Below, piece by piece: positions 1-64,000 of a stretch of 64,000 nt of DNA. The notes beneath the pieces were generated by a model. That model ran no database searches. It saw only the letters and a program-made list of their open reading frames with translations, and was not told where the DNA came from. A program made the translations under genes and the position numbers. The first letter of the stretch is position 1. Every line of letters starts with the position of its first letter. This stretch comes from Longimicrobiales bacterium. GTDB taxonomy: Bacteria; Gemmatimonadota; Gemmatimonadetes; Longimicrobiales; Gaopeijiaceae. The stretch is taken from contig CBDBCF010000001.1 of NCBI GenBank assembly GCA_965202985.1, positions 1,120,001 to 1,184,000 on the forward strand, given 5' to 3'.

Positions 1-162
1 CACCGGAGCCCCCGGCGCCAGCTGGCCCACTCCCGTGAACCCCGCCCGCAGCAGCCGGCCGTCGGCCCCCCAGCCTCCCTTGAGCCAGATGCTGCCCGCC
101 ACGCCGGCGACCAGCGCCAGCAGCACGACCAGTCCCACCAGCGCTTCGCGGCCTCGCTCCAT
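1..162 (-). CDS. mlaD: MlaD/MCE-family protein, N-terminal part (runs off window)
   Basis: Manual translation MERGREALVGLVVLLALVAGVAGSIWL...FTGVGQLAPGAPV: N-terminal TM helix then MCE-like start; downstream of mlaE/mlaF. Confidence 0.75.
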   Translation of the reverse strand, partial: MERGREALVGLVVLLALVAGVAGSIWLKGGWGADGRLLRAGFTGVGQLAPGAPV

Positions 163-169
163 GCCCCCT

Positions 170-925
170 CTACGCCCCTTCCGTTCCGAAGTAGAGTTCC
201 GGATCGCCCTCCACGAACCCGCGCAGAACCGGATCGCCGGATGTCCGCACCTCGTCCGGCGTGCCCGCGAAGGCGGCCTTCCCTTCGTGCAGCAGAGCGA
301 TTCGATCGGCGATGCGCAGTGCGCTGGTCATGTCGTGGGTCACCACCAAGCCGGTTGCGCCCAGCTCGTCGCGCATCCGCAGAATCAGGCGGTCGATGGA
401 GGTCGTGGTCACGGGGTCCAGGCCCGTCGTGGGTTCGTCGTACAAAAGGTACTTGGGAGAGGCCGCGATGGCTCTGGCCACGCCTGCCCGCTTCCGTTGC
501 CCTCCGCTCAGCTCGGAGGGATAGCGATCCTCCATGCCGTGCAGTCCCACCAGCGCCAAGCACTCCCGGACGCGGTCCCGAATCTGGCCCGGCGTCCAAT
601 CGGGAAGCTGCCGAAGCCCCATCCCCGCGTTCTCGGCAATCGTCATGGAGTCGAAGAGCGCCGCGAACTGGAACACGTAGCCGATCCGCCGCCGCAGGCC
701 CGCCAGGCCGCCGCCGTCCAGCGCCTGAACCTGCACGCCGTCCACCTCCACCGAGCCCGAGTCGGGGCGGAGCAGGCGCACCACGTGCTTGAGGAGCACG
801 GACTTGCCGCTCCCCGACGGCCCCAGGATCGCGGCGGTCTCGCCGTCGCTGATCGACATGGTGAAGCCCCGGAGGACCTTCTTGGGGCCGAAGGACTTGC
901 GAAGCCCAGAGAAGTGGATGCTCAC
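170..925 (-). CDS. mlaF: MlaF-like ABC transporter ATP-binding protein
   Basis: Walker A GPSGSGKS, LSGGQ signature, YDEPTTGLDP; GTG start overlaps mlaE stop. Confidence 0.9.
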   Translation of the reverse strand: MSIHFSGLRKSFGPKKVLRGFTMSISDGETAAILGPSGSGKSVLLKHVVRLLRPDSGSVEVDGVQVQALDGGGLAGLRRRIGYVFQFAALFDSMTIAENAGMGLRQLPDWTPGQIRDRVRECLALVGLHGMEDRYPSELSGGQRKRAGVARAIAASPKYLLYDEPTTGLDPVTTTSIDRLILRMRDELGATGLVVTHDMTSALRIADRIALLHEGKAAFAGTPDEVRTSGDPVLRGFVEGDPELYFGTEGA

Positions 926-1704
926 AGCAGCACCACGGCCCAGAAGGCGTCCAGCACCAGGATCACCATGCTGGCGGCCACGACCGCCCGCGTGGCGGCG
1001 GCGCCCACGCCCTCGGCGCCCCCGCTGGCGTGAAGGCCGAAGAAGCAGCCCGCGCCCGTCACCACGGCGCCGAAGGACACGGACTTGATCACCGCGAACC
1101 ACACGTCCCACGTGTCGAAGAAAAGTCGCAAGCCCTTGGCGAACTCTTGGGACGACATGTCCAGCAGCTGGAGGGCCGCGAACCAGCCCGACGCGATCCC
1201 CGCCGCGACGGACAGGACGACCACGGCCGGGAACATGAGGACGCCCGCCAGCATCCGAGGCGCCACCAAGTAGGCCAAGGGATCGTAGGCCAAGGTCTCC
1301 AAGGCGTCGATCTGCTCGGTCACGCGCATCGTCCCCAGCTCGGCGGAGATCTTGGCGCCGACCCGTCCCGCCAGCGTGAGGCCCGTCAGCACCGGCCCCA
1401 GCTCCAGGATCATGACCTTGCCGACGAGCGTGCCCACGAAGTAGTGGGGGATGGCGCCCGTCAGCGTGTACGAGGCCTGCAGCGCCATGACGACCCCGGC
1501 GAAGACGGCGATGAAGAGGGCGATCGGCACCGACGCCGCCCCCACGCGGGCCATCTGCGGGAGCAGGTGGGGAGCCCAGGTGCGGACGTTCCCCAGCGCT
1601 CGAACGGTGCCGCCGACGAGCAGCCAAGCCCTGCCGGTCGCGGCCAATCCGGCCACGGCGCCCCGGCCCGAGGCGGCCAGGGGCCGAAGGAGGAACTCAC
1701 GCAT
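922..1704 (-). CDS. mlaE: MlaE-family ABC permease
   Basis: ELGPVLT, AELGTMRVTEQIDALE, GGAEGVG.A.TRAVV motifs. Confidence 0.92.
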   Translation of the reverse strand: MREFLLRPLAASGRGAVAGLAATGRAWLLVGGTVRALGNVRTWAPHLLPQMARVGAASVPIALFIAVFAGVVMALQASYTLTGAIPHYFVGTLVGKVMILELGPVLTGLTLAGRVGAKISAELGTMRVTEQIDALETLAYDPLAYLVAPRMLAGVLMFPAVVVLSVAAGIASGWFAALQLLDMSSQEFAKGLRLFFDTWDVWFAVIKSVSFGAVVTGAGCFFGLHASGGAEGVGAAATRAVVAASMVILVLDAFWAVVLL

Positions 1705-2107
1705 CAGAAACGATAACGACGGCCGAAGCGCCGGGAGGAATCCGCGGGACGGCGGAGAGGCGCGGGCCGGCGCCGACCTGTCGAAAGGCCTGGAACGCGA
1801 AGGTGACGCGGTCTGGGCCGGGGCCGCCCCACTCGACCGACAGCTTGCCTACGCCGTCGCGGGCGGGCCGAAGGGACACCTCGATCTCCAGGCCCTGTTC
1901 GGGGGACTCGATACGGGCCCGGACGCGCCGGTCGGCCTCTGGACCGGGGACCCGGGAAGGGTTGCGGAACAAGGTCTTGGTGGACTGGCGACCGCCGGGC
2001 AACCGCCGGGTGACCCGAATCCGGTCGAGCCAGTCCGGCGGGTAGCTGATCCGGTAGCGAAAGCCGCACTGGTCCTCGCCCTCGCCCCAGCGGTTGTGGC
2101 GCGCCAC
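1697..2107 (-). CDS. hypothetical protein
   Basis: About 136 aa ORF from GTG, overlapping mlaE start; no recognised motif. Confidence 0.5.
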   Translation of the reverse strand: MARHNRWGEGEDQCGFRYRISYPPDWLDRIRVTRRLPGGRQSTKTLFRNPSRVPGPEADRRVRARIESPEQGLEIEVSLRPARDGVGKLSVEWGGPGPDRVTFAFQAFRQVGAGPRLSAVPRIPPGASAVVIVSDA

Positions 2108-2213
2108 ACTTGACCTCCTCGCGAACGATGACGATTCTTCGAGAGGCGGGTTGCCCTGCCCTCTGCTACGCCCGATCCCCGCGCCGCCCTGCTTGTCGGC
2201 ACGAGCGCCCCCG

Positions 2214-3470
2214 ATGGACGTCACCCAGCTCAGGAACAGCACCGTAGCCGAACTTCAAGGCTACGCCGATTCGCTCAAGGTCCCTTACGGCGGAGGTCTT
2301 CGCAAGCAGGACCTCATCGTCCGCATCCACCAAGGGCTGGCGCGCAGGAACGAGACTGCGTGGACGCGCGGCGTCCTGGACATATTGCCCGACGGCAACG
2401 GCTTCCTGCGGTCTCCCGACTGGAACTACTTGGCCGCGCCGGGCGACGTGCACGTGCACCCCGCCAAGGTGGCCCAGATGGGCTTGCGCCGGGGCGACGC
2501 CGTCTTCGGGTCGGTGGGGCCCGGCGGGCGGGGCGGTCGCTTTCTGACGTTGACCGGCGTGGAGCGCGTCAACGGCCGTCCGCCGGAGCACGCCTCGGGC
2601 CGCCCGACCTACGAGGAGCTTCGGCCCACCTATCCGGACCAGCGGCTGACGCTGGAGGTGCCTCGTGGGAACGTGGCGATGCGGATCGTGGATCTGGTGG
2701 CGCCGGTCGGGCTTGGGCAGCGCGGGCTGATCGTGTCTCCGCCCAAGGCGGGCAAGACCACGATCCTGCGGAACATGGCGAACGCAATCTCGGCCAACCA
2801 CCCCGGCGTGGAGCTTCTGGTCCTGCTCATCGACGAGCGGCCCGAAGAAGTGACCGAGATGACGGACGCCGTGCCCGACGGCGAGGTCGTTGCCTCCACC
2901 TTCGACGAGCCGGCGATCCGGCACCGGCAGGTGGCGGAGATGGTGCTGGAGAAGGCCAAGCGGCAAGTGGAGTACGGGCGCGACGTGGTGATCCTCCTGG
3001 ACTCGGTGACGCGGCTGGCGCGCGCGTACAACACGGTGGCGCGGCACTCCGGCCGCATCCTGTCCGGAGGCGTGGACGCCAACGCGCTTCAATGGCCCAA
3101 GAAGTTCTTCGGCTCGGCCCGAAAGATCATGGACGGCGGCTCGCTGACGATCGTGGCGACGGCGCTGGTCGAGACGGGCAGCCGCATGGACGAGGTGATC
3201 TTCGAGGAGTTCAAGGGCACGGGCAACATGGAGCTGGTGCTGGACCGGGAGACTTCGAACCAGCGCATCTTTCCTGCAATCGACTTGAACCGATCCGGGA
3301 CGCGGCGCGAGGAGATGCTGCTTTCGCCCACCGAGCTGAACCGCGTCTACGTGCTGCGGAACTTCCTGTCGGACATGCCCGCGCCGGAAGCCGCCCAGTT
3401 CCTGCTGGACCGCATCGGCCGCCACCCGACGAACGATGCGTTCCTGGCGGCGATGGCTGTCGGCGAGTAG
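2214..3470 (+). CDS. rho: transcription termination factor Rho
   Basis: [41 protein letters not shown]. Confidence 0.96.
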
Positions 3471-3485
3471 GGGTTTGGGGAGAAC

Positions 3486-4700
3486 TCAGGCCGCAGGAAC
3501 CACCCGTCTCGTTTCCACGTGATGGAGGCCCAGGTCGTCCTGCCTTCGCAGGAGCAGCCGGTCGCCCTCCGCGTCCATGACGAGCAGCGAGCGCGGCAAC
3601 CGGAGACGCCGCAGCGGCGCGCCGTCCAGGTCCACGTTGATCCAGTCCCGGTGCTCGATCCCCGGAATCCCGCGACCACCCAGCCACAGCGTCCGGTCCC
3701 GGGCGAACACGATCGCGGCAAAGCCGTCGGCGCGTTCAGGCAACGGGGCGGACGCGAGCCGCTTCTCCATGCGCGTCCGGGTGAGCGCTACCAGAGCGTA
3801 CAGCGAATCAGTGACGCGGTCCTTGACCTCTCCGCCGAGCTCCAAGGCCGTGCCTTTGACGGCAACCTCGAGCCGGGTGACGCCTTCCGCGTCGATGAAC
3901 CTCACCCGCGGAGGACCCTCCGACACGAACAGGAACCCGGCCCCGGCGGCAAAGCTCGTGATTTCGGGTACGGGCGGAACACCGGCGCCCATTCCTCCTG
4001 GTCCAGAGTAGTAATCGGGACCGGGTACTGAAGCGACGGGGACCACCTCCCCGTCCATCCGCCAGCGCACGACCGAGAACGGCACTCTAAAACGACCGGC
4101 AGAATACTTTCCAGGCCAGATTTGCGCCTGCTCCACCAGCCATGCCTCCTCCGCAACCGGCCCTGGCCACACCTCCACGGGCGGCAACATTCCCTTGAAC
4201 TCAAAGGTCCGCCCCTCGCCGGTCGCCGGCGAGAATACCGTGCCGCGTCGAAGGTCGAAGTCGTAGACGAAGACCGAATCTACCGGCCATGACCACAAGG
4301 AACTCAGCCGCATGAACTCCATCGGGCCTTCTCCCCGCCGTCCGACGGTGCGCTCCAACCGCCCGAGCGTATCAAGCACGACGACCCGACGGTTGCCGCT
4401 GTCGGCGACCACGGCCCTGCCCTCGTTCGCGAACACGGCCCCCGCAACTCCGGCGAGGAAGCCCGTCGCCTCTTCGTCCAGCTCGTAGCCGGAGCGCTCG
4501 TCCACGCTCCACAGCTCCGCATCGTCAAGGCGCCACGACACCACCGGGTGGTCGCCCGCCGGGCTGGCCTGCTCCGTGCAGCCGACGACCAGCGCCGCGA
4601 GGACCAGGACGACGGATCGCCCCGGCCCCAATGACACCGGCCGCTCTGCCGATTCCGTCGAGTTAGCTGGGCTCCTCGCTCTCCCTACCGCCCCCACCAA
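3486..4700 (-). CDS. 6-bladed beta-propeller-like lipoprotein (tandem paralog B)
   Basis: Lipobox-like LVVGC, GRRGEGPMEF, C-terminal DDLGLHHVE; start uncertain because the paralog's ATG position reads TCG here. Confidence 0.75.
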   Translation of the reverse strand: MVGAVGRARSPANSTESAERPVSLGPGRSVVLVLAALVVGCTEQASPAGDHPVVSWRLDDAELWSVDERSGYELDEEATGFLAGVAGAVFANEGRAVVADSGNRRVVVLDTLGRLERTVGRRGEGPMEFMRLSSLWSWPVDSVFVYDFDLRRGTVFSPATGEGRTFEFKGMLPPVEVWPGPVAEEAWLVEQAQIWPGKYSAGRFRVPFSVVRWRMDGEVVPVASVPGPDYYSGPGGMGAGVPPVPEITSFAAGAGFLFVSEGPPRVRFIDAEGVTRLEVAVKGTALELGGEVKDRVTDSLYALVALTRTRMEKRLASAPLPERADGFAAIVFARDRTLWLGGRGIPGIEHRDWINVDLDGAPLRRLRLPRSLLVMDAEGDRLLLRRQDDLGLHHVETRRVVPAA

Positions 4701-4915
4701 CGAACTACTATTTGGTCATGGCAGCACATATCCATGTCCAGGCGGCAGGCGAAGCACCCGCAATCAGTGCCGGCGCAGGCCCGCCTTAGCTCGGGGACGC
4801 AGTGTTCGTCCGCCTCGCATGGGGTCTGTGCGGCGGTCGGGGGGCTGGCCGGCAAGAGGGCCGCTGCGAGCACGACCACGCCAGCGAGGAACAGAATGCG
4901 AATGGCTTCGATCAT
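4685..4915 (-). CDS. small secreted Cys-rich peptide (76 aa, 8 Cys)
   Basis: AAGGAG RBS, ATG, hydrophobic signal ILFLAGVVVLAAALLP..TAA|Q, mature part with 8 Cys. Confidence 0.75.
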   Translation of the reverse strand: MIEAIRILFLAGVVVLAAALLPASPPTAAQTPCEADEHCVPELRRACAGTDCGCFACRLDMDMCCHDQIVVRWWGR

Positions 4916-4956
4916 GGAGCTTGTCTCCTTGCGTAAGGTGTTTCTGCGGAAGCCGC

Positions 4957-6138
4957 TCAATACGATCCGCTCGCGGGAACCACCTGTCTCACTTCCACGT
5001 GATGGAGGCCCAGGTCGTCCTGCCTTCGCAGGAGCAGGCGGTCGCCGTCCGCATCCATGACGAGCAGCGAACGCGGCAACCGGAGACGCCGCAGCGGCGC
5101 GCCGTCCAAGTCCACGTTGATCCAGTCCCGATGCTCGATCCCCGGAATCCCACGACCACCCAGCCACAGCGTCCGGTCCCGGGCAAACACGATCACGGCA
5201 AAGCCGTCGGCGCGTTCAGGCAACGGGGCGGACGCGAGCCGCCTCTCCATGCGCGTCCGGGTGAGCGCCACAAGAGCATACAGCGAATCGGTGACGCGGT
5301 CCTTGACCTCTCCGCCGAGCTCCAAGGCCGTGCCTTCGACGGCGACCTCGAGCCGGGTGACGCCTTCCGCGTCAATGAACCTCACCCGCGGAGGACCCTC
5401 CGACACGAACAGGAACCCGGCGCCGGCGGCAAAGCTCGTGACTTCGGGTACGGGCGGAGCGCTGAAGCCCACTCCGCCAGAGCCGAAGTGGTAGTCGGCG
5501 TAGGGTACCGAGGCGACCGGGGTCACTTCCCCGTCCATCCGCCAGCGCACGATCGAGATCGGCACTCGATGGCGACCGGCGGGGTACTTTCCGGGCCAAA
5601 TCTCGTACCGCTCCGCCAGCCATGCCTCTCCTGCGACCGGCCCCGGCCACGCCCCCGCGGGCGGCAGCATTCCCTCGAACTCGAACGTCCGCCCCTCTCC
5701 AGTCTCCGGCGAGAACACCGTGGCGCGTCCAAGACCGGAATCGTACGCGAAAACCGAATCTCCCGGCCACGACGACAGGGTGCTCAGCCGTCTGAACTCC
5801 ATCGGGCCCTCGCCTCGCCGTCCGACGGTCCGCTCCAGCCGCCCGGGCGCATCTAGCACGAGGACCCGACGGTTGCCGCTGTCGGCCACCACGGCCGTGC
5901 CCTCGCTCGCGAACACGGCTCCCGGAACTCCGGCGAGGAAGCCCACCGCCTCTTCGTCCAGCTCGTAGCCGGATTGCTCGTCCACGCTCCACAGCTCCGC
6001 GTTGTCGAGGTGCCACGATACCACCGGGTAGTCGCCTGCCGGACTGGCCTGTTCCGCGCAGCCGACGAGCAGGGCCGCCAGGACCAGGACGACGGATCGC
6101 ACCGGCCCCGGCGGCGGTCGCTCTGTTGATCCCGTCAT
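4957..6138 (-). CDS. 6-bladed beta-propeller-like lipoprotein (tandem paralog A)
   Basis: LLVGC lipobox, GRRGEGPMEF; highly similar to 3486-4700. Confidence 0.8.
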   Translation of the reverse strand: MTGSTERPPPGPVRSVVLVLAALLVGCAEQASPAGDYPVVSWHLDNAELWSVDEQSGYELDEEAVGFLAGVPGAVFASEGTAVVADSGNRRVLVLDAPGRLERTVGRRGEGPMEFRRLSTLSSWPGDSVFAYDSGLGRATVFSPETGEGRTFEFEGMLPPAGAWPGPVAGEAWLAERYEIWPGKYPAGRHRVPISIVRWRMDGEVTPVASVPYADYHFGSGGVGFSAPPVPEVTSFAAGAGFLFVSEGPPRVRFIDAEGVTRLEVAVEGTALELGGEVKDRVTDSLYALVALTRTRMERRLASAPLPERADGFAVIVFARDRTLWLGGRGIPGIEHRDWINVDLDGAPLRRLRLPRSLLVMDADGDRLLLRRQDDLGLHHVEVRQVVPASGSY

Positions 6139-6253
6139 GTCAGCTGGGCTCCCTCAGTCCTCGCCGCCGCCCCCAGTCGGAGCAGCTTGTCTGTCGTACC
6201 GGCAAGCCGCTCGTCCCGGACCACGGTCCGCCAGACAGTCCGTCTCGTCGACT

Positions 6254-7420
6254 TCATCGGTTCGCCTCCAGGTCCAACACCTCGAGCCGCCACCCCTCCT
6301 CGGAGTCCTGCGTCGCCACGTACAACGCAGTGTCGGCCGCCACCACGCGACCGCCCAGCGTAAGGTCCCGCGCCAGCAGCCGGCCAGACCCCAGCTCGAA
6401 GATGTCCGCCCGATACCGTGCCTCGGACAATGCCGTCTCCCGGTCGTTCAGGTCCTTGAGCACCACCACCACCATCGAGTCGTCCAGCACATGGACCCCG
6501 TCGATCGTCGTGAACGACTTGAGCCATTCGTCGTGTCGCGTGCGGCCCTCGGGACCTGCGAACGCGAAGAGCTCCGGGTGGCTTGGGAGCCGGAAGGAGG
6601 CCGACGCGCTCCCGAACGTACCCTTCGGCGCGCCGTCCGAGCCGTAGCGATGGAGCGGGTAGAGGGAGTTGGCGACCACCAGCTCGTCCCCCGCCGGCGC
6701 CACATGGGTCGTGAACCACCCTGTCCAGTACGGCACGCCTTCCATCCTCTCGTCGCGCGGATGGAAGGTTGCAACCGACCTGCCTTCGTAGTCGTACACC
6801 GCGACTTCGTTGCCCGGGCCGCGAGGTCGCATGAGGACGGTGGCCAGCTTGTCCTGCCACGCCCGAAGCTGCACGAGGAAGTACGTGCCTTCGACGGTGA
6901 AGAAGGTGTCCACGGCCAAGTCGGGCGAGATGCGCGCGACCGCCGCCACGGGCTGGCCCGAATCGAACGCCACCCTGCGAGCGGTGCCTGTGACGTACAG
7001 GTGCCGATCTTGCCCGAATGCGATGCTACCCGCCCCCGCCCCCGACGGCTGCCAGAACCCCGCGGGCTCGCCGTCCGCGCCCGGCACCGAGGCCAAATAC
7101 TTCCCGTCCGGTCCGTACTTGTGGACTCGCCCGGTCTTCCCGTCCAGCACGAAGAGGTTCCCGGCGACGTCCACCGCCAAGTCCTCCACCCCGAGCAGGG
7201 GCGGATTCCCGTCGCGCTCGAGGACAATCGTCCGCACCTGCGCCAGCTCCGCGCCGGTCGTCTGCTCCGGCGGAGCCTCCGGCTCGGACGTGCATCCGCT
7301 CCACGCCGCCAGGGCGAGCGCCGTCGTCGTGACAGATAGAGGGAGGCGTTGGCCAGCCTCTCCGACTATACGCCGTTGCCGGGGCGCGCCGACGCGGCCT
7401 TGCTCTGTAACGACTCTCAT
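6254..7420 (-). CDS. NHL/6-bladed beta-propeller-like lipoprotein
   Basis: LAAWSGC lipobox-like; DLAVDVAGNLFVLDGKTGRVHKYGPDG blade; start approximate. Confidence 0.7.
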   Translation of the reverse strand: MRVVTEQGRVGAPRQRRIVGEAGQRLPLSVTTTALALAAWSGCTSEPEAPPEQTTGAELAQVRTIVLERDGNPPLLGVEDLAVDVAGNLFVLDGKTGRVHKYGPDGKYLASVPGADGEPAGFWQPSGAGAGSIAFGQDRHLYVTGTARRVAFDSGQPVAAVARISPDLAVDTFFTVEGTYFLVQLRAWQDKLATVLMRPRGPGNEVAVYDYEGRSVATFHPRDERMEGVPYWTGWFTTHVAPAGDELVVANSLYPLHRYGSDGAPKGTFGSASASFRLPSHPELFAFAGPEGRTRHDEWLKSFTTIDGVHVLDDSMVVVVLKDLNDRETALSEARYRADIFELGSGRLLARDLTLGGRVVAADTALYVATQDSEEGWRLEVLDLEANR

Positions 7421-7635
7421 GGCAACCGACTTCCCCTTGACAATTCGGCTCGCACACCGAGCCGTCGCAAGTAGACAGCTCCGTGCCGCTCCACGGGGTT
7501 CCATGGCGACAAGAGGAGTGCAACAGAAGACGCCAGAGAACGCCAGAATGCCGCTACCGTCGCCCGGCTCCCCGCGTCCGCCCTCAGCGCCAGCAGATCC
7601 ATCACTGGGTCGCCCTCCGCATCCATGACGAGAGC

Positions 7636-8211
7636 CTAGCCGTCGAGGGCACGGTAGCGGGGGTTGACCACGAGGTCGCCGCCTTTGAAGACCTTCTGGT
7701 CCCAGGGGTAGGCCAGCGTGGACGCGGTGGCGAGGGCGTGGTAGTCGGGCTGGTAGCCGCCGGGCCGGGCGAAGCAGGTGGCGGTGCGAACTTCCGTCGG
7801 CTGCACGTCGCGGACGGCGGCGAGCGCCAAGCGCAGGGTGTCTCCCGACGTCGTGATCTCGTCCACGACCAGGACGCGCTTGCCCCTGGCCTGGCGGGGC
7901 GCGGCGGAGAGCACCGACGGGCGCTGGCGCACCACTTCGCCCCCTTCCTTCCGCGTGATCTGCAACGAGAAGAAGTCCTTGCGCATCATGCAGGCGACGA
8001 CCGCGCCCGGGATCACGCCGGCCCGCGCCACGCCGACGATGACGTCGGGGTCGTAGCTGCCCGCCACCTTCAGGGCCAGGGCTCGGCAAAGCTCGCCGAA
8101 GATCTCCCAGGACAGTGCCATGCAGTCCCCGTCGGGCCGAACCGCGCCGGCCGGGTAGGGGCCGTCCGTCGGGGCGAACGGACTCGGCATTGTCTCCTCC
8201 TGTTCGTCCAT
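7636..8211 (-). CDS. type I phosphoribosyltransferase (purine PRT-like)
   Basis: VGVARAG and PRPP motif VLVVDEITTSGDT; YPW near C-terminus. Confidence 0.85.
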   Translation of the reverse strand: MDEQEETMPSPFAPTDGPYPAGAVRPDGDCMALSWEIFGELCRALALKVAGSYDPDVIVGVARAGVIPGAVVACMMRKDFFSLQITRKEGGEVVRQRPSVLSAAPRQARGKRVLVVDEITTSGDTLRLALAAVRDVQPTEVRTATCFARPGGYQPDYHALATASTLAYPWDQKVFKGGDLVVNPRYRALDG

Positions 8212-8225
8212 GTCAACTTCCCGCC

Positions 8226-8684
8226 GTGAACGCAGACCTGAAGAAGGCGGCCGACCAGCTCTTCGCGAAGGCGCTGGACGAGGCCGGAGCGAGAGACCCC
8301 CGGGACTACTACCGGGAGCGGTTGCGGGAATTGAAGGGCGCGAACCCGGAAGGGTACGCCAGCGCCGTGGGATACTACACCGACACGCTGCTGCCGTCCA
8401 TTGCCGAGGGCAAGGCGGAGCCGCTGGCCGCCTGGAGGGAGTACGGACTCCTGATCGCTCGGTTGACGGCGCCGGGCAGGACGGTGGCGGTCGATGCCGG
8501 CGGCCGGGCGCGGCCCTACGAGCCGCCGGGAAACTCGGGCGACATGGTGCTGCACCTGCCCGAGGGCCGAGGCGTTCGCGGCGGACGGGTGTTGCTGGTG
8601 GGCCTCCCGCCGACGCCGTCCAGTGCCCAGTTGGCCACGCACGACTGGCTGGTCGCCGGGCGGAGGGCTTTGCGGGGCGCGTGA
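8226..8684 (+). CDS. hypothetical protein
   Basis: GTG start, GC3-rich codons, stop overlaps next gene start. Confidence 0.65.
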   Translation: MNADLKKAADQLFAKALDEAGARDPRDYYRERLRELKGANPEGYASAVGYYTDTLLPSIAEGKAEPLAAWREYGLLIARLTAPGRTVAVDAGGRARPYEPPGNSGDMVLHLPEGRGVRGGRVLLVGLPPTPSSAQLATHDWLVAGRRALRGA

Positions 8685-9445
8685 CGCCGGTGGTTCGCGT
8701 GTGGGCGGGGGCGACTTGCGCGGACGTCGATCGCGCCCTCGGGTTGCTCTCTCCCGACGAGCGGGACCGAGCCGAGCGGATGCGCAGCGCCGTCGCGCGC
8801 ACTCAGTTCGTGTCGACCCGGGCCGCGCTTCGGCTCCTCTTGGCCAGCGTGGCCGCCGACGGGACCGAGCCCCGCGACCTGCGCTTCCGGTACGGCCGCC
8901 ACGGCAAGCCGTACTTGCCCGGCGGACCGTCGTTCAACGTGTCCCACTCGGCGGACGCCGTGATCGTCGCGATAGCGGAGAATGGGCGCGTGGGCGTCGA
9001 CGTGGAGCGAGTTCGGCCGGTGCAGCGCATGGCCGGCGTGGCGGCACGCAAGTTCGCGCCCGCCGAGCAGGCTTGGTTCGAGGCGGCCGGCGCCGGTGCC
9101 GACGCCGACGAGCGCAACGTCGCGTTCTTTCGCATTTGGACGCGCAAGGAAGCCTTCGCCAAGGCCCTTGGCCGAGGTCTTGCGGCGCCGTACCGGTCGT
9201 TTTCGGTGGCGCCGCCGCGACCAAGCAGACGCAAGCCCGGTTTCCCGGACGGGATCGACGGTCGCTCCAACAGTCGCTTCGGCGCGCGCGGAGGACTCGC
9301 GCTTGTAGACATGCCGAGCGAGCGAGCCGACGCATGGACCGTGACGAGCTTGCCGTGGGAGCGGGATGTCGTGGCGGCGCTGGCCGTGGACCAGCCTTCG
9401 GTCGTTGTCGTGCGATGCCCCCTGCCGGACGCTGCTACCTGCTAG
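8681..9445 (+). CDS. Sfp-type 4'-phosphopantetheinyl transferase
   Basis: GKP, FNVSHS, VGVDVE, WTRKEAFAKALG. Confidence 0.9.
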   Translation: MTPVVRVWAGATCADVDRALGLLSPDERDRAERMRSAVARTQFVSTRAALRLLLASVAADGTEPRDLRFRYGRHGKPYLPGGPSFNVSHSADAVIVAIAENGRVGVDVERVRPVQRMAGVAARKFAPAEQAWFEAAGAGADADERNVAFFRIWTRKEAFAKALGRGLAAPYRSFSVAPPRPSRRKPGFPDGIDGRSNSRFGARGGLALVDMPSERADAWTVTSLPWERDVVAALAVDQPSVVVVRCPLPDAATC

Positions 9446-10442
9446 GGCATTTAGGCTCCGTGGAGTGCACCACCGATGTGCCGGTTTCGTCGAACTTGAA
9501 AGGCACGGTGATTGGGTTGCCCATGCGAGCGACCATGTCGGGTTGGCGCTCTGCCGGAACCAAGAAGAACAGGAAACCTCCGCCCCCGGCACCGAGAAGC
9601 TTGCTGCCCCACGCTCCCGCCTCCATCCCGATTTCGTAAAGCTCGGTGATTCGGGAGTTGGCGATGCCGCTGGCGAGCGTCCGTTTGGCCTGCCAGCCTT
9701 CGGAAAGCATGGCGCCCAGGGACGGATAGTCGATTCCGCTGCCGCCGTCCGCCTCGAGCGACGCGCGCACGCTTCTCGCCAACCCGAGGATGTCGTCCAA
9801 CGCCGAATGGTTGTCCCCGATTCGGTCGTTTTGTTCGGCCAGCACGGACTCTGCGGGCCGCTTCTGTTGCGTGAACACAAGCAGCGAATTGCTCTCCAGC
9901 TCTTGCTTCCGAGCTGCGGACAGCGCAATCGGTTCTGCCCGGGCCGCCGTGCCCGGCCCAAAGGACAGTGCCTTCAGACCGGGAAAAGCGGCGCCCCAGG
10001 CGTCTTGCCAGCCGATCGGCCGATTCAGCATCTCCCGTTCGACCTCGATCGCTTCTTCGGCAAGCACGCGGGGAGTGCATTCCAGTCCCAGGAGCGCACG
10101 GACCGCATGCACAAGGCCTACCGTCACGACGCTGCTGGAACCCAGTCCCGTCCCAGCAGGGATCTCGCCGATCGTGGCGATCTCGACGCCGTTGCGGACC
10201 TTGTAGCGCTGGAGCACCGTGCGCACGATGTCGTGCTCAAGTTCGTCCACGTCGTGCACAAGTTCCGCGCCGCGAAAGTAGGCAAGCCGCGTGCGGTCGT
10301 CCAAGCGGGGCGTCAGAAGCACATAGAGGTGCTTGCGCACGGCGACGTTGATCACCAAGGTGCCGCGCTCCCGGAAGTACTCGGGAAAGTCGGTTCCGCC
10401 GCCCGCGAGACTTACTCGATACGGCGTCCGGGTGATGATCAA
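9435..10442 (-). CDS. GHMP kinase, HddA-like heptose-7-phosphate kinase
   Basis: TRTPYRVSLAGGGTD, PAGTGLGSSS, KLLGAGGGGF. Confidence 0.85.
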   Translation of the reverse strand: MIITRTPYRVSLAGGGTDFPEYFRERGTLVINVAVRKHLYVLLTPRLDDRTRLAYFRGAELVHDVDELEHDIVRTVLQRYKVRNGVEIATIGEIPAGTGLGSSSVVTVGLVHAVRALLGLECTPRVLAEEAIEVEREMLNRPIGWQDAWGAAFPGLKALSFGPGTAARAEPIALSAARKQELESNSLLVFTQQKRPAESVLAEQNDRIGDNHSALDDILGLARSVRASLEADGGSGIDYPSLGAMLSEGWQAKRTLASGIANSRITELYEIGMEAGAWGSKLLGAGGGGFLFFLVPAERQPDMVARMGNPITVPFKFDETGTSVVHSTEPKCPSR

Positions 10443-11098
10443 CTTTGTTCAGTCCGCGACGACGGTGCAGGCACGGCCCCGGCGCCCAGCCGCTCGAAGC
10501 TGTCCACGACCGAATGGATCAGCGCTTCGTGGGCCAGTTCGGCATGGCCGTAGTTCATGGTCGGCACGTGGAACGACAGGTCCGCGGGCACTGCTCGCAG
10601 GCGGTTGTCGGGAGAAAACGCCGAGAAGGTCGCCAGCCTCAGCCCCGAGTCGCGGCCGGCGGCGGCGGCGGACACCACGTTCTCGGAGTCGCCGGAACTC
10701 GAGACGGCCATGAGCAAATCGCCCGCCCGCGCTGTTGCTTCCAGCGGCCGCTTGAAGACCTGTTCGTATCCGAAGTCGTTGGCCATGCAAGTAAGGAGCG
10801 CAGGGTCGTTGAATGCAAAGGAACGGATGCCGCACTTGTTGAGAACATCCTGGGACAGGTGCGAAACCATCGCCGCGCTGCCGCCGTTGCCGATCCAGTA
10901 GATCGACCGGCCGGTGGCCGCCTGCTCCGCCCACAGCTGCAACAAGGCTTCCAAGCCGGCCTCGATGGCGACTGCGCGTCCTCCCTGTTTGCATGTCGCC
11001 TTGTCCAGCAGGCTGGCCAGAATCCGCAACCAGTGCAGCGACGCCTTGCCGCCCGAACCGGGGCCGGACCCCAAGTCGCTCGCGTCTATGCGCAACAC
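10439..11098 (-). CDS. gmhA: SIS-domain phosphoheptose isomerase-like protein
   Basis: GNGGSAA, TCMANDFGYEQVF, SSSGDSENV; start approximate. Confidence 0.75.
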   Translation of the reverse strand: MLRIDASDLGSGPGSGGKASLHWLRILASLLDKATCKQGGRAVAIEAGLEALLQLWAEQAATGRSIYWIGNGGSAAMVSHLSQDVLNKCGIRSFAFNDPALLTCMANDFGYEQVFKRPLEATARAGDLLMAVSSSGDSENVVSAAAAGRDSGLRLATFSAFSPDNRLRAVPADLSFHVPTMNYGHAELAHEALIHSVVDSFERLGAGAVPAPSSRTEQS

Positions 11099-12006
11099 TG
11101 GGCGCCCGTCGCGGCGTTGGAGCAAATGGCGCCGTTCACGTAGCACGTGTAGCAGGCGGCTTCGGTCAAGCGCACGTCCATTCTCGCCGCTTCGGGCAGC
11201 GTGTCGGCCAACCGCGCGCCGGGAGAATCCAGCAGGATCGGGCAGGCGTACACGCCGTCGGCGGTGACCAGCCGGGCGCGCGTGCACAGCAGTTGGTCCA
11301 GGTCGAAGCCGCACAGCATCTCATGAGTCACGATCTCGTCGGGAGCGTAGCCGCGACTGCGACGGGCCTCTTCGCCAATCAACAGGGGCGGCAGGATCTT
11401 CAGTCGGGGTTCGGCGTAGCCCGCCGACGCCAAGGCCCGGCGGAAAGCGCGCAACGTGGCCGGTGTTTCTTCGTCCGGCCAACTCTGCATGGCGGTGATG
11501 ATCGGCCGGAATCCGGCGGCGGCCAAGCGGCCCACGCCTTCCATTGCCCGGGCGAAGGCGCCTTCGCCCCGAATGGCGTCGTTGGTCGCCGCCGAAGGTC
11601 CGTCCACGCTGACGCGAAGCTCCAAGGCATTGCCGCTGTCGCCCGCGATGCGCCGCAACGCCTCGACTCGGCGGGGCGGAAACAGGGTCGCATTGGTCAG
11701 CACGGTGGTCGGTCCGTACCGGAGGGCGTCCTCGAGTATGCCCTCCATTTCGTGGTGCATGAAGGGTTCGCCGCCCGTGAAGTAGTACTCGCCGACGCCC
11801 ATCTCCGCCGACTGTTCCAGGGCTTCGCGCACCGCCTGCCGGGACATGAACCAGAACGAGTGGTTGTCGGGCGAACACGAAATGAAGCAGTGGCGGCAAC
11901 GCAGATTGCATACCGTGCCGGCAACCTGGAACCAGAGCTGGTCCAGCGCCGTCAACGACACGGCGGGAGCGGAAGGAGTGGCCGGAGCGGCCGGGCGAGC
12001 GATCAT
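11086..12006 (-). CDS. radical SAM protein
   Basis: CNLRCRHC (CxxxCxxC), FTGGEPF, C-terminal Cys cluster. Confidence 0.9.
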   Translation of the reverse strand: MIARPAAPATPSAPAVSLTALDQLWFQVAGTVCNLRCRHCFISCSPDNHSFWFMSRQAVREALEQSAEMGVGEYYFTGGEPFMHHEMEGILEDALRYGPTTVLTNATLFPPRRVEALRRIAGDSGNALELRVSVDGPSAATNDAIRGEGAFARAMEGVGRLAAAGFRPIITAMQSWPDEETPATLRAFRRALASAGYAEPRLKILPPLLIGEEARRSRGYAPDEIVTHEMLCGFDLDQLLCTRARLVTADGVYACPILLDSPGARLADTLPEAARMDVRLTEAACYTCYVNGAICSNAATGAQCCA

Positions 12007-12182
12007 GGAGGGTCCAAGTTGGGGCTTGAGACCGGGCGGAGCAAGAGAGGCGAGCCGTCGCCCCGTGGGGACAGGACTACATTGGGTTGCATGGGACGGC
12101 CGAGCGCGAGCGCCGTCCCGACCGCCGGGGGCAAGACCGCCCGGCCCGCCCTGCACGCCGAACCTCCAACGCCGCTTCGCCC

Positions 12183-13556
12183 ATGGACTTCACGACGATC
12201 AACCCTGCCAACGGCGAACTGCTGCGCAGGTACCCGTTCCTTTCGGAAGACGACCTGGAGGCCGCCGTGGCGGGCGCTGCCATGGCCCAACGGGACTGGC
12301 GCGCGGTACCCGCAACCGAGCGGGCGGAGATCGTGGCGGGCGCTGCGCGGGTCCTGCGGGATCGCACCCGGAAGCTGGCCCAGATCGCCGCCCAGGAGAT
12401 GGGCAAGCCGTTTCGCGAAGCCATCGCCGAGGTGGAGAAGTGCGTGGTCGGCTTGGAGTACTACGGGGAGCACGGCGCCGGCTTCCTGCGCGACCAGCCC
12501 GTGGCCACGGAGGCGCATCGCAGCTACGTGACCTTCCAGCCGCTGGGGCTCGTGCTGGCCGTCATGCCGTGGAACTTCCCCTATTGGCAGGTGGTCCGCG
12601 CGGCGGCGCCGGCGCTGATCGCCGGAAACGGCGTGCTGCTCAAGCATGCGCCGAACGTTCCCGTCTGCGCCCTGGAGATCGCGGACGCCTTTGGGTCGGC
12701 GGGGCTTCCGGAAGGGCTGTTCGCGAACCTGTTCATCGACGTGCCGGCGGCGGAGGCGCTGGTGCGCGACCGGCGCGTCCAGGGCGTCACCTTGACGGGG
12801 AGCACCCGGGCGGGGCGAAGCGTGGCGGCGCTGGCCGGCGCCGAGATCAAGTCGTGCGTGCTGGAGCTGGGGGGCAGCGACCCCTACGTAATCTTGGAGG
12901 ACGCGGACGTGGAGCAGGCCGCCGATCTCTGCGTGACGGGGCGGATGATCAACGGCGGGCAGAGCTGCATCGCCGCCAAGCGGCTGATCGCGCACGAGGC
13001 CGTGGCCGACGACTTCACGCGCGCCGTGGTGGACCGAATGAAGCGCCTTCGCGTGGGCGAACCCATGGCCGAAGCGACCGACGTGGGTCCCATGGCGCGC
13101 AAGGACCTTCGCGACCACTTGGCCCAGCAAGTGGAGCGGAGCGTGGAGGCCGGGGCCGAGTGCCTGCTCGGGGGCAAGACGCCCGACGCGCCCGGCTGGT
13201 ACTACCCCGCCACGGTCCTGACCGGCGTGGCGCCGGGGATGCCCGCTTACGACGAGGAGGTCTTCGGCCCCGTGGCGTGCATCGCGCGCGCCCAGTCGGA
13301 GGCGGAGGCGCTTCGGATCGCCAACGACACGGTCTACGGCCTGGGGGCCGCGGTCTTCACGCGGGATCTGGAGCGCGGAGAGCGCATCGCCCGAACCGGA
13401 TTCGACGCCGGATCGTGCTTCGTCAACGATTTCGTCAAGTCCGACCCGCGCCTGCCGTTCGGCGGCGTCAAGGCCAGCGGCCTGGGACGGGAGCTGTCCC
13501 TGTTCGGCATCCGCGAGTTCGTGAACGTGAAGACGGTGCAGGTGGCGCGACGCTGA
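12183..13556 (+). CDS. NAD(P)-dependent aldehyde dehydrogenase (succinate-semialdehyde DH-like)
   Basis: MPWNFP, TGST, LELGGSDP, GQSCIAAKR, EEVFGPV. Confidence 0.92.
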   Translation: MDFTTINPANGELLRRYPFLSEDDLEAAVAGAAMAQRDWRAVPATERAEIVAGAARVLRDRTRKLAQIAAQEMGKPFREAIAEVEKCVVGLEYYGEHGAGFLRDQPVATEAHRSYVTFQPLGLVLAVMPWNFPYWQVVRAAAPALIAGNGVLLKHAPNVPVCALEIADAFGSAGLPEGLFANLFIDVPAAEALVRDRRVQGVTLTGSTRAGRSVAALAGAEIKSCVLELGGSDPYVILEDADVEQAADLCVTGRMINGGQSCIAAKRLIAHEAVADDFTRAVVDRMKRLRVGEPMAEATDVGPMARKDLRDHLAQQVERSVEAGAECLLGGKTPDAPGWYYPATVLTGVAPGMPAYDEEVFGPVACIARAQSEAEALRIANDTVYGLGAAVFTRDLERGERIARTGFDAGSCFVNDFVKSDPRLPFGGVKASGLGRELSLFGIREFVNVKTVQVARR

Positions 13557-13571
13557 GGACGCCGACGCGCT

Positions 13572-14510
13572 CTAGTCGTCCAGGTACGTCACCCACCCCC
13601 ACGGGTCGGGCCCTTCGCCCTTGGCCAGCGCCAAGTAGCGGGACTGGATGCGTTCCGTGACGGGGCCTCGGCTTCCCTTCCCGATCCGGATGCCGTCCAC
13701 GGAGCGAATCGGCGTCACCTCGGACGCGGTGCCCGTGAAGAACAGCTCGTCGGCGGCGTAGAGCATCTCTCGCGACACCAGCTGCTCGCGCAGCGTGATG
13801 CCCAGCTCCTCGGTGATCTTCATGACCGAGTGGCGGGTGATCCCGGAGAGCGAGGTGCCGTCCAGGATCGGCGTGAGCACTTCACCGTCCACGACCAGGA
13901 AAAGGTTCTGGCCGCTGCCTTCGCTGACCAAGCCGCCCGGTCCCAGGCCGATCGCTTCGGCATAGCCGTGGGACACGGCCTCCAGCACCATCAGCTGCGA
14001 GACCAGGTAGTTGCCCGCCGACTTGGCGCCGCTGGGGATCGTGTTGGGGGCGGGGCGGTTCCACGACGACACGCACACGTCCACGCCCTGTCGCAGTCCC
14101 TCTTCGCCCAGGTAGGCGCCCCAGGGCCACATGGGGATGTACGTCTCGACGGGGCTGAACTCGGGGTTCATCGCCGCAGACCCGTAGCCCCGCAGGACCA
14201 TGGGGCGGATGTAGCACGACGCCAGGTCGTTCTTGCGGATCGTGGTCAGCGTGGCGTCCGCGAGTTCGTCTATGGTGTGGTCCGGCTCCATCCGGTAGGT
14301 GCGGCTGGACGCGAGAAGCCGGCGCAAGTGCGCGTCGAGCCTGAACACGGCCGGTCCCCGAGGCGTCTCGTAGCACCGGATGCCCTCGAACACCGACGCC
14401 GCGAACTGCACGGCCAAGCTGAGCACGTGAATCTGCGCGTCTTCCCAGCGGACGAACTCGCCGTCCTTCCACATCCAAGGGCTGCCTTCGAGCTTGCCGA
14501 CGGTTCCCAT
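13572..14510 (-). CDS. ilvE: branched-chain amino acid aminotransferase
   Basis: VFEGIRCY, YIRP, AKSAGNY, EGSGQNLF, LSGITR, GTASEVTPI. Confidence 0.92.
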   Translation of the reverse strand: MGTVGKLEGSPWMWKDGEFVRWEDAQIHVLSLAVQFAASVFEGIRCYETPRGPAVFRLDAHLRRLLASSRTYRMEPDHTIDELADATLTTIRKNDLASCYIRPMVLRGYGSAAMNPEFSPVETYIPMWPWGAYLGEEGLRQGVDVCVSSWNRPAPNTIPSGAKSAGNYLVSQLMVLEAVSHGYAEAIGLGPGGLVSEGSGQNLFLVVDGEVLTPILDGTSLSGITRHSVMKITEELGITLREQLVSREMLYAADELFFTGTASEVTPIRSVDGIRIGKGSRGPVTERIQSRYLALAKGEGPDPWGWVTYLDD

Positions 14511-14514
14511 CGCG

Positions 14515-14982
14515 CTATCCCTCCGCCCGAGGCGCGGGGGGCGGCGCGCCCGCAGCCGGCGCGTCCGAGCCGGCCGAGTCGCCGGACGCGCGTCCCGATT
14601 CGCCCGGGTCGCCGCCTCGCAGGTACGCGTCGGTCCCGTCCAGCCAGTCCTGGCGGGGCGGCGCGAACACGTCCACGTCCAGGGTGTCCTCCAGGGCCTC
14701 GGCTTCGTGGGGAACGTTGCTGGGCAGGTGGAGGATCTCGCCCGAGCGCACGACCAGGTCGTCTGGGCCGCCGTCGCCGATCCGGAACTTGAGGGCGCCG
14801 TCCACGACGTAGGTGAACTGCTCGTTGTCGTGCGAGTGCATGGGCACCACGGCGCCCTTCTTGAGGTAGACGTGGGCCAGCATTGCCCGGTCTCCGGTGA
14901 CCAAGCTGCGGGAAACGAGCGGGTTCAGCGTTTCCTTCGGGAGTTCGGCCACGCGGTAATGGCGGACCTTCGAGTCGCTCAC
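14515..14982 (-). CDS. cupin-domain protein
   Basis: HSHDNEQ and PSNVPH cupin motifs. Confidence 0.85.
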   Translation of the reverse strand: MSDSKVRHYRVAELPKETLNPLVSRSLVTGDRAMLAHVYLKKGAVVPMHSHDNEQFTYVVDGALKFRIGDGGPDDLVVRSGEILHLPSNVPHEAEALEDTLDVDVFAPPRQDWLDGTDAYLRGGDPGESGRASGDSAGSDAPAAGAPPPAPRAEG

Positions 14983-15110
14983 GGACGGGGGCTCCGGCAA
15001 GGGGGAGTTAGGCGGGCGTCGCGCCCAGGGCTGCAACGACAATTCTGCCAAGAAGCGCGCGTGTTGGGAAGGTGGAGCCGGGCCGGGCCTGGTGGTATGT
15101 TGCAACCGCC

Positions 15111-15899
15111 ATGAACCGCATTCGAGGAAAGCTCGCCGTGGTCACCGGAGCTACGGCCGGGATCGGGGCGGCGTGCGCGCGGTCGCTGGCGGAGTCGGGG
15201 GCGCGGCTGGTGCTGACGGGCCGGAGGACGGAGCGCTTGCAGTCGTTGGCGGACGAGGTCGCGCGGGCGGGCGGCGAGGCGTGGCCCTACGCGCTCGACG
15301 TGACGGACCGGGAGCGCGTGTCGGGGTTTGCGAGATGGCTGGAAGACGAAGGACTGGCGCCGGACATCTTGGTGAACAACGCGGGACTGGCCCGGGGACT
15401 CGATCCCGTCCACGAAGGGAAGCATCGGGATTGGGACGAGATGATCGACACCAACGTGAAGGGCGTCCTCAACATGATGCGCGCCCTGCTGCCGGGAATG
15501 GTCGAACGCGACTCGGGACACGTGGTCAACGTGGGAAGCATCGCGGGCTACGTGGCGTACCCCAAGGGCAACGTCTACTGCGCCACCAAGTTCGCCGTGC
15601 GGGGCCTGACCGAGGGCGCCAACTTGGACTTGGTGGGCACCAAGGTCCGCATGTCGAGCGTGGACCCGGGACTGGTCGAGACCGAGTTCTCCCGCGTGCG
15701 CTTTCGGGGCGACCAGGAGCGGGCCAGTCTGACGTACCGCGACGTGGAGGCGCTTCAGCCCGAAGACGTGGCCGAGGCCGTGGTGCACGTCCTCAACGCG
15801 CATCCTCGCGTCAACGTGCTGCACATGGTGGTGATGCCGACGGTCCAGCGCTCGCCGTTCGTGATGGCGCGGCGGAGCCCGACGGGCGGCGATGAATAG
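15111..15899 (+). CDS. SDR oxidoreductase (YdfG-like)
   Basis: TGATAGIG, NNAG, YCATK. Confidence 0.9.
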   Translation: MNRIRGKLAVVTGATAGIGAACARSLAESGARLVLTGRRTERLQSLADEVARAGGEAWPYALDVTDRERVSGFARWLEDEGLAPDILVNNAGLARGLDPVHEGKHRDWDEMIDTNVKGVLNMMRALLPGMVERDSGHVVNVGSIAGYVAYPKGNVYCATKFAVRGLTEGANLDLVGTKVRMSSVDPGLVETEFSRVRFRGDQERASLTYRDVEALQPEDVAEAVVHVLNAHPRVNVLHMVVMPTVQRSPFVMARRSPTGGDE

Positions 15900-16845
15900 C
15901 GGCGCGAGAGCCAAGGCCGGCAAGCGGCTGGCGACCGTTCGCCACTGCGCGAGCCTCCTCCTGGTCGCGGTCGCGCTGGCAGCGGCCGGAGGGGCGGCGC
16001 ATCGGACGCCGTGGGGCGCGTCGGGCCATGGAATGGCTGCACGGGCCGCGACCGAACGGCTTCCCGACGCCATGCCGGGGTTCTTCAGAGACGCGGCGGA
16101 CCAGCTGGTCTACCTGAACCCGGAGCCGGACCGCTGGCGCGACTGGGACGTGCGCGAGATGGACCAGGCGTTCGCGTACGACCACTACGTGGACTTGGAG
16201 AACCTGCCCGTTGGCGCGCTGGACGCTCCGGATCGGTTCGCGTACTTGCGGCTGCTGTACGAGGCGGGCCTGGAGCGGCCCGAGCGCGACGCCGGGTTCC
16301 TGCCCTTCCGGATCGTGGAGCTCTACCAGCGCTTGACTTCGGGTTGGCGGCGCTGGCGCGCGGAGCAGGACCGGGACCGGCGTGCCTGGATCGAGGAGCG
16401 GATCGTGGCGGACGCGGGCATCCTGGGTCATTACGTGACCGACGCCTCCCAGCCGCACCACACCACGATCCACTTCAACGGATGGGACGCCGACACGCCG
16501 AACCCCCAAGGCTACACCCGCGACGACGACTTCCACGCCCGCTTCGAGCGGCACTTCGTGGACGCGCACGTGACGCTGGCCATGGTGAGGAGCCGCATGG
16601 ACGGGCGGGCGCTTCGGTCCGTGGCCGGGTCGGCGCGGGAAGCGGTGGCCGAGCACGTCATGGAGTCGCACGCCGAGGTCGAGACCCTCTATCGGCTCGA
16701 GCAGGAGGTGGGGTTCGCCCCGGATCGGCCGGCCGATGCGCGGGCCGGCGACTTTGCCGCGCGCAGACTGGCGGCGGGGGCGGAGATGCTGGCCGTGCTG
16801 TGGTGGTCGGCCTGGCTGGAGAGCACACGGACGGACGCGCCGTGA
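15892..16845 (+). CDS. secreted S1/P1 nuclease / Zn-phospholipase C-like protein
   Basis: Signal peptide, WG..GH, HYVD, GHYVTDASQPHH, H..FE. Confidence 0.75.
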   Translation: MNSGARAKAGKRLATVRHCASLLLVAVALAAAGGAAHRTPWGASGHGMAARAATERLPDAMPGFFRDAADQLVYLNPEPDRWRDWDVREMDQAFAYDHYVDLENLPVGALDAPDRFAYLRLLYEAGLERPERDAGFLPFRIVELYQRLTSGWRRWRAEQDRDRRAWIEERIVADAGILGHYVTDASQPHHTTIHFNGWDADTPNPQGYTRDDDFHARFERHFVDAHVTLAMVRSRMDGRALRSVAGSAREAVAEHVMESHAEVETLYRLEQEVGFAPDRPADARAGDFAARRLAAGAEMLAVLWWSAWLESTRTDAP

Positions 16846-17591
16846 TGCCGGCGGCGGACGGGGGCGACGCCGTCTTGGAGGGCGGTATCGCGGGCGTCGT
16901 CGGGGGCAGTGTCGCGATCGTGGTGCCGGCCGCGGGGGCGTCCCGGCGCATGGGGCGCAACAAGCTTCTCTTGGACGTGGGGGGCGAAGCCATGGTCGCT
17001 CGGGCCGTCCGAACCGCCTTGGACGCGGGGCTCGGTTCCGTCGTGGTTGTCACGGGGCACGACCGCCGGGCGGTCGAGACCGCGCTGCATGGCGTGCCGT
17101 GCCGTCGAGTCCACAACCCGAACCACGCGCGCGGGATGCACACGTCGGTGGCGGCCGGGGCAACCTGCCTGGGCGACGACCACCCAGCGGCAATCGTCGC
17201 CTTGGCCGACATGCCTTTTGTAACGCCCGACATGCTGCGGGCACTGGCCGTCCGGCACCGCGAGACCGGGGCGCCGGTGGTTGCGTCGCGCTACGGCGGC
17301 GGACCTCCTGTCCCCCCAGTCCTCTACGATCGCCGACTTTTCGGCGAGCTGCGCCGCTTGGACGCGCGTTGCGGTCGCGCCGTGATCCAGCGCCACGCCA
17401 ACGAGGCCGAGACGCTGTCGTGGCCGCTGGCCGCTTCGCGCGACCTGGACCGCCCTGCCGACTACGAGCAAGCGCAGGCGGCGTTGGCCAGCCAGCGCGG
17501 CCCGGCCTTCGCCGGCATCGCCGGCTCCGCTGGCTCGCCGTCGGGCGCAGACAACCGCGAGGCCGTCGCCCGCGGTCTATACTGCAGATGA
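16845..17591 (+). CDS. MocA-like nucleotidyltransferase
   Basis: AAGASRRMGRNKLL, GMHTS, LADMP, DLDRPAD. Confidence 0.85.
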   Translation: MPAADGGDAVLEGGIAGVVGGSVAIVVPAAGASRRMGRNKLLLDVGGEAMVARAVRTALDAGLGSVVVVTGHDRRAVETALHGVPCRRVHNPNHARGMHTSVAAGATCLGDDHPAAIVALADMPFVTPDMLRALAVRHRETGAPVVASRYGGGPPVPPVLYDRRLFGELRRLDARCGRAVIQRHANEAETLSWPLAASRDLDRPADYEQAQAALASQRGPAFAGIAGSAGSPSGADNREAVARGLYCR

Positions 17592-19060
17592 TCCCGCTGC
17601 CTACTGATCCTCCCGCACAAGGACATGCCACCATGAACCCCAGTTACCTTCCCGACACCCCCGTTCACGAGCGCATCCACGGCAACCAGATCGACGTTGT
17701 CCCGCGTGGCGTCGCCGTCGCCCCCGGCCGCGCGGCCTCCACGGTCCGCCTCGCTGCGCTCTTTGCAGCAGCTGCGGCGCTCGCGCTGGCGGCATCGGCG
17801 TGCGGCGCTCCGGGCGGGGAGACCACCGGCGACGGCGCGGCCGGAAGCATGGACGGCCCGGACGTCATGCTGTCGCCGGTCACGGAAGAGGTCTACACGG
17901 TGGGCGCCTTGGACGGAGAGGATTGGGAGACGTTCGGCAGGGTAGAGTCCGTCGCCTTCGATTCCAAGGGCAACCTTCACGTCTTGGACGAAGGCGCCAA
18001 ACGCGTGGTGGTTCTGGACCGGGAGGGCGCGCTGCTCCGCACCGTGGGCAAGGCGGGCGGCGGGCCGGGCGAACTTCAGTCGCCCATCGTGCTCGTGATT
18101 CTGTCCGACGACCGGCTGGCCGTCTTCGACTTCGGCATGCCCGGCGCGTTCGACGTCTTCGGCCCGGACGGCCTCTTCGTCGAGAGCGTGACGATCGACA
18201 TGACAAGCGGAATGTTCCCGTCTTCAAGGCTATTGCCGTTGCCCGACGACCGATTGCTCGCGGTCGAGAGCATGCGTCTTCAAATCGCCGGCTCGGGGGC
18301 GCCGAGCGGCGACGCGGACGACCAGAGCGAAGTCCCCGAAGACCGGAGGCCGGTCGATGTCTTCTTCCTGGACGGCACGCCGCCCCAGACCGTCTATCAC
18401 GCTTGGGACCTGCCGCCCACGGAGGTGTCCGACGCCGAGACCATGCAAAGCGACGGGGGCACCACTATCGCGATGCGGATGGCGCAGTTGCAGGCCTTTG
18501 AGCCGGGGCTTCACGCGGGCGTCCTCTCCGACGGCCGCTTCGCGTTGGCCGACTCGGTGGGCCATCGCGTCAAGCTGGTGACGATGGAGGGCACGGTGGA
18601 CGCCGTCCTCGAGCGTCCCATTCAGCCCGTCCCGGTGACCCCCGCCATAGAACGGGCGGAGCGCGCGCGTCGACTGGCAGAACTGGAAGACGGCTCGCCC
18701 ACCGTTCGGATACGCGGGATCCTCGGCGCTGTGGGCGGCAGCGCGGACTTGCCCGACATGAGCGAGATGATGAAGCGCCGAATCGACGAAATGACGTTCG
18801 CCGCGGAGATTCCGGTGATCGACGACTTGGCCGTGGACCGCGAAGACCGGATATGGGTAGCCAGGACGCCCGCCGAAGGCTTCGGCCCCGGCCCCATCGA
18901 CATCGTGACCCCGGGCGGAGAGTACGTCGGAACCGTGCCGGTGGACGGGTTGCGCATTCCCGACGCGTTCGGTCCGGACGGCCTCATGGCGTATGTCGAA
19001 GCCGACGAGCTGGGCGTTCAGACCGTGCGCGTGGTGCGCTTGGTGTCGCTAGGTGGCTAG
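17588..19060 (+). CDS. 6-bladed beta-propeller-like lipoprotein
   Basis: LAASAC, GKAGGGPGEL, PDAFGPDGLMAYVEADELGVQTVRVVRL; start may be 17633. Confidence 0.8.
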   Translation: MIPLPTDPPAQGHATMNPSYLPDTPVHERIHGNQIDVVPRGVAVAPGRAASTVRLAALFAAAAALALAASACGAPGGETTGDGAAGSMDGPDVMLSPVTEEVYTVGALDGEDWETFGRVESVAFDSKGNLHVLDEGAKRVVVLDREGALLRTVGKAGGGPGELQSPIVLVILSDDRLAVFDFGMPGAFDVFGPDGLFVESVTIDMTSGMFPSSRLLPLPDDRLLAVESMRLQIAGSGAPSGDADDQSEVPEDRRPVDVFFLDGTPPQTVYHAWDLPPTEVSDAETMQSDGGTTIAMRMAQLQAFEPGLHAGVLSDGRFALADSVGHRVKLVTMEGTVDAVLERPIQPVPVTPAIERAERARRLAELEDGSPTVRIRGILGAVGGSADLPDMSEMMKRRIDEMTFAAEIPVIDDLAVDREDRIWVARTPAEGFGPGPIDIVTPGGEYVGTVPVDGLRIPDAFGPDGLMAYVEADELGVQTVRVVRLVSLGG

Positions 19061-19065
19061 CGCTA

Positions 19066-19083
19066 CCCCCCCCCCCCCCCCCC
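19066..19083. repeat. C18 homopolymer (G18 on coding strand)
   Basis: Read directly; immediately before methyltransferase TAG. Confidence 0.95.
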
Positions 19084-19609
19084 AGCGGGCTCCTTCGGCC
19101 GACAGACGAAGAGCGCCTCGGTGGTCGCCAATTCGATCGGCTCCAGCCCTGCGAAAGGTTCGGCTACCCGCAGCTGTCCCGACTTGATCAGTTCCAGCGA
19201 ACACGGACAGACTGCGGTCTCGAGGCCGAGAACGTCGAAACCGCATTCCGCGATGATGCGTCGGTACGTCGGCAATCGCATGCGGTTCACGTAGTTGAAC
19301 TCATTGCCGGTCAAACAGCTCCAGGTCGCTTCATCAAACTGCAAGAAGTTGACGGCGGAGATCCTCTTGTCCGACTTCGCGAAATGGTCCCCGAGGTCGA
19401 TCAGGTGCACGCAGATGCCGCTCGGTTTGAGCAAGCGGGCGGACGTTCCCAGCAGACCTCGGAGCGTTGCCTCCGACAAGTGCTCGAGCACATGGTTGGA
19501 ACAGTGGACATCGAACGTTCGCTCGAGGAGCCCGGGATCGACTGCGTCGGTTCGCTCGATGTACGAGATGTTGCAAAGAGCCAACACGTGCTCTACCAAA
19601 TTGCCTTTG

Positions 19610-19625
19610 CCCCCCCCCCCCCCCC
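19610..19625. repeat. C16 homopolymer (G16 on coding strand)
   Basis: Read directly; at the frameshift point. Confidence 0.95.
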
Positions 19626-20224
19626 AGGAGCGCGTCGAGGCGCTGGGCGGATTCCGCGGATCCGTCCGTCACGGAAGTTGCCAGGGCTTCGGCCAGCCAA
19701 CTCCTATGCAGGCGGTAATAGTCGAGGTGCTGGCGCAGTCGTTCGGGAACGATATTGCGATGCAGATCGACGCAGACAACCCGGTCGGCCCCGAGCAGCC
19801 ACAGGACGATAGGGACATCCATGCGCTGTCCCGTTCCGACTTCCAGCACCGTCGCGCCCTGCAGGCGCCCGTAGGCCTGGATCGTGCGGGCCAGTCTGAT
19901 TCCGAATTCGATGTGCGGTCTGGGCGGGAGCGGCTGGACGGCGCGATACAGACGATGCAGCGTGCGGTAAGCGCTCCGCCCCAGCGGCCTCGGCAACGCG
20001 CAGATCGCACGCTGCAACTTCGCTTTGCTAGTCCACTTCATACCGGTCGGCGATCAAGTGATCTTCTCTTAGGGAGGCGGTCATCATTGAAAAATGAACA
20101 CGAGCCGCACAGATTTCAATGCTTCGTGATGCGATCCGGGCTGGCGCGGGTTGCCGAGGCGGTCCAAGCGGTCCACTATGTGCGTCCACCTTGGTTTCCC
20201 TCCCAACACGAAGCCGGAGCCGAC

Positions 20225-22771
20225 ATGAAGATGGTCCGTCGCCCCTGCGCCTCCCCGCGCCAGCCAGCCCCTCGTTCCGTTCCGGCCCGAACCGTCCCCG
20301 CGCGCCGGGCCTTCGCCTCTTCCCTTCGGTTGGTCGTTCTACCAGGCGCGACGGGCGCCCGGTCGGCTTTCGCAGTGGCGGCGGCCCCGCTGGCCGTCGC
20401 AGGCGCCTTCGGAGCCCCCGCCCTTGCCCAGGGCCAGACCGGATACCGCGAGCCGCCGCCCGACGTGGTGGAGATCCTGGACGCGCCGCCGCCGCCGCTC
20501 GTGGTCGCGAGCCCGGACCGCCGGTGGCTGGCGCTCTCCCATCGGAAGACGATGCCCAGCATCGAGGAGCAGTCGCAGCCGATGCTGCGGTTGGCCGGAC
20601 GGCGGATCAACCCGGTCACGAACGGGCGGTTCGGCCCGGCCATGATCACGGGGATCGCCCTGCTCCAGGTGGACGGCAGCCAAGACGAGCGCGCGCTCGA
20701 TCTTCCCGAGGGCGGCGGCTGGTCCGCACCCGACTTCTCGCCCGACGGCGACATGATCGCCTTCGAGCGCGCCACGGCCGAAGGGATGGAGCTTTGGGCC
20801 GCCGACGTGGCGAGCGCGGAGGCGCGGAGGCTGGTGGGGCCGCGACTGAACGGCGTCCGGGGGCGTGCGTGCGAGTGGATGCCCAGGGGCGGCGAACTCC
20901 TTTGCCGACTCGTGCCCCAGGACAGGGGGCCGGCGCCGGAGATGCCGAGCACGCCCACGGGTCCCGTCGTGCAGGAGTCGGAGGGCCGCAGTTCGCCGGT
21001 GCGGACCTACCAGGACCTTCTCAAGTCCCCGCACGACGTGGCCCTGTACGAGCACTACGCCACGGCCCGCATCGCCATTGTGGACGCGGCGTCGGGCGAC
21101 GCGCGGCCCGTGAGCGCCCCCGGCGTCTTCGCGTCGGTGGAGGCATCTCCCAGCGGGAACCTGATCCTGGTGGAGCGCCTGGAGAAGCCGTTCTCGTATC
21201 TGGTGCCCGACCGCCTCTTCGCGCGGAGCGTCGAGGTGTGGGACCGGGAAGGGCGCGTGGTGCGCCAAGTGCACAAGATCGGCCTGGGCGAAGGCATACC
21301 GATCGGGGGCGTGTACGACGGTCCGCGCGGGCATCATTGGATGGACGGCGAAGACGACGTGCTGGCGTACACGGAGGCGCTGGACGGCGGCAACCCGCGC
21401 GCGCAAGTGGAGGCGCGGGACCGGTTCATGGCGTTGCGGGCGCCGTTCGACGGCCCGGCGGAGGAGCTGGTGCGCACCGAGTTCCGCTTCATGGGAATGA
21501 CCCGGGGCGCCGACGAGCTGGCGTTCGCGACCGAGTACGACCGCCCGAGCCGCACGTTGCGCACGTGGAAGGTCGACACAGGCCAGCGGCCATTCGCAAC
21601 CGAACTGCTTTGGGAGCGCAACGCCGAGGACCGCTACGGCGACCCGGGAGCGCCCGTCATGACGCCCAAGGGCGACCGCATGGTGCAGCGGGGCGACTGG
21701 ATCTATCTGCGCGGCGCGGGAGCGTCCGACGAGGGCGACCGGCCGTTCCTGGACCGCATGAACGTGGAGACGGGCGAAACCGAGCGGCTGTTCCAGTCGG
21801 GGGCCGAGTCGTACGAGACCGTGGTGGCCCTGCTGGACGACCAAGGGCGACGGGTCCTGACCCGCCACGAATCCAAGACCGAACCGCCCAACTACTTCGT
21901 CCGGGACCTGGAGAGCGAGGAGCGACAGGCCGTCACGCGGTTCCCCGACCCCGCGCCGCAACTGGCCGGGATCGGCCGCGAGTTCGTGGTCTACGAGCGC
22001 GAGGACGGCGTGCAGCTGTCGGGCACGCTGTACCTGCCCGCCGGCTACGACGGAGAGCGCTTGCCGACCGTGGTCTGGGCCTACCCCAGGGAGTACGCCA
22101 ACGCCCGGACGGCCGGACAGGTCCGCGGATCGCCGAACCGGTTCGCCCGAATCGGCGGCGCGTCGCACATGTTCTTCCTGACGCAGGGGTATGCGGTGTT
22201 CGACGGCCCCACCATGCCGATCATCGGGGGCGACGTGGCCAACGACACCTACGTGGAGCAGCTGGTGTCGTCCGCGAAGGCCGCGGTGGAGCTGGTGGTG
22301 TCGATGGGCGTGGCCGATCCGGAGCGGATCGGGATCGGGGGGCACTCGTACGGAGCCTTCATGACGGCCAACCTGTTGGCGCACTCCGATCTGTTCCAGG
22401 CGGGGATCGCCCGCAGCGGCGCCTACAATCGGACGTTGACGCCGTTCGGCTTCCAGTCGGAGCGGCGGACGTTCTGGGAAGCGCCGGACCTCTACTTCGC
22501 CATGTCGCCGTTCATGCACGCGGACGATGTCGACGAGCCGATGCTCATGATCCACGGCGCCGCCGACAACAACTCGGGCACGTTCCCCGTGCAGTCGGAG
22601 CGGATGTACCACGCCGTGAAGGGGCTGGGCGGGAAGGCGCGCTTGGTCATGCTGCCCGCCGAGAGCCACGGCTATCGGGCGCGCGAGTCGGTCCTGCACG
22701 CCCTGGCCGAGATGATCGAGTGGTTCGACCGCTACGTGAAGAAGGAGGGAGAGCGCCGGGCGGCGTCGTGA
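20225..22771 (+). CDS. S9 prolyl oligopeptidase-family serine peptidase
   Basis: GGHSYGA nucleophile elbow, IHGAADNN, ESHGY; signal-like N-terminus. Confidence 0.9.
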   Translation: MKMVRRPCASPRQPAPRSVPARTVPARRAFASSLRLVVLPGATGARSAFAVAAAPLAVAGAFGAPALAQGQTGYREPPPDVVEILDAPPPPLVVASPDRRWLALSHRKTMPSIEEQSQPMLRLAGRRINPVTNGRFGPAMITGIALLQVDGSQDERALDLPEGGGWSAPDFSPDGDMIAFERATAEGMELWAADVASAEARRLVGPRLNGVRGRACEWMPRGGELLCRLVPQDRGPAPEMPSTPTGPVVQESEGRSSPVRTYQDLLKSPHDVALYEHYATARIAIVDAASGDARPVSAPGVFASVEASPSGNLILVERLEKPFSYLVPDRLFARSVEVWDREGRVVRQVHKIGLGEGIPIGGVYDGPRGHHWMDGEDDVLAYTEALDGGNPRAQVEARDRFMALRAPFDGPAEELVRTEFRFMGMTRGADELAFATEYDRPSRTLRTWKVDTGQRPFATELLWERNAEDRYGDPGAPVMTPKGDRMVQRGDWIYLRGAGASDEGDRPFLDRMNVETGETERLFQSGAESYETVVALLDDQGRRVLTRHESKTEPPNYFVRDLESEERQAVTRFPDPAPQLAGIGREFVVYEREDGVQLSGTLYLPAGYDGERLPTVVWAYPREYANARTAGQVRGSPNRFARIGGASHMFFLTQGYAVFDGPTMPIIGGDVANDTYVEQLVSSAKAAVELVVSMGVADPERIGIGGHSYGAFMTANLLAHSDLFQAGIARSGAYNRTLTPFGFQSERRTFWEAPDLYFAMSPFMHADDVDEPMLMIHGAADNNSGTFPVQSERMYHAVKGLGGKARLVMLPAESHGYRARESVLHALAEMIEWFDRYVKKEGERRAAS

Positions 22772-22777
22772 GCGGCG

Positions 22778-23722
22778 TCAGCGGTTCGTCTGCCGGACCA
22801 CCACGGAGCCGCTGAACGACTCGATCTCCACCATCGCGCCGCCGTCGCCGATCGTGTACTGCGAACGCGAGCGGCCGCGCCCCAGGCGCCGGGAGCGCTC
22901 TCGCGCGTCTGCGTCTTCCACGGCGCCGGCGTGGTCCATGCGCACGCTTCCGCTCAGCGTGTAGACCTCCAGGTCCGCGGCCGCGGCGGCGGGCAGCTCC
23001 AACAGGATGCGCCCCGCGTGCGTGGCGAAGTAGTACTCGCCGTCCTCTTGGAGTTCGCCCTGGAAGCGAATGCTGCCCCCGACCGCGGTGGCGTCCACGG
23101 CGGCGGCGGCGATCCCCTCCAGCACGACCGATCCGCCCACGGTCTCGGCGGCCACGGAGCCCCGGACGTTCGAGAAGCGGATCGTGCCCGACATGGCTTC
23201 GGCGCGGATGTCGCCCTCCGACTCGGAGATGCGGATCGTGCCCGACATGGCTTCGGCGGTCACTTCGCCCTGGGCGCCTTGGATGCTCAGGTTGCCGTTC
23301 ACCGCGGTCGCCGTCACTCGGCCGCGCCCCCCGCGGATCTCCACGCTGCCCGTGAAGGTCTCGACCTCGACCCGTCCCAGGGTTCCCTCGACGACGATCG
23401 AGGTCTGCCACCCCTCCACCGACACGTCGAAGCGCTCCGGCACCCAGATGCGGTAGTCCACGATGGCGGCCCTGGCGAACGTGCTGACGTCGGCGTCCAC
23501 GTAGACCGTCCCTCCTCGGCGTCGCACCTCCACGCGATTGCGGCGGGCGTGGGCCGCCTGAACGCGGATCTGGTCGCGGTCCCATGCTTCCACCACCACC
23601 TCCCCTCCCGCGCTCTCCACGTCCAGGCGGTCCGCGCCGCTGGCGGCAAACGTCGTGTCGGTGTCCTGGGCGCCGCTGGTTGCGAGCACCGTCGCTGCCG
23701 TCGCAAAAAGTTCCAAGAACAC
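22778..23722 (-). CDS. DUF4097-like beta-strand repeat protein
   Basis: Repeated T..GS(I/V) units with AEAMSGTIR twice; follows sigma/anti-sigma. Confidence 0.8.
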   Translation of the reverse strand: MFLELFATAATVLATSGAQDTDTTFAASGADRLDVESAGGEVVVEAWDRDQIRVQAAHARRNRVEVRRRGGTVYVDADVSTFARAAIVDYRIWVPERFDVSVEGWQTSIVVEGTLGRVEVETFTGSVEIRGGRGRVTATAVNGNLSIQGAQGEVTAEAMSGTIRISESEGDIRAEAMSGTIRFSNVRGSVAAETVGGSVVLEGIAAAAVDATAVGGSIRFQGELQEDGEYYFATHAGRILLELPAAAAADLEVYTLSGSVRMDHAGAVEDADARERSRRLGRGRSRSQYTIGDGGAMVEIESFSGSVVVRQTNR

Positions 23723-23750
23723 GGATCGCCCCTCCTCTTTCAGTTCAGGC

Positions 23751-24437
23751 TCACGCCGCGAACTGGACGGCGATCGCCGCGCTTCGCAGCAGCTCCAGCC
23801 GGCGTCTCATGTTGGTCATGAGGATCCGCGCCAGTTCCTCGCTGCCCGGGTCTGCCGCCAAAGCGCCTCGGGCTTCGGCGATGGCCCGGTCCACGGTCTC
23901 CATCGCCCGTCGCAACGCCGACAGCGTCTCGGGCGACAGAACTTGCGCACCCTCTTCCAGGATTTCGGCCAGCGCGCCGGTGGACGCCTCGTACTCCGCC
24001 AAGAGAGCTTGGGCGCCGGGGTGGTCCTCGAACACCGCGTCGGCGTGGAAGGTCGCTGCGAATTCGGAGTACGGCGCGGCCCCGGAGGACGCCCCCTCGC
24101 GCAAGGCCAGCCAGGTAGCCGTGGCCGACAGAGCGATCAGGGCGACGGCCGCGGCGGCCAGCCTTGGCACGCGGACATGCGCGACCCGCCCTGCGCGAAC
24201 CGGCGCCAGACGCGCGCGCGCCGCAATGGCCGGCCAAGTCTCCTGGGGCGGGCGAGCTTCGGAGGGAAGCGTCCCCAGCGCCTTCACCGTCCGGGCCAGC
24301 GCGTCGTGCTCCCGGCGCAGCGGGAGTTCGGTGCGCAGTCGCTCCTCCAGTGCGGCCCGGTCCGGTTCGGACAGCTCGCCGTCCACATAGTCGTGCAACA
24401 GCCTCCGGTCGCGCTCGCTCACGGTCGTCCGCGTCAC
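23751..24437 (-). CDS. membrane anti-sigma factor
   Basis: LLHDYVDGELS N-terminus, TM helix, coupled to ECF sigma. Confidence 0.75.
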   Translation of the reverse strand: MTRTTVSERDRRLLHDYVDGELSEPDRAALEERLRTELPLRREHDALARTVKALGTLPSEARPPQETWPAIAARARLAPVRAGRVAHVRVPRLAAAAVALIALSATATWLALREGASSGAAPYSEFAATFHADAVFEDHPGAQALLAEYEASTGALAEILEEGAQVLSPETLSALRRAMETVDRAIAEARGALAADPGSEELARILMTNMRRRLELLRSAAIAVQFAA

Positions 24438-24955
24438 CGTTCCATGGCCTCCCTGACCAGTCTGCGGGCGCGGTGCACCTGCGCCTTCACGGTCCCCACC
24501 GCAACCCCCTTCATCTTCGCCACGTCCGAGTACCGGTAGCCCTCCACGTCCTTGAGCACCAGCACCTCGCGGGCGCCGTCGGGCAGACCGGCGATCGCGC
24601 GTTCCAGGTCAAGCCTCGTGTCGGGCATGACCTCTCGGGCGTGATGTCCGTACGCCTCCAAGTCGTCCACGGCATGTTCTCTCTGGGCGATCTTGGCCCG
24701 TTTCTTCTGCGTCTCAATGACCAGGTTCACCGCCAAACGGTGAAGCCAAGTCGTGAACAAGCTGTCTCCACGGAAGGACGACAGCTTCTCCCAACACCGG
24801 ACGAACACGTCCTGCGTCAGCTCGGCAGCCTCATCGGCGTCGCCCGACATGCGCAGGCAGAGCGCGTAGATTCTGCCCGACGTTCTGCGGTACAACTCCT
24901 CGAAGGCGGCCTCGTCGCCCCGCTGGGCCCGCCCGGCCAACACGTTGATGTCCAG
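24434..24955 (-). CDS. ECF RNA polymerase sigma factor
   Basis: GDEAAFEELY, QDVF, FTTWLHRLAVN, GTVKAQVHRAR; start uncertain. Confidence 0.88.
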   Translation of the reverse strand: MDINVLAGRAQRGDEAAFEELYRRTSGRIYALCLRMSGDADEAAELTQDVFVRCWEKLSSFRGDSLFTTWLHRLAVNLVIETQKKRAKIAQREHAVDDLEAYGHHAREVMPDTRLDLERAIAGLPDGAREVLVLKDVEGYRYSDVAKMKGVAVGTVKAQVHRARRLVREAMER

Positions 24956-25022
24956 CGCGCCCCCTTCTCGTGAAGCTTCGGAAGATTGGACGAAGGGGGG
25001 CGGCGAAAGGTTTGAAGCGCCG

Positions 25023-25997
25023 TCACTCGACCAGCGCCGGATAGCCGCCGGTGTGGAGGAAGACCACATGGCCGGCCTCGTCCAGCTTGCCGTCCCGAAG
25101 CCAGGCGATCAGCGCGGCCGCCGCCTTGGCCGTGTAGACGGGGTCGAGCACGAAGCCGGCGCGGCTGGCGAACAGGGCGGCGGCCTCTTCCGCCTGGGCC
25201 GTGGGGCGCCCGTATCCGGGACCGACGAAGGCGGCGGTGGCATGGACGGCCGCGGCTGCTTCGCGGGTGCGCGCCAAGAGCTTCGGCAGCTCCGGGGCGT
25301 CGCCGGCCAACAGCCTTGCCGCCGCCAGCGCCAGCGTCGATGCGGACGACTTGATCTGGGTGGCGGGGTCGTCGGCGCTCGCGGCCACCAGACGGGGACG
25401 CCAGCCCAGGATGGCGCACCCCAAGATCAATCCGGCCATGGTGCCGCCCGAGGACGACGCGCAGAAGACCCAGACGCCGTCCGCGCCGTCCAGCTGGCGG
25501 TGGAGTTCGGTCAGCCCGTTCACGTAGCCGAGCGCGCCCCGGGGCGTGGAAGCGCCCACCGGCACCACTAGCGCCTTGCCCCCTTCCGCCTGGGTTCGCC
25601 GGGCCTCTTCGGCCATGGCGTCGTCCCGCTCCGACCGGTCTTCAACCGTCACGATCCGCGCGCCCAAGAGCCGGTGAAGTCGCGCGTTGCCCCTGCGTTC
25701 GTCGGCGGGCGTGCCGTTGACGACCAGCGTGCACTGCAGTCCCAGCTTCGCCGCCGCGGCGGCCGTCACCCGGCAGTGATTGGATTGCGGTCCGCCTGCG
25801 GTCACAAGGCGGGTAACGCCCGTCAGGCGCTCCGGCGCCAGCTCGTACTCCAGCTTGCGGACCTTGTTGCCCCCGAGCCCGAAGCCCGTCCATGCGTCGG
25901 CCTTGACCGACAGGGGTACGGAAGTCCCCAGCGCGCGCGCCAAGTGCGGCGTCGGCGCCAGCGGGGTCGGCGTCAACGCCAGCGGAGTGCGTCCCAT
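25023..25997 (-). CDS. D-cysteine desulfhydrase/ACC deaminase-family PLP enzyme
   Basis: GGNKVRKLE, QSNH, SSGGT, LDPVYTAK, FLHTGG. Confidence 0.88.
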   Translation of the reverse strand: MGRTPLALTPTPLAPTPHLARALGTSVPLSVKADAWTGFGLGGNKVRKLEYELAPERLTGVTRLVTAGGPQSNHCRVTAAAAAKLGLQCTLVVNGTPADERRGNARLHRLLGARIVTVEDRSERDDAMAEEARRTQAEGGKALVVPVGASTPRGALGYVNGLTELHRQLDGADGVWVFCASSSGGTMAGLILGCAILGWRPRLVAASADDPATQIKSSASTLALAAARLLAGDAPELPKLLARTREAAAAVHATAAFVGPGYGRPTAQAEEAAALFASRAGFVLDPVYTAKAAAALIAWLRDGKLDEAGHVVFLHTGGYPALVE

Positions 25998-26176
25998 GTC
26001 GTCCAGCCGCGCAAGTGCGCCGGGGACGGGGGAGAGAGTCTTGTCGACGGCGAGACCCCTTCGGCCAACGGTAACCCCTTCATGGAATCCAACGTACTAT
26101 GCGCATATTGGAAGGTCCGCGACAGACCGCCGGCCAGCCGGACGCCGCAAGCACTCCCTTCGAACCACCCGCCTTC

Positions 26177-28606
26177 ATGAACGATCAGCCCGCTGCCGGC
26201 CCAGACGCCCGCGCGACCGCCTGCTCGCCGCCGGCCTCGCCCGCCTCGGCGTCGCGTGCGCCCGCTCTTCCCCACCTCGCCTTCGCCCTTTGCGCGGCGA
26301 CGGCCGCCTGCCTTCTCCCGACGCCCGGCGCACAGGGCCAGGAAGGCGCCGTAACCGGCAGAGTGGTCGCGGAAGACGGCACGCCGGTGGACGCCGCCAC
26401 CGTCCGCCTCTTCCCCGTGTCCGACACTACGGCCGTGCGCTTCGCCGGCACCGACCGACTGGGCTTCTTTTCCTTTCCAGGCGTGCAGCCGGGCCAGTAC
26501 GTGCTCGCCGTGGCGCGGATCGGATTCGCGGGGCGCCGGGAGCGCCTTTCGGTGGGCGCCGAAGGCCGAACGGGACTGGAAACGGTGCTGGAGCGCGAAG
26601 CCGTCCAGCTCGAGGGCGTGCGGGTCGAAGCCGAGCGGAGCCGAACTCGGGTTCGCTTCGAGGAGCAGGCGGGCGTGACCGTTCAAGAGGTGGACAAGGC
26701 GTCCCTCAAGGCGATCCCGGGGCTGGCGGAGTCGGACCCGGTGCGCGTCGTGGAGCTGCTGCCGGGCGTGACCACCGTGTCCGATTTCTCGGCGGCGTTC
26801 AACGTGCGCGGCGGGTCGGCCGACCAGAACCTGATCCTGCTGGACGACGTGCCGATCTTCAACCCGTTTCATCTGGGCGGCTTCTTCTCGGTGTTCAACG
26901 CGGACATGGTCGACCGGGCCGAGCTGCGGTCGGGCGGCTTCCCGGCGGAGTACGGTGGGCGCGTGTCGTCGGTGCTTACGGTCGAGTCGGACGCCGGCGA
27001 CGGCGGCTTCGGCGTGGACGCCGGGGTGAGCGTGCTGGCGACGCGGGTTGCCGTGAACGGCGCGCTTCCCGAGGGCGCCGCTCGCGGGATCGGGTTCTCC
27101 AGCACCAGGTGGCGGGTCTCGGCTCGCCGCTCGTACTTCGACATCCTGTTCCGGCCGTGGGTCGACTTCCCCTACTCGCTCTCGGATCTGCAGACAGTCT
27201 TCGAAGGCTGGACCCGGGGCGGCGGCCGTCTGCGGATCACCGCCTACACGGGAAGGGACCTGCTGGACCTGGGCCAGCTGGACGAAGAGGACGCGCCTCT
27301 CAAGGTCCGCTGGGCGTGGGGCAACGCAGCGGCCGGCGCCAGCTGGACGCATCCGATGAGCGGCGGCGGGGCTCTGGACGTGCGGGCCTCCTACTCCCGC
27401 TTCGATGCGGACCTGGACTTCTCCGACTTCGAGGACACGGACTTCGCCACCGACGTTTGGCAGGCCACCTTTCGGACCGACTTGGAGCGCCGCCCGACGC
27501 CGCGCACCCGCTGGAAGTCGGGGCTGGCCGCCAGCCGCGTGGCGTACGACAACGCCGTCCAGGTCGGCGGCGCGGTCTTCACCGAGGGCACCGGCGACGG
27601 CTGGGAGGCGTCCGGCTACACGCAGCTCCACTGGGAGCCGAGTTCGCGCTGGCTGTTGGAGGGCGGCCTTCGCGTGGACCACTGGCGCCCGGGCCTGGGC
27701 AGCGACGAGACCACCGTGTCGCCCCGGTTCGCCGTCAAGCGCTTCGTGCGCAACCGCAGGTCGGCGGTTCGCTTGGCGGGCGGGCGCTACTCGCAGTTTC
27801 TGCAGTCGCGGCGGGACGAGCAGCTGCCGGTGGGGCTGGACGTCTGGGTCGTGGCGGGCGAGCGGGCGCCGCGCGTCGTTTCGGAGCAGGTGCAGCTGGG
27901 CGTCGAGAGCTTCTTCGGCAGCGGGGACGAGTGGTTCGCCTCCGCAGAGGGCTACTATCGCGTCTTCCGCGGCCTGATCGCCGACAACCCCGCCGACGAT
28001 CCCAACGACGCGCTCGACGACCTGCTCTCCGGGACCGGCTACGCCTACGGGGCGGACCTGTTCGTGAAGCGCGACCTGGGCGTCGCGACGGGTTGGCTGT
28101 CGGCGTCGTATCTGAAGACGGAGCGCACCTTTCCCGACACGCGGTCGAACCTGGACCCGGTTCCGTCGATCACCTACCCGCCCGTCTTCGACCGACGCTT
28201 CGACCTGGACCTGGTGCTCCGCCGCCCCCTGGGCTGGGGCGTGGAGGGAAGCGTCCGCTTCAACTTCGGGACCGGACTGCCGTTCACGCGGCCGCTGGGC
28301 ACCTTCGCCTTCTACCGGCGCCGGCCGATCTACGAGGCGATCGAGTACGACTACGAGACGGCCGTGCTGCTGGGGCCCCGGAACGACCACCGCTACCCGT
28401 CTCGGCACCGCTTGGACATCGGCTTCAGGAAGACCTTTCCCAAGAGCTGGGGTCACGTGACGCCCTACGTGAACGTGGTGAACGTCTACAACCAGAAGAA
28501 CGTCCTGTTCTACGCCTTCGAGTACGACCGCGACCCGCCCGTCCGCACCGGCGTGTCGATGATCCCCGTGTTGCCCACGGTGGGCGTGGAGATGTCGTTC
28601 CGATGA
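26177..28606 (+). CDS. TonB-dependent receptor with N-terminal carboxypeptidase-regulatory-like domain
   Basis: LLPGV, FNVRGGSADQN, GGFPAEYGGRVSSV plug; beta-barrel C-terminus. Confidence 0.9.
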   Translation: MNDQPAAGPDARATACSPPASPASASRAPALPHLAFALCAATAACLLPTPGAQGQEGAVTGRVVAEDGTPVDAATVRLFPVSDTTAVRFAGTDRLGFFSFPGVQPGQYVLAVARIGFAGRRERLSVGAEGRTGLETVLEREAVQLEGVRVEAERSRTRVRFEEQAGVTVQEVDKASLKAIPGLAESDPVRVVELLPGVTTVSDFSAAFNVRGGSADQNLILLDDVPIFNPFHLGGFFSVFNADMVDRAELRSGGFPAEYGGRVSSVLTVESDAGDGGFGVDAGVSVLATRVAVNGALPEGAARGIGFSSTRWRVSARRSYFDILFRPWVDFPYSLSDLQTVFEGWTRGGGRLRITAYTGRDLLDLGQLDEEDAPLKVRWAWGNAAAGASWTHPMSGGGALDVRASYSRFDADLDFSDFEDTDFATDVWQATFRTDLERRPTPRTRWKSGLAASRVAYDNAVQVGGAVFTEGTGDGWEASGYTQLHWEPSSRWLLEGGLRVDHWRPGLGSDETTVSPRFAVKRFVRNRRSAVRLAGGRYSQFLQSRRDEQLPVGLDVWVVAGERAPRVVSEQVQLGVESFFGSGDEWFASAEGYYRVFRGLIADNPADDPNDALDDLLSGTGYAYGADLFVKRDLGVATGWLSASYLKTERTFPDTRSNLDPVPSITYPPVFDRRFDLDLVLRRPLGWGVEGSVRFNFGTGLPFTRPLGTFAFYRRRPIYEAIEYDYETAVLLGPRNDHRYPSRHRLDIGFRKTFPKSWGHVTPYVNVVNVYNQKNVLFYAFEYDRDPPVRTGVSMIPVLPTVGVEMSFR

Positions 28607-29628
28607 GGGCTTGGCGAAGGGCGCGGAGCGGGGCTGGGGCGCGGGTGGGGGCGGCGGCGGTCGTGCTGGCGGCGGCCTCGGCTTCGGCGGGCTGCGAGCT
28701 GACCGAAGTCGGCTTGGTCGATCCCGAGGACGTGATCATCGCCGAGGCCCACGTGGTCCTGACGCTTCGACCCGGTCGCCCCGGGAACCCTGCGGGCGGC
28801 GTGGAGATGACGATGCCCACGCTGCTGCACCGAACGTACGGGGGCGGCCCCGACGGCGTGCCCGGCGCCGTGGTGCGGATCGCGGGAGCGTCGGGGCGGG
28901 TTGTGCAGCTGGTCGAAGGCCAGGACGAGGACTGCCTGGTGGCCCGCCCTGGATTCCTGTTCGCGGACTACTACAGGCGCGGCACCTGCTACGGCGCCCC
29001 CGCCGGCACCGTCCCCTTCGAGCCCGGCGAACAAGTCTCGCTCGAGGTCCGAGCTTCCGGCGGACAAGTCCTGACCGCCACGAGCCGCATCCCCGGCGCC
29101 TTCGCGCTCGTCGAGCCCCTGGGCGCGGGCGCCGCGTGCCGGGTGGAGCCGGACGCCAACCACGTCTTCGGCTGGACGACACCCCAGGACGTTTGGACCT
29201 ACGTGACCGAGACCGAGGTCGCAGGACTGCGCGCGCCCCTGGCCGAACGCGGCATCGAGTCGCCCGACACCCTGTACATGCTGGGCCTCGCGATTGGCCG
29301 GGAAGAGAACCACGTCGTGTTTCCGCGTCAGCTCGGGGTGCTCGAACTCCTGGGCGACGACTCCGACGCGGACGTGCTGGTGGCCTTGCAGGGCGGGCTT
29401 CCCGACGGCACGCGAGCGACCTTCTCCGTGTCGGCGGTGGACCAGAACTGGGCGAACTGGGCGCGCGGCGGCGACTTCAACCCGTCGGGCCTCGTGCGCA
29501 TTTCGTCGGTGTTCGGCGACGGCGCCGGCGTGTTCGGCACCGCCGTCCAGCTGCGGGCGGACGTGGTGGCGAGTCCGGCGGGCGACGGTCAGCCGCTGTT
29601 GTGCGGCCCCTTGGAGGCGGGCAGCTAA
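28603..29628 (+). CDS. lipoprotein partner of TonB receptor (DUF4249-like)
   Basis: SAGC lipobox, ATGA overlap with receptor, SSV.GDGAGVFG C-terminal motif. Confidence 0.65.
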   Translation: MRAWRRARSGAGARVGAAAVVLAAASASAGCELTEVGLVDPEDVIIAEAHVVLTLRPGRPGNPAGGVEMTMPTLLHRTYGGGPDGVPGAVVRIAGASGRVVQLVEGQDEDCLVARPGFLFADYYRRGTCYGAPAGTVPFEPGEQVSLEVRASGGQVLTATSRIPGAFALVEPLGAGAACRVEPDANHVFGWTTPQDVWTYVTETEVAGLRAPLAERGIESPDTLYMLGLAIGREENHVVFPRQLGVLELLGDDSDADVLVALQGGLPDGTRATFSVSAVDQNWANWARGGDFNPSGLVRISSVFGDGAGVFGTAVQLRADVVASPAGDGQPLLCGPLEAGS

Positions 29629-29772
29629 GCGCGGGACAGCGGGACGGCGGGCCGCCACGGCGCGGGCGAGGCCCGGAGGCCGGGCTGGGGCCGTGGCAAG
29701 AGACGCTCCGGAGCCATAGGTTGAGGCGCGGGAAGCCCACCGTTCTCTTCTGCCCAAGGAGCTGCTGGAGCC

Positions 29773-31080
29773 ATGCATTCGGATCGCCGACCTCGTTCAG
29801 CAACATCGTGGGTCCTCGCTGTTCTTGCGGTTGCAACTGCGTCCGCTGTCGCCTGCGACGGCGGCTCGGACGTGCCCCAGCCGCGCCGGTCCGGTCCCGT
29901 CGAGTACGGGATGCGGGACAGCGCAGGGGTCGTGGTCGTGGAGAGCGCCAAGCCGCCGGACGGGTCGCGACTGGGATGGACGGTGAGTTCGATCCCTGTC
30001 GTGTCGGTCGGGACGCAGGAGGGAGCAGGCGAATGGCAGCTCCACCGCGCCGGCGACGCCACCAAGCTTCCCGACGGAAGGATCGTCGTCGCCAACAGCG
30101 GATCCCAAGAGCTGCTGATCTTCGACGAAGCCGGCGAGTACGTCGACGCTTGGGGCCGCCAGGGAGACGGACCGGGCGAGTTTGCAAGACTCGACCGGGT
30201 GGCCGCTTGGCGGGGGGACTCGATCATCGCCTCGGACGGGGCCTACCTCCGTGTGTCGATCTTCGACGCGAACGGCGCCCATGGGCGAACGACCGCAATC
30301 CCGGGCTCCGTCGGAGGGCTGCTCCGTCGCGCCATGGGAGCGATCGCCGGCCAAGCACCGGGCCACACGCTGCTTGCACCGGTGTCCGACAGCCTCTTGC
30401 TGACTTCGGACCCGCCGGTCGGCATGTCGGGCTTCCGGCGCCAGGACCACGTCTACGAAGTCAAGTCCCCCGACGGCAGCCTGCTTGCGTCCTTGGGCGA
30501 GTACCCGGGTCCGCAGACCTACACGGCCACGGTCGACCACAACAATCTCCTGGTCTTTCTCCCGCTTCAGCATCCCTTCGGCCACACGACCGAGTGGACG
30601 GTATGGGGCGACCTGGTGGCGTTCGGGCGCACCGAGACGTACGAAGTGCGGGGCTTCCGCGCCGACGGCTCGCTTGCGAGGATCGTGCGACGGGACCACG
30701 AGCCCGGCGTGCCCACGCGAACCGAGCTGGATGTGCGACTCGAGGAGGCGATCCTGCAGCGCGGCTCCGAGTATCGGGATGCATTGATGGACATCATTGC
30801 GGACGTGCCCATGGTCGAGCGCTTTCCAGCGTTCGGCCCGGTGCTCGCCGACGCGCTGGGCTACCTGTGGATCGCCGAGTTCAGGCGGCCCGGCGAAGAC
30901 CCGTCCCGAACCGTGTGGACGGTCTTCGATCGCGAGGGCATCGTGCAGGGCTTTGTGGACACGCCCAGCGACCTCGAAGTGTACGAGATCGGCGCCGACT
31001 ACGTCCTGGGCAGGAGCAAAGACGAGTTCGGCACCGAGTACGTGCAGGTCTGGGGGCTGGAGCGGGGGACGGACGGCTAG
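29773..31080 (+). CDS. 6-bladed beta-propeller-like lipoprotein
   Basis: SAVAC, DSAGVVVVES, GRQGDGPGEF, DEFGTEYVQVW. Confidence 0.8.
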   Translation: MHSDRRPRSATSWVLAVLAVATASAVACDGGSDVPQPRRSGPVEYGMRDSAGVVVVESAKPPDGSRLGWTVSSIPVVSVGTQEGAGEWQLHRAGDATKLPDGRIVVANSGSQELLIFDEAGEYVDAWGRQGDGPGEFARLDRVAAWRGDSIIASDGAYLRVSIFDANGAHGRTTAIPGSVGGLLRRAMGAIAGQAPGHTLLAPVSDSLLLTSDPPVGMSGFRRQDHVYEVKSPDGSLLASLGEYPGPQTYTATVDHNNLLVFLPLQHPFGHTTEWTVWGDLVAFGRTETYEVRGFRADGSLARIVRRDHEPGVPTRTELDVRLEEAILQRGSEYRDALMDIIADVPMVERFPAFGPVLADALGYLWIAEFRRPGEDPSRTVWTVFDREGIVQGFVDTPSDLEVYEIGADYVLGRSKDEFGTEYVQVWGLERGTDG

Positions 31081-31185
31081 AGGTGGCGAACTGATGGCTG
31101 TGGTGGTACCTTGCGATGGTCCTGAACGAAACCCGGGGACGCTAGCCCAGCGGGTGCCGCATAGAGCCCACCGGAGGTCGGCAGC

Positions 31186-32277
31186 GTGATTCGCAATCTG
31201 AAGCTCAAAGGCTATCGTAGCTTCGAATCCTATGAATTGCGGGATTTGGCCAGAGTAAACCTTCTGGTAGGCAGGAACAATTCCGGCAAGACTTCAATCC
31301 TCGAGGCAGTAAATTTCATGGTGTCCGGCGGCGACCCCCAAGTGCTTCGCGGGATCGCTCTACAGCGTGGCGAAGAGCGTGGCGGAAGGAACAGATATCG
31401 CGTAACCGATATCTCGCATCTCATGTTCGGACATCGCTTCGTTCCTGGGTCCCGCTTCAGCATTCAATCGGACGACAGCGGGCAGTTCGTGCACGTTAGT
31501 GTTGAAGAGGGCACGGATGACTTGGATTTCGATCAACGTCAGATGTTCGACAAGGAGGTGGACGACAAGACTCTCGAAGATGCTACATTGCTCGCCGTAC
31601 ACGTCGCTGGCAGTGGTGTCGAGGATCGATTGGTTGTTCCCGCGACCGGCGACGGCTCAATTTACCTGGATCCTCGAGCGATGCGAGCGGCTAGTCTCGA
31701 CGGATTGTCGGCTATGCCTGTTCGATTCATTACCGCGGCTTCTCTAGGAGTCGGAGGCATGCACGGGATGTGGGACAACTTGGTGCGAGAAAGACGAGAG
31801 ACCGAAGTAGTTGATGCACTCAAGTTGGTGGAGCGCAACATAGATTCGGTTCATTTCTTGGGCGCAAACGGTTACGGGCGTGGAGACATCGTCTTGGGAC
31901 TCCTTGGATCGGGCCAACGCAATCCGATCGGCAGTCACGGTGATGGCATTCGGCGCCTGCTTGCCTTGGCCCTGTCGCTGACCCAACTGTCCGGCGGAGT
32001 ATTGTTGGTTGACGAGATCGATACAGGGCTTCACTGGACCGTACTCGAAGGCCTTTGGAAGCTGGTCATCGAACAGGCAGCCAAGACCAACATCCAAGTG
32101 TTTGCCACAACTCACAGCTACGACTGCATACGTGGACTCGCTTCGCTAGCAGCATCTCACCCTCGTCTCGCCCCCGAGTTCACCGTTCAGAAAGTCGAAC
32201 GGGCACTTACGCGAGCAGTCGGGTTCGACAGCGATGACGTAGAGAAAGCAATCGATCGCGAAATTGAACTCCGATGA
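31186..32277 (+). CDS. AAA_15/AAA_21-type ABC-like ATPase
   Basis: GRNNSGKTS, GDG.RR signature, LLVDEIDTGLH, ATTHS. Confidence 0.88.
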   Translation: MIRNLKLKGYRSFESYELRDLARVNLLVGRNNSGKTSILEAVNFMVSGGDPQVLRGIALQRGEERGGRNRYRVTDISHLMFGHRFVPGSRFSIQSDDSGQFVHVSVEEGTDDLDFDQRQMFDKEVDDKTLEDATLLAVHVAGSGVEDRLVVPATGDGSIYLDPRAMRAASLDGLSAMPVRFITAASLGVGGMHGMWDNLVRERRETEVVDALKLVERNIDSVHFLGANGYGRGDIVLGLLGSGQRNPIGSHGDGIRRLLALALSLTQLSGGVLLVDEIDTGLHWTVLEGLWKLVIEQAAKTNIQVFATTHSYDCIRGLASLAASHPRLAPEFTVQKVERALTRAVGFDSDDVEKAIDREIELR

Positions 32278-32933
32278 CGACGACGGACACTCGACGACCC
32301 GTCCTTTTCGTCGAGGGCAAGGACGACGAAAATGCTATACGACACTTGCTCCGTAGACATGGTCTCGACTACGGTGATACCGGGTCATCGACACCGCTTC
32401 CGGAGCTTTGCGTGCCTGGCGGCGGAGTGGACGGCGTGTTGGACACCATTGCGATTGGCGTGCGAAGCGGCACGGGCGGTTCGACTGGATTTGTGTTGGA
32501 TGCCAACGACGAGCCCATCGATCGCTGGAAGGCGGTGGCATTCCGCCTTAGTCAAGTAGGCGTAGTCGCTCCCGAAAAAATACCAGAATATGGATTTGTG
32601 GGAGAATCCCCTGAGTATGGCACTCGGGTCGGCGTATGGCTCATGCCCGACAATCGGGAGACCGGGGCTTTGGAAGAATTTCTGGCCAACCTCGTAGACA
32701 CCGGCGATCCGTTGCTCGCGCACGCAAGGGCTGCAACGGATCAAGCAGTAGCCTTGGGTGCGGCGTTTAGGGCGGCACATACTCGGAAGGCCGTGGTCCA
32801 CGCATGGCTGGCATGGCAGAGGGAGCCCGGATTGCGGTACGGTACAGCGATCCGCGCGAAGTACTTCCGTCACGATGCGCCGGTTGCGACAACGTTCGTC
32901 GCCTGGTTTCGGGACCTGTATGACGTGACGTGA
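32274..32933 (+). CDS. DUF3226-like (TOPRIM-like) protein
   Basis: LFVEGKDD, VLDAN, WLMPDN..GALEEFL, KA..HAWLAWQ.EPG; coupled to ATPase. Confidence 0.75.
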   Translation: MTTTDTRRPVLFVEGKDDENAIRHLLRRHGLDYGDTGSSTPLPELCVPGGGVDGVLDTIAIGVRSGTGGSTGFVLDANDEPIDRWKAVAFRLSQVGVVAPEKIPEYGFVGESPEYGTRVGVWLMPDNRETGALEEFLANLVDTGDPLLAHARAATDQAVALGAAFRAAHTRKAVVHAWLAWQREPGLRYGTAIRAKYFRHDAPVATTFVAWFRDLYDVT

Positions 32934-32989
32934 TTACCCGTGGAGCGGGTCAGCTGGCTGCGGAATCGACGTCCCGCGGCTGTTCAGTC

Positions 32990-33275
32990 GCCCGACACGC
33001 CCAGAACGGCACGTAGTGGCGCATTCGCACGCCGTTCCCGGATTCGGGACGACAATCAGGTCCGCGTCGACCGCTTCTCTCATGATCCGAGAGATCATCG
33101 ACGCGTTTTTGCCGAGAACACCCAGTTGTTCCCGCAGTGAGCTGTTCGTCATCCGGCGTCCGGTCACGAACCGGAGGCAAGCGCGAAGGTAGCACGCGCG
33201 AAGCCGTTCCTGCTTGTCCATTTGCCCCAAGGTCTTCCGGTCGAAGGGCAGCACCCGCGTGAAGCCAGACGGCAC
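32990..33275 (-). pseudogene. C-terminal remnant of an ATP-binding/wHTH regulator
   Basis: MDKQERLRACYL..CL..MTNSSLRE...SRI and, in another frame, YVPFWA; no N-terminal domains. Confidence 0.55.
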
Positions 33276-33503
33276 GTCGAAGCGAGGTGGCGGAAGCTGG
33301 TGAATCCCACGGGCCGGCGGGCAGGCGGCGGGCGGACCAGCAGGCAGTCATCGGGCTCTGCGCCGCGTCTCTCCGGCTCCGCCGCGGCCCTTCCAGTCAA
33401 GAAACAGGCAAGAAACCAAGTCCTTGACGGCCAAGGACTTACGGGAATTGAGAGCCTTGCTGGCGGTTTCCAGTCAAGAAAACTGGCCCGTGGGCCGCGA
33501 GGT

Positions 33504-34760
33504 TCAGGACGGCCCCAGTTCGAGCAACCGTACAACGCGAACGATCGGGAGGCCGGATTCGTCCCTCTCGACGTACGCCATCAGCCCATCGGGTCCGAAC
33601 GCCGCCGGTATGCGGACGCCGTTTGCGGGCAGCGTGCCCACGTAACGGCCGTCGGCGCCAAAGACGTCGGTTGGTCCGTCGGAACGGCCGTCGCTGGCCG
33701 AACGCGCGACCCAGATGCGGCTCTCCGAGTCGATGGCCATCGCGCTGACGACGGGAATCTGATCCGCAAAGGTCATCCGATCCAATGCGGTCGCCAGGAT
33801 TTGGCGTCCGATCGCTTCACGGATCTCCTGAGACATCCCCGGACCGGTTACGGAAATCTTGCGATTCCGAACGACTTCGGTCTTCCGCTTCCGCTCGGCT
33901 CGTCTTATCTCCGGCGTGACGTCAAAGGGCGGAATCGGCCTCTCCAGCGTTCCTTCGACCACTCCAGAAACCGAGATCAGTTTGACGCGATAGTCCACAG
34001 AATCGACTACGGCAACGCGACCATCGGGCAGGACATCGACAAGCAGCGACGGCGCGAACTCCGGGGGTTCTCGCATTCCGATCTGCAGGCCAACTCCTAG
34101 GTCGCCGTCCGCCTGTGTTTCGTCGCGGCTTGCGTGGTCGGTCGTTTGGGGCATCTCCCAAGCGGTGTAGAGCGTCTGCCGCACGCCGTCCGACGAAAAA
34201 GCGTCTATCGGACGGCCGAGGCCGCCGCCCGACCTTCCCGTCGCAAGTATTCTGCCGTCGGGCAACGCTCGCAGCACGCGACCAAATCCGTTCAACGACC
34301 CGCGACCGCTCGACTCGACTTGAATGCGACCGCTCATCGCTCCGGCCGTATCGAACACCAGAAAGGCCCTGTGTCCCAGGTCCCACGCCAGCAACCGCCC
34401 ATCGTCCGTGGCCACCAGCGAAATCGGCGCTTCCAATTCGGCCGGGCCTTCTCCCGGATGCGGAATCTCGCGACGAAGGCTCCCGTCCGAAGCCACGACG
34501 ACGATCCGCTTCCGACGCGCGTCCAGCAACGCAAGATCACCGGACATGGTGAAGGCCAGCGAGCTGATCCGGCTGAACAACGCCCATTCCTCGCCCGAGG
34601 CACCGCCGCCCGCGACGAAGACTTCCTCTGTCGCGGCCGCTATGGGGACGTCCAAATCAAGCGCCCCTTCGTCCCCGCAAACCGCCAATGCCGCCAATGC
34701 AAAGGAGGCGATCATGACCGATCGCGCGGTTCCCGGCCGGCTATGGCTCGAGCGCTTCAT
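33504..34760 (-). CDS. 6-bladed beta-propeller-like protein
   Basis: GEGPAEL, PAAFGPDGLMAYVERDESG; same subfamily as 17588 and 34767. Confidence 0.8.
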   Translation of the reverse strand: MKRSSHSRPGTARSVMIASFALAALAVCGDEGALDLDVPIAAATEEVFVAGGGASGEEWALFSRISSLAFTMSGDLALLDARRKRIVVVASDGSLRREIPHPGEGPAELEAPISLVATDDGRLLAWDLGHRAFLVFDTAGAMSGRIQVESSGRGSLNGFGRVLRALPDGRILATGRSGGGLGRPIDAFSSDGVRQTLYTAWEMPQTTDHASRDETQADGDLGVGLQIGMREPPEFAPSLLVDVLPDGRVAVVDSVDYRVKLISVSGVVEGTLERPIPPFDVTPEIRRAERKRKTEVVRNRKISVTGPGMSQEIREAIGRQILATALDRMTFADQIPVVSAMAIDSESRIWVARSASDGRSDGPTDVFGADGRYVGTLPANGVRIPAAFGPDGLMAYVERDESGLPIVRVVRLLELGPS

Positions 34761-34766
34761 TCCCAG

Positions 34767-36104
34767 TCAGTCGAGTGCATCGGCAGACGGCATTGCGAGG
34801 CGCAACAGCCGGACCACATGGACGAAGGGAACGCCGAGACCGTCCGTTTCCACATATGCCATCAGGCCGTCGGGGCCAAATGCCGTTGGAATCCGAATCT
34901 GATCCGGGGCCAACGTGCCCATGTACTGACCGTCGGCGGAAAACACGTCCGTCGGCCCATCGGAGGCACCGCTGTTTCCCGTGCGAGAGACCCAAATCCG
35001 ATCCTCGGAATCCACCCCCATTGCATCTATGACGGGAATCTGCGCGGCGAAGGTCAACTGCCGAAGATTGGTCTCCAGCGTATGACGCAAGGCTGTGTCA
35101 ATGGTCTCCTTGTCGATGCCGGACCCGTAAGCCGTAATCGTGACGCTCTCCTCAGCGTCTCCCGCCGTCAACTCCGCCTCCATTGCATCTCTCACGGCTT
35201 GCTCAACATCAGGCGTGACTTTACGCGGCAGAATTGCTCTTTCCAGTACGTTCTCAACGAGACCGCCAGACGAGAGCAACTTGATGCGATAACCTATGGA
35301 ATCGACCACGGCCACGCGTCCGTCCGACAGGACGTCCACCAACAAGGGCGGGGCAAAATGAGGGCGATCAGTGCCGAAGGAGAACATCCTCGTGTTGTCC
35401 CCCGAAGTCGGGACCTCTTCCATTTTCCGGTCAGTGGCAGACGGCAAGTCCCATGCCATCATTAAAGTGTCTCTTCCATCTCCTAAGGAAAGGACCTCGA
35501 CTGGACGGCCAGCGGCACCAAAACGGAACCCGCCAAATGCCACGATCCGACCGTCCGGCAACGGTCGAAAGGTCTTGCCGCTTAGGTCGGTGAGGCTTGG
35601 CACTTGAATACCGGTAAGACCCGGCAATTGCCGGGTAGATGCCGGTCCGCGATCGACCCGATGCTGCTCCAGAAAGGCACCGTCCAGACCAAATACCAGA
35701 AACGATCTGTGGCCAACATCATAAACCGCCAATCGGCCGTCGTCCATCGCCATGACCGAAGCCGGCGACCGCAATTCACCGGGTCCGTCACCCGCCCGCG
35801 AGAGATCGTGGCTCCGGTTGCCGTCTTGGGCTACGACGACGATGCGCCGCTGAAGGTTGTCCACTACCACCAAGTTTCCCTTGGCGTCGAACACGGCATC
35901 CGTAACCGCCGTGAACGATTCCCATTCCTCGCCTTTGACATCTCCGATGGAGAATACATCTTCAGTTGTTGCTACGATGGGCACATCGTCGGGCAGTTCT
36001 TGTTGGGCTGAGTTCCCGCAACCACCAGCTAAGAATGCGAACAGTGCGCAGATGCAGGTGACCTTACCGATCATCCTTTCCATAATTCTTATCCAGTTGT
36101 CCAT
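34767..36104 (-). CDS. 6-bladed beta-propeller-like lipoprotein
   Basis: FLAGGC lipobox, GDGPGEL, PTAFGPDGLMAYVETDGLGV. Confidence 0.8.
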   Translation of the reverse strand: MDNWIRIMERMIGKVTCICALFAFLAGGCGNSAQQELPDDVPIVATTEDVFSIGDVKGEEWESFTAVTDAVFDAKGNLVVVDNLQRRIVVVAQDGNRSHDLSRAGDGPGELRSPASVMAMDDGRLAVYDVGHRSFLVFGLDGAFLEQHRVDRGPASTRQLPGLTGIQVPSLTDLSGKTFRPLPDGRIVAFGGFRFGAAGRPVEVLSLGDGRDTLMMAWDLPSATDRKMEEVPTSGDNTRMFSFGTDRPHFAPPLLVDVLSDGRVAVVDSIGYRIKLLSSGGLVENVLERAILPRKVTPDVEQAVRDAMEAELTAGDAEESVTITAYGSGIDKETIDTALRHTLETNLRQLTFAAQIPVIDAMGVDSEDRIWVSRTGNSGASDGPTDVFSADGQYMGTLAPDQIRIPTAFGPDGLMAYVETDGLGVPFVHVVRLLRLAMPSADALD

Positions 36105-36175
36105 AATTTCTTCTTATCCAGTTGAACTTCTCCAATGCCGTCATGTTGTGGCATAAGCGTACGCCAAGCCTTCTA

Positions 36176-36490
36176 CTAAGTGCGTTCGCATGCCAGGATG
36201 AGGAGGTCCACAGGGCCTTTATTGGTATGGATGGTCAGCACGCCGATTATCTCACATGTCCACGTTTCCTCTTCTGGTTCGTTATTGACGCACGTGGCGT
36301 CACACTTCTCCTCGTGCTCCTGCGCAGGGACATGTTGGGCCGGAGTAGCCAGAGCTGCCGACATGACCAAGGCGATCCACAACCGCCACGCCTTCACGCC
36401 TCGGACGGCTGCTGGCTTCGCGGCAACTCCGCCGATCGGAACGGCGATGGACGCGGCAAACTGGAACAACGACGAGATTAGGAACCTCAT
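36176..36490 (-). CDS. small secreted Cys-containing peptide (104 aa, 4 Cys)
   Basis: AGGAGG RBS, hydrophobic LWIALVMSAALA, putative VPA|Q cleavage, 4 Cys in mature part. Confidence 0.7.
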   Translation of the reverse strand: MRFLISSLFQFAASIAVPIGGVAAKPAAVRGVKAWRLWIALVMSAALATPAQHVPAQEHEEKCDATCVNNEPEEETWTCEIIGVLTIHTNKGPVDLLILACERT

Positions 36491-36584
36491 GGGAACCTCC
36501 TGGCTGGGTTGGCACGATTTGCGGGATGCACTGAAGGTTGGCGACCTCGCGATCGAATGTCAAGTCACGGGAGCCGTCCGGCTG

Positions 36585-37883
36585 TCAACGGGCTCGCCTC
36601 CGTTCGCCCCAGCTCACCGCCCGGCCAGCCACGGTTGGCCGCGATTCTCGCTCCAGGGCCCTCGCGATCAGCGTCCGCCCGTCGTCGGATTGGGGGCGGA
36701 AGCCCAGCAGCCGCAAGACGCCCAGGGCGCCCCAGCGGGCGACGCGACGGTCCGCAACTACGACGCCGGGGCGATCGGGGCGGCGACAAACGCCCGGCAA
36801 CCAGTGGGCGACCCGTCCGACCTTGAGCCGACGCAGCACGCCGGACAGCCGCAGCCAGAAGAGGGGGAACTCCCGCACCACGAAGAAGCCGTCTTCGCCT
36901 TGCTCCTGGTAGAGCGGCATGAGGACGCGGCCCGTCTCCGGGGCGGACACGCGGCCATTGCGGTCGTCGCCCAGCACATCGCCGGCGCGAAGAGGCTGGA
37001 AGTTGAGCAAGCCGGGGCGGCTGCAGTAGCGGTCGTCGTCGGCAACGGGATGGCGGTACTTTACTTCCAGTGCGCGGGGCAGGCCGCGGTAGGCGCTGCG
37101 CAACGCCCGAAAGCCCCGGCGGGCCTCGGGCGCGTTCGCATCGGTCAGCAGCCCGGCCGCTCGGATCGCCAGCCACGTTGCCCACGCCGCCCGCTCGCGA
37201 GATGCCGCCTCCTCGTGCTGACCGCACTCGAAGACGGCGGTCGTGTAGCCGAAGCCGTCCAGGTAGCCGATCAGCGTGCCCTCGACCGCTTCGTCCAGAC
37301 CGAGCACCAGCGGCGCCGGGATCTCCATGGCGAAGCGGCGGTTGTCCAGGAAGTCGGAGGTCGTGGTGAAGGCGCCGCCGCCACCAGACGTGGTGTGCAG
37401 GTCCAGCACATGGACGGGCCCGCGACGGCGCTCCGCGACCTGGGCCAGCACGTCCAACAGGCGGGTGATCTCGCGGCCCTCCCCCTCGTCGGCGTCGGCG
37501 CCGCTGGGCGAGACCGCGGCCGAGACCGCCGTTGCGTCGCCGCGCCCGCGCGCCGCCAAGCGTTCTTCCGTCCACGCCCGGTTCAGGTCGTAGGCCACGA
37601 ACCGCCGGCCCGCCGCCAGCGCTCCCAAGTTGCCCGCCACGGCCACGAAGTCGCCCGTCATGCGATCCCTGCGCGCATGCAACCCGCGCGTCACCGCTTC
37701 CAGCGCATGCACGCCGGCGGGCTCGTTCCCGTGAAGTCCGCCCACGCACAGCAACAAGGGGCCCGCCGAAGCTCCGGCGATCCAGGCCACGCGGCCCTGG
37801 GCCAGCCCCGCGTTCCGGGCGGCCGGCCCCTCGTCCGATGTCGCTCGGGCGCGCTTCGCCAGCGCCGGGCTACCCACGACCAC
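36585..37883 (-). CDS. succinylglutamate desuccinylase/aspartoacylase (M14-like) family protein
   Basis: HGNEPAG, DLNR, LDLHTTS, FECGQH. Confidence 0.85.
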   Translation of the reverse strand: MVVGSPALAKRARATSDEGPAARNAGLAQGRVAWIAGASAGPLLLCVGGLHGNEPAGVHALEAVTRGLHARRDRMTGDFVAVAGNLGALAAGRRFVAYDLNRAWTEERLAARGRGDATAVSAAVSPSGADADEGEGREITRLLDVLAQVAERRRGPVHVLDLHTTSGGGGAFTTTSDFLDNRRFAMEIPAPLVLGLDEAVEGTLIGYLDGFGYTTAVFECGQHEEAASRERAAWATWLAIRAAGLLTDANAPEARRGFRALRSAYRGLPRALEVKYRHPVADDDRYCSRPGLLNFQPLRAGDVLGDDRNGRVSAPETGRVLMPLYQEQGEDGFFVVREFPLFWLRLSGVLRRLKVGRVAHWLPGVCRRPDRPGVVVADRRVARWGALGVLRLLGFRPQSDDGRTLIARALERESRPTVAGRAVSWGERRRAR

Positions 37884-37890
37884 CGCCGCC

Positions 37891-39804
37891 CTACTCCTCC
37901 ATCAGCCGGTCTTCCAGCAGCTGGTAGGCCATCGGCATGAAGTCGGTCTCGCTCACCAGGCCGACCAGCTGCCCGGCCTTCACCACGGGCAGGGCGGACA
38001 GGCCGCGGGTGCGCATCTTGCGGATCGCCTCCAGGGTGGGCGTCTCGGGGGCCACTGTGGCCGGGTCCCGCTCCATCACCGCGCTCACGGGCGTGCTCTC
38101 GGCCTCCACCTGCGTCCGCCCCTCGGCCATCAGGCGCAGCACCGAGCGGTACGACACGATCCCCACCAGACGGTGGTCCTTGTCCTCGATCAGGACATGG
38201 CGGATCTGGCGCAGGTCCATCAGGTACGCCACGAGTTCGACCAGCTCGTCCTGGTTGACCGTGGTCAGGGCCGTGGTCATGTACTGCTCGACGCGCAGGT
38301 AGTTGTACTTCCACCCGCCGGCCTCGTGAATGTCGGCGGGGCCCCATTCGGCGACGGCCGTGCCGGCGGACTGCTGGCGCACCGTGGCCGCGGTCAGGGC
38401 GGCCAGCCGCTCGCCCTTGGTGCCCGACGCCTTCAGCTTGCCCAGCGAGCGCAACGCCCAGCTCGACCCCGTGACCCCGGCCTCCAGCCGCTTTCGGATC
38501 ACGTTCAGGTACTTGTCCACGTCGGCGGACTCGACGGGGTAGTCGCTCAGACCCTCTTCGGCCATCGGCAGGATCCGCTCCAGGACGATCCGGTCCGCCG
38601 GCCCGCTCTCGCCGTCCAGCCAGGCCATGCCCGCCTGCAGCCCCAGGCGCGAAGCCGCCAGGAAGTTGGCCTTGGCGTCGTCGAACTCCATGCGCTCGGC
38701 GAAGTTCGGAACCGCCTTGGCGATCCCCAGCACGGCGCCGATCCACAGCACCGCGTTGGCCATCTCGTCCAGCGTGGAAGGACCGGCGGGCAGCGCGCGG
38801 CACTCGATGCGCAGGTGGGGCTTGCCGTTGGAGATGCCGTAGCAGGGGCGGTTCCAGCGGTAGACGGTGCTGTTGTACAGCTGGAGGGCCTGCAGCTGCG
38901 GGACGCCGCCTTCGTCCAGCACCTGGAAGGGGTCCTCGTCCACGGCTCGGGCCAGCAGCACTCGGAAGGTGGCGATGTCGTCCTGAAAGAGCTCCGCCAC
39001 CGAGTGCTCGAGCCAGTGGCCGCCGAAGCGGACGCGGGGGCTCATTTCGCGCATGTGCAGGTCGGCGCCGCGCGTGTCCAGCGACTGCTGAAAGAGGGCG
39101 ATGCGCGTCTCGGCCCAGAGGCGCCGTCCGAAGAGCAGGGGCGAGTTCACCGAAGCCGCGAGCACGGGTCCCGTCACGGCTTGGGCCACGTTGTAGAAGT
39201 TGGCGAACTCGTCCGCCGTGACCTGCAGGTGCACCTGGCAGCTGGTGTTGCAGGACTCGAGCATCACCGAGTCGTGCTCGATCATGAGCTCGTCGGTGCC
39301 CCGTATCCGCAGCCGGAAGGTGCCGCCGCCCGCCGCGAGCATCGTTTCATTCAGGGCGTAGTAGCGGCTGCGCGGCGTGATGTTGTCCAGCGACAGGTCG
39401 GACTTGCCCAGCGTGGGCAGGATCCCCGTCAGCACGACCTCCGCTCCCTGCTTCTGGGCCGCTTCGCGGACGCGGGACACCAGACCGTCCAGCTCGGCGT
39501 GCATGTCCGTGAAGCACGACCCTTCGAGTACTCGTGGCGACAGGTTGGCTTCCAAGTTGAAGCGCGCCAGCTCGGTCGTGAAGGGATCGTCGTTCAGGTC
39601 CTCCAGCACCTCGACGGCCACGGGGGCGGGGCGCCACGCCTCGTCCACCAGGAACATCTCCTGTTCCGCGCCGAAGCGGCGGATGCCGGTTTCGATGAGC
39701 CCTTCCGCCAGGATGCGCTCCAACGCCTGCAAGTCGCGCAGCAGGGCGCGTGTGAAGGTGCGAATCGCTTCCGGCGACCGTTCCGGCACGAGGTCGAGTC
39801 CCAT
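37891..39804 (-). CDS. glutamate-cysteine ligase (GCS2)-like protein with C-terminal CBS pair
   Basis: GAEQEM, ELARFNLE, QVHLQV, NSP, RIECR; CBS repeats at C-terminus. Confidence 0.85.
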   Translation of the reverse strand: MGLDLVPERSPEAIRTFTRALLRDLQALERILAEGLIETGIRRFGAEQEMFLVDEAWRPAPVAVEVLEDLNDDPFTTELARFNLEANLSPRVLEGSCFTDMHAELDGLVSRVREAAQKQGAEVVLTGILPTLGKSDLSLDNITPRSRYYALNETMLAAGGGTFRLRIRGTDELMIEHDSVMLESCNTSCQVHLQVTADEFANFYNVAQAVTGPVLAASVNSPLLFGRRLWAETRIALFQQSLDTRGADLHMREMSPRVRFGGHWLEHSVAELFQDDIATFRVLLARAVDEDPFQVLDEGGVPQLQALQLYNSTVYRWNRPCYGISNGKPHLRIECRALPAGPSTLDEMANAVLWIGAVLGIAKAVPNFAERMEFDDAKANFLAASRLGLQAGMAWLDGESGPADRIVLERILPMAEEGLSDYPVESADVDKYLNVIRKRLEAGVTGSSWALRSLGKLKASGTKGERLAALTAATVRQQSAGTAVAEWGPADIHEAGGWKYNYLRVEQYMTTALTTVNQDELVELVAYLMDLRQIRHVLIEDKDHRLVGIVSYRSVLRLMAEGRTQVEAESTPVSAVMERDPATVAPETPTLEAIRKMRTRGLSALPVVKAGQLVGLVSETDFMPMAYQLLEDRLMEE

Positions 39805-39871
39805 GGTCTCGGGCTCCCGGGGCTTGAAGGATGAAGGTGCGTGCGCGGCGAAGGCGAACGCGCTTGGGGCG

Positions 39872-40537
39872 CTAGAGAAAGGTGGCGACCGACGCCAAGG
39901 GCTTCTTCTCGATCCGGGGCACGCGGGCGTCCGCGGCAGGATAGCCCGCGACGAGCAGCAGAAAGGGCTTCTCGTTGTGCGGCCGGCCCAAGATATCGTT
40001 GAGGAAGTTCATGGGCGACGGCGTGTGCGTCAGCGTGGCCAAGCCCGCGTGGTGAAGCCCGGTGACCAGGATGCCGGTGGCGATCCCGACGCTTTCCTGC
40101 ACGTAGTAGTTCTTGACCTTGGTCCCGTCGGCGCGAAGCGAGTAGCGCTCGGCGAACACCGCGACCAGGCACGGCGCCTCCTCCAGGAAGGGCTTGTGCT
40201 CGTCGGTGCCCAGGGCCGCGAGCGCGTCCAGCCACTCTTGCGGCGCGCCCCCGTTGTAGAAGGCGCGCTCCTCGGCCTCCGCCGCGACGCGGATGCGCGC
40301 CTTGACCGCCGGGTCCGTGACCACCACGAAGTGCCACGGCTGGTGGTTGGCGCCGCTGGGGGCGGTTCCGGCCGCACGGATGCACTCCTCCACGACCCGC
40401 CGGGGCACGGGCCGGCGGCTGTACTCTCGCACGGTGCGTCGGCGCGCCACGTCCTCGCGAAAGGCGACTGCTCGGCGCTCCATCTCCGGGGCCGGGTACT
40501 CGACGTAGGAGGCGAGCGGGACGAAGCCGGGCTTCAA
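39872..40537 (-). CDS. nitroreductase-family flavoprotein, iodotyrosine deiodinase-like
   Basis: [19 protein letters not shown]...L..LGT...[18 protein letters not shown]. Confidence 0.85.
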
Positions 40538-41088
40538 CGGCCACCGCCCTGCAGGCGTCGGTAGCCGGCCACCACGTCGCCGTTTCCCATCTCGGCCAGC
40601 ACCCGTGCCGGCGGCACGCCCATGTGCCGGGACAGGAAGCGGATGTTCACCAGTCCCGCCACCTCGGCGTCCGACAGCGAGAGCGAGCTCCAGCGCGCGG
40701 CGTCCACCGCGCCGTACCGCTCGTAGGCGTCGGCCAGGAATCCGGGCGGGCCGTCCAGGGGGACGTGGAAGGCACCGGCGTGCACCGAGTACCCGCCCGC
40801 GATCTCCATCCATCCCGCGCCCCGCCGGCGCTGGGCCACCACCACGTCGGGGGAGACTCCCGCTTGGCCAGAGAGGAAGAGCACCACGGGGATTTCGCCG
40901 GCAGGCAGGCCCCAGCGGGAGAGCACCGCCACCTCGGCAGCCGGGATGCGAAAGTGCTGCGAGACGGCTTGCAGGTAGCCGGCAGCGGCGTCCTCCTGCT
41001 GTCCCAGCACGGGTCCGGGGGCGCAGAGCCCCAGCGCGGCCGCGAGAGTCGGCACGGCGGCCACCCGTATTGTCGTCAAGCTCCTCAT
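40534..41088 (-). CDS. hypothetical exported protein
   Basis: Signal peptide; stop overlaps next gene start. Confidence 0.65.
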
Positions 41089-41179
41089 GCCGTTCTCCGT
41101 TGGTCGACGTGCTGGTTCGTCCTGCCCCCCTTACGCAATCTTGAACGGAGATCGTCCGTCCGCCAGGGACGCGTCGCTC

Positions 41180-41620
41180 CTAGTCCGGGCGGTCCACCTT
41201 GCGGTAGACGAAGCGCAGCGCCGACCAGTCGTCGTCGACGGCGCAGACCTTGTTGTCCACGAGGCCCGCCCCCAGCCCCGCCCGGCGAACGTGGGAATCG
41301 CGAACGTCGGTCGCCAACGGACTGCGCTTCTTGGGCCACGCCAGCCACAGGCCGCCGCTCCACTTCAACGAAGGCGCAAACTGCTCGGCCGTCCCCTCCA
41401 AGGCGGCCCGGTCCCGCACGAACACCACGATCACGTCGAAGCGCCGCCCGCCCCCGAACTCGCGGCTCGTCCGAACGGCAGGTCCCAGGTCGAGCCCCTC
41501 CGCAAAGCCGCGGGGCGCAGCGTCCCAACCGACCACGTGCCCGTCCCGGATCCCCAGCTTCTTGGCCAGGGGCGTGCCCGAATAGCCGGCCGTTCCTGGT
41601 CCGCTTCGCTTCGCGCTCAT
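41180..41620 (-). CDS. DUF3052-like protein
   Basis: GYSGTPLAKKLGI, LWLAWPKK, GLVDNKVCAVDDDWSALRF. Confidence 0.8.
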   Translation of the reverse strand: MSAKRSGPGTAGYSGTPLAKKLGIRDGHVVGWDAAPRGFAEGLDLGPAVRTSREFGGGRRFDVIVVFVRDRAALEGTAEQFAPSLKWSGGLWLAWPKKRSPLATDVRDSHVRRAGLGAGLVDNKVCAVDDDWSALRFVYRKVDRPD

Positions 41621-41695
41621 GTCGTCGTCCTCCGGCTCCGCCGCCGCTGTCGCCTGCACTGGCCGACGTTCGGCCCGCGGCTATCTTTGGCCCCC

Positions 41696-42519
<824 letters not shown>

Positions 42520-42611
42520 GAAGGGGAACCGGCCAACGCGAAGACGGCCCCAGGGCGTAAACGATTCCAAGAGTGCGGCGGCGGGTCAAGGGGGGGAGCG
42601 TCGGGCGGCGT

Positions 42612-42991
<380 letters not shown>

Positions 42992-43087
42992 CGTTCAAGA
43001 TGGCCAAGGGAGCCGTCCTGGACCAGCCCCTGTGCGTCGGGCACCGGCCTTGGAAGAGCGCTTGGGCGAGTCCCCGAAAGAAAATGC

Positions 43088-43116
43088 TTGCATTCTGGAA
43101 ACAAATGTTCAATAGT
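43088..43116 (+). promoter_or_regulatory. putative sigma70-type promoter
   Basis: TTGCAT-N17-AATAGT in an AT-rich patch upstream of the phosphatase gene. Confidence 0.4.
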
Positions 43117-43192
43117 GTTTCCCCGCTTGAAGCGCGGACCGCACCGGTCTCGCCACGAATCATCCGTTTCCCGAAAACCCGACCCACCTTCG

Positions 43193-43885
43193 ATGAACCC
43201 GGCCCCACCGTCCCGCCACCGCACGTCTCCCAAGAGCCTTTCGTTCCTCCTTCCGGTCTTCGCAGCGGCCCTGGCGTCGGCCCTGCTCCTTGCGCCCCGC
43301 CCCGCGTCGGCGGTTCCGGGTTCCGGCGTTCAGGGCGCCCCGGCCGAAGCCGAGCCGCCGCGCGAGAACAGCCCCGTGGTCGTCTACCTGGTGCGCCACG
43401 CCGAAAAGGCGGACGACGGCACCGCCGACCCGCCCCTCACCGTTGCCGGTCAGATCAGGGTTCGCATCCTCAAGACGCTGCTGACCGACGTGGACTTGAC
43501 GCAGGTCCACACGACCGACCGGCGGCGAACCCAGGACACGGCCCGGCCCATCGCCGAGGCGGCCGGCCTGCAGCCCTCCGTCTACGACCCCGCGGACCTG
43601 GCGGCTTTGGCTAGCGCGATACGGGCCATGCCGGGAAAGCACTTCGTCGCCGGCCACAGCAACACGACCCCTCAGCTCGTGGAGGCGCTCGGGGGCGATC
43701 CGGGCGGGCCGATCCACGAAATGGAGTACGACCGCCTGTACATCGTGACGATTCCGCCGGGAAGCGCGCCCCTGACCACCCTGCTGCGCTTCGGGGAACC
43801 GTACTTGGGGGACTCCGACTTCAGCCTGCGCGGCGGGGGCTCCGTTCCTTCCGGGCCCAGAGGCAGCATCGGGCAGGGGAACTGA
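43193..43885 (+). CDS. exported histidine phosphatase (SixA/PGM-like)
   Basis: LVRHAEK, RTQDT, GHSNT; signal-like N-terminus. Confidence 0.85.
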   Translation: MNPAPPSRHRTSPKSLSFLLPVFAAALASALLLAPRPASAVPGSGVQGAPAEAEPPRENSPVVVYLVRHAEKADDGTADPPLTVAGQIRVRILKTLLTDVDLTQVHTTDRRRTQDTARPIAEAAGLQPSVYDPADLAALASAIRAMPGKHFVAGHSNTTPQLVEALGGDPGGPIHEMEYDRLYIVTIPPGSAPLTTLLRFGEPYLGDSDFSLRGGGSVPSGPRGSIGQGN

Positions 43886-43935
43886 CGACAACCGGGCAGT
43901 AGCGGAGCCGGGCGGGGCGGACTAGCTTCTCCCGC

Positions 43936-45069
43936 GTGTTCAGCTTCTACGAGTTCTTTGCCGGCGGCGGGATGGCGCGCCTGGGACTCGGGCCGCGCTG
44001 GAAGTGTCTCTTCGCCAACGACTTCGATCCGCGCAAGGGCCGCAGCTATCGACGGCACTGGGGCGACGACGCCTTGGTCCTGGGCGACGTGCGGGGCGTG
44101 AGCGCAGCCGGCCTTCCCGGCAGGGCCGACCTCGTCTGGGCGTCGTTTCCTTGCCAGGACCTTTCGCTTGCTGGGTCCGGGGCGGGCCTGAACGGCCAGC
44201 GCTCGGGAACCTTCTGGTCGTTCTGGCACCTGATGACCCAGCTCGCCTCTAACGGACGGCATCCGGAACTGATCGTGCTGGAAAACGTGCCGGGGACGAT
44301 CAGCTCCCACGGCGGATCGGACTTCCGAGCGATCGTGCAGGCGTACAACGACCTGGGCTACCGCGTCGGGGCCGTCGTCATCGACGCCGTGCTGTTTCTG
44401 CCGCAGTCGCGCCCGAGGCTTTTCGTGGTGGGCCTGCGCGACGCTCACGATCCGGGACTGCGCGCCACGGCCGGGCCGTCCAGCGCTTGGCACCCGCGGG
44501 GCCTGTGCAGAGCCTACGGAGGGCTTCCCGTCGACGCCAAGGACAACTGGATTTGGTGGGACTTGATGCCCCCGCCGGCGCGTCGCGCGAGCCTTCGCGA
44601 CGTGCTGGAAGACGATCCCGTGGACGTGAGGTGGCACACGCCCAGCGAGACCAACAAGCTGCTCGGCATGATGAGCTCCCGAAATCTGGACAAGGTGCAC
44701 CGAGCCCAGGCGTCGGGCGAACTCTGCGCCGGCGCGCTGTACAAGCGCACGCGACGAGATGCGTCGGGCCGGCGGGTGCAGCGGGCCGAAGTGCGCTTCG
44801 ACGGCGTGGCAGGTTGCCTGCGAACGCCCACCGGAGGGTCCAGCCGCCAGTTCCTCCTGATCGCGAAAGGCCGGCGGGTCCGTTCGCGGCTGATCTCGGC
44901 AAGGGAGACGGCCCGGCTGATGGGCCTGCCGGACGACTACGCGCTGCCGGACAACTACAACGAGGGGTATCACCTGACCGGAGACGGCGTGGTCGTGCCT
45001 GCGGTTCGCCACTTGGCGGAACAGGTACTGAAACCGGTGCTGGAATCGGCAGGGGACCGGCCCGGCTAG
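43936..45069 (+). CDS. DNA (cytosine-5)-methyltransferase
   Basis: FFAGGG, FPCQDLS, ENV, QSRPR, motif X GDGV. Confidence 0.93.
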   Translation: MFSFYEFFAGGGMARLGLGPRWKCLFANDFDPRKGRSYRRHWGDDALVLGDVRGVSAAGLPGRADLVWASFPCQDLSLAGSGAGLNGQRSGTFWSFWHLMTQLASNGRHPELIVLENVPGTISSHGGSDFRAIVQAYNDLGYRVGAVVIDAVLFLPQSRPRLFVVGLRDAHDPGLRATAGPSSAWHPRGLCRAYGGLPVDAKDNWIWWDLMPPPARRASLRDVLEDDPVDVRWHTPSETNKLLGMMSSRNLDKVHRAQASGELCAGALYKRTRRDASGRRVQRAEVRFDGVAGCLRTPTGGSSRQFLLIAKGRRVRSRLISARETARLMGLPDDYALPDNYNEGYHLTGDGVVVPAVRHLAEQVLKPVLESAGDRPG

Positions 45070-45944
45070 AAGCTGACCACGAGCGCCACGGTCAGAGTCT
45101 GATCCAGCTTGCGACGGCGGACCAGGACCGTTCCGGCGTCTTCTCCCTGCGGCGAGCGGAGGGGGGCCGTGGCCAGGGCGGGGCGGTTGTCGAAGAGGAG
45201 GCGCAGGGTGGTCTTCAGGCCCAGGTGCTCGTTCATGGCGACGCTTGCGGCGTTGGTCCAGTCGGCGCGCAGGTCCGTGGGGTCGGCGGCGTTGCCGTCC
45301 AGCACCAGCGCGCTGGTCCATTCCGCGCCGCCGTCGTCGCCGAAGCGACGCCCGTGCTCCACCGACAGCTGGGCGCCCCAGTAGCCGGGCGAGACGTTCG
45401 GATCCTCCACCACGTCCTCCTGCCGGGTGTAGGTCAGGCCGTAGCCGGTGCGCAACCGCCATCGCTCGCCCGAAGACCAGCGCGTGGACACGCCGACGCC
45501 GGTCACGTAGCGGCCTCGGACGCCGGCGAAGGTGTTGCGCGTCCAGCCGGACTGGACGAAGACGGCGGCTCGGTCGGACAGCGCGCGGTCCGCTCTAATG
45601 CGCGCGTAGAAGTTCTCGGCGGACACGTCGGCGGCGGACGTTGTCCGGACCCGGTAGTCGTCGCGGTCGCCGACGGCCGTCCGCGTGATCCGCGTGGTGC
45701 GTGTGCGGATTCCGCCGGCTTCGATCTTGAGCTCGGTTCGGCCCCAAGCGCCCGACAGGGTATTGGCCAGCCCCAGCGTGAACGCCTGCGCGTTGCCGCC
45801 CGTGCGAACGGCGCTGAACTCGCTGGACCAGCGCCAGTCGGCGGACTCGGAGGCTTGGCCTGCAAGGCCCGTCCAGCCCGGTGCCGCGGCCGGCGCAACC
45901 AGAGCCAGCAACAAGGTGCCGGCCAGCCTCCGTGCTACCTTCAT
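45066..45944 (-). CDS. DUF481-like outer-membrane beta-barrel
   Basis: Signal peptide, TGGN, amphipathic strands, terminal Phe. Confidence 0.75.
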   Translation of the reverse strand: MKVARRLAGTLLLALVAPAAAPGWTGLAGQASESADWRWSSEFSAVRTGGNAQAFTLGLANTLSGAWGRTELKIEAGGIRTRTTRITRTAVGDRDDYRVRTTSAADVSAENFYARIRADRALSDRAAVFVQSGWTRNTFAGVRGRYVTGVGVSTRWSSGERWRLRTGYGLTYTRQEDVVEDPNVSPGYWGAQLSVEHGRRFGDDGGAEWTSALVLDGNAADPTDLRADWTNAASVAMNEHLGLKTTLRLLFDNRPALATAPLRSPQGEDAGTVLVRRRKLDQTLTVALVVSF

Positions 45945-46003
45945 CTTCAAGCCTTCTCCTCCTGTTCGTCCCCCAACGTCTTCCTGCGAGCGAGCCGCGA
46001 ACC

Positions 46004-47929
46004 ATGGCCCGATACTTGACCGAAGGCACCGGCGCCTTCTTCCTCGTCCTTACGGTCTGCCTGACGGCCGTGCAGCAGGTCCCCCTGGCCCCTCTGGCCG
46101 TGGGTTCGGTGCTCATGATCATGGTGTACATGGGCGCCCACGTCTCCGGCGCGCACTACAACCCGGTCGTGAGCGCGGCCCTGGCCCGAGCCGGAAAGCT
46201 GGGCCGGAAGGAGGCGGGACGCTACGCGGCGGCGCAAGTTGCGGGGGCGCTGCTGGCCGGCCTCGCGGCGCGTTTTCTCACCGGCACGGCCTTCGTCCCG
46301 GGGCCGGGCGACGGGGTGTCGGTGCCGGCGGCGCTGCTGGCCGAGGCGCTGTTCGCGTTCGGCTTGGTGCTGGTGGTGCTCAACGTGGCCGCGGACCGTC
46401 GCACCGAGGGAAACTCGTACTTCGGGCTCGCGATCGGCTTCACGGTGATGGTTGCGGGCTTCGCCGTCGGCGACATCTCGGGAGGCGTGCTCAATCCGGC
46501 CGTGGCAGCGGGGACGTCGATCGCCAGCCTGCTGACCGGCGGACCCAGCGGGGGCCTTGGGAACATGTTCCTGTACTGGGTGGGTCCGGCGCTCGGCGCA
46601 TTTCTGGCCCTGGGGGTCTTCCGGGTGCAGAGCGAAGGCGGCCCGCCGGGCCGGAACCAAGTCGGGACGACAGAGGCTTCCGAGGCTGGACATGGAGACG
46701 ACATCGGATTGAAGATGGCAGGATTGGGTTTGGTTCTGGTCTTGCTGGCCGGTTGCGACGACCGACAGGCGAACGAACCGGCCCCGACGGCGGACGAAGA
46801 TTCGGCCGGGAGCGTCGGATCAGCGTTGGTGCAGGCTCGCCCGGACGCCACGTTTCGAGCCGACGATGAACCGACGCTCTCCATCGGCCTTGCCCAGGGG
46901 CCGGACGAGTACCTGTTCAGAGGCGTCACGGCCGCCCGGCTGTCGGACGGAGGCGTCGTCGCGGCAGTCGAAGGAATGGACGAGGTGCGGCGCTTTGGTC
47001 CCGACGGCCGTCACCTCTGGACCTCGGGGCGCGAGGGAGAGGGCCCCGGAGAGTTCGGCGGGGTCCGACTGCTCGCCGGATGCACCAGTGCCCAGTCCAT
47101 CGTCGCCTACGACTATCGCAACGACCGCGTGACGATCCTGGACGGGAAAGGGGAGCCGATCCAGAACGCCCGGACCCTATGGAGCGGCCACCCCGTCTAC
47201 GAGATCAGGTGTTCGGCCGACCAGCGCTTCGTGGTGTCGAACATGAGCGAGGATCCACCGAATTCGGGACCGAACCGCTCGGACAATTCCTTAGGCTTTG
47301 CCGCAATCACGGAGTCCGACTTTCCAGTGGAGCTGTTGCGGGCGGCGATTCCGGGCGCGGAGCGGGTTCAGGTCGTCCTGGGCGCCGACCAGTCCGTGAG
47401 TTTTCCCCGGACCTGGGGCAAGGACCTCGAGTTCGTGGCGACCGACGAAGGCGTCTGGCTGGGCACTGGCGACAGCTACGAACTGGAGCTTCTCGATTGG
47501 AGCGGCGCGACGGTTCGGCGGATCCGCTGGAACGGCCCGGATTTGGCCGTCACGGACGAGCACGTGGAGGCCCATCGCGACCAGATGCGGCGGCAGTACT
47601 CCGAATCGTCGACCGAGGACTGGGAGACAAGGTTCAACAACCGATGGGACGAAGAGGCCAAGTACCTGCCGTCCACCTTTCCGTCGTTCTCGCGCGTGCT
47701 CTTGTCGGACGACGGCAACCTGTGGGTCGAGCACTTCCACCGCCCGGGCGCCGAGCGTCGAGAATGGGTCGTCTTCGCGCCGACCGGCGAGTGGCTGCGC
47801 ACCGTGGAGCTGCCGGCGCGAGTGGTCGTCCAAGACGCCGGCGCCGACTGGGTTCTTGCGCGGACGACCGACGAGCTGGGCGTCGAGCGGATCGAGTTGT
47901 ACGCACTCCGCGACGGATCGGCGACCTAG
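46004..47929 (+). CDS. aquaporin (MIP) in frame with a 6-bladed beta-propeller-like lipoprotein
   Basis: SGAHYNPV and GGVLNPA motifs, then without a stop MAGLGLVLVLLAGC (ATG 46715), GEGPGEF, DELGVERIE. Confidence 0.8.
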   Translation: MARYLTEGTGAFFLVLTVCLTAVQQVPLAPLAVGSVLMIMVYMGAHVSGAHYNPVVSAALARAGKLGRKEAGRYAAAQVAGALLAGLAARFLTGTAFVPGPGDGVSVPAALLAEALFAFGLVLVVLNVAADRRTEGNSYFGLAIGFTVMVAGFAVGDISGGVLNPAVAAGTSIASLLTGGPSGGLGNMFLYWVGPALGAFLALGVFRVQSEGGPPGRNQVGTTEASEAGHGDDIGLKMAGLGLVLVLLAGCDDRQANEPAPTADEDSAGSVGSALVQARPDATFRADDEPTLSIGLAQGPDEYLFRGVTAARLSDGGVVAAVEGMDEVRRFGPDGRHLWTSGREGEGPGEFGGVRLLAGCTSAQSIVAYDYRNDRVTILDGKGEPIQNARTLWSGHPVYEIRCSADQRFVVSNMSEDPPNSGPNRSDNSLGFAAITESDFPVELLRAAIPGAERVQVVLGADQSVSFPRTWGKDLEFVATDEGVWLGTGDSYELELLDWSGATVRRIRWNGPDLAVTDEHVEAHRDQMRRQYSESSTEDWETRFNNRWDEEAKYLPSTFPSFSRVLLSDDGNLWVEHFHRPGAERREWVVFAPTGEWLRTVELPARVVVQDAGADWVLARTTDELGVERIELYALRDGSAT

Positions 47930-47979
47930 TGGTAGTAGTGTCGTCGACGACGCAGCGCGGCACGCCGCCTGCATGGAAG

Positions 47980-49107
47980 ATGCAGACGGTTGGCTTGACG
48001 ACAGGAAGCGCAGTCGTGGTATGGGGCGCCGCGCTGATCGCGGCCTCCGCCCTGGCCTGGAGCCTGTTGTCCGCGGCCGGCCGCCCGCCGCAAGCAGCGC
48101 CGCCGCCGACCGCAAGCTCCGAATCGCTTGCCGAGCGCACGGCAGGGGCGTCCGTATTCTCGTCGGCGCCGGTCTTCACGAGCGTCTTGTCGGCCACGGA
48201 CGCTGCCTTCGCCGACTCCACGTGGTTCGTGCTGGACCGGCGGGGACGGCGCATTCACCGCTTCAGCCAAGCGGGCGACCTGCTGGGCAGCTTTGCGCGC
48301 CGCGGCGAGGGCCCCGGCGAACTGGCCTCCCCGGAGGCGATCGCAGTGCATCGGGACACGGTTGCGGTGGCCGACCGGGGAACCCTGCACCTGTACGAAC
48401 CCGACGGCGCGCACATCGCCGATCGCAGACTCGTCCTGGAAGGATGCCTGTCGCCGCTCGACGTGCAAGTCGAGTCCAGCCTGCCGGGCCTCCTCGTCAT
48501 GGCCCAATGCACAAGTCCGGCACGAGGCCAGGAAACCATGGTCTTCCTTGCGAATGAAACCGGGAGCGCTCGGGCGCTTGCTTCCCTCACCTCCGGCGAG
48601 CGCGGACGGGTGCTGAAGTTCCCGTTCGTTCCCGTCATCTCCGCGCACGCCACGGGCTTCGTCTTCGGCGACCCGGACTTGGGCTGCCTGGACGTCTACG
48701 AGATCGGCGCGTCCGACCTGCTGGCGACCGTGGCGGACAGCGTCTGCCACGACTGGATTCCGCGCCTGCCTCTTCCCCAAGAGATTGCAAGGGCCGTCCG
48801 CGAGGAGATGCGGGGCACCGCCGCGCTCACGGGCACGCGCCTAGTCGTTTCGGCTTCGCTGCCGCCGTTCAACCGCGCCTTCGCCCTGGCCGACGGGAGG
48901 CTTGCATACCGCGTCCCGCTTCCGGTCGCCGACGAAGACGCCGGGGAGCTGTTCAGGCTGGTCGTCCGCGGCGAGGCGGACCGCGAACGCGTCCTGCCGT
49001 TTCCGGCCGCGTCGGCCGTCTTCGCGTCGGGCGAGTCCGTGCTGGCCGCCTGGGAAGCCCTCGAAGGCATCCGCATCGCCGTCTTCCCGCTGCTGGACCA
49101 GCCGTAG
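47980..49107 (+). CDS. 6-bladed beta-propeller-like membrane-anchored protein
   Basis: N-terminal hydrophobic segment, FARRGEGPGEL; start approximate. Confidence 0.7.
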   Translation: MQTVGLTTGSAVVVWGAALIAASALAWSLLSAAGRPPQAAPPPTASSESLAERTAGASVFSSAPVFTSVLSATDAAFADSTWFVLDRRGRRIHRFSQAGDLLGSFARRGEGPGELASPEAIAVHRDTVAVADRGTLHLYEPDGAHIADRRLVLEGCLSPLDVQVESSLPGLLVMAQCTSPARGQETMVFLANETGSARALASLTSGERGRVLKFPFVPVISAHATGFVFGDPDLGCLDVYEIGASDLLATVADSVCHDWIPRLPLPQEIARAVREEMRGTAALTGTRLVVSASLPPFNRAFALADGRLAYRVPLPVADEDAGELFRLVVRGEADRERVLPFPAASAVFASGESVLAAWEALEGIRIAVFPLLDQP

Positions 49108-49108
49108 C

Positions 49109-49849
49109 TTGGGCGTCGAGTTGGAGCCGGCTTCGGTCCGCGTCGAAGCGATGACAGCGTCGTACCGACGCAGGTTCCGTCGTCGCGAAGTGCTGCACGG
49201 GGTCGATCTGGCGGTGGCGCCCGGACAGATCGCCGCGGTCGTGGGGCCGAACGGGGCCGGCAAGACGACGTTGCTGCGCATCCTCGCGGCTTTCAAGCAA
49301 CCCGACCACGGACGCTGCACGATCGCCGGCTTGTCACCGGAAGCCTATCGACGCCGGTTCGGCTGTGGATACCTGCCGGAATCGCTGGTCTTTCCCCGGG
49401 TCTGGACGTGCCGCGACATCCTTGGACGCAGCGCGGACCTGTCGGCGGAGCCGGCCGAGCGAGAGGCCGCGTTCGCGCGTTCGGTGGCCAGGAGCGGCCT
49501 CGACGCCGAGACGCTCGACAAGCCCGCCCGGCTGTGCTCGAAGGGCACGCGCCACAGGCTGGGACTGGCCCACGCCCTTGCGGGAGAACCAGCGTTCGTT
49601 GTGCTCGACGAACCGTTCTCGGGGTTGGACGCGCGGGCGCGGGCGGCGTTGCGCGACCAAGTGCGAGCAGCCCGCGATAGGGGCGCCGCAGTGCTGTTCG
49701 CAAGTCACGAGACCGCGGAAGTGCACCGGCTGGCCGACCAAGTCCACATCTTGGAAGACGGCCGCGCCCGGCCGTGGTCGGCGCAGTCGGAGGACCCCGC
49801 GACCGATTTGGAGGCGCTGGAGGCCGAGCTGTTGCGGGGCGCCTCGTGA
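49109..49849 (+). CDS. ABC transporter ATP-binding protein
   Basis: GPNGAGKTT, SKG signature variant, LDEPFSGLD, SH switch. Confidence 0.88.
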   Translation: MGVELEPASVRVEAMTASYRRRFRRREVLHGVDLAVAPGQIAAVVGPNGAGKTTLLRILAAFKQPDHGRCTIAGLSPEAYRRRFGCGYLPESLVFPRVWTCRDILGRSADLSAEPAEREAAFARSVARSGLDAETLDKPARLCSKGTRHRLGLAHALAGEPAFVVLDEPFSGLDARARAALRDQVRAARDRGAAVLFASHETAEVHRLADQVHILEDGRARPWSAQSEDPATDLEALEAELLRGAS

Positions 49850-50568
49850 GCACCCGTCTGGTTCCGGCGTCCAGGCAGATCGCGTTGGTCTTTCGCGAGA
49901 ACGTGGCCGGGTTCGCGGGCCTGATCGCTCTTGCAGGCGCGTTCTACGGGCTGTACGGGCTGACGGAGGACGGAATCGACGACTGGATGAACCCCGGGGT
50001 GACGCTGGTGGTCGCCTTCGTGCCGGTCGTGGTCGTGGGCAGCCTGCGCGAGGCTGCGGCAGGCGGCCGGACGCTATGGCTTCAGAAGCCGGTCGATCCC
50101 GTTCGATTCCACTTCGCTCGCTTTCTCCATGTCGCGTTCGTCGCAACCGTGTCGACGGTGCTCTTCCGATGCGCCGCGACGGCGGTCGGGCTGGCGGCCG
50201 GTTGGGCACCGGACGAGCACCCGCTGCGACCTGTCCCCATCGAAGCCTTGACGGCCTTCGTCGTAGTCGCCGTCGGCTTCGGGCTGTCGTGCTGGTGGGG
50301 AAACCGCGGCCGCTTGGCAACGGTCGCGTACTTGTCGTTCAGCGTCGCCGCCCTCTTCCAGATCGACGTGTTGCAGCCCGAGGCAAGCGACGGATTCTGG
50401 GGACGTGTCGTTCGGGTGGTGCTCTTCCCGTTCGGGGCTCGTCGCGAGGTCGGTTCGTTCCTGGCGGGCAACGCCGAACCCGACTGGCGACCGGTGGTCT
50501 GGCTGGTGGCCTACACGGCCGCGTGGCTCGTGGTCGGCGTGATCGGCATCACGAAGCTCCGCCGCTAG
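49846..50568 (+). CDS. putative ABC-2-type permease
   Basis: About 6 TM segments, overlaps ATPase stop. Confidence 0.65.
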   Translation: MSTRLVPASRQIALVFRENVAGFAGLIALAGAFYGLYGLTEDGIDDWMNPGVTLVVAFVPVVVVGSLREAAAGGRTLWLQKPVDPVRFHFARFLHVAFVATVSTVLFRCAATAVGLAAGWAPDEHPLRPVPIEALTAFVVVAVGFGLSCWWGNRGRLATVAYLSFSVAALFQIDVLQPEASDGFWGRVVRVVLFPFGARREVGSFLAGNAEPDWRPVVWLVAYTAAWLVVGVIGITKLRR

Positions 50569-51158
50569 CCGGGCTCGGCGGGGGACGGCCGCCAAACCGT
50601 CTCGTAGCCCGGCGCGGCCAAGTTCCATCGCTTGCCGTAGACGTGCAGGCGCCGGGTGGAGGCGCCGTTCGCGACCAGCGGGCCGGCGGCGTGGGTCCAC
50701 GCCAAGATGCTGCCTTCCATGTTGAACGCCCGCACGCCTCGTTTGGCCATCCGCTCGGCCCACGCCGAACTCCGGAAGCCGATGGTGCAGTACGCGACCA
50801 CGGTTCGACCGGCCGGGACGGCGGCGCCGGATTCCGCCAGCGCGGCTTCGAACTCGGCTTGGGACACGGCCCCGGGCAACATGGACACGCCCCTCTCTTC
50901 GGGAGACCGCACGTCGACCAGGACGAGGCTGCCGGTCTTCATCGCCTCCATCACCTCCGGGGGCGAGAGCACGGGAACGCCGGGGTACTCTTGGCGCACC
51001 GCCTGGACCGCCCGGGCTACCGCCGAGCGCTTGTCAGCGTCGTTGCCGGGCGACTGGCCGCACGCCCCCGACAGCGGGAGCACGCACGCGGCGACCACGA
51101 CCGACGCGCGCCGAACGAGAATCCGCGGCCAAAGTCCGGCCGGCGTCAACGCCCTCAC
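50565..51158 (-). CDS. rhodanese-domain (lipo)protein
   Basis: VDVR, YCTIGFRS, GSILAW. Confidence 0.85.
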   Translation of the reverse strand: MRALTPAGLWPRILVRRASVVVAACVLPLSGACGQSPGNDADKRSAVARAVQAVRQEYPGVPVLSPPEVMEAMKTGSLVLVDVRSPEERGVSMLPGAVSQAEFEAALAESGAAVPAGRTVVAYCTIGFRSSAWAERMAKRGVRAFNMEGSILAWTHAAGPLVANGASTRRLHVYGKRWNLAAPGYETVWRPSPAEPG

Positions 51159-52627
51159 GGCCGAAACACGTCGTTGACGGCGGTCGCGTCGAAGCCGCGG
51201 CCCTCCAAGAACGACACTGCGGCGGAGGCCCGGGCGCCGCTCAGGCAGTGGACCACGAGCCGCTTGTCTCGCGGGAGTTCGTTCAGCCGGGGCGCGAGCC
51301 GGGTGTGGGCGATGTTGATCGCGCCCTCGATGTGCCCGTTCGCGTATTCCGACGCCCGTCGCACGTCCACGACGCACGCGCCCGAGTCTTGGTCTCGCTG
51401 GCGACGACGCGCCTCGGCCAAGTCGACGACCTCCGTGGACGCCAGCGTTCGCCCCGCAGCTCGGTAGTCGTCCAAGGCGGCGGGCGGCGCCCAGCCGACG
51501 ATGTGGTCCAGGCCGATCCGAACCAGGCTCCGCACCGCCTCTTCCACCTCGGCTTCCAGGCAAAGAAGCGCGATCGGCTGGTCCGGCTCCAGGTAGGAGC
51601 CCGCAACGACGGGGAAGGCCTTGTTCAGCGGAGCGTAGACGGCGCCGGGGACATGGGCGGCGTAGTAGGCCATGCGGTCGCCGCGCATGTCCAAGACCAC
51701 GGGGCGGCGCGCGACGGGGCGGCGGACGGGCGGGCGGGCCACGGGCGAGACAGCGCCCGAGGCGTCGTCGGAGGGGGCGTCCGGGCCTGTCGCCAGTTCC
51801 GCGCCCTCCAGGCGGCGCGGGCGAGGCAATTCGCCCAGCAGCGCGGGTCCGCGGCGGTTCTCGGTCTTCATGCGCCCGAAGTAGAACGGCGGCTCGGGCT
51901 GGCCGTCCAAGATGTAGTCCAGGAACGCTTCCTCGCCCCGCCGGACGGCGGCCAGCGCCGGGCTGCAGCGCGTCTCGTAGCCCACGGTGGTGTCGGGCAC
52001 GGCGCCCAACGCCTTGCCGCAGGCGCTGCCGGCTCCGTGGCCGGGCCACACGCGAAGGTACTCGGGCAACCGGAAGACGCCTTGGGCCGAGGCGTAGAGC
52101 TGGCGGGCCGACGGTTCCATGGCCCCGGCTTGCCCCGCCGCGGACTCCAGCAGATCGGGCCGCCCCAAGTCGCCCACGAACACGAAGTCGCCGGACATCA
52201 TGCCCATGGGGTCTTGCGCGCCGGCGCCCTCGTCGGTGACCAGCAGGCTCATGTGCTCGGGCGTGTGGCCCGGCGTGTGGACGGCCTGGAAGCGGACGCC
52301 CCCCACCGAGAACTCCTGTCCGTCGCGAAGCTCGACGACGCGGTCCCGGCCCTCGGCCCACAGGCAGCGCCACTCGGCGCCGCCTTCGCCGGACACGTAC
52401 GCCTTGCATCCGTGACGCTCCACCAGCTCCCGACAGCCCGAAAGGAAGTCGGCGTGGACATGGGTCTCGGCGGCGGCCGTGATCCGGAGCCCTTCGCGCC
52501 GGGCGGCGTCCAGGTAGCGGTCCACGTCGCGCTGGGGGTCAACGACCAGCGCTTCGCCCGAACGCTGGCAGCCCACGACGTAGGCGTACTGGGCCAGCCG
52601 CTCGTCGGCGACCTGCTTGAAGAACAT
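51155..52627 (-). CDS. MBL-fold hydrolase-rhodanese fusion (persulfide dioxygenase/Blh-like)
   Basis: THVHADFLSG, TPGHTPEH, GRPDL, PGHGAGSACG, HCLSGARA. Confidence 0.9.
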   Translation of the reverse strand: MFFKQVADERLAQYAYVVGCQRSGEALVVDPQRDVDRYLDAARREGLRITAAAETHVHADFLSGCRELVERHGCKAYVSGEGGAEWRCLWAEGRDRVVELRDGQEFSVGGVRFQAVHTPGHTPEHMSLLVTDEGAGAQDPMGMMSGDFVFVGDLGRPDLLESAAGQAGAMEPSARQLYASAQGVFRLPEYLRVWPGHGAGSACGKALGAVPDTTVGYETRCSPALAAVRRGEEAFLDYILDGQPEPPFYFGRMKTENRRGPALLGELPRPRRLEGAELATGPDAPSDDASGAVSPVARPPVRRPVARRPVVLDMRGDRMAYYAAHVPGAVYAPLNKAFPVVAGSYLEPDQPIALLCLEAEVEEAVRSLVRIGLDHIVGWAPPAALDDYRAAGRTLASTEVVDLAEARRRQRDQDSGACVVDVRRASEYANGHIEGAINIAHTRLAPRLNELPRDKRLVVHCLSGARASAAVSFLEGRGFDATAVNDVFRP

Positions 52628-52685
52628 GGCGGGGCTCCCGGTGGTCTGGGTTCTTGCGTCCGTGATTGTATATTCGAGAGGTGCG

Positions 52686-52758
52686 GCCCTGCTAGCTCAA
52701 CTGGTAGAGCATCCGACTCTTAATCGGCAGGTTCGGGGTTCGAGTCCCTGGCGGGGCA
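52686..52758 (+). tRNA. tRNA-Lys(CTT)
   Basis: GCCCTGCTAGCTCAACTGGTAGAGC..CTCTTAA..GGTTCGAGTCC..GCGGGGCA. Confidence 0.93.
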
Positions 52759-52759
52759 C

Positions 52760-53803
52760 TCACGGCAGGTAGATGCGAAGGGCTGCGGCGGGCTCGGTCG
52801 CCTTGGCCCGAAACGCCCCCATGACGGCGGGGAGCAGGGCGAAGCGGACGGCGTTGAGGGTTGTCGCGCCGACCGACAGCGCACCCGACAAAACGCCCCA
52901 GATCTCGAACGCGTCGCCGGCCAGCTCCCCTTCGTAGGCGGCGCCGGCATTCAGGGTTAGCCGCTCCACGACGAACTCGTCGCACTGTGCGACCACCTCT
53001 TGTTGCAGGCCGGCCTCGTGGCGCAGCAGTCGAGGCTCTTGGACGCCCGGGCGAGCCCCCGGTTCTTGGCCCACCCCCGACTCTGGCCAGCGGACCGCCT
53101 CCAGCGCTTCGGCGACGTGCAGCTCCCGCGGGGGAGCGTCGGGGTCCGGCGTCCGCCCCCAGTCGTACAGCCGATAGGTCACGTCCGAACTCTGCTGCAC
53201 TTCGGCCAGGACCACGCCGGGGAGGATCGCGTGAACGGTGCCCGCAGGGACCAGCACCGCGTCGCCGGCACGCACGCGGACTCGATTGAGGCACGCTTCG
53301 ACCCGTCCGGCGGCCGCGGCTCGGCGAAGGTCTTCCGGTCCGACTCCGGGATTCAGCCCCACGACCACTTCCGCGTCCGGTTCGGCGTGCAGGACGTACC
53401 ACATCTCCGTCTTTCCGCGCTCGGGCGGGCGGCGGGCCGCCGCTTGGGCGTCGCCGGGATGGACTTGAACGGAAAGGGGCCGGCAGGCGTCCAGCAGCTT
53501 GACCAGCAGCGGGAAGGTGCGGGCCGCCCCGGCCGCTTGCACGCCCTTGCGCCCAAGGAGCGCCTCGCCGAAGCGCGCGACAAGCTCCGACAGAGCGCAT
53601 CCCTGGAGCGGCCCTCGATCCACCGTGGTGGGCCCCGCCGAGTGGCCGGACACCTCCCAGCTCTCGGCGACGACTCCCGGCGGCAACCGGCGGCCGAACA
53701 GCCGTGCCAAGTTTCGTCCGCCCCAGACGTAGTCCTTCAACGCCGGAGCGAACGTGAGCGGCGCATGGAGCGGCCCCGTCGCCGAGGGCGCCGCCCCTAC
53801 CAC
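52760..53803 (-). CDS. type I mannose-6-phosphate isomerase
   Basis: YVWGG, AESWE, PLLVKLLD, LSVQVHP, KTEMWY, QSSDVTYRLYDW. Confidence 0.88.
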   Translation of the reverse strand: MVGAAPSATGPLHAPLTFAPALKDYVWGGRNLARLFGRRLPPGVVAESWEVSGHSAGPTTVDRGPLQGCALSELVARFGEALLGRKGVQAAGAARTFPLLVKLLDACRPLSVQVHPGDAQAAARRPPERGKTEMWYVLHAEPDAEVVVGLNPGVGPEDLRRAAAAGRVEACLNRVRVRAGDAVLVPAGTVHAILPGVVLAEVQQSSDVTYRLYDWGRTPDPDAPPRELHVAEALEAVRWPESGVGQEPGARPGVQEPRLLRHEAGLQQEVVAQCDEFVVERLTLNAGAAYEGELAGDAFEIWGVLSGALSVGATTLNAVRFALLPAVMGAFRAKATEPAAALRIYLP

Positions 53804-55992
53804 ATGCTCACCTGGATGCGCAGGGTGCGACCCGGCTGGGGCAGGCCGCACTGGTCCATCACGGTGGCGTCGGACACGTTCGACAAGATGACGGCGGCGG
53901 CCAAGCCGCGGCCGGCGACGGAGCCGGGGCGGCTGCCCGAGTAGAAGGCGCGACGGGCCTCCAGGTCCAGGGTCGCGCTCGAGTCCAGCGAGTCGGGACC
54001 GACGATGTCGGGGTTTTGGCAGAACTGGTTGCCGCGGAAGCGTAGGGCGCCGGTCAGCGCAACGTCGCCGGGGACCGCAAGAGTCAGTCGCAAGTTGCCG
54101 GCGGCGGCAGGTTCGTACTCGGCCTGCAGGTCTTCGTCGGGGCGCTCCGGGTCCTCGACTCGCACGCGCTGCAGGGTAAGGTCGCCGCCAAAGGTCAAGC
54201 GGCCTCGCGTGCCGGCTGCCAGCAGCTCCAGGCCGGTGGAACTCACTTGGTCGCGGTTCACGCGCTGGAACTTGGTGCCCTCGGGCGTGTACACCAGCAT
54301 CCGCGCAATGCCGTCGCGCAGATAGTGGTGAAAGCCGACGGCCTGGAAGCTCGCGTTCCCGGCGGTCAACGTCACGCCCACCTCGGCGGCGATCAGGTTC
54401 TCGGGGCTCAGCGCGGGGTTCGGGGCGAAGCGGCCCAGTGCGCCGGAGTACAGTTCGCGCAGGGAAGGGAACCGCGTTCGGCGGCTGACGCCGGCATTGT
54501 ACTGCAGATTCCCGCCGCGGGCCGCACGGGTCGCGCCGGCGCGCAACCCCCAGTCCCACATCGTGCCCAAGCGCTCCTTGTCGCCGGAGAGCGGCGTCGA
54601 CGCGCCGTCCACCGACGCGCCAACGGTCCACCTAGTTTGGTAGGCGGCTCGCGCGCCGCTTCCAACGCCGTCGCCGTTGTCCCCACCCATCCCGGCTCCG
54701 ACCTCGACTTCGACGCCCAGGCTCCACAGCCGCTGTCGGTAGTCGAGCGCCTGGCCCCACGGGAACGACTCCGTATGGGTCACGTCCGCAAAGGTCGCGG
54801 CGCTGCGCAACTCCGCCTTGTTCAGGAACAGATGATCGCCCAGGAGGCGGCCCGTGACCGTGGTCGTCCGGCCGGTCTCGCCGTCCACCACGTCTTGGTA
54901 GGCCGGACTCGCGTACTCGGCGATCTCGGTCGTGGACCGGTCCAGGCCCAGGCTCATCTCCACGTCGCCTTCGCCGAGGTCGGTGCGCCGTTCGCCCGCG
55001 CCGCCGGAGATCGCCACGAACAGGCGCCGCTGGTTCGGATACCGCCACAGACGCGCCAGAGACGCGTGAGCTTCCGGCGGCACGCCGCGCCGCGCGTCGG
55101 AGATCGAGAACAGGACGGAAGACCAGGGACCCTCGTCGCTGCGGTAGCGGGCGGACACGAACCCGTCCGCGATTCGCCGATCCGAGTTGAGGCGCAGTCC
55201 GTCGTCGCCAGCCAAGTAGTAGTCCTGAAGCTTCGGGTCGGAGGCGGCGCCGTCCGGCAACGGAACCCCGTCCCGCTGCTGGCGCCCGCCCCCGGCGCGC
55301 ACGACCCAGGAAGAGTGGTCCCGCTCCAGGAACGCGCCCGCCCGGGCCGAAGCGCTTGTCCCTCCGGTCTGGTCCAGCGACACGCCGCCCGAGAACGCCG
55401 GCGGCGGAGACTGCTGGTCGGCGCCGCGCGCCACGTCGAACTCGAGTGCGCCGCCCAGGACGTTGGGGCCGTGCAGCATCGAGGACAGGCCGCGGAGAAG
55501 CGTCAGCTTTCGGACCGCCGTCAGGGGAATGACCGACATGTCGGTGCGGTGGTCCCAGCCCAACGTTAGGGGAATGCCGTCCAGCAGGATCGCGATCTGG
55601 CGGTCTTCGGCGCCTCGGAGGGCGGGTTGCGCCTCGCCGCGGGAGTTGGCCCGAATCTGGATCAGCGGCATGCGGCGCAGGAACTCCTCCATCGTCGGCG
55701 CGGCCAGCGTCGCCGCCGAATCCACGGACACCTCGACGGCGCTGGTGCCTCCCGTGGTGGCCGTCGGACGCGGCACCTCGACCCGCACGCCTCGGATCTC
55801 GACGGTGTCCTGCTGCTGCGTCCACCCATGGGCTGCCGGGGGAACGGGCGTCGCGCCTGCTTCCGCTGCAAGCGCCGCCAACGGCAACGCCATCATCGAC
55901 CGAAGCGCCCGCGTCACGGCCGGCGGCCGCGAACCCCCTTTCGCGCGCTTCCGCGTCGCCGACGCCCGCCCGTTCGTTGTTCCGCTGTTCAT
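53797..55992 (-). CDS. TonB-dependent receptor
   Basis: Plug LRG..LLDGIP, RG.SS.LHGPN.LGG, barrel ending PGRT..W. Confidence 0.88.
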   Translation of the reverse strand: MNSGTTNGRASATRKRAKGGSRPPAVTRALRSMMALPLAALAAEAGATPVPPAAHGWTQQQDTVEIRGVRVEVPRPTATTGGTSAVEVSVDSAATLAAPTMEEFLRRMPLIQIRANSRGEAQPALRGAEDRQIAILLDGIPLTLGWDHRTDMSVIPLTAVRKLTLLRGLSSMLHGPNVLGGALEFDVARGADQQSPPPAFSGGVSLDQTGGTSASARAGAFLERDHSSWVVRAGGGRQQRDGVPLPDGAASDPKLQDYYLAGDDGLRLNSDRRIADGFVSARYRSDEGPWSSVLFSISDARRGVPPEAHASLARLWRYPNQRRLFVAISGGAGERRTDLGEGDVEMSLGLDRSTTEIAEYASPAYQDVVDGETGRTTTVTGRLLGDHLFLNKAELRSAATFADVTHTESFPWGQALDYRQRLWSLGVEVEVGAGMGGDNGDGVGSGARAAYQTRWTVGASVDGASTPLSGDKERLGTMWDWGLRAGATRAARGGNLQYNAGVSRRTRFPSLRELYSGALGRFAPNPALSPENLIAAEVGVTLTAGNASFQAVGFHHYLRDGIARMLVYTPEGTKFQRVNRDQVSSTGLELLAAGTRGRLTFGGDLTLQRVRVEDPERPDEDLQAEYEPAAAGNLRLTLAVPGDVALTGALRFRGNQFCQNPDIVGPDSLDSSATLDLEARRAFYSGSRPGSVAGRGLAAAVILSNVSDATVMDQCGLPQPGRTLRIQVSMW

Positions 55993-56131
55993 ATTCACCT
56001 CCCGCATCGTGCGCGGTCCGGTCGTCCGGGGCCTAGGCCGCGCTCCTGGGAGGTTGTACCCGCTCAGCGGCGAAAAAGTTCGCACGGGGTTCCCTGCGCG
56101 GGCGTTCGCAAGCCGTGTTCCCGGCGGCCCG

Positions 56132-58225
56132 CTACGGGGGCGAGCCCGCCGATTCGGGCAGTCTGCGCACCGCCCGCTTCACCGCTTGGCAGACCGCGTC
56201 GGCGGTGATCCCGTACCGATCGTACAGCTCGGCATAGGGCGCCGACGCGCCGAACCGGTCGATCCCCAGCGCGACGCCGTCGGCACCGGTCCAGCGCTGC
56301 CATCCCATCGTGGCGGCGGCTTCCACGCCGACCACCGGAACGCCGGCGGGCAGCACCTCGGCCCGGTATTCGGCGGACTGGGCCGCGAACAGGCGCCAGC
56401 TGGGCAGGCTGACGACGCGCACTGCCACGCCTTCGCCCGCCAGCCGCGCCTGGGCCGCCAGCGCCACTCCCACCTCGGAGCCGGAGGCGGCCACGACGGC
56501 GGCCGGGCGCCCCCCGCGACGTAGATCGTGCTCCTCGTGCCCTCCGTGCCCCTCGCCCGCCTCGCGCAACACGTACCCGCCCCGGTGGAGACCCTGCGCC
56601 GAGGCCGTGCCGGGTTCGGTGCGATCGATCACGGGCACCGTCTGGCGGGTCAGCGACAGGAAGGCGGGACCGTCGGTGCGGTTCAGGGCCGCCCGCCACG
56701 CTTCGACCGTCTCGGGGCCGTCGGCGGGACGCAGGTCCAGCAGGTTGGGAACGGCGCGCAGGGCCGCCAGGTGCTCGACCGGCTGATGGGTCGGGCCGTC
56801 TTCCCCCAGTCCGATGCTGTCGTGCGTGAAGACGTAGACTACCGGAAGCCCCATCAGCGCCGCCAAGCGGATCGCCGGGCGCATGTAGTCGGAGAAGACC
56901 AGGAACGTGCCGCCGAAGGGACGAACGCCGCCGTGGAGCGCCATTCCGTTCATGATCGCGCCCATGGCGTGCTCGCGGACGCCGAAGTGGACGATCCGCC
57001 CTGCAGGGTTCTCCGCCGACAGGTCGCCGCCGCCCGCGATGTCGGTCTTGTTGGAGCCGCCCAGGTCCGCCGACCCGCCCACCAGCCAGGGCACGGCCCG
57101 CGCCGCGGCCTGGAGAACCTTGCCGGAGTGGTTGCGCGTGGCGGTGGCCGGCGCCGTGGACAGGTCCGGCAATCCTTCGTCCCAGGAAGGAGGCGGCGCT
57201 CCGCGCAGCGCGTCTTCGAACGCCGCGGCTTTGGCCGGAAAGCGCTCCCGGTACGCTTCCATGCCCCGGACCCAGGTCGTTCGCGCCTCTGCCCGCCGCT
57301 CCGCGCAGCGACGCCAGTGCTGCACCGCCTCCGGGACCACGTGGAAGGGCTCCAGCGACGGCCAGCCCAAGGCGCGCTTGGTGGCCTCGACCTCTTCTTC
57401 GCCCAGCGGCGCCCCGTGCGTGGATGCGAGCCCCGCCATGTTGGGACTGCCGTCGGCGATCGTGGTGCGGAGCACGATCAGCGTGGGGCGGTCGGTCTCG
57501 GCGCTGGCCGCCGACAGGGCCGCGTCGACGGCGTCCAGGTCGCTGCCGTCCTCCACCGACAGCGTGTGCCAGCCGTACCCCTCGAAGCGCCGGGCGTGGT
57601 CGGTGGCGGTGGCCAGCTCGGTCGAGCCCTCGATCGTGATCCGGTTGTCGTCGAAGATCCACGTCAGCTTGCCCAGCTTCTGATGGCCCGCGATCTCGGC
57701 GGCTTCGTGCGAGAGTCCCTCCATGAGGTCGCCGTCGGAGCAGAGGGCGTAGACGCGGTGGTCCACAAGGCGATGACCCTCGCGGTTGTGCAGGTGCGCC
57801 AGCCGGCGTTCGGCCAGCGCCATGCCCACCGAGTTGGCGACGCCTTGGCCCAGGGGGCCGGTGGTCGTTTCCACGCCAGCGGTGTGGCCGTGCTCGGGAT
57901 GGCCCGGCGTCTTGCTGCCCCACTGGCGGAAGCGACGGACGTCGTCCAGGGAGACGTCGTAGCCGGAGAGGTGCAGCACGCCGTACAGGAGCATGGAGGC
58001 GTGGCCGGCGGACAGGACGAACCGGTCCCGGTCGGGCCAGTCGGGGTGCGCCGGGTCGTGGTGCAGGTGGCGGGTCCACAGGACGTACGCGGCGGGCGCC
58101 AGGGCCATGGGCGTTCCGGGATGGCCCGACCGGGCGGCCTGAACGGCGTCGATCGCCAGGACCTTCAAGGCGTCCACGGCCAGCTTCTCGATCGCGGGCG
58201 GGGTCGCCGGGCGCGCATCGCTCAC
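56132..58225 (-). CDS. tkt: transketolase
   Basis: SGHPG, RDRFVLSAGH, GDLMEG, HDSIGLGEDGPTHQP. Confidence 0.97.
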   Translation of the reverse strand: MSDARPATPPAIEKLAVDALKVLAIDAVQAARSGHPGTPMALAPAAYVLWTRHLHHDPAHPDWPDRDRFVLSAGHASMLLYGVLHLSGYDVSLDDVRRFRQWGSKTPGHPEHGHTAGVETTTGPLGQGVANSVGMALAERRLAHLHNREGHRLVDHRVYALCSDGDLMEGLSHEAAEIAGHQKLGKLTWIFDDNRITIEGSTELATATDHARRFEGYGWHTLSVEDGSDLDAVDAALSAASAETDRPTLIVLRTTIADGSPNMAGLASTHGAPLGEEEVEATKRALGWPSLEPFHVVPEAVQHWRRCAERRAEARTTWVRGMEAYRERFPAKAAAFEDALRGAPPPSWDEGLPDLSTAPATATRNHSGKVLQAAARAVPWLVGGSADLGGSNKTDIAGGGDLSAENPAGRIVHFGVREHAMGAIMNGMALHGGVRPFGGTFLVFSDYMRPAIRLAALMGLPVVYVFTHDSIGLGEDGPTHQPVEHLAALRAVPNLLDLRPADGPETVEAWRAALNRTDGPAFLSLTRQTVPVIDRTEPGTASAQGLHRGGYVLREAGEGHGGHEEHDLRRGGRPAAVVAASGSEVGVALAAQARLAGEGVAVRVVSLPSWRLFAAQSAEYRAEVLPAGVPVVGVEAAATMGWQRWTGADGVALGIDRFGASAPYAELYDRYGITADAVCQAVKRAVRRLPESAGSPP

Positions 58226-58229
58226 GGGG

Positions 58230-60755
58230 TTAGGCCGCCACGAAGTTGAGCAGCCGGTCCTGCACGTGGACGATCCGCCGCACCGTCAGCCCCTCCAAGT
58301 GGCGGGCCACGTTGCCTTCGGCCCGAGCCAGCGCCACCACCTGTTCCTGCCCCGAGCCCGCGGGCGACGACACCGTGGCGCGTACCCTGCCGTTCACCTG
58401 CACCGCGACGCGCACTTGGTCCTCCGCCGCCTTGGCCGGGTCGAACGCCGGCCAGTTGGCGCCGTCGAAGATGCTGCCCCGGTTGCCCAGGCGCCGCCAG
58501 AGCTCCTCCGCGACGTGGGGAACGAACGGCGCCGCCATGCGCACCAGGGGCTCGACCTCGCCTCGCTTGGGTCGGCGCCCCCCTGCGCGCACCGCGTTCA
58601 AGTACTCCATCATGGCGGCCACGGCGGTGTTGTAGCGCAGTCCGGCCACCTGCTCGGTCACGCGGCGGATCGTCTGGTGCAACTTCCGTTCCAGCGCCGG
58701 CTCGGGATCGCCCAAGGCCAGCTCGCCTTCGCGGGGCACCACCGTCTCCCAAAGCCGGTGCAGGAAGCCGTGCGGGCCCGAAATCCCCTTGTCCTGGTAG
58801 TCTCCGCCCTCCATGAACGGCCCCAGGAACATGAGGTACAGCCGAAAGGTGTCGGCCCCGTACTCCTCGATGATCGAATCGGGGATGATCACGTTCCCCC
58901 GGCTCTTGGACATCTTGGCGCCCTCGCGAATGATCAGCCCGTGGGCCCGGAACTGCTTGTACGGCTCTTCGAACTCCAGCAGGCCCATGTCGTGCAGGGC
59001 CATGATCACGAAGCGCGAGTACAGCAGGTGGAGCACGGCGTGCTCGTTGCCGCCGATGTACGTGTCCACGGGAAGCCAGCGTCGCGTGACTTCTTCGTCG
59101 AAGGGACGGTCGTCGAAGTCCGTGGACGGGTAGCGGAGGAAGTACCACGCGCTGTCCAGGAAGGTGTCGGACACGTCGGTCTCGCGGACGCCGTCGGCGT
59201 CGCAGGAAGGACAAGGCGTCTCGTACCAGTCGCGAACCCGAGCCAAGGGGCTGACGCCGGACTCGTCGGGGCGGAAGTCGTCCACGTGCGGCAGCGCCAC
59301 GGGCAGGTCCTCGTCGGGCACTGGCACGGGGCCGCACTCTTTGCAGTGGATCACCGGAATCGGCGGCCCCCAGTAGCGCTGACGCGAAATGCACCAGTCG
59401 TGAAGCCGGTAGTTCACCTGGCGCTCGGCCAGTCCCTCGGCGGCCAAGTCGTCCACGACCGCCCGCTTGGCTTCGTTCGCCGGCAAGCCGTCGTAGGCGC
59501 CGGAGTTGACCAGTGCGCCCTCGTCGCCGTCGTAGGCCTGGTCCACCGGGGCGGAGGCGTCTTCGCCGGGACGCGCCACCACGCGCACCACGGGCAAGTC
59601 GAACGTCGTGGCGAAGTCGAAGTCGCGCGCGTCGTGCCCCGGAACCGACATGATCGCGCCGGTGCCGTAGCCCATGAGCACGTAGTCGGCCACCCACACG
59701 GGCACTCGCCGCCCCGTGGCCGGGTTCATGCAGTAGCCGCCCGTGAAGACGCCCGTCTTCTCTTGGCCGGCCTTCTGCCGCGCCACCAAGTCCATGCGTC
59801 GCGCCCGCGCCCGGTACTCCTCCACGGCCTGCCGGCGCTCCGGCGAGGCGATCTCGTCCACCATGGGATGCTCCGGGGCCAGCACCACGTAGGTGGCGCC
59901 GAACACCGTGTCCGGTCGCGTGGTGAAGACCGCCACGGCCTTGCCCGCCGTTTCGCCCGCGTGCGGGGTCTCGTCGCCCGCGCCCTCGGCCCCCACGCCC
60001 GACGCCCCGTCGGAACGCCCTTCCGCCACGGGAAACCGCAGTTCAGCCCCCTCGGAGCGTCCGATCCAGTTGCCTTGGGCCTTCAACGTGGACTCGGACC
60101 AGTCGATGTGCTCCAAGTTGGCCAGCAGGCGCTGGGCGTATTCGGTGATCTTGAAGAACCACTGGCGGATGCGGCGCTGTTCGACCGGCGTCGCGCACCG
60201 TTCGCACTGGCCGGCGATCACCTGCTCGTTGGCCAGGACGGTCATGCACGACGGACACCAGTTGACCGGCGCCTCCTTCTGCACCGCCAGCCCGCGCTCC
60301 ATCAGCCGCAGGAAGATCCACTGGGTCCACTTGTAGTAGTCGGGATCGGTCGTGTCGACGGTGTGCCGCCAGTCGAACATGCCCCCCATGCGCCGCAGCT
60401 GTCGCCGGAAGTTGGCCACGTTCCGGGGGATCAGCTCCATGGGGTGGACGCCGGTCTTGAGCGCGAAGTTCTCCGAGTGGATGCCGAAGGCGTCGAAGCC
60501 GATCGGCTCGAAGACGTCGAACCCCTGCATCCGCTTGAAGCGCCCGTGCACGTCGGCGCCCGTGAAGGCGTAGATGTTGCCCACGTGCAGCCCCTCCGCC
60601 GAGGGGTAGGGGAACATCATCAGGTTGAAGAACGGCCGGGGCGCGCTGCGCAGATCTTCCAGCGCGAAGGTGTTTGTGCCGTCGCGCTCCCAGCGCTCCT
60701 GCCACTTGGCTTCTACGGCGGCGGGGTTGTACGCCCGGTCGGCGTTGGCGGACAT
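58230..60755 (-). CDS. leuS: leucine--tRNA ligase
   Basis: MFPYPS..LHVGN, TTRPDT, SRQRYWG, KMSKS. Confidence 0.97.
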   Translation of the reverse strand: MSANADRAYNPAAVEAKWQERWERDGTNTFALEDLRSAPRPFFNLMMFPYPSAEGLHVGNIYAFTGADVHGRFKRMQGFDVFEPIGFDAFGIHSENFALKTGVHPMELIPRNVANFRRQLRRMGGMFDWRHTVDTTDPDYYKWTQWIFLRLMERGLAVQKEAPVNWCPSCMTVLANEQVIAGQCERCATPVEQRRIRQWFFKITEYAQRLLANLEHIDWSESTLKAQGNWIGRSEGAELRFPVAEGRSDGASGVGAEGAGDETPHAGETAGKAVAVFTTRPDTVFGATYVVLAPEHPMVDEIASPERRQAVEEYRARARRMDLVARQKAGQEKTGVFTGGYCMNPATGRRVPVWVADYVLMGYGTGAIMSVPGHDARDFDFATTFDLPVVRVVARPGEDASAPVDQAYDGDEGALVNSGAYDGLPANEAKRAVVDDLAAEGLAERQVNYRLHDWCISRQRYWGPPIPVIHCKECGPVPVPDEDLPVALPHVDDFRPDESGVSPLARVRDWYETPCPSCDADGVRETDVSDTFLDSAWYFLRYPSTDFDDRPFDEEVTRRWLPVDTYIGGNEHAVLHLLYSRFVIMALHDMGLLEFEEPYKQFRAHGLIIREGAKMSKSRGNVIIPDSIIEEYGADTFRLYLMFLGPFMEGGDYQDKGISGPHGFLHRLWETVVPREGELALGDPEPALERKLHQTIRRVTEQVAGLRYNTAVAAMMEYLNAVRAGGRRPKRGEVEPLVRMAAPFVPHVAEELWRRLGNRGSIFDGANWPAFDPAKAAEDQVRVAVQVNGRVRATVSSPAGSGQEQVVALARAEGNVARHLEGLTVRRIVHVQDRLLNFVAA

Positions 60756-60796
60756 GGCCGGTGGGTCTCTGGGTGGGCGGCAAGCGAACGAAGAAG

Positions 60797-61987
60797 CTAA
60801 CGAAAGGGCCGCGCTACGGTTCGCACGGGGGGGCCGGGCTTCTGGCCGGAGCGCCACGTCGCGCCGCCCAAGTCGAAAGGTCGGCCGTGTCCTTCAAGCC
60901 GGTCTCCCGCGTCAAAGGCATCGGCCGCGTCCCTCCCGCCGGTCTCCGGTACGTCAAGGGGATCGTCCGTATCCGCCGGACCGGTCTCCAGCACGTCGAA
61001 GGGATCGTCCGCGTCCTTCAAGCCGGCTTCCAGCGCCGCCACCGCGCGCCGCAGCGAGCCGTCGTGCCGGTCCAGGAAGCGCGCGAAGTCGGGCAGCCGA
61101 TGGTAGTAGCGCATCCGGGCCAGCAGCGTCGCGTTGTTCAGGGGCTGGGACTCGAAGCCGCCGAACGACAGCGACCGCAGACGTGGCTTGACCCGCTCGC
61201 GGAAGCGGACCCTGTGGCGCTCGAAGACGGGGCCGCGTCCGGCGATCTTCTGCGCCTCGGTGGCGGTCGAGTCGCCGTAAACGGCTTCCAGGTCGGAGAC
61301 CAGTCCGTCGATGAACGACGAGAAGAGCTGCACGTCCAGCCATCGATCGCGGGCCCTGCGGCACCACACCGTGTCGTCCCCTCCGCCTTCCCGGCCGCAG
61401 AAGAACTCGGCGGCGCCTGCGCGCCCCACCCAGTTGGCGAAGCTCTCGTTGAAGCGGACCTGGCCGGACACGAAGAGGTGGTTGTGCGACAGCTCGTGGA
61501 TCACGGTCGCCACCAGCTCGACCTCGTCGTAGCGCACCACAGTGGACAGCAGGGGGTCCGAGAACCACCCCAGCGTGCTGAACGCCGCCGTGGGCCGCAA
61601 GTGAGTGTCGAAGCCGTCCGACTCCAGCTTCCGCCGCTCGTTCCGGGCGTCTTCCAGGTCGAAGAAGCCCCTGTACGGGACCCGGCCCACGATGGGGAAC
61701 CACCACGTGCGCGAGACCAGGCGGTCCCGGTGCGCCGCCGACAAGATCATCGCCAACGTGTCGCGCTCCAGCTCGACGTAGGTGGTGTAGCTGTCGCCTA
61801 CATCCAAGCCCAGGCGGTCCCGCGCGAACAGCCGGGCCTCGCGGGCCAAGGTGAGCTTGCGGCGAACGCGCTCGTCCGTTTCCGGCGCCAAGACGACCTC
61901 GGGGATCGGCTGGCGCGCGCGGAGGATCTTCGCCTCCTCCCAACCGGCCCGCACCACGTACGCCGGCGAGCACGCCCCTGGCCACAA
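60797..61987 (-). CDS. putative Zn-dependent aminopeptidase
   Basis: WWFPIVG.VPYRGFF, STLGWF.DP, HELSH..FNESFA; start uncertain. Confidence 0.8.
   Translation of the reverse strand: MWPGACSPAYVVRAGWEEAKILRARQPIPEVVLAPETDERVRRKLTLAREARLFARDRLGLDVGDSYTTYVELERDTLAMILSAAHRDRLVSRTWWFPIVGRVPYRGFFDLEDARNERRKLESDGFDTHLRPTAAFSTLGWFSDPLLSTVVRYDEVELVATVIHELSHNHLFVSGQVRFNESFANWVGRAGAAEFFCGREGGGDDTVWCRRARDRWLDVQLFSSFIDGLVSDLEAVYGDSTATEAQKIAGRGPVFERHRVRFRERVKPRLRSLSFGGFESQPLNNATLLARMRYYHRLPDFARFLDRHDGSLRRAVAALEAGLKDADDPFDVLETGPADTDDPLDVPETGGRDAADAFDAGDRLEGHGRPFDLGGATWRSGQKPGPPVRTVARPFR
60872..61035. repeat. imperfect about 42-bp tandem repeat, about 4 units
   Basis: GTC(G/A)A(A/G)G..TCG.CCG..TCC..CCGG units starting at 60872, 60911, 60953, 60995. 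Confidence 0.7.
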
Positions 61988-62156
61988 CGCCGCAACCAGA
62001 GCCGCCGCGCCGGTGCCCCCTAGCAGGAACCTGCGTCCGGTGCGGTATCCGGAGCTCGGGGTCGGTCGACGCCCCCCGGCGATTCGGCGGCGACGCCCCG
62101 GCGGACCCGAATTCGTATTCGCTCTCGAACCGGCCGCGCCCGCTTGCGTCGCCGTC

Positions 62157-63044
62157 CTACCGCCCCCCCCCGCCCAGGCTGCGGATCAAGGGAATCCCGC
62201 CCTCCGTGGGCACGTACACCACCGATCCCTCGGGCATCTCCGACAGCTGCTGGATGTAGAAGTACGTGAGGTACTCGGGCGACAGCCCCTCCGTGATGAT
62301 CCGCTGGGCTTCCGCAACGCCCTTGGCCTCTTCGGCCTGCTGGCGCGCGCGCTCCTGGATGATCTGGGTCTGGAAGGCCTCCGCCGCGACTTGCTGCTCG
62401 CGCTCCTGCTTCTGCTCGATCGCCTCCCGAACCCGCGGCGGCGCCTGGATGTCGCGCACGAAGACGGTGTTGATCGTGATCCGCCCTTCGGCCTTGGCCT
62501 GAATCTCCTCCTTCACGCTCTCCGCAAGCTCTCTCCGGTTGGGCGAGAAGATGTCGTTGATCGACTTGGTGGCCACGGCGTCGCGGACCCCGTTCCGCAC
62601 GGCGTTCAGGATGATGTTGCGCTTGATGCGCTCCTCGGAGCCGATGTTCTGGTAGAGCGACGGGGCGTTGTCGCCGTCGATCTCGAAGAGGATGGCGACG
62701 TCCATGGTGACGTTGAGCTGCTCGGAGGTCTGCGCCTCGATCTGCTCGTTGCCTTCGCCCGGAAACGTTTGTTCCCGCACCGACATCCGTTCCACGTTGG
62801 CGAGCGGATTGATGATGTTGACGCCCTCGCGGAGCGGCGTCGCGTCCACCTTGCCCAAGAAGTGCTTGACGCCGACTTCGCCGACCGGGATCACCACCAC
62901 CGTGTTCAGCGAGAAGAGCGCGACTCCCAGGAACATGATGACGTAGCCCGCCAGCTTGTTGGGGAGGCCGGTCTTGTTGGCGGGAAGGGAACGTACGACC
63001 GCCCCGATGGCGATCATTGCGACGGCTACGGCTGCGAATCCCAT
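62157..63044 (-). CDS. SPFH/prohibitin-family membrane protein
   Basis: Two N-terminal TMs, GEVGV, AIEQKQ coiled coil. Confidence 0.88.
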   Translation of the reverse strand: MGFAAVAVAMIAIGAVVRSLPANKTGLPNKLAGYVIMFLGVALFSLNTVVVIPVGEVGVKHFLGKVDATPLREGVNIINPLANVERMSVREQTFPGEGNEQIEAQTSEQLNVTMDVAILFEIDGDNAPSLYQNIGSEERIKRNIILNAVRNGVRDAVATKSINDIFSPNRRELAESVKEEIQAKAEGRITINTVFVRDIQAPPRVREAIEQKQEREQQVAAEAFQTQIIQERARQQAEEAKGVAEAQRIITEGLSPEYLTYFYIQQLSEMPEGSVVYVPTEGGIPLIRSLGGGGR

Positions 63045-63106
63045 GTTGCTGCTCCTTGCGGTTGGTTGGCTTTGTGCTTGCGTTCGGGTTGTTCTGCGCG
63101 GGCGGC

Positions 63107-64000
63107 TCAGCGCCGCCTTGGAATCTGCCCGCCGGGATAGGCGACCGGGCTCTCGTTGCCGTCGGCGCCCACCGCCGCCACGCCGAAGAGGTAGTTGTCG
63201 ATCACCAGCCCCTCCAACGTGAACGAGCTTTGGTCGCCCACCCAGCGGGAGCGCTGCCACCGGGGCGCGGTGGTGTCCCGCCAGTAGACTTTGTAGCCGG
63301 CCAGCCGGGGGTCGTCCACGGCTTCCCACTCCAGCGTGGTGGACGGCCGGACCGCGCCGCCGATCCGCACGTTGGACGGCGCGGGAGGCGCCCAGGCGAG
63401 CTGCGCCAGCACGGCCGCGTTGAGGGCGGTCATCTTGGCGGCGTACTCGAAGTCCACGCCTTCCACTACGTCGCCGTACGCGATTCCGTTCTCCGTGCGG
63501 ATGTTCTGGTGCTGCCGCTCGTAGTGCTCGTGGGTCTCCATGATGCGGACCGCAGGGAAGCCGGCGTCGTTGAAGGGCTGGTGGTGGCCTCCGCGTCCGA
63601 AGCGGTCCAAGCGGTAGATCATGATCGGGTCCAGGTTGGCCACGTACTCGTCGGCGGTGCGGGCCACGTAGCGCGCCAGCTGTCTGGACGGGCCGTCCAC
63701 CTCGCCGCCGAAGACGCGGCGCCGGGCGTGGTCCCGCTCCGCGTCGGTGGCTGGGACGGGCTCCGAGAACACGCGGAAGGTGTTGTTCTCGATCACGCCG
63801 TCCACCCCCTCGATGTTGCCGATCATGTCGTTGTTGAGCACGCCGACGATATCCCACTCCTCCTCTCGGGCGACCTGCGCCATGTGGCGTCCGCCCCACA
63901 GCCCCTGCTCCTCGCCCGACAGCCCGGCCAGCACCAGCGTGCTGCCGAACTCGTACTCGGCCAGGAGCCGCGCAGCTTCGATCGCCCCGGCCATGCCGGA
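63107..64000 (-). CDS. M28-family peptidase with C-terminal FN3-like domain (5' end outside window)
   Basis: GEEQGLWG, NNDMIG, DRFGRGGHHQPF, YKVYW, Y.FGVAAV..GNES. Confidence 0.85.
   Translation of the reverse strand, partial: SGMAGAIEAARLLAEYEFGSTLVLAGLSGEEQGLWGGRHMAQVAREEEWDIVGVLNNDMIGNIEGVDGVIENNTFRVFSEPVPATDAERDHARRRVFGGEVDGPSRQLARYVARTADEYVANLDPIMIYRLDRFGRGGHHQPFNDAGFPAVRIMETHEHYERQHQNIRTENGIAYGDVVEGVDFEYAAKMTALNAAVLAQLAWAPPAPSNVRIGGAVRPSTTLEWEAVDDPRLAGYKVYWRDTTAPRWQRSRWVGDQSSFTLEGLVIDNYLFGVAAVGADGNESPVAYPGGQIPRRR

Follow-up and report, generated by a model that had tools for sequence, protein, structure and literature searches.

The 64-kb stretch of DNA analysed here (the window) belongs to a genome of 3.86 Mb and 68% GC (G000) that encodes about 88 propeller proteins, a count reached by removing eight of 96 matches as spurious or of another type. 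Nine of these propeller genes lie in the window. Two of them, closely similar to each other, enclose a small gene, P0001, which encodes a cysteine-rich peptide with a predicted signal peptide. The features needed to follow the description are listed below, all on the minus strand.

3486..4637, minus strand: clade B propeller copy 2 (B2), six-bladed, predicted lipoprotein; recorded start GTG 4637
4685..4915, minus strand: P0001 peptide gene, 76 aa; codons 1-29 (4915-4829) encode the predicted signal peptide
4925..4930, minus strand: Shine-Dalgarno-like sequence AAGGAG, 9 nt before the ATG of P0001
4957..6138, minus strand: clade B propeller copy 1 (B1), six-bladed, predicted lipoprotein, 393 aa, 85% identical to B2
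6135..6257, minus strand: 40-aa ORF with a shortened membrane-anchor N-terminus as in P0034, lacking the 25-residue hydrophobic stretch
6254..7333, minus strand: clade A propeller, six-bladed, NHL-type, predicted lipoprotein, start uncertain; same clade as accompanies the peptide family
36176..36490, minus strand: unrelated 104-aa ORF with a ribosome-binding site, a hydrophobic stretch and 4 Cys, before the propeller 36104-34767

The cassette runs in the order clade A propeller, 40-aa ORF, B1, peptide and B2, and is followed by a rho-like gene. This rho-like gene (2094-3470) lies on the opposite strand and ends 15 nt from the stop of B2; its closest match in genome G001 has no adjoining cassette. 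Just upstream of the cassette, a 25-nt stretch (7608-7632) is a 96% match to the 3' part of both B genes (5040-5064 and 3560-3584), and is perhaps what an earlier B copy, or movement of the cassette, left behind. A radical SAM-like ORF with a CxxxCxxC motif (11086-12156) is found 6 kb upstream of P0001 on the same strand; it is set aside as unrelated, there being no counterpart at related peptide loci.

P0001 is a real gene. The 76-aa sequence reported in a first-pass annotation of this DNA, which gave no strand, corresponds exactly to 4915-4685 on the minus strand, and the AAGGAG ribosome-binding site proposed for it is present at 4930-4925. Its frame is indeed enclosed by a longer ORF of 160 aa (5167-4685) in the ORF track; it was missed by that track only, and the gene cannot be called hidden, as the exact protein is already recorded in NCBI and ENA. 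The leader has a basic N-terminus and a 15-residue hydrophobic stretch, followed by a T-A-A/Q site at which cleavage after Ala29, as judged by eye, is predicted. The mature part would then be 47 residues long and carry a net charge of -3, with eight acidic and five basic residues besides its 8 Cys, in agreement with the signal peptide and eight cysteines first described. The glutamine at the predicted mature N-terminus is present in P0001 but is constant only in the 8-Cys subgroup; a role for a glutaminyl cyclase, suggested by this residue, was dropped because the glutamine is not family-wide. P0001 is covered, without listed differences, by two sets of contigs from a single sample that is possibly the source; they do not constitute independent support. 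The hexamer coding score of P0001 is negative in every frame, though highest in the correct one; since it is also negative for 35 of the 96 propeller matches, this score is uninformative. A promoter scan returned 0 sites, and terminators were no more frequent than expected by chance.

The flanking genes B1 and B2 are 87.6% identical in DNA, so the description of P0001 as lying between duplicated propellers was sound. The overlap with the downstream propeller that had also been proposed is not found from the recorded GTG start of B2, which lies 48 nt beyond the P0001 stop; it would arise only from an alternative TTG at 4700, a start absent from the records. The B2 codon aligned with the ATG of B1 is TCG. 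Of 60 amino-acid changes between the two copies, 53 fall within residues 1-250 and seven in the remainder, an uneven divergence which could reflect either gene conversion or a diverged binding face. Synonymous changes are likewise fewer beyond residue 250. In a FastTree phylogeny of 133 propellers, B1 and B2 form a separate clade (support 0.997) and the upstream gene 7333-6254 is placed in clade A (support 0.999), which has 31 members, five of them from G000. Clade B directly flanks a family peptide only in G000 and G165, plus a remnant in G001.

P0001 is a member of a family that includes two paralogues in G000 (C1:2556151 and C2:895830). The family profile found 23 proteins and, when 301 genomes of this bacterial family were searched, 23 loci distributed over 17 of them. 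Among 1.84 billion representatives the family forms 63 clusters (50% identity) of 48-108 aa. The named relatives are uncultured Gemmatimonadota, mostly Longimicrobiales; the outliers by label are one short contig (Bryobacterales) and one protein (Gammaproteobacteria). The former, a 2.8-kb contig (L095, P0045 cluster), carries the complete three-gene unit described below, with a peptide almost identical to that of a Gemmatimonadota locus (L096), and mis-binning or transfer may account for its label. A single-sequence search with P0001 in 41 genomes gave three weak outside matches that were not counted. A JGI metagenome scan with the 8-Cys alignment gave one locus among the matches listed, which was rejected as an unrelated protein matched through its signal peptide only.

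Conservation of the cysteines in homologous loci, a check proposed at the outset, was found: Cys39, 52, 57, 64 and 65 are invariant in 41 aligned members, and a sixth is nearly so. The family spacing is C-x(2-10)-C-x(6-20)-C-x4-C-x6-CC, with inter-Cys loops of 6 to 20 residues, and the C-x4-C-x6-CC spacing or one near it recurs in 60 of 61 further representatives, a set that overlaps in part with the alignment. Cysteine counts are even in 39 of the 41 aligned members (six in 30, eight in nine, seven in two) and in all 61 further representatives (six in 50, eight in nine, four in two), and the nine 8-Cys members of the alignment share one extra pair, Cys47/Cys54. All members of both sets are net acidic. 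The family leaders are hydrophobic, about 25-35 aa long, and have A-x-A-like ends; within two subgroups they are 91-96% identical, compared with 46-49% for the non-Cys residues of the mature part. The pooled dN/dS over five close pairs, all of the 6-Cys type and none of the 8-Cys subgroup, is 0.52 for the mature peptide and 0.25 for the clade A propeller; that of the leader is 0.25 over four pairs, one having been excluded because the G001 copy is broken there. The family thus appears, from its sequences, to be a constrained coding gene with relaxed loops. Positive selection on the mature peptide was considered and is unsupported by the pooled value of 0.52; because dN/dS lies below 1, the variation of the loops may reflect relaxed constraint as much as diversifying selection. 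Profile and sequence searches with 41 members gave no relevant match in Pfam, NCBIfam or PDB, and ESM Atlas gave no usable match to the peptide. An AlphaFold2 model of the peptide alone (pLDDT 57.9, pTM 0.25) is too weak for fold comparison. The earlier proposal of an export-type disulfide-rich peptide is thereby borne out as a prediction, with its cysteines conserved among homologues.

The linkage of these peptides to propellers is general, a same-strand propeller being present within 1.5 kb at all 23 peptide loci. The constant neighbour is a clade A propeller, found at 22 of the 23 loci (directly downstream at 18 and upstream at four). The first proposal, that the downstream clade B gene is the cognate partner, is not supported as it stands; the window's member of clade A is the upstream gene 7333-6254. 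At 16 of the 23 loci there is also a third gene, overlooked in the first-pass annotation, for a membrane-anchored CxxC protein, named thioredoxin-like here because of its invariant CxxC and its redoxin-type Atlas neighbours at 0.90, which include Redoxin, Thioredoxin_2 and AhpC-TSA clusters; a third Cys is likewise invariant in all 12 proteins compared, and the family has no Pfam thioredoxin match and no PDB match. At each of the 21 loci anchored on the thioredoxin-like gene (19 records), a clade A propeller (partial in one case) accompanies a peptide of the family, in two gene orders; these loci partly overlap the 23 peptide loci and, being drawn from a small number of related genera, are not independent. 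Other protein clusters within 4 kb of these loci recur at best at 3 of 21, with no conserved transporter, protease, regulator or signal transducer. The comparison of these loci points to a conserved unit composed of a membrane-anchored CxxC thioredoxin-like protein, the peptide and a clade A propeller.

The clade A model (pLDDT 88) has 24 strands after an N-terminal linker, arranged in six four-stranded blades, and its nearest structures are NHL domains (Z 22.7). Other fold neighbours are phytase (1poo, Z 21.2), a DUF4221 protein (3s9j, Z 21.2, rmsd 3.5, 302 aligned) and PAL (3fw0, Z 20.4, rmsd 3.8, 262 aligned). As modelled, clade A has an NHL-type six-bladed propeller fold, a fold that does not in itself give function. 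Six positions are invariant in the clade: D64, Y73, G77, P201, Y202 and L337. The mature peptide (residues 30-76) was co-folded with the clade A propeller (residues 24-359), using alignments of 41 and 30 rows respectively. The ipSAE was 0.02 in each of the two runs, the mark being 0.32; controls were not folded and the pLDDT of the peptide was below 50 in at least one run, so this result is no evidence either way.

Enrichment of small Cys ORFs beside propellers, which had been suggested as a genome-wide check, was observed. Nine of 20 small ORFs with a ribosome-binding site, a hydrophobic stretch and at least four Cys have a propeller on the same strand no more than 600 nt away, whereas only 1.8% of randomly placed positions do (binomial P 3e-11); the thresholds were set with knowledge of the P0001 example, and several of the 20 ORFs are probably spurious. 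Seen from the propellers, an upstream Cys ORF is present at 10 of 88 (two of these look spurious) as against 2 of 600 random windows, and 78 of the 88 G000 propellers have no upstream Cys peptide. The layout at 36176, reported as a recurrence, is alike in having a ribosome-binding site, 4 Cys and a following propeller, but the ORF is not a second copy: it has no homology to the P0001 family (hhalign probability 0.9%) and is not matched by the family profile. It has only three close homologues in which the Cys are kept, one of them with a swapped C-terminal segment. In G000, then, several unrelated peptide families share the peptide-before-propeller layout.

Some further observations were made on these other peptides and their propellers. 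The 36176 ORF is followed by two tandem propellers of another clade (33504-36104), the first of which, 36104-34767, is the window propeller whose codon use is least like that of the genome. Near propeller clusters in G000, at C1:165620, C1:1890915, C1:2090568 and C1:2258216, lie members of a second family of peptides; their 8-Cys frame is CC..CC..CC-like, and the P0001 family profile does not match them. Exported 4-Cys peptides that end in C-x(3-4)-C-x(4-5)-CC form a third group, encoded at C1:576354, C1:1718599 and C2:839938, each beside a propeller. Further exported 6-Cys peptides with other frames precede propellers at G000 C1:1887206, L063:7222-7485 and L066:3565-4243, and two are in tandem in G274.

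The window copy is a rearranged, decaying cassette. It has no intact thioredoxin-like gene, and the 40-aa ORF that stands between the clade A gene and B1 is, from its position, probably a remnant of one. The basis is G165, where a truncated thioredoxin-like ORF (14.6 bits, motifs kept) occupies the same position, flanked by an A-type gene and by an 8-Cys peptide with a frameshift; by sequence alone the likeness of the 40-aa ORF to the thioredoxin-like gene is not significant (1.7-2.4 bits, 114 of 1000 shuffles). An intact thioredoxin-like gene is present elsewhere in G000 (C1:2555538-2556128). The DNA upstream of B1 resembles the 3' end of P0001 upstream of B2, which suggests that a first peptide has been lost from the cassette.

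Peptides have also been lost in relatives, at least twice and by in-frame deletion. In G001 (L017:6580-6670) the first 14 codons of the peptide are fused in frame to B2, the intact leader type being that of P0055, and a second fusion of the first 14 codons to a propeller, with a different junction, is found in P0112 and P0114. In both fusions the peptide has been removed, and its start has been taken over by the downstream propeller, which in this lineage lacks an ATG of its own. The other peptide of G001 and its CxxC gene are both broken, and A-B pairs without a peptide occur in G003, G114 and G141. Among 30 clade A loci (the best one per genome, with 1.5-kb flanks, in 30 of 45 genomes with matches), 11 have the peptide, nine the CxxC gene and three clade B, and 19 have no peptide. 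These numbers indicate that the CxxC gene follows the peptide and that the propellers outlive it. In congeners the cassettes lie at differing genome positions; a tblastx comparison of the flanks yielded nothing beyond low-complexity noise.

The reading favoured here, to which we give a probability of roughly 0.45, is that of a ligand and its partner, in which an exported disulfide mini-protein would be recognised by propeller lipoproteins. P0001 would be exported by the Sec pathway and cleaved after Ala29, and would form three core disulfides and a fourth from the extra Cys47/Cys54 pair, oxidation being the most likely state because the Cys counts are even and the extra Cys arrive as a pair. 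The CxxC thioredoxin-like protein could serve as a dedicated folding helper of the peptide, and the folded mini-protein could then be captured by the clade A propeller lipoprotein, with immunity or recognition as the outcome. The window copy would depend on the thioredoxin-like gene elsewhere in G000 or on general Dsb enzymes; a strict dependence of the peptide on the thioredoxin-like gene is weakened, since in the window this gene is gone and the peptide is intact. The peptide itself could act as a variable toxin or as an identity signal, an antagonistic role being the one proposed. Toxin and immunity, put forward tentatively, are favoured over pure signalling, which seems quite unlikely. The likeness to toxin-immunity systems lies in the conserved leader, the variable loops, the loss of peptides, the orphan and tandem propellers and the shifting genome positions. 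Orphan partners, as looked for in such systems, are seen in the peptide-free clade A loci and the two independent deletions; orphan propellers would be equally expected if the job of the propeller were unrelated to peptides. Confidence in a ligand and its partner is limited by the acidic charge, by the lack of conserved transport or sensing genes and by an activity that rests on prediction. Typical membrane-active antimicrobials are cationic, unlike the acidic peptides of this family. Clade A is the better candidate partner across the family, and clade B may be the partner in the 8-Cys lineage, where the peptide adjoins B and the two seem to have been duplicated together.

Unlikely, in our judgement, is a division of labour in which the propeller and the thioredoxin-like protein fold, trim or modify a peptide whose target lies outside the cassette, in a host or in another microbe. 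Such a maturation role would agree with the joint presence of the three genes at all 21 thioredoxin-anchored loci, with the enzymes PAL (3fw0) and phytase (1poo) among the six-bladed fold neighbours of clade A, and with SOQ1, in which thioredoxin and an NHL propeller are fused (a weak profile match). A maturase, however, should decay once its substrate is lost, and the persistence of propellers at 19 of 30 clade A loci without a peptide, and of A-B pairs in three genomes, makes this role, also raised by the first-pass annotation, a poor fit. The six invariant positions are, by eye, unlike a metal or catalytic cluster, and non-enzymatic NHL domains score as well as the enzymes or better (Z 22.7).

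The pairing originally proposed, in which the peptide is the cognate ligand of the directly downstream clade B propeller, is quite improbable. It draws on the three places at which the peptide immediately precedes B2 (this window, the remnant in G001 and G165); on two 8-Cys paralogues, P0013 and P0018, whose longest contigs are of equal length, which suggests duplication of a peptide-plus-B unit; and on the concentration of B1-B2 changes in residues 1-250 (53 of 60), as if binding faces had diverged. Set against these are the rarity of clade B at the thioredoxin-anchored loci (1 of 21) and at the clade A loci (3 of 30) and its failure to give a full match at any of 16 fetched loci, a set that excludes the 8-Cys locus of G165. 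Very improbable is an exported metal-binding or redox mini-protein with its Cys kept reduced by the CxxC protein and the propeller as scaffold. The peptides are acidic and Cys-rich, with frequent C-H and C-C motifs, and the CxxC protein resembles redoxin-type clusters, reductases among them; yet the Cys are almost always even in number with extras in pairs, as disulfides predict, the His after Cys39 is not conserved, the loops between Cys range in length from 6 to 20 residues and repeated deletion of the gene is seen. Hitch-hiking on mobile cassettes of exported proteins, with no functional tie between peptide and propeller, could be imagined from the abundance of propellers (about 88), the differing cassette positions among congeners and the frequent decay, but is highly improbable when one clade that accounts for 5 of 88 G000 propellers is retained as neighbour at 22 of 23 loci in several gene orders.

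In Bacteroidales, the NVEALA small proteins (PF14055) adjoin DUF5128 (PF17170) or TolB-like six-bladed propellers. The likeness is that of a small exported Cys protein before a six-bladed propeller lipoprotein; the Cys frame and the phylum are not those of the P0001 family. PF14055 matched none of 41 members at E up to 0.05 and did not match P0001 at 0.1, and it was found in none of 31 genomes of this bacterial family, but 14 control genomes gave no signal either. For DUF5128 the curated cut-off is 22.9 bits, which neither B1 (15.9 bits, E 0.008) nor B2 (20.6 bits, E 0.0003) reaches, and one of 30 clade A members is matched (E 0.006); the fold neighbour 3s9j of the clade A model is a DUF4221 structure. 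No paper on NVEALA or DUF5128 was found in the literature searched.

Thioredoxin-like and NHL propeller folds also occur together in NHLRC2 and SOQ1, the latter matched by the clade A profile (E 0.004), with the difference that here they are separate genes, are predicted to be exported and are joined by a peptide. The beta-defensins have the spacing C-x6-C-x4-C-x9-C-x6-CC and a cationic charge. Beta-defensin and conotoxin-like peptides resemble the P0001 family in a conserved signal peptide, a variable mature part and six Cys ending in C-x6-CC, and differ from it in that the family has a middle spacing of C-x4-C-x6-CC, an acidic charge and a bacterial operon context; no sequence match to them was obtained in Pfam or PDB. 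Ranthipeptides or SCIFF peptides, with six Cys in about 45 residues, are reported to be frequent in a related Gemmatimonadota order (PMC11651109). The P0001 family shares this number of Cys and this length of the mature part, and differs in its leader, which is of a hydrophobic export type; neither a motif search nor phmmer with the window's radical SAM protein found a radical SAM maturase at any of 21 loci, and no NCBIfam precursor model for ranthipeptides or SCIFF matched the 41 members.

The sublancin locus encodes its own thiol-disulfide oxidoreductases, BdbA and BdbB. In Bacteroidales, disulfide-bonded bacteriocins (bacteroidetocins, BcpT/BcpI and AID clusters) are accompanied by immunity lipoproteins, and orphan immunity genes are described as well (PMC11901371). 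The shared traits are a small secreted disulfide peptide, a neighbouring lipoprotein, a partner kept without the peptide and a dedicated oxidoreductase, here predicted. The P0001 family differs in its 6-8 Cys, its acidic charge and its Sec-type leader (the hydrophobic leaders have no double-glycine motif as in class II bacteriocins or bacteroidetocins), its partner is a 350-aa propeller, and it has no conserved transporter or protease; any killing by it is putative. By analogy, the P0001 unit may work in the manner of a bacteriocin locus for a disulfide peptide that brings along both an oxidoreductase and an immunity lipoprotein. A doubtful but possible extension is that these bacteria hold conotoxin-like libraries, each peptide family having its own folding enzyme and propeller clade, and that the roughly 90 propellers per genome are a stored repertoire for immunity to, or recognition of, the peptides of neighbours.

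No description of this peptide-propeller system was found in the literature searched, which took in few subscription journals, and the terms 'propeller' and 'NHL' are absent from the main text, as searched, of the Gemmatimonadota genomics papers PMC11316326 and PMC11651109. The definition of the family, the distinction between clades A and B and the asymmetry of loss are new here. Libraries of mini-proteins with 6-8 Cys, a fixed frame and variable loops are familiar in animals and plants and, to our knowledge, rare in bacteria. The system offers a defined peptide, candidate partners (clade A versus clade B) and natural deletion variants, and its mini-protein scaffolds are possibly useful as stable binders. 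For Gemmatimonadota, the P0001 family gives a handle on the role of six-bladed propeller lipoproteins, of which this 3.9-Mb genome has about 88. Were the extension to conotoxin-like libraries true, polymorphic peptide conflict or kin recognition of a new class would be at hand, and one of the most expanded unknown protein groups of these bacteria would gain a function.
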